From the NCBI GenBank assembly GCA_039586365.1, contig JBDHKN010000075.1, forward strand, positions 1 through 27,927: 27,927 bases of DNA, written 5' to 3'. The notes below the pieces were generated by a model that did not search any database, was not told the DNA's origin, and saw only the letters and a list, made by a program, of their open reading frames with translations. The position numbers and the translations under genes are program-made. The stretch comes from Gemmatimonadota bacterium. GTDB taxonomy: Bacteria; Gemmatimonadota; Gemmatimonadetes; Gemmatimonadales; GWC2-71-9. Below, piece by piece: positions 1 to 27,927 of the stretch; positions within the stretch are counted from its first letter, which is position 1; each line of letters begins with the position of its first letter.

Positions 1-368
1 GCGATCAGCGAGTCTCTGGCATCTGCGTATGCCTGCTCCAATTCCGCAGCGGAGTAATAGAGGGTATCCTCGCTCCCCTCAATCATGTTCATTATCTCCG
101 GCCACCAATGAAGCTCTGTGCTGAGCCGCCAGACGCTGCCCTGACCATCTATATACCAACCCCAGCTCTGATGGCCCCAAGCAAAGTTCTCATAGGATAC
201 GTGAAAGAGAACTTCCTGGGAGATCTCTGCGGCTGACGCCGGCGCGCCGTTCTTCACAAAGTGGGACGCGAGTTCGCCACATCCAGCCGCGACATCCCCC
301 ACCGGTTGCACACTTCGATCACTGACTGTAATCAGCCCGGAACAGACTGCCCTCGATCGTCTGTTCAA
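1..368 (-). CDS. Partial hypothetical protein, probably exported (runs off the left edge; absent from the ORF track because its stop lies outside the window)
   Basis: Hand translation of the minus frame is open from a TGA at 482-480 to position 1: ...EISQEVLFHVSYENFAWGHQSWGWYIDGQGSVWRLSTELHWWPEIMNMIEGSEDTLYYSAAELEQAYADARDSLI. The YxNxAWGxQxxGWxID segment is protein-like and resembles uncharacterised FCB-group exported proteins (from memory). The TTG start at 368 is a guess. Confidence 0.65.
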   Translation of the reverse strand, partial: MNRRSRAVCSGLITVSDRSVQPVGDVAAGCGELASHFVKNGAPASAAEISQEVLFHVSYENFAWGHQSWGWYIDGQGSVWRLSTELHWWPEIMNMIEGSEDTLYYSAAELEQAYADARDSLI

Positions 369-494
369 CGTGCTGGGGCTGGAGATCGTCGTCGAGGCTG
401 GAACCGGCTCAGAGGCGGCGTATGAGGTTGCGCTGGAGTGTCCCAAGGGTACCGTATTGCTCAAGTGATGCGGCGCCGCTCACTGACGGCAGCC

Positions 495-608
495 GTGTGA
501 CGGCGCACCAAGCTACCAGGTGTGGGGTGTTCGTTTTCTTGACCGCCGTCGGAGAGATCGATGGAGCGGTGAGATCGAGTTGCCAGGCAGCTGGTGCCCA
601 GGTTAGGC
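495..608 (+). repeat. attC-like site 1 (degenerate R'')
   Basis: GTGTGAC-ggcGCACCAAGCTaccagg ... ccaggcAGCTGGTGCccag-GTTAGGC. The arms pair with one extrahelical base and R' is a perfect GTTRRRY. Confidence 0.7.
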
Positions 609-650
609 AAAGGTCCGCTGGATAACGCACGCCGCGAGGGGGAAACGAGC

Positions 651-1157
651 ATGGACAATCTGCGACTTCGTGAGATCCTCAATCTTCTCGACCCGCCCGC
701 GGGCAGGCGCTTGTGGTACGGCGGGGCCAGGGTCGCCGGTTGTGTTCGGGGTGTCACGCCCGAGCAGGCCGCATGGCAGCCGGCTTCCAAGCGGCACTCC
801 ATCTGGGAGCTGACGCTACATCTAGCGTATTGGAAGTACGCGGTGCGCCGGAACCTCGAGGCCTTGCCGCAGGGAACGTTTCCCCGATCGCCGGCGAATT
901 GGCCAGCCGTACCCAAGCCGGCGGGTGCGCCGCAATGGAAAGCCGATTGCGCGTTGCTGCGCTCGGAGCACTTGCTGCTGGTGGAGGCGGTGCGGGCGTT
1001 TGATCCGCGGCGACTGGATGAGGCGGCGCCGGGCAGCGGGAACTTCCGATTCGTTGACCTCTTGTTCGGTATTGTGAGTCATGACCTCTATCATGTTGGC
1101 CAGATTCAGGTCTTGAAGCGCTTGTACCACAATCGGCGCCGCCTCACAGGTGCATGA
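651..1157 (+). CDS. DinB/YfiT-family putative metalloenzyme (DinB_2)
   Basis: AAWQP..RHSIWELTLHLAYWK and SHDLYHVGQI His-triad pattern. The ATG at 651 is preceded by GAGGGGG; the track's GTG start at 594 lies inside attC site 1. Confidence 0.85.
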   Translation: MDNLRLREILNLLDPPAGRRLWYGGARVAGCVRGVTPEQAAWQPASKRHSIWELTLHLAYWKYAVRRNLEALPQGTFPRSPANWPAVPKPAGAPQWKADCALLRSEHLLLVEAVRAFDPRRLDEAAPGSGNFRFVDLLFGIVSHDLYHVGQIQVLKRLYHNRRRLTGA

Positions 1158-1269
1158 GGGTGAGAGCGCGGTAGTAGCGGTCGGTTTGTGTGCATGGTGG
1201 AGCTAATGGGAACCGAGACATTGGCTCTGGTGGCTGGAAGCGCGCAGCTCATGGGCCGAGTCGTTAAGC
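1141..1269 (+). repeat. attC-like site 2
   Basis: GCCTCAC-aggtgCATGAGggtgagaGCGCG ... GCGCGcagCTCATGggccgagtc-GTTAAGC. R' is consensus; in R'' AAC has become CAC. Confidence 0.75.
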
Positions 1270-1284
1270 CGCAGCGGGTATAGC

Positions 1285-1883
1285 ATGATACTGAATCGTG
1301 TCGAGTACATCCTCATGAACAACCCGATTCGTGCGGCTGTCCAGCGTTTCGTCGAAGTGCGTCGCCTCCTGCGTTTGGGTGGTGCCCTGGACGGCGGAGC
1401 TGCGCTTGAGATCGGGTGCGGACGAGGTGTGGGGGCGCAACTGGTTCTGGGCCACTTTGGCGTCGCCTCACTGGATGCGTTTGATCTCGATCCCCGCATG
1501 GTCCGTCGGGCTCGTGCCCGCTCAGAGAACTGGGGCAATCGGGTTCGGTTGTGGATGGGTGACGCCGCAGCCATCGCAGCGGCGGATGCAACCTACGACG
1601 CGGTATTCGACTTTGGGATCCTCCACCATGTTCCTCAGTGGCGAGTAGCACTGGCGGAAGTGTCGCGGGTTCTCAAACCGGGGGGGCGGTTCTTTGCTGA
1701 GGAAGTGCTGAGGCCGTTCATTCAGCTTGCGGTGAGTAGGCTGCTGTTTGATCACCACAGAGTGAGCGGTTTGACGCCGTGGAGTTTCAGGCTGGAATGA
1801 GGGAAGTCGGACTTCAACCGGTGGGTTGTGAGGAGCTCTGGGGCGTGATCGCATGGTTTGTTGCTGATAAGATTGCCGCCTAG
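1285..1883 (+). pseudogene. Class I SAM-dependent methyltransferase with a 1-nt frameshift near 1755 (true pseudogene or sequencing indel)
   Basis: Motifs LEIGCGRG, DAFDLDP, YDAVFDFGILHHV, VLKPGGRF. As written it ends at 1800 in HHRVSGLTPWSFRLE. Adding one C to CACCAC gives DHPQSERFDAVEFQAGMREVGLQPVGCEELWGVIAWFVADKIAA*, with the TAG (1881-1883) inside the R'' box of the next attC. Confidence 0.8.
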
Positions 1884-1968
1884 CAGGCGGATGAAGTGTG
1901 CAGACGCTGTTGGAGGATCGGCGAACACCCTTCTGGATTGGTCATAGTATGCCGTAAGAGCGTTGGTG
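1878..1968 (+). repeat. attC-like site 3 (strongly degenerate)
   Basis: The left arm GCCTAGC-aggcggATGAAGtgtgc aligns with the other sites. The right arm tagtatgccgtaagagc-GTTGGTG pairs poorly. Confidence 0.55.
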
Positions 1969-2002
1969 ATATACTGACAACGAGCAAGACCGAGGTGACA
2001 CC

Positions 2003-2575
2003 ATGGAGAGAAGAGTCATCACCACTGGACTAATGGCCGGGCTCGTCGTTGTCGGATGGACATCGGTATCATACGGCCTAGTGCGCATTCGCGATGAACT
2101 TGGCTACAAGGAGGTCTCCCACGAGGAGACTGTCCTGGCTGTGTTGGACACCAACCTTACAGAGACTGGCCTCTACCTTGTCCCGGGTCATAGCCCGCCA
2201 GATTCATTGTTCAGAGCACGGTACGCTGAGGGTCCGCTGTTTAGGGTCCATTCTCTTAGGAGTGGAGCTGGAGGGGCACTTCACGTCATCCTGCCGATCC
2301 TCGCATTGATTGCCGCGCCGATCATCCCGACGTGGCTGGTGTGGAATCTCTGCCAACGTGGAGGACCCAGATTCGGGGTGCGCGTCGTCATTGTGGCGCT
2401 CTTCGGCGTGTTCGTGGCGCTCACGACCGACCTGCGGCTGTGGGGAATGGAACTGTACCCTCTTAGCTACACGCTGTTGCTTGCCTTCGGCAGCGTGACC
2501 ACCTGGATCCTTGCTGGTCTGGTCGTTGCCTGGAGAATCAAGCCGTTGGTTGACCGTCCGCCCGAATCGCTATAG
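2003..2575 (+). CDS. Hypothetical integral membrane protein (about 4 TM segments, one large loop)
   Basis: GAGGTG RBS before the ATG; hydrophobic segments at the N-terminus and in the C-terminal half; loop EETVLAVLDTNLTETGLYLVPG. Confidence 0.8.
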   Translation: MERRVITTGLMAGLVVVGWTSVSYGLVRIRDELGYKEVSHEETVLAVLDTNLTETGLYLVPGHSPPDSLFRARYAEGPLFRVHSLRSGAGGALHVILPILALIAAPIIPTWLVWNLCQRGGPRFGVRVVIVALFGVFVALTTDLRLWGMELYPLSYTLLLAFGSVTTWILAGLVVAWRIKPLVDRPPESL

Positions 2576-2608
2576 TCGGCTTCCAAGGTGCAAGGAACTG
2601 GTCCACGA

Positions 2609-3295
2609 ATGAGACCGCACGTCGTGATACACAGCCAAGTCAGTCTCGACGGTCGCATGGATTGGCTCCGGATCGACCCGGGACTGTACTACGAGCTAGC
2701 AGCGCGCTGGAAGGAAGACGCGACTCTGGCCGGTAGTGATACGTTGCTGGCTGCGGTTGCCCAATTCGCGGAGGAACCTTCAGAACAAGACACCTCAGCG
2801 ACCGGCCGGAGCGGTCCTCTGCTGGTGGTGCCGGATAGTCGCGGGAGGTTGAAGCATTGGGAGGCACTGCTGTCAGCTCGGTACTGGAGGGGCGGTCTCG
2901 CGCTGTGCACCAAGGTCACGCCGAAGAGACACTTGGAGTATTTGGACGAGGTTGGAGTGGAGTCACTGATGGTTGGTGATGACCGAGTCGACCTTTATGA
3001 GGCTCTCGAGTGCCTGTCGGGTCGTTACGGCACCAAGACCGTCCGGGTCGATAGCGGTGGAACTCTGAACGGCGTTCTGTTGCGAAACGGTTTGGTCGAC
3101 GAGGTGAGCGTGTTGATCAGCCCGTGTCTTGTAGGGGGAGTAACGCCAAAGACACTGTTTCGCGCACCTGACCTGACCGAGGTAGCCGATGTGATCGGCC
3201 TGCGGTTGATCGGTCTCGAGAAGCTTCAGGATGATGTGGCGTGGCTGAGGTACAGTGTACTCCACAACAAAGTCAGTGAGGAAGATAGCCGATGA
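2609..3295 (+). CDS. RibD C-terminal domain (pyrimidine reductase / DHFR-fold) protein
   Basis: MRPHVVIHSQVSLDGR, LLVVPDSRGR, VRVDSGGTLNGVLLRNGLVDEVSVLISPCLVGG. Stand-alone reductase domain with no deaminase. ATG at 2609 preferred over GTG at 2588. Confidence 0.85.
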   Translation: MRPHVVIHSQVSLDGRMDWLRIDPGLYYELAARWKEDATLAGSDTLLAAVAQFAEEPSEQDTSATGRSGPLLVVPDSRGRLKHWEALLSARYWRGGLALCTKVTPKRHLEYLDEVGVESLMVGDDRVDLYEALECLSGRYGTKTVRVDSGGTLNGVLLRNGLVDEVSVLISPCLVGGVTPKTLFRAPDLTEVADVIGLRLIGLEKLQDDVAWLRYSVLHNKVSEEDSR

Positions 3296-3567
3296 CTTGC
3301 ATGCTGTGCCGCAATCGAGTTGTGGACTTTGTACAGTGGAAGACCATGTTTGCCTCTCACTCAGCGGCCCACCAAGCCGCCGGCCTTCAGCTCGTCAATG
3401 TCTGGCGCAGCGTTGAGGAACCCAACAACGTTTTCTTCATGTTCGAGGTTGCCAGCCTAGAGAAGGCCCGGGAGTTCGTCAGTAATCCCGAGGCCGCCAG
3501 AGCTGGAGAAGCTTCGGGTGTGGTCGATGGCGAGTATCATTTCATCGAAGCTGCGGGGAGTTACTGA
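3292..3567 (+). CDS. Small hypothetical protein, probable dimeric alpha/beta-barrel fold
   Basis: 91 aa; ATGA overlap with the upstream stop; GAGG RBS; pattern VxDFxxWKxxF...AGL...VWRSVEEPNNVFFMFEV...AREF. Confidence 0.75.
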   Translation: MTCMLCRNRVVDFVQWKTMFASHSAAHQAAGLQLVNVWRSVEEPNNVFFMFEVASLEKAREFVSNPEAARAGEASGVVDGEYHFIEAAGSY

Positions 3568-3569
3568 AT

Positions 3570-3628
3570 GCCGAACCATGGCGTGCGGCTGCCGGTCATT
3601 TGTGCCGCATCTGACGCCGAGGTTGCCA
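3570..3628 (+). repeat. attC-like site 4 (59 bp, AAC and GTT cores intact)
   Basis: GCCGAAC-catGGCGT[g]CGGCTGC[c]GGTca-tt-tgtGCCGCATCTGACGCCgag-GTTGCCA. The arms pair with extrahelical G and C. It starts 3 nt after the upstream stop codon. Confidence 0.75.
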
Positions 3629-3704
3629 CACCGGCACCCGATGGGCTCTTGAAGCCTCACTGACGTTTCGAAATGCAAGCGGCGAGTTCCGGCGAAACTG
3701 CGAA

Positions 3705-3825
3705 GTCGAGCAGAGGCTCTTGCAGGGCCGGGTGACCGAGCGCCTGAGATTGATTCGAGAGAGCGAGAGAGAACTGCTGTCCTGACATGGTTCGCGCTCG
3801 CAGCCTATTGCCAGAGTCGTGATGC
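3705..3825 (+). repeat. attC-like site 5 (right arm clear, left boundary uncertain)
   Basis: GGGTG[ac]CGAGCGC (3730-3743) pairs with GCGCTCGCAGCC (3794-3805). The right end gagtc-GTGATGC parallels gagtc-GTTAAGC of site 2, with GTT changed to GTG. Confidence 0.55.
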
Positions 3826-3851
3826 AGCCTTCCAGAATTGAGGGGTGATCC

Positions 3852-4235
3852 ATGGATCCCGGCGAACAACGCTCCCTTATCGACCGTTACCTCGTAGCCT
3901 ACAACGCCCGCGACATCGACGGGATGATGGCGACGATTCACCCTGACGTTCAGTTCAAGAACGTCTCTGGCGGCGAGGTCAACGCTACAGCTTCGGGCGC
4001 GGACGAGTTCCGCCAGTTGGCCGAGCAGTCGAAAGGATTGTTCTCATCGCGGGAGCAAACGGTGAGGGCGTTCGAATCAGATGGGGACAAGGCGGTCGTT
4101 GAGGTGGGGTACGAGGCCGTATTGGCCGTGGACCTGCCGAACGGCATGAAGGCGGGGGAAACACTGCGACTCGACGGGCGCTCGGAGTTCGTCTTTCGGG
4201 ACGGGAGGATCTACCAACTTGCGGACTACAGCTGA
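3852..4235 (+). CDS. SnoaL-like / NTF2-fold protein
   Basis: LIDRYLVAYNARDIDGMMATIHPDVQF...G.SEFVFRDGRIYQLADYS; GAGGGG RBS. Confidence 0.85.
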   Translation: MDPGEQRSLIDRYLVAYNARDIDGMMATIHPDVQFKNVSGGEVNATASGADEFRQLAEQSKGLFSSREQTVRAFESDGDKAVVEVGYEAVLAVDLPNGMKAGETLRLDGRSEFVFRDGRIYQLADYS

Positions 4236-4251
4236 TAGCAGCGGTATGGCC

Positions 4252-4300
4252 GCATGACAGGGGCATGAGCCTGTCGGACACCCAGTGCCCGTTGTTGGGC
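4252..4300 (+). repeat. attC-like site 6 (short, probably internally deleted)
   Basis: GCATGAC-agGGGCATgagcctgtcggacacccaGTGCCCgtt-GTTGGGC. R' is consensus and the left arm aligns with the other sites; only 49 bp. Confidence 0.6.
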
Positions 4301-4326
4301 GGGCCTGACGAGTTTGACTGAGAGAG

Positions 4327-4809
4327 ATGCTTGTGTTCGTTCTCATACGTGCGGTCACCTACGCTACGCTTTTCATCGGCCTGGTGCTGGTGTTCCTGCC
4401 GGCGCAGGTATTGTCTGGGGCGGGCATCCACCAGCCCGCAGTGTTCGGAATGCCGCAGGTCAGCGGGATGATGATCGCAGCGACGGGTGCAGTCGTAGCG
4501 TTATGGTGCATACTGGTGTTTGCCCTCGTCGGCAAGGGTACCCCCGCACCGTTCGACCCACCGCGTCGGTTGGTTGTTCGGGGGCCTTACCGCCACGTCC
4601 GGAACCCAATGTACCTTGGTGCGGGCCTCGCGCTCGCCGGAGCTGCACTCTACTATCAGTCGTTCGAGCTGCTTGGCTATACGGGTGTATTTTTCGTCTT
4701 CGCGCACCTATTTGTGGTGTTGTATGAGGAACCGACTTTGAGACGCAGCTTTGGAGCGGAGTACACCGCGTACTGCCAAACGGTGCGCCGGTGGTGGCCG
4801 AGACCATGA
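4327..4809 (+). CDS. Isoprenylcysteine carboxyl methyltransferase / PEMT-family membrane protein
   Basis: GKGTPAPFDPPRRLVVRGPYRHVRNPMYLG and YEEPTLRRSFGAEYTAYCQTVRRWWP family motifs; several TM helices. Confidence 0.9.
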   Translation: MLVFVLIRAVTYATLFIGLVLVFLPAQVLSGAGIHQPAVFGMPQVSGMMIAATGAVVALWCILVFALVGKGTPAPFDPPRRLVVRGPYRHVRNPMYLGAGLALAGAALYYQSFELLGYTGVFFVFAHLFVVLYEEPTLRRSFGAEYTAYCQTVRRWWPRP

Positions 4810-4840
4810 GCTAGCCTGCTCCATCCTGTAGAGCAAACTC

Positions 4841-5619
4841 TTGAAACAGCAACGAACGCCTGAGGTCACGCTGGAGAAGGTCGGCCCCGACAACCTACCG
4901 GATTGCGGTATCGGCTGCATCAGGAATCCGAAGCACGAAGGCTTTGAACCTAAGGTCGAGTGGCTGCAACAGCGTTTCGCCGAAGGCCTGCGATTCCTGC
5001 TCTTCCGTGACGGAAAGGGCAAGCCTCTTGCATTCCTCGAATGCGTGCCGGGCGAATTCGCTTGGCGGCCCGTGGACGCCGCAGGCTGGCTGTTTGTCCA
5101 TTGCCTGTGGGTCTACCCCCCAGGGCAAGCGGTGGGCGGGTTGGGGAGCCGTTTGATCCAGGCATGCCTAGAGGAGGCGCGACGGGCGGGCGCCAGAGGC
5201 GTCGCAGCCATGGTGAGTGAGGGTCCCTGGATGGCAGCGAAGCAAGTGTTTCTTAGGAATGGTTTCGCTGAAATTGCGGAGAGCGACCGCTTCCAGTTGA
5301 TCATTCACAGGCTTGGGAAAGGGCCGGAGCCACGCTTCCGCAACATAAGCAAGAAGTGGGCAAAGCAACGGGGGCTGCACATCGTGTCATGGCGGGCGAA
5401 CACGGCCTGGAAGTCAAGGTCACGGTGCTGCGCAGCGCCCGCGCAGCGCAACACGCGCCTTCCTACTACGGTGTCTTCAATCTCCTGTGGAACGGGCGGC
5501 TGCTGTCAGATCATTACGTCAGTAAAGGACGCTTCAGGAACATGCTGAAGAAAGAGATCCTGGGGGCCAATGTCAGCTCGAGACGAACAGACAATCTGCG
5601 TGGTCATTGTGACCGTTGA
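4841..5619 (+). pseudogene. GNAT-family / YoaP-domain protein disrupted by a frameshifting internal deletion near 5387
   Basis: The first frame gives the GNAT part (FLECVPGEFAWRPV, WLFVHCLWV, GLGSRLIQACLEEA) up to GLHIV. A second frame resumes at 5389 with MAGEHGLEVKVTVL..AQHAPSYYGVFNLLWNGRLLSDHYVS (YoaP-like). The YxxQCP-helix segment that normally links them is missing. Confidence 0.8.
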
Positions 5620-5908
5620 CGCGAACACCGAGACCATCGGTGAGGTCACAGCTCACGCACAGTACGGTCTGAAGCGCTTTGCGGAGTTTGATGGCTTCAT
5701 TTGTGGCGTTCTACACAGGCACGCCAACGGCACGCGCATCGTGCAGTATCTTCGCTGGCAATCTGAGGCGGATCATCTCGCCTGCATGAACCATCCACTG
5801 TGGGATGATGTCCCATCCTCCCGGCGCTTCTTGGGCCTCGTGAACTCCGGCCAGATCCGCGTGGACGTTGGTGTGTACGACGTCATTGCTGAGCAATACC
5901 CTGACTGA
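5570..5908 (+). CDS. Antibiotic biosynthesis monooxygenase (ABM)-like protein
   Basis: FDGFICGVLHRHANGTRIVQYLRWQSEADH fits the ABM GFxxxxLHxxxDGxxVVNYAQWES pattern; 112 aa. Confidence 0.75.
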   Translation: MSARDEQTICVVIVTVDANTETIGEVTAHAQYGLKRFAEFDGFICGVLHRHANGTRIVQYLRWQSEADHLACMNHPLWDDVPSSRRFLGLVNSGQIRVDVGVYDVIAEQYPD

Positions 5909-5915
5909 TGCAGCT

Positions 5916-6012
5916 GCCTGGCAAGCTGCCGAAGCTTTCGGTCTGCTGCGTGGTATCCCTGGCCTGCTGCCATTACGGCGGCCGGCTACACCTAGCGGCA
6001 ATAGTGTGAGGC
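5916..6012 (+). repeat. attC-like site 7 (both cores mutated)
   Basis: GCCTGGC-aagcTGCCGaagctttcggtc ... ggctacacctagCGGCAatagt-GTGAGGC. The outer GCCT/AGGC and TGCCG/CGGCA still pair. It starts 8 nt after the ABM stop. Confidence 0.6.
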
Positions 6013-6046
6013 AGATCTCAGCTCCGATCGTTGGTCACAGAAGACT

Positions 6047-7114
6047 ATGAGCCTTGCTGCATATGGCTGGAATGAGGCGTGGGCAGGGCGTCTGGCGGCA
6101 GCTGACTGCGGTCGAGGCATGGCAGCGCGAGTGCTTGCAGAACATCGCGAGCTGTATCGAGTTCACACGGGTGCCACGGAGCTGCCGGCCTGGATTTCCG
6201 GTCGACTCCGCCATGATGCTTCGAGTGTTGCAGACCTCCCCGCCGTTGGTGATTGGGTGGTGATGGAGCACGGTGGTGCGTGCGACGCCGCTCTTATTCA
6301 CTGTGTCCTGCCACGCATGTCGACGTTTTCTCGGAAGGCAGCCGGGAAGCGAACTGATGAGCAGATTGTCGGGGCCAACGTTGACACCGTGTGGATCGTA
6401 TCCGCCTTTGACTCTGATCTGAACCCAGCCCGACTCGAGAGGTATGTCACCCTGGTTTGGGAGAGCGGAGCGTCTCCCGTTGTGGTGGTTGCCAAAGCCG
6501 ACCTCTCCGAAGCGCCGGAGTCGATCGTTGCGGGTCTGACTGCACGAGTAGTTGGGGTTCCCATCCATGCGGTGAGCGCCATTGATGGTGCCGGTCTTGA
6601 GGTGCTTCGCCGATACCTGGCGCCCGGTCAGACGATTGCCTTGCTCGGGTCATCTGGTGTCGGCAAGTCGACCCTAATCAACCGCCTTGCTGGACACGAG
6701 GTCATGCGGACGGTATCGGTTCGCGCGAGCGATGGTAAGGGACGTCATACGACGACACACCGGCAGCTGGTGCTTCTCCCATCTGGTGGACTGCTACTGG
6801 ATACGCCCGGCATGCGTGAGCTCCAGCTTTGGAGTTCCGATGAGGGACTCGAGAAGAGCTTCCCGGATATCGATGCAATCGCTGCTGGATGTCGGTTTGC
6901 AGACTGCCGTCACGAGTCCGAACCGGGATGTGCAGTCCACGCGGCTGTTGAGAGTGGCGAACTCGCTCCAGGGCGTCTTGAGAACTTCAGAAAACTCACG
7001 AGGGAGCTGGCCTATTTCGAGCGGAAGCGGGACGTGCGAGCAGAACTTGAGGAGAAGCAGCGCTGGAAGGAGTTGACCAAGGAGTATCGGCGCAGGTTCA
7101 AGGGCCGGAAATAA
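6047..7114 (+). CDS. rsgA: Ribosome small subunit-dependent GTPase A (circularly permuted GTPase), long paralog type
   Basis: OB-fold PAVGDWV; G4 AKAD, G5 VSA, G1 GSSGVGKS, G2 GRHTTT, G3 DTPG in permuted order; Zn finger CRFADCRHESEPGC. Confidence 0.95.
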   Translation: MSLAAYGWNEAWAGRLAAADCGRGMAARVLAEHRELYRVHTGATELPAWISGRLRHDASSVADLPAVGDWVVMEHGGACDAALIHCVLPRMSTFSRKAAGKRTDEQIVGANVDTVWIVSAFDSDLNPARLERYVTLVWESGASPVVVVAKADLSEAPESIVAGLTARVVGVPIHAVSAIDGAGLEVLRRYLAPGQTIALLGSSGVGKSTLINRLAGHEVMRTVSVRASDGKGRHTTTHRQLVLLPSGGLLLDTPGMRELQLWSSDEGLEKSFPDIDAIAAGCRFADCRHESEPGCAVHAAVESGELAPGRLENFRKLTRELAYFERKRDVRAELEEKQRWKELTKEYRRRFKGRK

Positions 7115-7119
7115 GATCC

Positions 7120-7256
7120 GCCTAACGAGTGGATGAGACTGACGAACACATGATTGGACAGGCAGGTCGTTGGTAGATGTGCATGTTCATGGCAAGTTGA
7201 CAAATCCCACCGCCGGATAGCGGCGAGGGGGCTCCATACCCCACGGAGCGTTATAT
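7120..7256 (+). repeat. attC-like site 8 (last in the array; AAC and GTT cores intact)
   Basis: GCCTAAC (perfect RYYYAAC, 6 nt after the rsgA stop)-gaGTGGATGagactgacg ... cCATAccCCACggagc-GTTATAT; 137 bp. Confidence 0.7.
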
Positions 7257-7275
7257 TGGCTCCTCTATGTGTTAT

Positions 7276-8541
7276 ATGATCGCCGTTCGTCGCGTGAGCC
7301 ATACTGTGGTTGCCCTATTGGCGCTACATGGCGCGTACGTGCCGACACACGCTCAGAGGCCAGACTCGGCCTCCGTCCGTGAGATCGAGGTGTACCTGGT
7401 CACATACGGCCCAGGCCGGCTGTACTGGGAGCGCTTCGGGCACAACGCGATATGGATTCGTGATCCCGCGAGACACATCGATCACATGTTCAACTACGGG
7501 ATCTTCGACTTCAATCAAGAGAGCTTTTTGCTCCGGTTCATCCAGGGCCGCATGCTCTACATGCTGGCCACGCAGGATCCGCAGCGGTCGTTTGAGGGGT
7601 ACGTGGCGAACAATCGCTCGGTTTGGATTCAAGAACTCAACCTGACCGAGACACAACGTACCGCACTCAGGGATTTCCTGCTGTGGAACTCGGTGCCGGA
7701 GAACCGTGACTACCGCTACGACTATTACCTCGACAACTGTTCCACCAGGGTGCGCGACGCTATAGACCAGGCCATTGGCGGTAGAATCCGAGCGCAGACG
7801 GAGACCACGCAAACGAACACGACCTTCCGCTATCACACCCAGCGTCTCACCACCGCCAACGTGCCGCTCTATACCGGCCTGCTGGCTGGGCTGGGTAGCC
7901 CCGTGGATCGACCAATCAGCGTTTGGGAAGAGATGTTCATTCCAATGTTGCTACGCGATCACCTGCGTGACGTCACAACGTTAGACGAGAACGGCAACGA
8001 GGTACCCCTGGTGGTGTCGGAGGCGCTGTACTACGAAAGCACTGCTGAGCCGCCGTTGGATGCGCCACCGCGCTGGCTCATCTGGTACTTGGCCGCCGGC
8101 GTTGCGGTGGCGGCGTTGCTGGTCGTTCTCGGGAAGACCGCAGGCAATGCCGCACGGTTCATATTGGCTCTATTAACCAGTGCGTGGACGCTGCTTGTGG
8201 GGTTCGCCGGTGTGGTCCTGGCGGGACTGTGGTTGGGGACCGACCACGCAACGTCGTACTGGAACGAGAACCTGTTCTGCCTGACGCCCATAGCGCTGCC
8301 GTTGGCTATTCTCCTGCCGTTGGCGGTGCACGGTGTTGGATGGGTGCTACGGCCTGCTCAATGGCTTGCCGCTGCAGTAGCGGTGTCGTCGCTGCTCGGC
8401 TGGGTGGCCCAAATCCTGCCGGCATTCGACCAAGTGAACGGACAGCTCATTGCACTGGTATTACCAGTGAATGTGGCGGTGGGGTTGGTGGTGTTGGGAG
8501 AGCGGAGAGCGGAGAGCGGAGAGCCGGGAGCCGGGAGCTGA
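7276..8541 (+). CDS. DUF4105 membrane protein, Lnb-type lipoprotein N-acyltransferase-like
   Basis: Signal peptide, LVTYGPG..YWERFGHNAIWI, FNYGIFDF, YRYDYYLDNCSTRVRD (His/Cys catalytic pattern), then about 5 C-terminal TM helices. Start uncertain (7267, 7276 or a later GTG). Confidence 0.85.
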   Translation: MIAVRRVSHTVVALLALHGAYVPTHAQRPDSASVREIEVYLVTYGPGRLYWERFGHNAIWIRDPARHIDHMFNYGIFDFNQESFLLRFIQGRMLYMLATQDPQRSFEGYVANNRSVWIQELNLTETQRTALRDFLLWNSVPENRDYRYDYYLDNCSTRVRDAIDQAIGGRIRAQTETTQTNTTFRYHTQRLTTANVPLYTGLLAGLGSPVDRPISVWEEMFIPMLLRDHLRDVTTLDENGNEVPLVVSEALYYESTAEPPLDAPPRWLIWYLAAGVAVAALLVVLGKTAGNAARFILALLTSAWTLLVGFAGVVLAGLWLGTDHATSYWNENLFCLTPIALPLAILLPLAVHGVGWVLRPAQWLAAAVAVSSLLGWVAQILPAFDQVNGQLIALVLPVNVAVGLVVLGERRAESGEPGAGS

Positions 8542-8616
8542 GAGCCGAGGGTTGAGAGCGCTATCACTGATGACCGCTCCCCGCTCTCCGCTCCCTTCGC
8601 TGGCTCCCCGATCCCC
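8498..8616. repeat. Heptamer tandem repeats arranged as an inverted pair
   Basis: Nine G(A/G)GAGC(G/C/T)-like units at 8498-8560, a 14-nt spacer, then complementary CGCTC(C/T)C units at 8575-8595 and degenerate ones to 8616. Overlaps the 3' end of the DUF4105 gene. Confidence 0.9.
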
Positions 8617-8629
8617 ACTAACAAAAGCG

Positions 8630-8654
8630 TTGCTGACACATAGATTGTAAGCAA
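8630..8654. promoter_or_regulatory. Candidate operator palindrome
   Basis: TTGCTGACA-N7-TGTAAGCAA (8 of 9 positions complementary), AT-rich, ending 4 nt before the ATG at 8659. Confidence 0.35.
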
Positions 8655-8658
8655 TACC

Positions 8659-9024
8659 ATGACTGAGCAAAGTACGAGTTCAGCGTCCGGTATCGCACGG
8701 TTTCTTGTCGATCTTCGCTCCTACAGCGAGCGGCGATCGTGGCAGGACAGGCGTGGCCAGGCCCAAATCGTCCCTGTGGAACGTCGCAGCGGCGTCGACC
8801 GCCGTATGCAGACGGACCGACGACGGCGTTGGCTGAGCAATTACTCTCCCGAAGCCAGCGTCCGGATCCACAGAATGGTGTCCCATCCGACGGCGCGGGT
8901 AGCGTGCCCGGAGTGCGATGGGGCATTGATGCTCGGTCCTCCAGTCGATCGTGGCGGTGTCAGGGTCCGCCGGGTCCACTGCACTTCGTGCCGGCTGAGC
9001 ACGGAGGTCAGGAACCTGGGCTGA
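8659..9024 (+). CDS. Small hypothetical protein: tandem (E/D)RR repeats plus C-terminal Zn ribbon
   Basis: ERRSWQDRR, ERRSGVDRRMQTDRRRR; CPEC...CTSC. No clear RBS. Confidence 0.75.
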   Translation: MTEQSTSSASGIARFLVDLRSYSERRSWQDRRGQAQIVPVERRSGVDRRMQTDRRRRWLSNYSPEASVRIHRMVSHPTARVACPECDGALMLGPPVDRGGVRVRRVHCTSCRLSTEVRNLG

Positions 9025-9349
9025 GCGTGTTCATGGGCAGCGGGTGGGGGGTTGGGGGGATGGGGGCACCGCGCCGCAGCTGCTCGGTTTACGATTCCCA
9101 ATGAGCCATTTCTGTTTAGATTGAACGGTTACAAATTTGTAGGCCGGGCGCTGTCGCACGGCCTGCGGTGTTCGTTCAACGAGAGTGGCGACTGTGCGGA
9201 CGGTGGAAATCTCGGCTTTACCCTCAATACAACCACCCTGGCCTTCCCGCCGAGAGACGCCAAGGGGTGTTGGTCCCTGCAATCCCTATCGTAGGGAAGG
9301 GTCTCCGTTTCGCGCGCCCACCAGCCAGTCAGAAAACATCCGCGGATAA

Positions 9350-10714
<1,365 letters not shown>

Positions 10715-10733
10715 CCGCGGCAGTATTGGTCGG

Positions 10734-10773
10734 GAGTCCCGGTTCGAGTTGCTCGAGCCGGGACTTGTCGTAT
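10734..10773 (+). terminator. Strong hairpin after gdhA (terminator or mRNA-stabilising stem)
   Basis: GAGTCCCGGTTCGAG-ttg-CTCGAGCCGGGACTT, about 15-bp stem, weak U tract. Confidence 0.6.
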
Positions 10774-10822
10774 CCATCGGATTGATTCCGTGGCGAGTGG
10801 CTCCCAGCTACCCGGAGGTGCA

Positions 10823-11704
10823 GTGTTCAAGGCAGTTGACAGTCCCTATTTGGTGCCCGACGATGGGTCCTTCAGTGTCGCAGAGATCTCCACCCGCCCT
10901 CCTGCGGACGCACCGGGTGAGAGGAAGGTCCGGAAACGTCTGAAGAATGCCCGTAATGAACTGAGCGACCTCCAGGACGTGCTGTACGCGGATGACCGTT
11001 ATGCGGTGCTGCTCATCTTCCAGGCGCTGGATGCTGCTGGAAAGGACAGCACCATCAGAGCCGTGCTGACCGGGGTCAATCCGGCCGGCTGTCAAGTCTA
11101 CTCCTTCAAGGTGCCATCGGCCGAAGAGTTAGACCACGATTTCCTGTGGCGCACCGCGCGGGCTCTTCCCGAGCGGGGACGAATTGGCGTCTTCAATCGC
11201 AGCTACTACGAAGAGGTACTTGTAGTCAGGGTACACCCGGAAATACTCCTGGCCCAGAAGCTGCCGGTGGTCGACACCTCGTCGCTGTGGCAGGAACGGT
11301 TCAAATCCATCCGTGACCACGAAGAGCATCTGGCACAAAACGGCACGGTGATCCTCAAGTTCTGGCTCAATATCTCGGCCGAGGAACAGCGCCGCAGGTT
11401 TCTGGCGCGACTCGACAAGAGCAAGAAGAACTGGAAGTTTTCGCTCAAGGACGTGGAGGAACGCCAGTACTGGGACGAGTACGTGCATGCCTACGAGGAG
11501 GTGCTGAAACGGACGTCCTGCCCCTGGGCTCCCTGGTACGCTATCCCAGCTGACGATAAGCCCTATATGAGGATGAAGGTCGCTGAGATCGTTGTCCAAT
11601 CGCTCAAGCAACTCGATCTGAAGTACCCCAGTCCCAGCCCGGAAGACCAGGCACGCCTTGATTCTATGCGCCGGATTCTGGCCCCCGACTCGGAGAGTGA
11701 ATAG
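10823..11704 (+). CDS. ppk2: Polyphosphate kinase 2 family, single domain, class III-like
   Basis: FQALDAAGKDSTI (Walker A), ELDHDFLWR, FNRSYYEEVL (Walker B), KNWKFSLKD, APWYAIPADDK. GTG at 10823 follows GGAGG. Confidence 0.93.
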   Translation: MFKAVDSPYLVPDDGSFSVAEISTRPPADAPGERKVRKRLKNARNELSDLQDVLYADDRYAVLLIFQALDAAGKDSTIRAVLTGVNPAGCQVYSFKVPSAEELDHDFLWRTARALPERGRIGVFNRSYYEEVLVVRVHPEILLAQKLPVVDTSSLWQERFKSIRDHEEHLAQNGTVILKFWLNISAEEQRRRFLARLDKSKKNWKFSLKDVEERQYWDEYVHAYEEVLKRTSCPWAPWYAIPADDKPYMRMKVAEIVVQSLKQLDLKYPSPSPEDQARLDSMRRILAPDSESE

Positions 11705-11957
11705 CATCCGGTCTCCTTGAGCTCGACTAAGGCTCAGCGGCCCGTCACCCGACGACGCCTCGCAAGGAATGCCGACTTTCCAGTACGGACGATGCCACTC
11801 GGTGAAGTCCGAACAGGCCCACAGCGTGCCCGGCACCAGCGGTCAGGGCTGGTGGGATCGCCAGCTAGCGTACTCGCCATCGCAGGATAGAGGGGGTATC
11901 ATACCTCCTGCAGTGGAGTCGTTGCCCCACCGACATGGTTCCGAGCTGAGAGGAGAG

Positions 11958-12164
11958 ATGACATCAGAGGGATCACCGCCAGCCAAGGATCGGCGCTCAG
12001 TTCCTGATCGGGTCTGCGTTGTGTGTCTGGACGGGAAGTATGTCGCGCGGCCCCAGGAAGACTTCAATCACTCGGATGCGCCAACGTCGAGTTGGCACAT
12101 CGAGGCGTGCACCAACTGCGGACATGTTCAGTTCTTCAGGCGGGATTGGCGTCAACGCGATTAG
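11958..12164 (+). CDS. 68-aa Zn-ribbon microprotein
   Basis: AGGAGAG RBS then ATG at 11958; KDRRSVPDRVCVVC...EACTNCGHVQFF. The track's upstream extension from 11769 looks non-coding. Confidence 0.7.
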   Translation: MTSEGSPPAKDRRSVPDRVCVVCLDGKYVARPQEDFNHSDAPTSSWHIEACTNCGHVQFFRRDWRQRD

Positions 12165-12252
12165 CCGTATTCACCGTATTCGAGGCCTGATACGACACTT
12201 GTGCGGCGCTGCGGCGGAGCTGCTTGCGCGAGAGCAGGCGTGGATCGCCGAT

Positions 12253-12301
12253 TCGTCAATCGTCAATCGTGAGTCGTGAATCGTCAATCGTGAATCGTCA
12301 A
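12253..12301 (+). repeat. Heptamer tandem repeat, TCGT(C/G)A(A/G) x7
   Basis: tcgtcaa tcgtcaa tcgtgag tcgtgaa tcgtcaa tcgtgaa tcgtcaa, spanning the SDR start region. Confidence 0.9.
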
Positions 12302-13069
12302 TCGCCGGTCTTACACGGCCAGGTCGCCCTTGTCACCGGCGGCGCGTCGGGCATCGGCAGAGCGATCGCGGCGATCTTTGCGGCAGAGGGTGCGGCGGTG
12401 GTGGTGATGGACCGGGATCGCGATCGTGGCACGGATGTCGTTGGGGAACTGGTGGGACGTGGCTGCCGCGCAGCGTTCGCCCACGGTGACGTCAGCCAAA
12501 GCAGCGACTGTGAACGTGCTGTGCGGGAGGCCGTCCGCGCATTTGACGGCTTGGATGTGCTCTGCAACAATGCCGGGATCATCCAGCGCGCATCCGTCCT
12601 GGAACTCACTGAGGCTGATTGGGACCGCGCCATGGCGGTCAACGTCAAGTCGGTCTTCCTGATGTCGCACTACTCGATTCCCCTCATGATTGAGCGTGGG
12701 GGTGGTGTAATCATCAACATGGCTTCGGGATGGGGACTTGTTGGCGGTCGCCGTGCGGCGTCTTACTGTGCCTCAAAAGGCGCTGTGGTCCAATTGACCA
12801 AAGCCATGGCGCTCGACCACGGTGGTCACAACATCAGGGTGAACTGCATCTGTCCAGGAGACACCGACACTGCGATGCTGCGAAGCGAAGCGGCGCAACT
12901 CGGCGAGCCGGTGGATCGGTTTCTCAGTGATGCCGCGTCACGGCCGCTCGGGAGAGTAGGTACAGCGGAAGACATCGCACGGGCGGCACTCTATCTAGCG
13001 AGCGATGCTGCCGCGTTCGTGACAGGAACGTCGTTGGTGGTGGACGGCGGTGGCTTGGCCGGATCATAG
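12269..13069 (+). CDS. Classical short-chain dehydrogenase/reductase (SDR)
   Basis: TGGASGIG, NNAG, S...YCASK, IRVNCICPG, VTGTSLVVDGG. Start uncertain (GTG 12269 or 12290 inside the repeat, or TTG 12224). Confidence 0.92.
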   Translation: MSRESSIVNRQSPVLHGQVALVTGGASGIGRAIAAIFAAEGAAVVVMDRDRDRGTDVVGELVGRGCRAAFAHGDVSQSSDCERAVREAVRAFDGLDVLCNNAGIIQRASVLELTEADWDRAMAVNVKSVFLMSHYSIPLMIERGGGVIINMASGWGLVGGRRAASYCASKGAVVQLTKAMALDHGGHNIRVNCICPGDTDTAMLRSEAAQLGEPVDRFLSDAASRPLGRVGTAEDIARAALYLASDAAAFVTGTSLVVDGGGLAGS

Positions 13070-13081
13070 CAAGGAGTCAAT

Positions 13082-13834
13082 GTGCGAGGGCTGGAAGACA
13101 AGCGGGTCTTGATAACGGGAGGAGCGAGCGGAATCGGTGCGGCAACAGCTCGCCGCTTCGTGGAAGAGGGCGCCCGGGTGATAGTGATGGATCGGGACGA
13201 GGCTGGCCTGCAGACGATTGCGGCGGAGTTGTCTGGCTTGACGGGAACCTTACAAGCAGATGTATCGGATCCAGATTCTGTCGCAGTGGCGTTTCGCGAA
13301 CTCGATGGCCTGTGCGCCGGGCCAGATGTGCTGATCAACAACGCGGGGATCAGCATCCGACATCCGTTTGTTGAAATAGCAGTGGAGGATTGGCGTCGCG
13401 TGATAGACACCAATCTCAACGGCGTGTTCTTCACGGCTCGTGAGGCTGCAAGCCGGATGTTGGCGGGGGGTGGGGGTGTGATCCTCAACATGGGGTCGAC
13501 CAACGGTCTGGTTGGCTATCCCTATTACGCCGACTACAACGCATCGAAAGCCGGTGTCATTGAGTTGACCAGGTCGCTGGCCCTGGAACTGGCCCCCACA
13601 GTGCGAGTAAACGTTGTCTGTCCAGGCTACGTGCTCACTCCAATGCAGCAAGCCGAGTACACTCCCGAGATGATACAGGCGGTCAACTCCAAGATTCCCC
13701 TTGGCAGGCATGCCGATCCCCAGGAAGTGGCCGCACTATTCACCTTCCTGGCATCCGACGACGCGGCGTACATCACCGGACAGTCGTTTGTGATCGATGG
13801 CGGTGAGGTGGCGGGAGGGCTAGCAAGCCGGTAA
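13082..13834 (+). CDS. Classical SDR (FabG-like)
   Basis: TGGASGIG, NNAG, S...YNASK, VRVNVVCPG, ITGQSFVIDGG; AAGGAG RBS right after the upstream stop. Confidence 0.95.
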   Translation: MRGLEDKRVLITGGASGIGAATARRFVEEGARVIVMDRDEAGLQTIAAELSGLTGTLQADVSDPDSVAVAFRELDGLCAGPDVLINNAGISIRHPFVEIAVEDWRRVIDTNLNGVFFTAREAASRMLAGGGGVILNMGSTNGLVGYPYYADYNASKAGVIELTRSLALELAPTVRVNVVCPGYVLTPMQQAEYTPEMIQAVNSKIPLGRHADPQEVAALFTFLASDDAAYITGQSFVIDGGEVAGGLASR

Positions 13835-13857
13835 GACCTGAGCTTGCGGGCCCCGGC

Positions 13858-15753
13858 TCATTCCGCGGCTTGCTTTATCCGCAGCTTCTGGCCCTCGGTG
13901 ACCATGTCCTGCGCGACTACTTCCTGAACGATCCGGGCGATGAACGAATACCCCCGTGCATCGGCTGCCAGCCACCGCTGCCATTCGAGTTCGTCCAGGG
14001 CGGAGTTGAGTTCCTTGCCTTTGAGGCCGGTGCATTGTCCCAGCTGTGTTGCTGTGACGCAGTGCCCGAGTACCGCGGCGGCTGCGAGGGCTTCCTGAGC
14101 CGGTGAGCTGAGCCGCCTGAAGCCGACCCGGATGGCGGCGACGATCGCGTCCGGCAGCTCGCCGGGAAGCGTCTGTGACAAGGTGCGTAGCGGCTGTGGC
14201 CAGGCAGCCGCCGTTTCTTCCAGGTCTAGACCGAGCGCAACGGCGTGCAGCAGTTCCACCGCGAGTAGTGGAAGACCTGCGGAGTCTGACGCGACCCGGC
14301 GGGTGAGCCGGTCGATCTGTTCGTCAGTGTAGCCGGGAACCGCCCAGCGCGCGAGCTCACGTAGCGATGTCTCGTCGAGCTTGTCCAGCTTCACTGTTGT
14401 GCCGGGGATGTCCCGACCGATTCTGGAACGTACGTCGTCCAATTCGTCGCGGGCCGGCGTCGTGCTCACTGCCAGCGTTACGAGGATCGGACAATCTGGC
14501 AGATCGCGGATGATCGAACCGAGCGCTAGAATTGATTGCCTGTCGCACCACTGTGCGTCGTCCACCAGAAGAAGCACCGGCTGTTCACCTGCCAACGCGC
14601 GTACGATCTCGACCAGCGCCGTCTCCAACGGTTGCACGGGGCCCTTGGGAACGCCGAATCGATCGGCCCATTCGTCGATCTCCGCCGCGAAAGCCGCCAA
14701 CGCACTCGGTGAAGCCGCCGCCAATCCTCGCCCGGCCAGCAGGCCTCCGCGTGCCAGACCCGCGATTCCACTAGCGGGTTGGTCTCGGTCGGCTGCGACG
14801 GCTCGCAGCGAGCTGACGGTGGCTCCGTCTAGGCGGGCGCGGGCAATGAGCTCCTCAGAGAGTCTGGTCTTCCCATATCCCACATCGCCTTCGATTACGG
14901 CTACCGCTGCATTCGGCTCCACAACGGTGTTGCTCCACAGTGCGACGAGACCAGCCAGTTCCTTCTCGCGGCCAATGAGGGGTGCGCGGCGCAGCTCCGC
15001 ACCCTGCTCCGGGTTGAGTGGGACAGAGGCGGCAAGCTGCCATTCGCGTTCGCGCTGCACCCGTTCGGCCATTTGCACGGTCTCGACGTCAGGCGCGGCA
15101 GATACCTCGGCGAGCCTGGACCGGAATTCGGCATAACGGACCAACGCCTCGGTCCGGTCGCCAGCAACGGCCAAGCTCTTCATTGCGGCCCGCACCGCCG
15201 GGCCAGAACCGGAATCGATCGTGTTGGCCCGGTTGGCGGCCTTGACTGCCGCGTCCGTCTTGCCGCAGGCCAGCAGGTCGTCGCTGTATCGGACCAGAGC
15301 CTTCGCCGTCCGGCTGCGCCAGTGGCTGCGCTCGGCAGCTAGCCATTCATCGAACGCCCAGGCTTCGCGCACGCTGAAACCCTCCAGGAATTCTCCACCG
15401 ATCAGATCAGCTGCGCCCTGCCAGTCCCCAGCGGATTCGCACTGCTCGAATTGCTCGATATCCAGCGCCACCTTTCCCCCGGTCAACCGGAGCTGGTCGG
15501 CCTCCGCGATGATCCCGTCTTCCCCCAGCGCGCGGCGCAGCACTCTAACAGCCTCGCGCAGGGAATGCCGTGCCTTGGACTCCGGCTTTTCGGCCCAAAG
15601 AACTCCGGTGAGATGCTCACGACTTCGCACGCAGTGGGGAGAACGGGCCAGATATATGAGGAGCGCAACGTTCTTGCGTTGTAGTAATCCCGCCGGTGCC
15701 GGGTCCCCGTCGCTGCGCACCTCGAGTGGGCCCAGGGTGCGGAGCGAGATCAT
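13858..15753 (-). CDS. SARP-type regulator: winged helix + BTAD + AAA/STAND ATPase, no C-terminal sensor
   Basis: MISLRTLGPLEV, ALLIYLA, REHLTGVLW, ARHSLREAVRVLRRALG, GEFLEGF...FDEWLAAER (BTAD); PLIGREKEL, Walker A GDVGYGKT, Walker B LLLVDDAQW, SAGLPLLAVELL. The ATG at 15753 overlaps the kinase TGA (ATGA). Confidence 0.9.
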   Translation of the reverse strand: MISLRTLGPLEVRSDGDPAPAGLLQRKNVALLIYLARSPHCVRSREHLTGVLWAEKPESKARHSLREAVRVLRRALGEDGIIAEADQLRLTGGKVALDIEQFEQCESAGDWQGAADLIGGEFLEGFSVREAWAFDEWLAAERSHWRSRTAKALVRYSDDLLACGKTDAAVKAANRANTIDSGSGPAVRAAMKSLAVAGDRTEALVRYAEFRSRLAEVSAAPDVETVQMAERVQREREWQLAASVPLNPEQGAELRRAPLIGREKELAGLVALWSNTVVEPNAAVAVIEGDVGYGKTRLSEELIARARLDGATVSSLRAVAADRDQPASGIAGLARGGLLAGRGLAAASPSALAAFAAEIDEWADRFGVPKGPVQPLETALVEIVRALAGEQPVLLLVDDAQWCDRQSILALGSIIRDLPDCPILVTLAVSTTPARDELDDVRSRIGRDIPGTTVKLDKLDETSLRELARWAVPGYTDEQIDRLTRRVASDSAGLPLLAVELLHAVALGLDLEETAAAWPQPLRTLSQTLPGELPDAIVAAIRVGFRRLSSPAQEALAAAAVLGHCVTATQLGQCTGLKGKELNSALDELEWQRWLAADARGYSFIARIVQEVVAQDMVTEGQKLRIKQAAE

Positions 15754-18614
15754 GCTGGGCAGCTCCGTGCGATGAACTGTGTTGCTTGCTCTCGCAAGGA
15801 TGTGTACGCGGCGTCCGCGGCGGACCAAACCGCGAGTACGCGGCGCAGGTGCCTACAGGCCGAACGATCGTCGCCCCTGTCCTTTGCCGCCATGCCGCGT
15901 ACCCACCGAGCATACGAAGACAGAGCCCAATCGATCTCACCGGCCTGCGCGACTTGGTTGGGAGGGGGACCGGTCCATTCGAAATGCTCGTACCAAAGAC
16001 GCGCAGAGTCGGCCGCCGCGTGTTGTCCGAGGCTGTCGTACCACTCAGCCCGCCTCATGTGCAACACGGCTCGGGCGAACGGATCGCCGCCGCGGCCGGC
16101 GGAGTCGAACGGCAGGAGGGCCCGTGATGCGTCGACAGCGTATTCGTAGCGGCCTCGTGCTGCGAGATCGAGGGTCTGCAGCAGGTTGGCAAGACGTCTG
16201 GCGTCCGTGTCGGTCTCGGGTTGTCGCAATGTGTTGATTCTCTGGCTGGTCATTGCGGTATCGCCCAGACGGCTGGCATGTACGCCGAGCGCCCAGACCG
16301 CGCGCATCCCGACGGGCGAGTCGCCGACCAGTCGCTCCAGTTCGGTCACGCCTTGTGCCAGTTGGCCTGCGTCGATTCCAGGCAGTCCCAGCGCGTGTCC
16401 GATGACTCTCCACTCTGCCGCCTCAGCTCGTGCCTCGGGCGTAGCGAACAGAGCCGCGGCTGAGTCCAGCTGAGACAACGCGGCCCTGATCTGCCCCATG
16501 CCGATCAAGCCTAGTCCGCGGCCCTCGTGCAGGTGGGCCAATGTATCGCGCCCACTCGCCGGACTCGAGGTCAGGAACTCGTCTCCCAGCTCTGCCTGTG
16601 TCCTTGCCAGGTCGAACATCGCGCCGAGCCGGAAGAAGTCACGGAATGAGGCTGCCAGGTTTGAGTCCCTCAGCACCCATTGCCGCAGCGGCGCGACGCT
16701 GTCCGGGTAGAACCGTTCAGTGATGACGAATTGCATCAAGAGCGGTTGGTACAGGTCGCCGACTTCTTCGCGGCCGCCCCAGACTTCCCTGTAACGCTGC
16801 AGGCTCGCGACTGCATCGTCGTGCTGTCCCAGTCGGACATAAGAGAGGATTCTGTGAAACTGTGTCGGTCCGAACGTGGGATCCTTCTCGGCCGCAAGCT
16901 CCAACTGGTGGGTGGACTGTTCCAGTGGCACGCCCACGTAGGGTCCTCGGGCCTGCAGTTCTTCGGCGTAGAGAAACGCGGCATATGCGTTGTGGGGATA
17001 GCGTTCGATTGCCTCGCGATAGCGCTCGTATCTCTCCGCCTGTGTTGGAGCGATCTGTGCGGCCATCAGCAGCCGTTCCAGTTCGGGAAGCTTGACCTCC
17101 TGGGTTGCCAGTAAGCGTTGAAAGTCTATTCCCGACAGCTCACCAGTGCGCAACCAGCGGAAGGCGTTGGCGAACCACCACTGCGCCAGCTCGAATTCTG
17201 GATCCTCTTGTCGCGCAATCGTGAACTGGTCGGTTGCGGTAGCGAACTGACCGCGCTTGAATGTCCTGAGCCCGTCGAGGAACGCGTTTAGCGCCGCATC
17301 GCTTCTGGCTCTGAGGGCGGGAGAACCGCTGTACTCGGAGGCCCGGTTCTCGTCGATTTGGCTGGCGATAACGAAACCCAGGCGGTGTCCGATCCGGTCC
17401 AGCGCAATATCCGCTGCGAGGCGCTCTGTCACCGCAGGCCGGCGCCTCCCATCCCGATCGATCACGCTCATGGCCAGTTGCAGGTCGCTGCCAACCGTCG
17501 CTACTGTAGCGTAGGCTGCGTAGCGACTGCGAAGCGTCCGGATGTCGCCCCTGTCCAGCGAATCTGCGAATGGGCCGTGCTCCTGCCACCAGTTGGTTAC
17601 TGCGTCGTCGTCCGCGACCGTGGCGAAGCTCTCGATGTTGTACCTGGTTAGCAGGGTCAGGTTTGCGGCCATTCCCGAGTCGACGCCCGGAAGGGGCTCA
17701 AACGGCAAGATGGCCACATCGGTTAGTTCTTGGGGTTGCAGCAACCGAGCCACCAGGAACAGGGCTGCTGCGCCACCGGCAACGATGCCCCCCAAGGCCA
17801 ACATGAGTGTCTGGCGGCGGTACTTCCGGGTCCGGGTATGCCACAAGGCCCGGCGGAGGCTGGTTGCATCGGGCCAGCGTTCACTCACGTTGAACTTCAG
17901 GGCGCGGCGCAGAATAGGCACGATGGCTCCAGGCACGCTGCTCCAATCGGGTCGACTCTTTTGCATTTCAGGTGCCCAAGAGCGGCCCGTGTAGGCTTCG
18001 AACAACACCATTGCCGCAGAGTACAGATCACTGGCCGGAGTAACCGCAGCACCATAGGCCTGTTCCGGCGACATGTACCCCACCGTGCCCACCACGCGGC
18101 CGTCGGTCGTCGCAGACTGGATCGTTTCGTCGGAGGGTTTCGCGATTCCGAAGTCGGAAATCACAGCGCGGTCGTCGATCAAGAAGATGTTGCTGGGCTT
18201 GAGGTCGCGGTGAACGACTCCTCTCCCATGCACCGCTTCCAACGCGTCGAGCACGTCCCGGGCCAACTTGAGAGCCTCGTCACGCGGCAGCGGGCCCCGT
18301 TTCAATCGATCCTCGAGGGTCTCGCCCTCGATGTATTCCATAACGTAGTAGAAGAAGCCGTCAGCTTCGCCGGCCTTGTGGACGGATACGACATTGGGGT
18401 GCTGCATGCTCGCGAGGATGCGTGCCTCTCTCAAGAAGCGCTCGGCAGCCCGGGCGGTGGCGAGTTCCGGACGGATGATCTTGATGGCCACCGGCCGGTC
18501 GAGCGTCACCTCACGGGCCCGGAAGACGATCCCCATCCCTCCGCGGGCGAGCTCCCGCTCGACTTCGTAGTCGGGCGCCAGGGCGGCGCGCATTCGCTCT
18601 AGCAGAACAGCCAT
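15750..18614 (-). CDS. Hanks-type Ser/Thr protein kinase with TM helix and extracytoplasmic TolB-N-like/TPR region
   Basis: LARGGMGIVF, VAIKII, HRDLKPSN, DFGIAK, GTVGYMSPEQ, SDLYS; TM LMLALGGIVAGGAAALFLVA; VAILPFE; helical TPR-like repeats. Confidence 0.95.
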   Translation of the reverse strand: MAVLLERMRAALAPDYEVERELARGGMGIVFRAREVTLDRPVAIKIIRPELATARAAERFLREARILASMQHPNVVSVHKAGEADGFFYYVMEYIEGETLEDRLKRGPLPRDEALKLARDVLDALEAVHGRGVVHRDLKPSNIFLIDDRAVISDFGIAKPSDETIQSATTDGRVVGTVGYMSPEQAYGAAVTPASDLYSAAMVLFEAYTGRSWAPEMQKSRPDWSSVPGAIVPILRRALKFNVSERWPDATSLRRALWHTRTRKYRRQTLMLALGGIVAGGAAALFLVARLLQPQELTDVAILPFEPLPGVDSGMAANLTLLTRYNIESFATVADDDAVTNWWQEHGPFADSLDRGDIRTLRSRYAAYATVATVGSDLQLAMSVIDRDGRRRPAVTERLAADIALDRIGHRLGFVIASQIDENRASEYSGSPALRARSDAALNAFLDGLRTFKRGQFATATDQFTIARQEDPEFELAQWWFANAFRWLRTGELSGIDFQRLLATQEVKLPELERLLMAAQIAPTQAERYERYREAIERYPHNAYAAFLYAEELQARGPYVGVPLEQSTHQLELAAEKDPTFGPTQFHRILSYVRLGQHDDAVASLQRYREVWGGREEVGDLYQPLLMQFVITERFYPDSVAPLRQWVLRDSNLAASFRDFFRLGAMFDLARTQAELGDEFLTSSPASGRDTLAHLHEGRGLGLIGMGQIRAALSQLDSAAALFATPEARAEAAEWRVIGHALGLPGIDAGQLAQGVTELERLVGDSPVGMRAVWALGVHASRLGDTAMTSQRINTLRQPETDTDARRLANLLQTLDLAARGRYEYAVDASRALLPFDSAGRGGDPFARAVLHMRRAEWYDSLGQHAAADSARLWYEHFEWTGPPPNQVAQAGEIDWALSSYARWVRGMAAKDRGDDRSACRHLRRVLAVWSAADAAYTSLREQATQFIARSCPA

Positions 18615-18693
18615 CGGCTAATGTCGGAGGATGACCTGGCAAATTTGGGCCCTGACCTGTGGCGGTCAAGGTCGGGGGGGTTGGGTTGGGAAG

Positions 18694-20988
18694 CTAGCGT
18701 CCGTAGCTGGTGTTGCCGAGCATCCGATTGGCCCAGTCATTGGCCTGGGAGATGTGCGCGGCTACCGTTGAGTCGCTCACCACACCAGTCGAGTCGACAC
18801 CTTGGACGCTCATCGCCTCGGCGAACGACGCGTACACCACTGCGTACAGCGTTATGATGCTCTCCGACGGCGTGTCGATCCAACCGAACGGTCGCTGGCG
18901 GGCGGCGGATTCCGGATGGTACACGTCGAACAGCAGCGTTTGCGAGGTCGCCAGATCCATCCACCCCAGCGTCTGAACATAGACCATGCTGTCACTGGGT
19001 TGTACCGGTTGTGGCATTAGCTTGCCAACGAGTCCCTGACCGACCAGGTAGGGGGCCAACCCCATTCTCTCACCGTAGTTACCGGTGGTACGAGCAATGT
19101 AGATCGGACGCTCACCGAGATTGTCCTGAATCAACCTGAGTGTCACGATATCGGCCCGTTCCAGGTACTCAGGCAGCTCCGCGCGGATTTGGCCGGCCTG
19201 GAACACCTGGTTCTCGGGCACTCGGTAGTAGGGAGGCAATTCGTCCAACTCAGTGAAGCTCAGTGAGAGCGGTTGCTCGGTGGGAGGACTCCAGCTGCGC
19301 CCGCGGTAAAGGGGAATCGCGTTTGCCGTATCGAACGCAGCGACCTCGCGCCGCTTGATCTGTCGCGTGTGCCATCTGGTGTTGAGCAGCGAGAGGTTGG
19401 CGAGGGTGACGTCACGACGAACACCTTCGACCTCCTGCATATACCACAACGGAAAGGTGTCGTTATCCCCAACGGTTATTAGAATGCCGTACGGCTCAAC
19501 CGATTGCAGCATGTCCCATGCGACGTCTCTGGGCAGGGTCTCGTCTGAGCGCGAGGCGCTCAGCCAATTACCAGCCAGTGGTACTACGGCGAGGCTCAAC
19601 ACCGGGATCGTGGCTAGCCACCGTTTCCGTTCCTGGGCGGCCTGCTCCGACGAACTGCTGAATAGCTGGGCTATCGCCGCGAAGCCCAGTGCCACCCAGA
19701 CACCCCACAACTGGAACGAGGCGATGAAGAAGTAGTCGCGCTCTCTCACTTCACGCGGGAGGTTCTCCGCCAGCCTGATGGAAAACCCGTACTTGAAATC
19801 GAGGTAGAAGACGAGTGCCACGGTGACGGTCAGCATGAGCACCGCCATGGTGGCGGCATGCCGTCGGTCCCTGAGCCAATGCCAGCCCGCTCCGACCAGT
19901 CCCAAACCGCCGAACAAACCGGCCAAGCCATAGCGGACTGCCGATTCCCAGCTGCGGCCGAACTGCCAAGCGAAGTACTGCAGGTAGTTGACGTATTGCC
20001 AAGTGAGTTCCGCCTGGCGCGGTATCAAAGAGCTCTTCTGATATTGGAACCGAGTGAGCACCTGCCTCAGTGCTTCCCAATTGGTCGGCTCCCCCTCGTT
20101 GATAGGGGGGAACAGACCGGCCCGGATGGGGAGAAACAGGTTGAGGGAAAGGCCGAAGCTGACCGCTATGAGCGCGAACGCCGCAAACCGGTGCTGACCC
20201 GTGTTCACCGTAATGGCAAGGGGGACGGCCAGGACCGCCAACGTCAGTAGGTAGTAGATCCAGTGTTGGGCCCCTTTCTCCAACACCGTCGGTAGGAACA
20301 AGAATGCCAGCGCCATGGTGCAGAACACCAGACCTTTGGCCCACTCCGCTGTTGCGGCCTTCTCCTGGCGCAGTGTCAGGTAGCCGAGCACCATCATTCC
20401 AGGGGCTGCGAGCAATCCCATGGAGTGGTTGGTCGAGGTAAGAGCCAGCAGGTACAGTATCAGGATCAGTAGTTGATCCCGGCCGGGTCCCTGCTCGCGG
20501 TCGGCCCAGCGCAGTCCCAGCCACAGAAGGAGGGCTATTGAGAGCAGGCTCAGCGTGTACACTTTCTCGTTCACCACCGATTGGTTCCAGACGGTGAACG
20601 ACGTCGCCCCAACGAACACACCCGCGAATGCCACCAAGTAGCGCAGGTTGCGATGGACCGAGACCAGAGGCTGGAGGAATCGCTCTACGCAGAGGAAGAG
20701 GAACCCGGAGGCGCACGCACTCGTGACGGCGGCGAACAGGTTGATCCGCAGAGCGTAATGAGCCACCAGCGGAATCCTGCCCCACACGTTTGCCAGAATG
20801 ACGAACAGGGGGTTCCCGGGTGGGTGGGGGATACCCAACACCCTGGCAGCCGCCATGTACTCAGATGTGTCCCAGAACTGCGTCGTGGGAGCGATGGTGA
20901 GCACATAGAGGCCCAGGATGATCGCGGATACCAACCCAGCGACTCGATAGGGTGGTCGCTTGAGTGCCACCAATGATCCCTGTGTCAT
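18694..20988 (-). CDS. DUF2723 / TMEM260-like GT-C fold membrane protein (candidate protein O-mannosyltransferase)
   Basis: YVLTIAPTTQFWDTSEY, LGIPHPPGNPLF, TVWNQSVVNEKVY, REVRERDYFF, GDNDTFPLWYMQEVEGVRRDV..NLSLLNTRW; many TM helices. Confidence 0.9.
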   Translation of the reverse strand: MTQGSLVALKRPPYRVAGLVSAIILGLYVLTIAPTTQFWDTSEYMAAARVLGIPHPPGNPLFVILANVWGRIPLVAHYALRINLFAAVTSACASGFLFLCVERFLQPLVSVHRNLRYLVAFAGVFVGATSFTVWNQSVVNEKVYTLSLLSIALLLWLGLRWADREQGPGRDQLLILILYLLALTSTNHSMGLLAAPGMMVLGYLTLRQEKAATAEWAKGLVFCTMALAFLFLPTVLEKGAQHWIYYLLTLAVLAVPLAITVNTGQHRFAAFALIAVSFGLSLNLFLPIRAGLFPPINEGEPTNWEALRQVLTRFQYQKSSLIPRQAELTWQYVNYLQYFAWQFGRSWESAVRYGLAGLFGGLGLVGAGWHWLRDRRHAATMAVLMLTVTVALVFYLDFKYGFSIRLAENLPREVRERDYFFIASFQLWGVWVALGFAAIAQLFSSSSEQAAQERKRWLATIPVLSLAVVPLAGNWLSASRSDETLPRDVAWDMLQSVEPYGILITVGDNDTFPLWYMQEVEGVRRDVTLANLSLLNTRWHTRQIKRREVAAFDTANAIPLYRGRSWSPPTEQPLSLSFTELDELPPYYRVPENQVFQAGQIRAELPEYLERADIVTLRLIQDNLGERPIYIARTTGNYGERMGLAPYLVGQGLVGKLMPQPVQPSDSMVYVQTLGWMDLATSQTLLFDVYHPESAARQRPFGWIDTPSESIITLYAVVYASFAEAMSVQGVDSTGVVSDSTVAAHISQANDWANRMLGNTSYGR

Positions 20989-20996
20989 TCGATGGT

Positions 20997-22526
20997 CTAG
21001 TGCCGGAATTGCCTGAGTCCGGTGAAGACCATGGCTAAGCCATGCGCGTCTGCTGCAGCAACCACCTCTTCATCCCGGATCGATCCGCCGGGCTGAATGA
21101 TCGCGGTAATTCCCGCTGCGGCCGCTTGCTCGACCCCATCTGGGAACGGAAAGAATGCGTCCGAGGCGAGCACAGAACCAGCCGGGTCGTGCCCCTCCTC
21201 GCGAGCTTTGTGCACCGCAATGAATGACGAGTCCACTCGACTCATCTGCCCGGCACCTATCCCGATCGCCGCCTCCGACTTCGCCAATAGTATGGCATTT
21301 GACTTCACACTCGACACCGCTGCCCAGGCGAACCGGAGATCCCGCAGCTCATCGTGCGTCGGTTTCCGCTTCGTCATGGTCTTCCACTGGCTTTCGTCCC
21401 ACGAATACACGAAACGGTCCTGCACTAGGAATCCGCCGCGAACCCGCTTGTAATCGAAGGCACGACGATGGTCGGGAAGTGGCAGTTCGACCACCCTCAG
21501 GTTCTTCTTACGCCGGAACACCGTAACGGCTTCGTCGTGGAACCTCGGGGCCACGACCGCTTCCACAAACAGGTCTGCCATTGCTTCAGCCGTTTCCGGT
21601 CCCACAACGGTGTTGAATCCGACCACCGAGCCGTACGCCGACTTCGAATCGGTTGCCAGAGCCCGGCGGTAGGCCTCCTCGGTCGAAGTCCCGAGGGCGA
21701 TGCCGCACGGTGTGGTGTGCTTGATGATGGTGCAGGCCGGCCGATCGGGCCACGGCGCCACACTCAGACTCGCCGCCTCGATGTCCAGCAGGTTGTTGAA
21801 CGAGAGTTCCTTGCCGTGGATCTGACTCATCACATCGATACCACGGCCTTCCCGCGTCGAGTAAAGTGCTGCCTTCTGTTGGGGATTCTCTCCGTAGCGC
21901 AGTTCTTGTACCCGTTCCAGCACGAGGCTGGCAACCGGTGGGAAGATGTCGGCCTCCTGACTCAGGTAGGCTGCTATGGCAGCATCATAGCCGGCGGTAT
22001 GGCTGAACACTTTGCTCGCAAGCTGCCGCCTGAAGCCGTGGTCGATCTGGGACGTGGTAAGTGCGGTCACGACGCGATCGTAGTCCCGGGGATCAACGAC
22101 CGGCAGAACGAAAGTGTAGTTCTTAGCTGCTGAGCGCAACATCGCAGGGCCACCGATATCGATCTGTTCGATCGCTTCCTCCAGCTTGACATCGACCTTC
22201 CCCACTGTCTCGAGGAACGGATATAGATTGACGGCAACCATGTCGATAGGTGCAATCGAGTGGGCCTCGAGCGCGTCCATATGTGTCTTCATATCTCGGC
22301 GCGCAAGTAGGGCGGCATGTACGGCCGGATGGAGGGTCTTGACACGTCCGTCCATGATTTCCGGGAAGCCCGTCACTTCTTCGATGTGGGTGACTGCGAC
22401 ACCTCCTTGGTCCAAGGCTGCCGCCGTCCCTCCCGTAGATATGATCTCCCAGCCGAGTGCCTTAAGCCGCCGGGCAAACTCGACTATTCCTCGCTTATCA
22501 GATACCGAGACAAGTGCGCGGGGCAC
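20997..22526 (-). CDS. purH: Bifunctional AICAR transformylase / IMP cyclohydrolase
   Basis: [78 protein letters not shown]. Start is GTG 22526 after GAGGAGG, overlapping the purN TAG by 1 nt. Confidence 0.98.
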
Positions 22527-23197
22527 TATTCCTCCTCGCTTTGTACCGCTGTTGTTGCGCTGTATAGGCTCTCTGCCACCGAGGCTGTTCCTCGACCGAC
22601 TAGAAAAGCATCGCATTTTGGCAGCAGCCGTGCAACGCCTCCCGACCTGGCGGCTGCCAACACCACCGCCGGCAGCAGTTGGTGTTCCACTGCCAGCACG
22701 CGCTGCTGCAGCGACTCCGGTGTATCGGTTGCCGCTACGGGGACGGGCCACTGAGCAACGATAGGACCACGATCGTATTCGGCGTTGACGAGGTGGACGG
22801 TTACACCGGTCACCGTGCTGCCTGCTGCAAGCACTGCCCGGTGTACCCGCATCCCGTACATGCCGCCGCCCCCGAAAGCGGGCAGCAGAGCCGGGTGGAT
22901 GTTGATCATCCTACCTTCGTATTGCCGTACGACATCTTCCGGGATCAGCTTCAGATACCCGGCCAACACCACCAGGTCAACTGCGTGCGCGCTGAGAACC
23001 GCGACTAGTGCTTGTCCATCTGCTGGATCGTCGATTACGTGCGTTGCAGCGCCGGCGTTACGAGCACGCTCGAGTGCGCCCGCATGCGCCTTGTTACTAG
23101 CCACCAACACCACCCGCGCCGGGGCTGAGCCGCGGCACGTATCGAGCAGTGCCTGCAAGTTGGTGCCACCCCCGGAGGCTAGCACGGCAATTCGCAT
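22526..23197 (-). CDS. purN: Phosphoribosylglycinamide formyltransferase
   Basis: IAVLASGGGTNLQALL, VVLAGYLK, INIHPALLPAFGG, TGVTVHLVNAEYDRGPI. Confidence 0.97.
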   Translation of the reverse strand: MRIAVLASGGGTNLQALLDTCRGSAPARVVLVASNKAHAGALERARNAGAATHVIDDPADGQALVAVLSAHAVDLVVLAGYLKLIPEDVVRQYEGRMINIHPALLPAFGGGGMYGMRVHRAVLAAGSTVTGVTVHLVNAEYDRGPIVAQWPVPVAATDTPESLQQRVLAVEHQLLPAVVLAAARSGGVARLLPKCDAFLVGRGTASVAESLYSATTAVQSEEE

Positions 23198-23243
23198 GAC
23201 TGAGACACCTGCAGGATCCGTCAGCGCTCGATCCTCCCCTCAG

Positions 23244-24077
23244 CTACGGAGTACACTGTGACCGTTCCACTATCGGCAGCGCACCGTTCAGCATTCGCAG
23301 CAGGTATTTCCCACGTCCAGCCTCATCGCCGGCAGTGATTACTATTCTTTGCGGGTGGTCTCCACCGGTGACCACGACCCTGGCATTGCACTTTCCGGCT
23401 CCGTCATCGTCCGCATCCACCGGTGTCCTGAACCCCCGGTAGAGAGTGAGCCGCGCATCGAAGTCGTCAGATATCAAATCCACCGTGACAGTTTGGTCAG
23501 ATGGTACCGCCAGGGCCCAGACATGAAAGAAATCCGATCCAATCTCCTGATCCGGCAGAGGCCCAAGCTCGCCCACAGCCGAGTCACCGGGGGATAGCGT
23601 GCCTTGCAGGTCGAAGAAACCCGCACAGCGTTCGGTGCTACTGGGTTCCCGCTCACCGTGCGCCAGTGACAGCTGGAACTCACCCACTTCACCGGGATGC
23701 TTCGATGTTGCGAGAATCTTGTAGCTCCCGCTCACGGGGATTCGAGTAGTGAGATGGGCGTTGCACTCGCCCCCACTGTCATCATCGCTCCAATCGACCC
23801 GGGAGATTTCTCCCACCGAATCCGTCAGCAGCAGGGCTGCGTCGAAGTCGAGTGACAGGAGCGAGATCGTGACCCACTCGCCTGTCTCTGCAGTGAAGAC
23901 AAACCCCTTGTAGAACGAACCGTCCGGAAGCGAGTCGTCGCTCGGCGTCAGGAAGGTGACCACTACCTCCCCGTGAGTGATCTGCTGAAAGGGCTTCTGA
24001 GATCGTTGTAGCGCCACCGCCTGTCCCATCACAACAGCAACTGTTCCGACTATGACCGTTGCGGCCTTCTCAATCAC
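23244..24077 (-). CDS. Secreted protein with two tandem PPC (pre-peptidase C-terminal)-like beta-sandwich domains
   Basis: Signal-like N-terminus. Repeat 1 VTISLLSLDFDAALLL...DDDSGGECNAHL...GEFQLSL; repeat 2 VTVDLISDDFDARLTL...DDDGAGKCNARV...GKYLLRM. GGAGG RBS. Confidence 0.8.
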   Translation of the reverse strand: MIEKAATVIVGTVAVVMGQAVALQRSQKPFQQITHGEVVVTFLTPSDDSLPDGSFYKGFVFTAETGEWVTISLLSLDFDAALLLTDSVGEISRVDWSDDDSGGECNAHLTTRIPVSGSYKILATSKHPGEVGEFQLSLAHGEREPSSTERCAGFFDLQGTLSPGDSAVGELGPLPDQEIGSDFFHVWALAVPSDQTVTVDLISDDFDARLTLYRGFRTPVDADDDGAGKCNARVVVTGGDHPQRIVITAGDEAGRGKYLLRMLNGALPIVERSQCTP

Positions 24078-24165
24078 TCAGTCCCTCCGCGGCAACTGCC
24101 CTGCTCGATTACATTGATGACTGCGCAATTTCACCCCATTGTCCGGCTCACACAATAGCGCACGG

Positions 24166-25506
24166 CTACACTCTGGTGGTGGCCGCAACCGCCGCTACAA
24201 CCGTGGCGATTTCCTCATCTCCAATGGTGCGGACGTCAAACAGGACGGCGCCCTCTCCAGCCCGGGCTATCACGGGCGGGCTGTGTCTCCGCAACTGATC
24301 AATTGAGGCCGCGGCTGATCTGGCTGGCAGGGTGACGAGTACGGTGGGCAGCCTGACTCCCGGAAACGTTCCACCCCCGACCGCCGAGTCTCCCGCTTTG
24401 GTGCTGGCTTGCGGCAGTGCGGTGGCCAAAGACTTGGCTCTCTCTTCGAGCAGTGCGCTGTCGGCTGTGAGCATCGCCAGCGTCGGTATCTCAGTAACCG
24501 CGAGCTCCGTGTCGCGGTACAATGACAGCGTCGCTTCCAGGGCTGCAATGGTGAATTTGTCGGGACGCAGGACTCGGGCAAGTGGATTCGCTGCCGCACG
24601 CTGTATGATGTCGCTGGGCCCGACTATGATACCCGCCTGAGGGCCACCCATGAGTTTGTCCCCTGAGAAGACCACCGTCGCTCCGGCTGCCACGCTCTCT
24701 TGGACCCGCGGTTCACCGACCAAACCCCATGGGGAGAGATCGATCAGCAGTCCGCTCCCAATGTCGTGCACCGCCGGAATACCGCGGGGGCGTCCCAACT
24801 CGACCAACTCGCCCAGCGGAGTGTCTTCCACGAACCCGGTTACTGCGAAATTGGACTGGTGCACCTTGAGGAAGAGTCTCGTGCGGGGGCTAATCGCCAG
24901 CTCGTAGTCTCTCCGCCGGGTTCGATTGGTTGTGCCCACTTCCACGAGGATGCTTCCGCTCTTGGCGAGTATGTCCGGAATCCGGAAGGCCCCACCAATC
25001 TCAACTAGCTCTCCCCGTGAGACTATGGTCTCGTTTCCGTGCGCGAGAGTGTTGAGCAGGAGGAAGACGGCCGCAGCTGCATTCGTCACCACGATCCCGT
25101 CGTCCGCGCCAGTGATCTCCCTGAGCAGCCGTGTGGTGTGGTCTTGTCGCGAGCCGCGCTCACCACGCTCTAAATCGAACTCCAACGTGCAGTAGCCGTA
25201 CGCTGAGGCGACGGCTTGACGGGCCGATTCTGCCAGTGGAGCGCGCCCCAAGTTGGTGTGCAGCACCACGCCGGTGGCATTGATGACGCCTACCAGGGAT
25301 GGCCGAGTTCGCTCTGCCAGCTCCTGCCGCACCGCTGCCAGCCAGCCACCGACCGGCTCACCCGTGCCGGTGTGTCGGGCCCGCCCCAGAGCGGCTCGGA
25401 TGCAGTCTACAACGACCTGCCGGGGTGCCTCACCGAGCAAACCGTGCCGTTCCGCTTCGGCTAGCAGTCTGTTCACAGCCGGCAAGGTGCTGCGTGGTTC
25501 GCTCAT
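24166..25506 (-). CDS. selA: L-seryl-tRNA(Sec) selenium transferase (selenocysteine synthase)
   Basis: VINATGVVLHTNLGRAPL, VSRGELVEIGGAFRIPD, EVGTTNRT, KVHQSNF, DIGSG, PLP-lysine motif FSGDKLMGGPQAG. Confidence 0.97.
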   Translation of the reverse strand: MSEPRSTLPAVNRLLAEAERHGLLGEAPRQVVVDCIRAALGRARHTGTGEPVGGWLAAVRQELAERTRPSLVGVINATGVVLHTNLGRAPLAESARQAVASAYGYCTLEFDLERGERGSRQDHTTRLLREITGADDGIVVTNAAAAVFLLLNTLAHGNETIVSRGELVEIGGAFRIPDILAKSGSILVEVGTTNRTRRRDYELAISPRTRLFLKVHQSNFAVTGFVEDTPLGELVELGRPRGIPAVHDIGSGLLIDLSPWGLVGEPRVQESVAAGATVVFSGDKLMGGPQAGIIVGPSDIIQRAAANPLARVLRPDKFTIAALEATLSLYRDTELAVTEIPTLAMLTADSALLEERAKSLATALPQASTKAGDSAVGGGTFPGVRLPTVLVTLPARSAAASIDQLRRHSPPVIARAGEGAVLFDVRTIGDEEIATVVAAVAATTRV

Positions 25507-26765
25507 GTGGAGTCGGCAGCCTGGGTCACGAGTAGGCTCACTGATCGAAGCGTCGCCTCCGAGAGGTTGGTCGTGTAAGTGACCACCAGGTATCGCTCTC
25601 CTGCTGCGAGCGGTGCCTCGAGGCGAACGAACAATACCGAGCTGAGTATGGGACGTTCCGCCAGCAACGCGGCGACCCTACTGGTGTCGGCGGTGACGGA
25701 ATCGGGTGCGGCGGCTGCGGCGGTATCGCCCGTCAAGGTCAGCGGCACCGCCGTGGAATCGACACGGGTGGAGTCCGCTCTCAGCGAATCAGCTACCAAT
25801 GAGTCGGCTGCCTCTGCCTCTGCTGCTGCGGCCAGGCTTCGCAAGGAGTCGGCTATTGCAGCCTCCACGGTCCTCACTGAATCGTAGATGTCTTGGGACC
25901 ACACGGCGGCTACCGTTACGGGAACGGTATCGGGCAGTGCAAACACTTGAACCGCGCTGTCGGTGGGGGCGCTCGGTTGCAGCCTCTGGGAGAACTCTAC
26001 CTGCACCGTTAGGCTGTCCACTTGGAGCAGACTGGTTATTCGCGGTCCAATGGTGTCGTGAGCAAAAGTCCAGAATACGTGAGACAGTGTCGAATCCAGC
26101 TCGACTGTTACTGAGTCGAATCCTTCCCGCAGATCCCTCTGCCGGTTGCTGTTGCCGTCGATGGTGGCGAACAACTGATAGCGCCCCGACGGCACTGCCG
26201 CGAGTTGGAAATCGCCGCTGGAGTCTGCTTGGGTGAAGTAGACCAGTGAGTCGGGTAGCAGTACTGCCTCGATCAACGCGCGAGGTGCCGCTCGGCCTGC
26301 CTCCCAATCGATGATCGTGCCCGTTAGCTGGGTGGCCGGGATCGGAGGGCCGGTTGAGAACACGATGGTAATGGCAGAGTCGAGCCGATTGTTGCGGAGA
26401 TCGGCGAATCCGGGGAGAATCTTCAAGTGATAGATCGTGCCCTGCCGCCAGCCTCCCCGGGGCCGGACCGTGACGCGGCTGCGCTTCCAGTTGACTTCAG
26501 TCTCCTCGGGACGGGGGGCGACCAGCACCAGATTCTCCAATCCGCCCGCCGATGCTTCGGCGATGACTTCATCGAATCGGATCTCGAAGTCGTCCCCGAA
26601 GTCCGCGATGACTGCCCCCGAGTCTGGTGTGATGCTGATGATGACAGGTGGCGTGTAATCGGGTGGGCCCCCGGGTGGAGCTTCGATCTTGGCGCAGCTG
26701 CAGAGAAGAGCTAACAGCCCAACACGCGCAACTTGGCGGCCAGCGTCTCTCGCTGCTCCTGCCAC
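25503..26765 (-). CDS. Lipoprotein with Ig-like (Big_5/SbsA-type) and carboxypeptidase-regulatory-like domains, D-S/T-rich C-terminus
   Basis: Lipobox LLALLCSC followed by AKIEAPPGGPPDYTPP; IRFDEVI; DLRNNRL..IVFSTG. GTG 26765 lies 5 nt after AAGGAG and overlaps valS by 55 nt; the stop overlaps the selA start (ATGA). Confidence 0.85.
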   Translation of the reverse strand: MAGAARDAGRQVARVGLLALLCSCAKIEAPPGGPPDYTPPVIISITPDSGAVIADFGDDFEIRFDEVIAEASAGGLENLVLVAPRPEETEVNWKRSRVTVRPRGGWRQGTIYHLKILPGFADLRNNRLDSAITIVFSTGPPIPATQLTGTIIDWEAGRAAPRALIEAVLLPDSLVYFTQADSSGDFQLAAVPSGRYQLFATIDGNSNRQRDLREGFDSVTVELDSTLSHVFWTFAHDTIGPRITSLLQVDSLTVQVEFSQRLQPSAPTDSAVQVFALPDTVPVTVAAVWSQDIYDSVRTVEAAIADSLRSLAAAAEAEAADSLVADSLRADSTRVDSTAVPLTLTGDTAAAAAPDSVTADTSRVAALLAERPILSSVLFVRLEAPLAAGERYLVVTYTTNLSEATLRSVSLLVTQAADST

Positions 26766-27927
26766 GAGCACTCCTTCTCTTTCTCCCGGTTCACAACTTC
26801 CTCCGGTGCGCGCTGCAGGAATTGCTCATTGGCGAGCTTCGCAGTCACACCTGCCAGTTGCCTGTTCAAACGCTCGAGTTCGCCCGAGAGTCTCTTGCAC
26901 TCCCTGTCCACGTCTATGGCGTCACCCAATGGTACGAATACGGCAGAGCCGTCGGGTAACACCGAGTGGGCGCCAACTCCTGTAGTAGGTTGCTCGGTCA
27001 TCGACAGCTCACTCACTTTGGCGAGACGCTCTACGGTCTCCTGCTCGGCGTTGAACGCCTCCCAGGTCGCTGTACCGGCGGGCTGAATCCAAGCACGCAC
27101 GGCAGTTCCGGGCGCCACTCCGTATTCTGCCCGCACCGTTCTGATGGCGCCGATAAGTGCCTGGACACGCGCAAACCGGTCTTCTGCCTCCTCGTCCACG
27201 AGATCGTCTTTTGGCAGCGGCCATTCGGATACCGCGAGAAGTTGGCGCCGGTCACCGGGCAGGTTCTGCCACAGTTCTTCACTGATGAATGGCATGATGG
27301 GATGAATCAACTTGAGCGCGGTCTCGAAGACATGACAGAGTACCGCTCGAGCTGTAGCGCCGCCTGGCCGCTTGCCGTAGAGCCGTGGCTTGACCTGCTC
27401 GACGTACCAATCGGCGAAGTCGCCCCAGATGAAATGGTATGTTGTGTTGGCGGCGTCGTTGAGCCGGAAGCGTTCCAGGTTGTCGGTGACCGATGCGACA
27501 GTACGCTGGCAGCGTGACAGAATCCAACGGTCGGCCAGTTCGAGCTGTGCGGGATCGACTTGGTCGATGGCGGCGATCGATCCATCCAAGTTCATGATGC
27601 TGAGGCGACCCACGTTCCACAGTTTGTTGGCGAAGTTGCGACCCGCTGCGAACGTGCCCTCCATGTCGTTCCGATCCATGATGATGTCGGTGCCTGCCGC
27701 CGCACCCGCCACCAGCGTGAAGCGGAGTGCGTCTCCGCCATACGACTTCACGACGTCGAGAGGATCTATGCCGTTACCCAGCGATTTCGAGAATGCGCGA
27801 TGCAGCGGATCGCGCACAATGCCGTTCATGTAAACCGTCTCGAACGGGCTCTCGTTCATGAAGTGGTAGCCGGACATCACCATGCGGGCTACCCAAAAGA
27901 ATATGATGTCCGGCGCGGTGACCAAGA
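26711..27927 (-). CDS. valS: Valyl-tRNA synthetase, C-terminal part (5' end outside the window)
   Basis: VTAPDIIFFWVARM, AFSKSLGNGIDPL, YGGDALRFTL, GRNFANKLWN, DRWILS, FADWYVEQVK, HPIMPFISEELW, C-terminal coiled coil with KLANEQFLQRAPEEVV. Confidence 0.98.
   Translation of the reverse strand, partial: LVTAPDIIFFWVARMVMSGYHFMNESPFETVYMNGIVRDPLHRAFSKSLGNGIDPLDVVKSYGGDALRFTLVAGAAAGTDIIMDRNDMEGTFAAGRNFANKLWNVGRLSIMNLDGSIAAIDQVDPAQLELADRWILSRCQRTVASVTDNLERFRLNDAANTTYHFIWGDFADWYVEQVKPRLYGKRPGGATARAVLCHVFETALKLIHPIMPFISEELWQNLPGDRRQLLAVSEWPLPKDDLVDEEAEDRFARVQALIGAIRTVRAEYGVAPGTAVRAWIQPAGTATWEAFNAEQETVERLAKVSELSMTEQPTTGVGAHSVLPDGSAVFVPLGDAIDVDRECKRLSGELERLNRQLAGVTAKLANEQFLQRAPEEVVNREKEKECSWQEQRETLAAKLRVLGC

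Follow-up and report, generated by a model that had tools for sequence, protein, structure and literature searches.

The window analysed here is a 27,927-nt stretch (contig C124) of a Gemmatimonadota genome, and its left end (positions 1–7256) holds an array of 11 genes with eight attC-like sites, all eight on one strand and at gene ends (Table 1). The seven left arms that an earlier note had read at 495, 1141, 1878, 3570, 4252, 5916 and 7120 were present with exactly those letters, as was the right arm ending at 3825. Six of the seven lie no more than 17 nt from a stop codon, as the note had claimed, provided that the methyltransferase gene is taken to end at its original stop, 1883; the left arm of site 1 starts 27 nt past the stop at 468. 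Of the complementary right arms that the note had described for each site, that of site 6 is deleted and those of sites 3 (4/7 L-box pairs) and 7 (5/7) are weak.

Table 1. Genes, attC relics and deletion marks at the left end of the window
Feature	Position	Strand	Remarks
Cassette-gene copy, 5' part without start	1..238	-	Inverted; 86% identical to C13 array gene; continues into C44
Glyoxalase/VOC-like 3' remnant, 5'-truncated	239..468	+	Open to TGA 466–468; tentative, Glyoxalase_3 weak (E 0.079)
attC relic 1	495..608	+	Core GAC/GTT, L box 7/7
DinB_2 cassette gene	651..1157	+	Pfam; homologues 75–84% identical in other genera and families
attC relic 2	1141..1269	+	Core CAC/GTT; full-length homology to attC of same-genus G003; 13 bits, model R1
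736 nt skipped in one run X1 contig	1160..1895	.	Methyltransferase cassette lost
Class I SAM methyltransferase	1285..1883	+	Frameshifted near 1755; original frame stops at TAG within relic 3 R''
attC relic 3	1878..1968	+	Core AGC/GTT; left arm clear, right arm doubtful (L box 4/7)
190-aa membrane-type protein (hyp190)	2003..2575	+	Without Pfam family; own attC missing
Remnant R' core of deleted attC	2571..2577	+	Coincides with stop TAG of upstream gene
RibD_C reductase cassette gene	2609..3295	+	Pfam; own attC deleted; stop overlaps next start (ATGA)
91-aa hypothetical protein (hyp91)	3292..3567	+	Homologues in 4/250 class genomes
attC relic 4	3570..3628	+	59 nt; AAC/GTT retained; L box 5–6/7
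attC relic 5	3738..3825	+	Loop and right arm only, core GTG; aligns with G003 attC (59.5)
SnoaL-like cassette gene	3852..4235	+	Pfam
attC relic 6	4252..4324	+	Left arm (core GAC) and half of loop; right arm deleted
PEMT/isoprenylcysteine methyltransferase-like gene	4327..4809	+	
Probable R' remnant GCTAGCC of another deleted attC	4810..4816	+	Aligns with GTTGGCC upstream of G003 homologue
GNAT-YoaP gene	4841..5619	+	Broken by frameshift (49-nt deletion near 5388); now stops at 5548
ABM-like gene	5570..5908	+	Pfam ABM E 0.007, sub-cut-off; homologues in 3/250 class genomes
attC relic 7	5916..6036	+	Core GGC/GTT; most decayed; gene-end p 0.006; right arm weak (L box 5/7)
Second RsgA GTPase (RsgA2), cassette gene	6047..7114	+	Core RsgA copy on C125
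attC relic 8	7120..7256	+	AAC/GTT retained, good left arm, L box poorly paired
Lnb-like gene bordering array	7267..8541	+	No attC after it; excluded from cassette count

Several array genes have homologues with attC sites beside them in other genomes. The RsgA2 homologue of G003 is flanked by two intact attC sites, and RibD homologues have an attC upstream at four of eight loci and, at two, an attC-like site on the downstream side; contigs of runs X3 and X4, 86% alike in the RibD region, run on into an attC left arm. A 79%-identical copy of the SnoaL gene in G006, found by DNA search, has a degenerate attC of 129 nt after it, while no SnoaL homologue at E<=1e-20 was found in 250 class genomes. 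Most of the 75 homologues of the methyltransferase match it to about residue 157 only and the shifted frame matches their C-termini; in the homologue at locus L137 the attC begins 6 nt before the stop's end, the same as in the window. In G237 an attC-like left arm comes after the hyp190 homologue. The DinB_2 stop falls five codons into relic 2, whose R'' reads GCCTCAC versus the usual stop-bearing GCCTAAC. The earlier note's view of the genes as cassette cargo was thus borne out by RsgA2, RibD, SnoaL and the methyltransferase, whose homologues adjoin attC elsewhere, and several array genes are of cassette ancestry. Most homologues of the array genes are not cassettes: a stop-side left-arm score above the 99th background percentile was reached by 3 of 74 methyltransferase homologues, attC was called at 0 of 29 DinB homologue loci, and no clear attC lay at the ends of the PEMT, hyp91 and ABM homologues examined. 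Beyond the array, the ESM Atlas offered no useful name for a zinc-ribbon ORF at 8659.

We trained a position-weight attC model on 53 canonical attC sites taken from integrons of relatives; nothing from the window entered the training. By this model the arms at 7120, 3570, 1878 and 4252 were the top four plus-strand left arms of the 27.9-kb window, those at 1141 and 5916 ranked seventh and eighth, and the right arms ending at 1269 and 3825 were the two best. Compared with 4,359 other gene ends of the genome, crudely called, seven of the 11 array gene ends scored as attC left arms (p 0.0007–0.027) and four gave no such signal; Fisher's combined p for the 11 ends, which were picked post hoc in a region already seen, was 5e-10. 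Local alignment against 110 canonical attC sites, with 300 random genomic segments as null (maximum 42.5), placed site 2 (85.5), site 5 (59.5), site 6 (55.0) and site 4 (43.0) above the null maximum; sites 1, 3 and 8 were borderline (37–40.5, p 0.02–0.04) and site 7 was not significant (33). Sites 2, 5 and 6 have loop sequence in common with real attC sites, and relic 4 resembles a 60-nt attC of G033. Relic 5 has no recognisable left arm. Since 4252–4324 in relic 6 matches the opening 80 nt of an attC of G002 that is 132 nt long, the GTTGGGC at 4294–4300 is internal loop and not the right arm of that site. The homology of arms and loops, together with the position at 3' ends of co-oriented ORFs, shows that the array sites derive from attC, and on this point the gene-end profile and the alignments upheld the earlier note. 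The sites are of mixed types, 59–137 nt in length; the homogeneous attC sites of a sedentary chromosomal integron were not seen.

The AAC core is mutated in five of the seven left arms, and AAC and GTT are both retained only in sites 4 and 8, the two that the note had named, versus 22 of 22 sites of an intact array on contig C13 of the same genome. A covariance model, R1, which we built from 42 canonical attC sites and which is distinct from IntegronFinder's own model, gave the array sites 13 bits or less (best E 0.17), none significant, versus 42–75 bits for 21 of the 22 C13 sites; the expectation that the sites would be missed by an attC model thus held for R1. Its best match in the window was an unrelated palindrome at 8497–8609, and an Rfam scan of the window gave only chance miRNA-like matches at this 8.5-kb palindrome. 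The predicted probability of the recombinogenic bottom-strand fold was 0.03 for site 4, 0.02 for site 1 (core broken) and at most 4e-4 for the others, with about 1e-5 for site 8 despite its retained AAC/GTT; the median of the intact C13 sites was 0.6. Taken as a whole, the array lacks the conserved AAC/GTT cores of functional attC sites and is predicted to lack their paired L box with extrahelical base and recombinogenic hairpin. Mutated cores, lost arms and low predicted fold probabilities indicate that the sites would be dead or nearly dead for recombination and the cassettes immobilised, as the note had supposed; relic 4 is probably the only site with plausible residual activity. Of the conserved left-arm positions, 6/21 in the core and 21/77 outside it are mutated (Fisher p 1.0), compared with 0/57 and 17/209 in 19 C13 sites, which were chosen for an intact core. 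Since mutation strikes the array cores at the same rate as the remaining conserved positions, nothing points to targeted locking, and targeted inactivation of the AAC cores was rejected.

Besides the eight relics, two or three attC sites have been wholly deleted, fusing neighbouring cassettes. Between complete ORFs the loss is total at hyp190/RibD and RibD/hyp91, partial at SnoaL/PEMT and probable at PEMT/GNAT. An 85% identity to metagenome locus L218 begins at window position 2573, within the GTTAGCC of the intact attC of L218. The remnant at 4810 is the weaker of the two R' marks because no full attC scores there. One run X1 contig shows the loss of a whole cassette: its joint (1159 to 1896) connects the left arm of relic 2 with that of relic 3, near-register and with a 3-nt overlap, and lies off the crossover between G and TT, whereas integrase excision would skip 1264–1962. 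The joint was found in one of four runs, on a single contig with a depth of 3.8, and its flanks of 109 and 144 nt contain no other letters. Judging from this one contig, the deletion would have run between left arms, away from the integrase crossover.

Most ORFs had been described as intact, which holds for eight of the 11; the glyoxalase-like gene (5' truncation), the methyltransferase (frameshift) and GNAT/YoaP (49-nt deletion) are broken, the frameshifts at about 1755 and 5388 being those of the assembled sequence. None of the eight intact ORFs has a nonsense substitution. In neutral simulations, 0.9 of the eight ORFs stayed open at 20% substitution (maximum 4 in 400 runs), 2.3 at 10% (maximum 6) and 4.1 at 5%. 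The nonsynonymous/synonymous ratio on the window branch was 0.03–0.23 in six genes and 0.47 (saturated) in RsgA; these ratios, computed from codons that two outgroups conserve, take in the entire branch leading to distant homologues (dS roughly 0.5 or above) and therefore do not date the selection relative to attC decay. Overall, the array genes appear to be under purifying selection, and most of them likely remained so while the attC sites decayed, in agreement with the earlier proposal. A promoter and terminator scan gave no signal above shuffles, and the single promoter-like site in 1–8700 (2.4 expected by chance) lies outside the array.

The left neighbour of the window is contig C44, reversed, with an exact 114-nt overlap. 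The integrase gene that the note had proposed to look for on the left was absent, as was attC, from the 15 kb of unrelated genes on C44. Nor was intI found in the window right of the array or in the 86%-complete assembly, where nothing passed the TIGR02249 cut-off, PF00589 yielded no IntI, and tblastn with the IntI of three relatives gave no IntI-like match beyond Xer-like recombinases; at this completeness, intI may be unassembled. No attI, intI or Pc, as a sedentary chromosomal integron would need, was found adjoining the array in this 86%-complete genome. The left edge of the array, at 238, appears to be a rearrangement scar (window 7–238 matched C13 18489–18258 by blastn). Island-type rearrangement is suggested by a comM-like fragment and by the broken linkage of tRNA-Ser. 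Strong genome-wide attC matches lie on C13, C9, C52 and C59 only, C9 carrying a half-decayed four-site cluster. Among relatives, intI is present in 21 of 40. Same-genus G006, a single contig, has 23 attC matches in about ten scattered places, but the 40 kb before its intI and the 32 kb after it are free of them, and no attC was called upstream of the zinc-ribbon/gdhA genes in six same-genus loci (four with short flanks). Conserved gene order, which would have spoken against the earlier note, was shared by none of the relatives examined. Homologues of DinB, GNAT-YoaP and hyp91 co-occur in G024 and G198 (74–82% DNA identity) in other orders and without attC calls; in G024 only an R'' heptamer remains at the DinB stop.

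In our judgement the locus is probably a fossil integron array, a CALIN with fused cassettes and no adjacent integrase, whose sites decayed or were deleted while most genes likely stayed under selection. IntI would have built the array at an integron or a secondary site, and a rearrangement, with its scar at 238, would have severed it from its 5' part. Without access to an integrase the attC sites would then have drifted neutrally, and deletion in or between attC repeats, likely by replication slippage or driven by microhomology, would have removed sites and sometimes whole cassettes. Useful genes would keep their open frames and turn into ordinary chromosomal genes, while the remainder are being lost. 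Consistent with a CALIN, no intI was found nearby, 15 kb to the left, to the right within the window or in the whole assembly; of the at least two attC sites that define a CALIN, R1, standing in for the IntegronFinder model, found none significant, whereas the profile and homology tests find several.

A plain decaying CALIN, in which sites and genes both drift after integrase loss and the decay is merely recent, would account for the three broken genes, the X1 variant without one cassette, the unconserved gene order and the array's lack of an internal promoter-like site; the first three of these points also leave the fixed operon-like block of the earlier note standing only in part. We consider this improbable, for about 28% of conserved attC positions are mutated versus a baseline of about 8%, yet the genes have no nonsense substitution, and the ATGA overlap and the stop/R' fusion leave both adjoining ORFs whole. 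Alternatively, the decay may have come first, in other hosts or loci where the sites were the inner joints of multi-gene cassettes, and the pre-fused block would then have arrived as one or a few units, through IntI at an outer attC or as an island, with fixation elsewhere. The joint presence of DinB, GNAT-YoaP and hyp91 homologues without attC calls in G024 and G198, the likewise degenerate SnoaL attC of G006 and the suggested island-type rearrangement would suit this history, but it seems unlikely, as all eight sites, the outermost included, are similarly decayed and no relative examined has two adjacent genes in array order.

The earlier note had offered either a CALIN, which fits, or the distal end of a sedentary chromosomal integron, with intI and young cassettes lying further left, the C13 array being one candidate. 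The intact 22 sites that fill C13, the intI genes of relatives and the copy of a C13 cassette gene in window 1–238 speak for the latter; however, it is contradicted by the exact-overlap neighbour C44 with its 15 kb free of attC and intI, unless that join is misassembled, and by the scarred edge, where the C13-like gene is inverted and truncated. With no overlap or join found between the ends of C13 and the window, we regard it as very improbable. Even harder to credit for the array is a REP-like intergenic repeat or chance matching. Sites 1, 3, 7 and 8 are individually weak and R1 preferred a palindrome to any of them, but the one-strand placement at gene ends, the loops shared with real attC, and strong matches confined to four contigs, co-oriented per cluster and without genome-wide dispersal in both orientations, argue against it; it is refuted for sites 2, 4, 5 and 6 and may hold for site 7 alone.

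Fossil CALINs and fused cassettes are known concepts, of which the array is an unusually complete natural example. CALINs are defined by attC sites that a covariance model detects, may be mobilised in trans, and are proposed to arise by rearrangement, intI loss or secondary insertion (2016, PMC4889954). Like them, the array has a number of co-oriented sites of attC descent, one behind each of several genes, no intI nearby and similar proposed origins, but its sites are not significant with R1 and probably at most one could recombine. In the blaGES-1/aacA4 fusion, one of the rare single fusions described from class 1 integrons, which are clinical mobile integrons (Fonseca and Vicente, PMC4670013), the truncated attC is not excised and the fusion makes an operon-like unit; there as here, partial or total attC loss leaves both ORFs whole, whereas this one chromosomal environmental array combines two to three total losses with eight decayed sites. 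The study of SALIN and attG insertion reports single-cassette insertion experiments and suggests, in one sentence, domestication by slippage deletion of folded attC (bioRxiv 10.1101/2022.09.11.507474). Common to both are cassettes outside integrons, and the R' of our last site starts with GTT, which fits the GWT consensus and equally any attC; unlike those experiments, the array is a natural multi-cassette relic with successive stages. The frozen Xanthomonas arrays with inactivated intI are likewise described as stabilised by integrase loss, with CALINs at separate loci, but their attC sites are still detectable by IntegronFinder and their loci conserved across species (bioRxiv 10.1101/2025.06.18.660453), while here neither locus conservation nor model-detectable attC (by R1, not IntegronFinder) was seen. 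Open-access literature searches turned up no paper with degenerate attC arrays, or the integrons of this phylum, as its main subject.

The array reveals no new mechanism or protein function. Domestication of cassettes by attC loss has been suggested before and, in the sources cited, demonstrated mainly as single clinical fusions; this locus offers a natural series of point-mutated, half-deleted and fully deleted sites, with genes kept, broken or, in a variant, lost. It likely shows mobile cassettes settling into ordinary chromosomal genes that standard integron searches would overlook, and model-based surveys would undercount integron-derived genes. Across the lineage, integron decay may be a routine route of gene acquisition, in which arrays scattered over the chromosome lose their attC sites to neutral erosion and integrase-independent deletion and cassettes become attC-free operon-like clusters, as in G024, although we put this forward tentatively. 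If that route is true, the genome holds the full series, from the intact array on C13 through the half-decayed cluster on C9 to the fossil on C124, and attC models would fail to see a sizeable, integron-derived share of the accessory genome.

The window is contig C124 in full. On its + strand an array of eleven genes or gene relics occupies 239-7114 (Table), followed on the 3' side by the Lnb-like gene, a zinc-ribbon ORF, glutamate dehydrogenase and ppk2. The earlier note had read 495-7256 as a fossilising integron cassette array in a probable Gemmatimonadota genome, and the attC array was confirmed, with corrections, by an independent arm profile and loop alignment. The training set was canonical attC sites collected from relatives' integrons by a heuristic finder, and the arm profiles came from 53 of these, with window sequence excluded. 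By profile, the top four + strand left arms of the window start at 7120, 3570, 1878 and 4252, with 1141 and 5916 ranking 7-8, and the two highest-ranking right arms are those that close at 1269 and 3825. Seven of the 11 gene ends in the array stood out by left-arm score from 4,359 other gene ends (p 0.0007-0.027) and four gave no left-arm signal; the combined p is 5e-10. When the sites were aligned to 110 canonical attC sites (maximum of 300 random segments, 42.5), loop sequence proved to be shared too: site 2 matched a G003 attC end to end (score 85.5), site 5 the 3' part of that same attC (59.5) and site 6 the first 80 nt of a G002 attC (55), G003 and G002 being relatives' genomes; site 4 resembled a 60-nt attC of a third relative, G033 (43), sites 1, 3 and 8 were borderline, and site 7 was not significant. 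The repeat is not dispersed: strong matches genome-wide were confined to contigs C13 (22, co-oriented), C9 (4), C52 (1) and C59 (1).

Coordinates of the array, its attC relics and related loci (window positions unless a contig is named)
Feature	Coordinates	Strand	Left core or remark
Inverted, 5'-truncated copy of a C13 cassette gene	1-238		86% identical
Array genes and relics	239-7114	+
Glyoxalase-like fragment		+	cut at 238
Site 1	495-608		GAC
DinB_2	651-1157	+
Site 2	1141-1269		CAC
SAM methyltransferase	1285-1883	+	frameshifted near 1755
Site 3	1878-1968		AGC
190-aa hypothetical	2003-2575	+
RibD_C	2609-3295	+
91-aa hypothetical	3292-3567	+
Site 4	3570-3628		AAC
Site 5	3738-3825		left arm not recognisable
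SnoaL	3852-4235	+
Site 6	4252-4324		GAC
PEMT-like	4327-4809	+
GNAT-YoaP	4841-5619	+	minus 49 nt
ABM-like	5570-5908	+
Site 7	5916-6036		GGC
Second RsgA	6047-7114	+
Site 8	7120-7256		AAC
Lnb-like gene	7267-8541
Palindromic repeat	8497-8609		3' of Lnb-like gene
L068	C13:565-19668		22 intact attC sites
L070	C9:46866-48597	-	four-site attC cluster
Single attC	C52:2357-2489		SALIN-like
Single attC	C59:67956-68089		SALIN-like
L067	C44:386-490		Mg-chelatase-family fragment
L127	C22:17419-18704		tRNA-Ser(TGA), gene, DinB fragment

The sites are decayed. The right core GTT is retained except at site 5 (GTG); the right arm that the earlier note gave site 6 belongs to the loop, leaving that site without one. 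Predicted probabilities that the bottom strand takes up the recombinogenic fold, customarily used as a proxy for attC activity, were 0.03 at site 4, 0.02 at site 1, where the core is broken, and no more than 4e-4 at the remaining sites, the median of the 22 C13 sites being 0.6. Covariance model R1, built from 42 canonical attC sites and used in a genome search that scored 150 of 2,484 candidates, gave 42-75 bits for 21 of the 22 C13 sites and 13.0, 7.2 and 5.9 bits for window sites 2, 8 and 4; at the remaining window sites it found nothing at E<=10 except a 6.5-bit opposite-strand match overlapping site 6. Conserved left-arm positions were off consensus in the window at 6/21 core and 21/77 other positions, and in 19 C13 sites at 0/57 and 17/209; decay in the window is spread evenly over the core and the other conserved positions. 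The array tested negative both as a functional attC cluster and as a sedentary integron. The proposed interpretation is supported in part, its CALIN branch (an attC cluster without intI) being the one that fits.

Several of the array genes were formerly cassettes. The homologue of the second RsgA is flanked by two intact attC sites in G003 and sits in a partly decayed array in G002; this paralogue of a ribosome-biogenesis GTPase moves as an integron cassette in the genus. RibD homologues have an attC upstream at 4 of 8 metagenome loci. At one of these loci, L218, 85% identity starts within the R' core of its attC, and this core maps to the stop of the 190-aa gene (2573-2575), indicating that the attC between this gene and RibD is gone. 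On contigs of sequencing runs X3 and X4 (86% alike) RibD runs on into an attC left arm, unlike the window RibD, which overlaps the next gene through ATGA. A 129-nt degenerate attC follows SnoaL in the same-genus genome G006. For the methyltransferase, an attC begins within the stop at locus L137, exactly like the original frame in the window, and R1 also matches just 3' of the gene at L156; by profile, however, only 3 of 74 homologues had such an arm. None of the 29 DinB homologue loci had an attC call. An R' heptamer was probably kept between PEMT and GNAT, and the GNAT/ABM boundary gave no direct evidence of a lost attC. In G024 (contig C11, L089/L121), GNAT-YoaP and DinB homologues adjoin without an attC call and DinB ends in a bare R''-like heptamer, possibly an end-stage domesticated cluster.

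Searches of the assembly (5.44 Mb, 132 contigs, 86% complete) turned up no IntI, while intI was present in 21 of 40 relatives and in 2 of 7 within the genus. The first 114 nt of the window overlap contig C44 exactly, an overlap identical to that linking many other contig pairs. C44 carries a two-component pair, a beta-propeller protein, an erythromycin-esterase-like gene and a peptidase, with neither attC nor recombinase. Right after the inverted cassette gene it has a comM-like fragment 83% identical to C97:186222-186326, possibly an integration scar. A tRNA-Ser stands just upstream of the zinc-ribbon gene in G001, G003 and G005; in our assembly it sits on C22, followed by a gene and a truncated 5' fragment of the window's DinB (93% identical), suggesting that the array may have been moved when DinB copies recombined with each other. 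In G024, the homologue of that middle gene immediately precedes GNAT-YoaP and DinB. In G006, a single contig, 23 attC matches fall in about ten places distant from intI; a DinB homologue lies at 1.12 Mb, a SnoaL homologue at 1.51 Mb and a gdhA homologue at 4.91 Mb. The Lnb-like gene was not found in any of the seven same-genus genomes searched (63-94% complete) but was found in 16 of the 33 relatives that are more distant. The palindrome next to it, with look-alikes on C61, C27, C84, C51, C50, C92 and C4, is REP-like and unrelated to attC.

Elsewhere in the assembly, attC sites fill the entire C13 contig, on which there is no intI, and the C9 cluster, half-decayed, holds DinB and GNAT cassettes, the latter 93% identical to one in a G002 array. 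The C52 attC is 84% identical to a site downstream of the G003 intI. Among the relatives' intI loci examined (L007-L058), 13 of 21 had same-strand attC arrays on the 3' side of intI, and the usual divergent array occurred at none of the 18 whose upstream flank was covered; the G003 intI has same-strand attC upstream too. This 'inverted integrase' layout is named for Treponema and one Acinetobacter integron (PMC4889954), and a search of the open-access literature found no description of it for this lineage.

Eight ORFs of the array are open, three genes are broken as read in the assembled contig, and nonsense substitutions occur in none of the array genes. In neutral simulations (400 runs each), the mean number of the 8 ORFs that stayed open was 0.9 with 20% of positions substituted, 2.3 with 10% and 4.1 with 5%. 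Window-branch nonsynonymous/synonymous ratios were 0.03-0.23 in six genes and 0.47 (saturated) in RsgA, and pairwise values were 0.25 for the 91-aa hypothetical and 0.15 for SnoaL. Because these ratios cover long branches and are biased to conserved codons, it is chiefly the missing stops that make selection on the genes during attC decay likely.

A variant lacking a cassette appeared in one of the four runs, X1, where one contig (depth 3.8) joins 1159 to 1896 with identical flanks of 109 and 144 letters and most of the skipped part has no cover; sequence runs uninterrupted through 1159 in X4 and through 1896 in X3. Integrase excision cuts attC at G|TT and would here skip 1264-1962. The X1 joint lies about 19 nt into the left arm on both sides with a 3-nt overlap, which fits slippage or microhomology deletion between repeats, a lead from one contig rather than proof.

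Gemmatimonadota integrons are already listed in PMC8618304, and we found no study of such fossil arrays in the open-access literature. Xanthomonas frozen arrays differ in retaining detectable sites (bioRxiv 2025.06.18.660453). The window array behaves like a CALIN (PMC4889954) gone on to fused cassettes (PMC4670013), the course that bioRxiv 2022.09.11.507474 suggests domestication may take.
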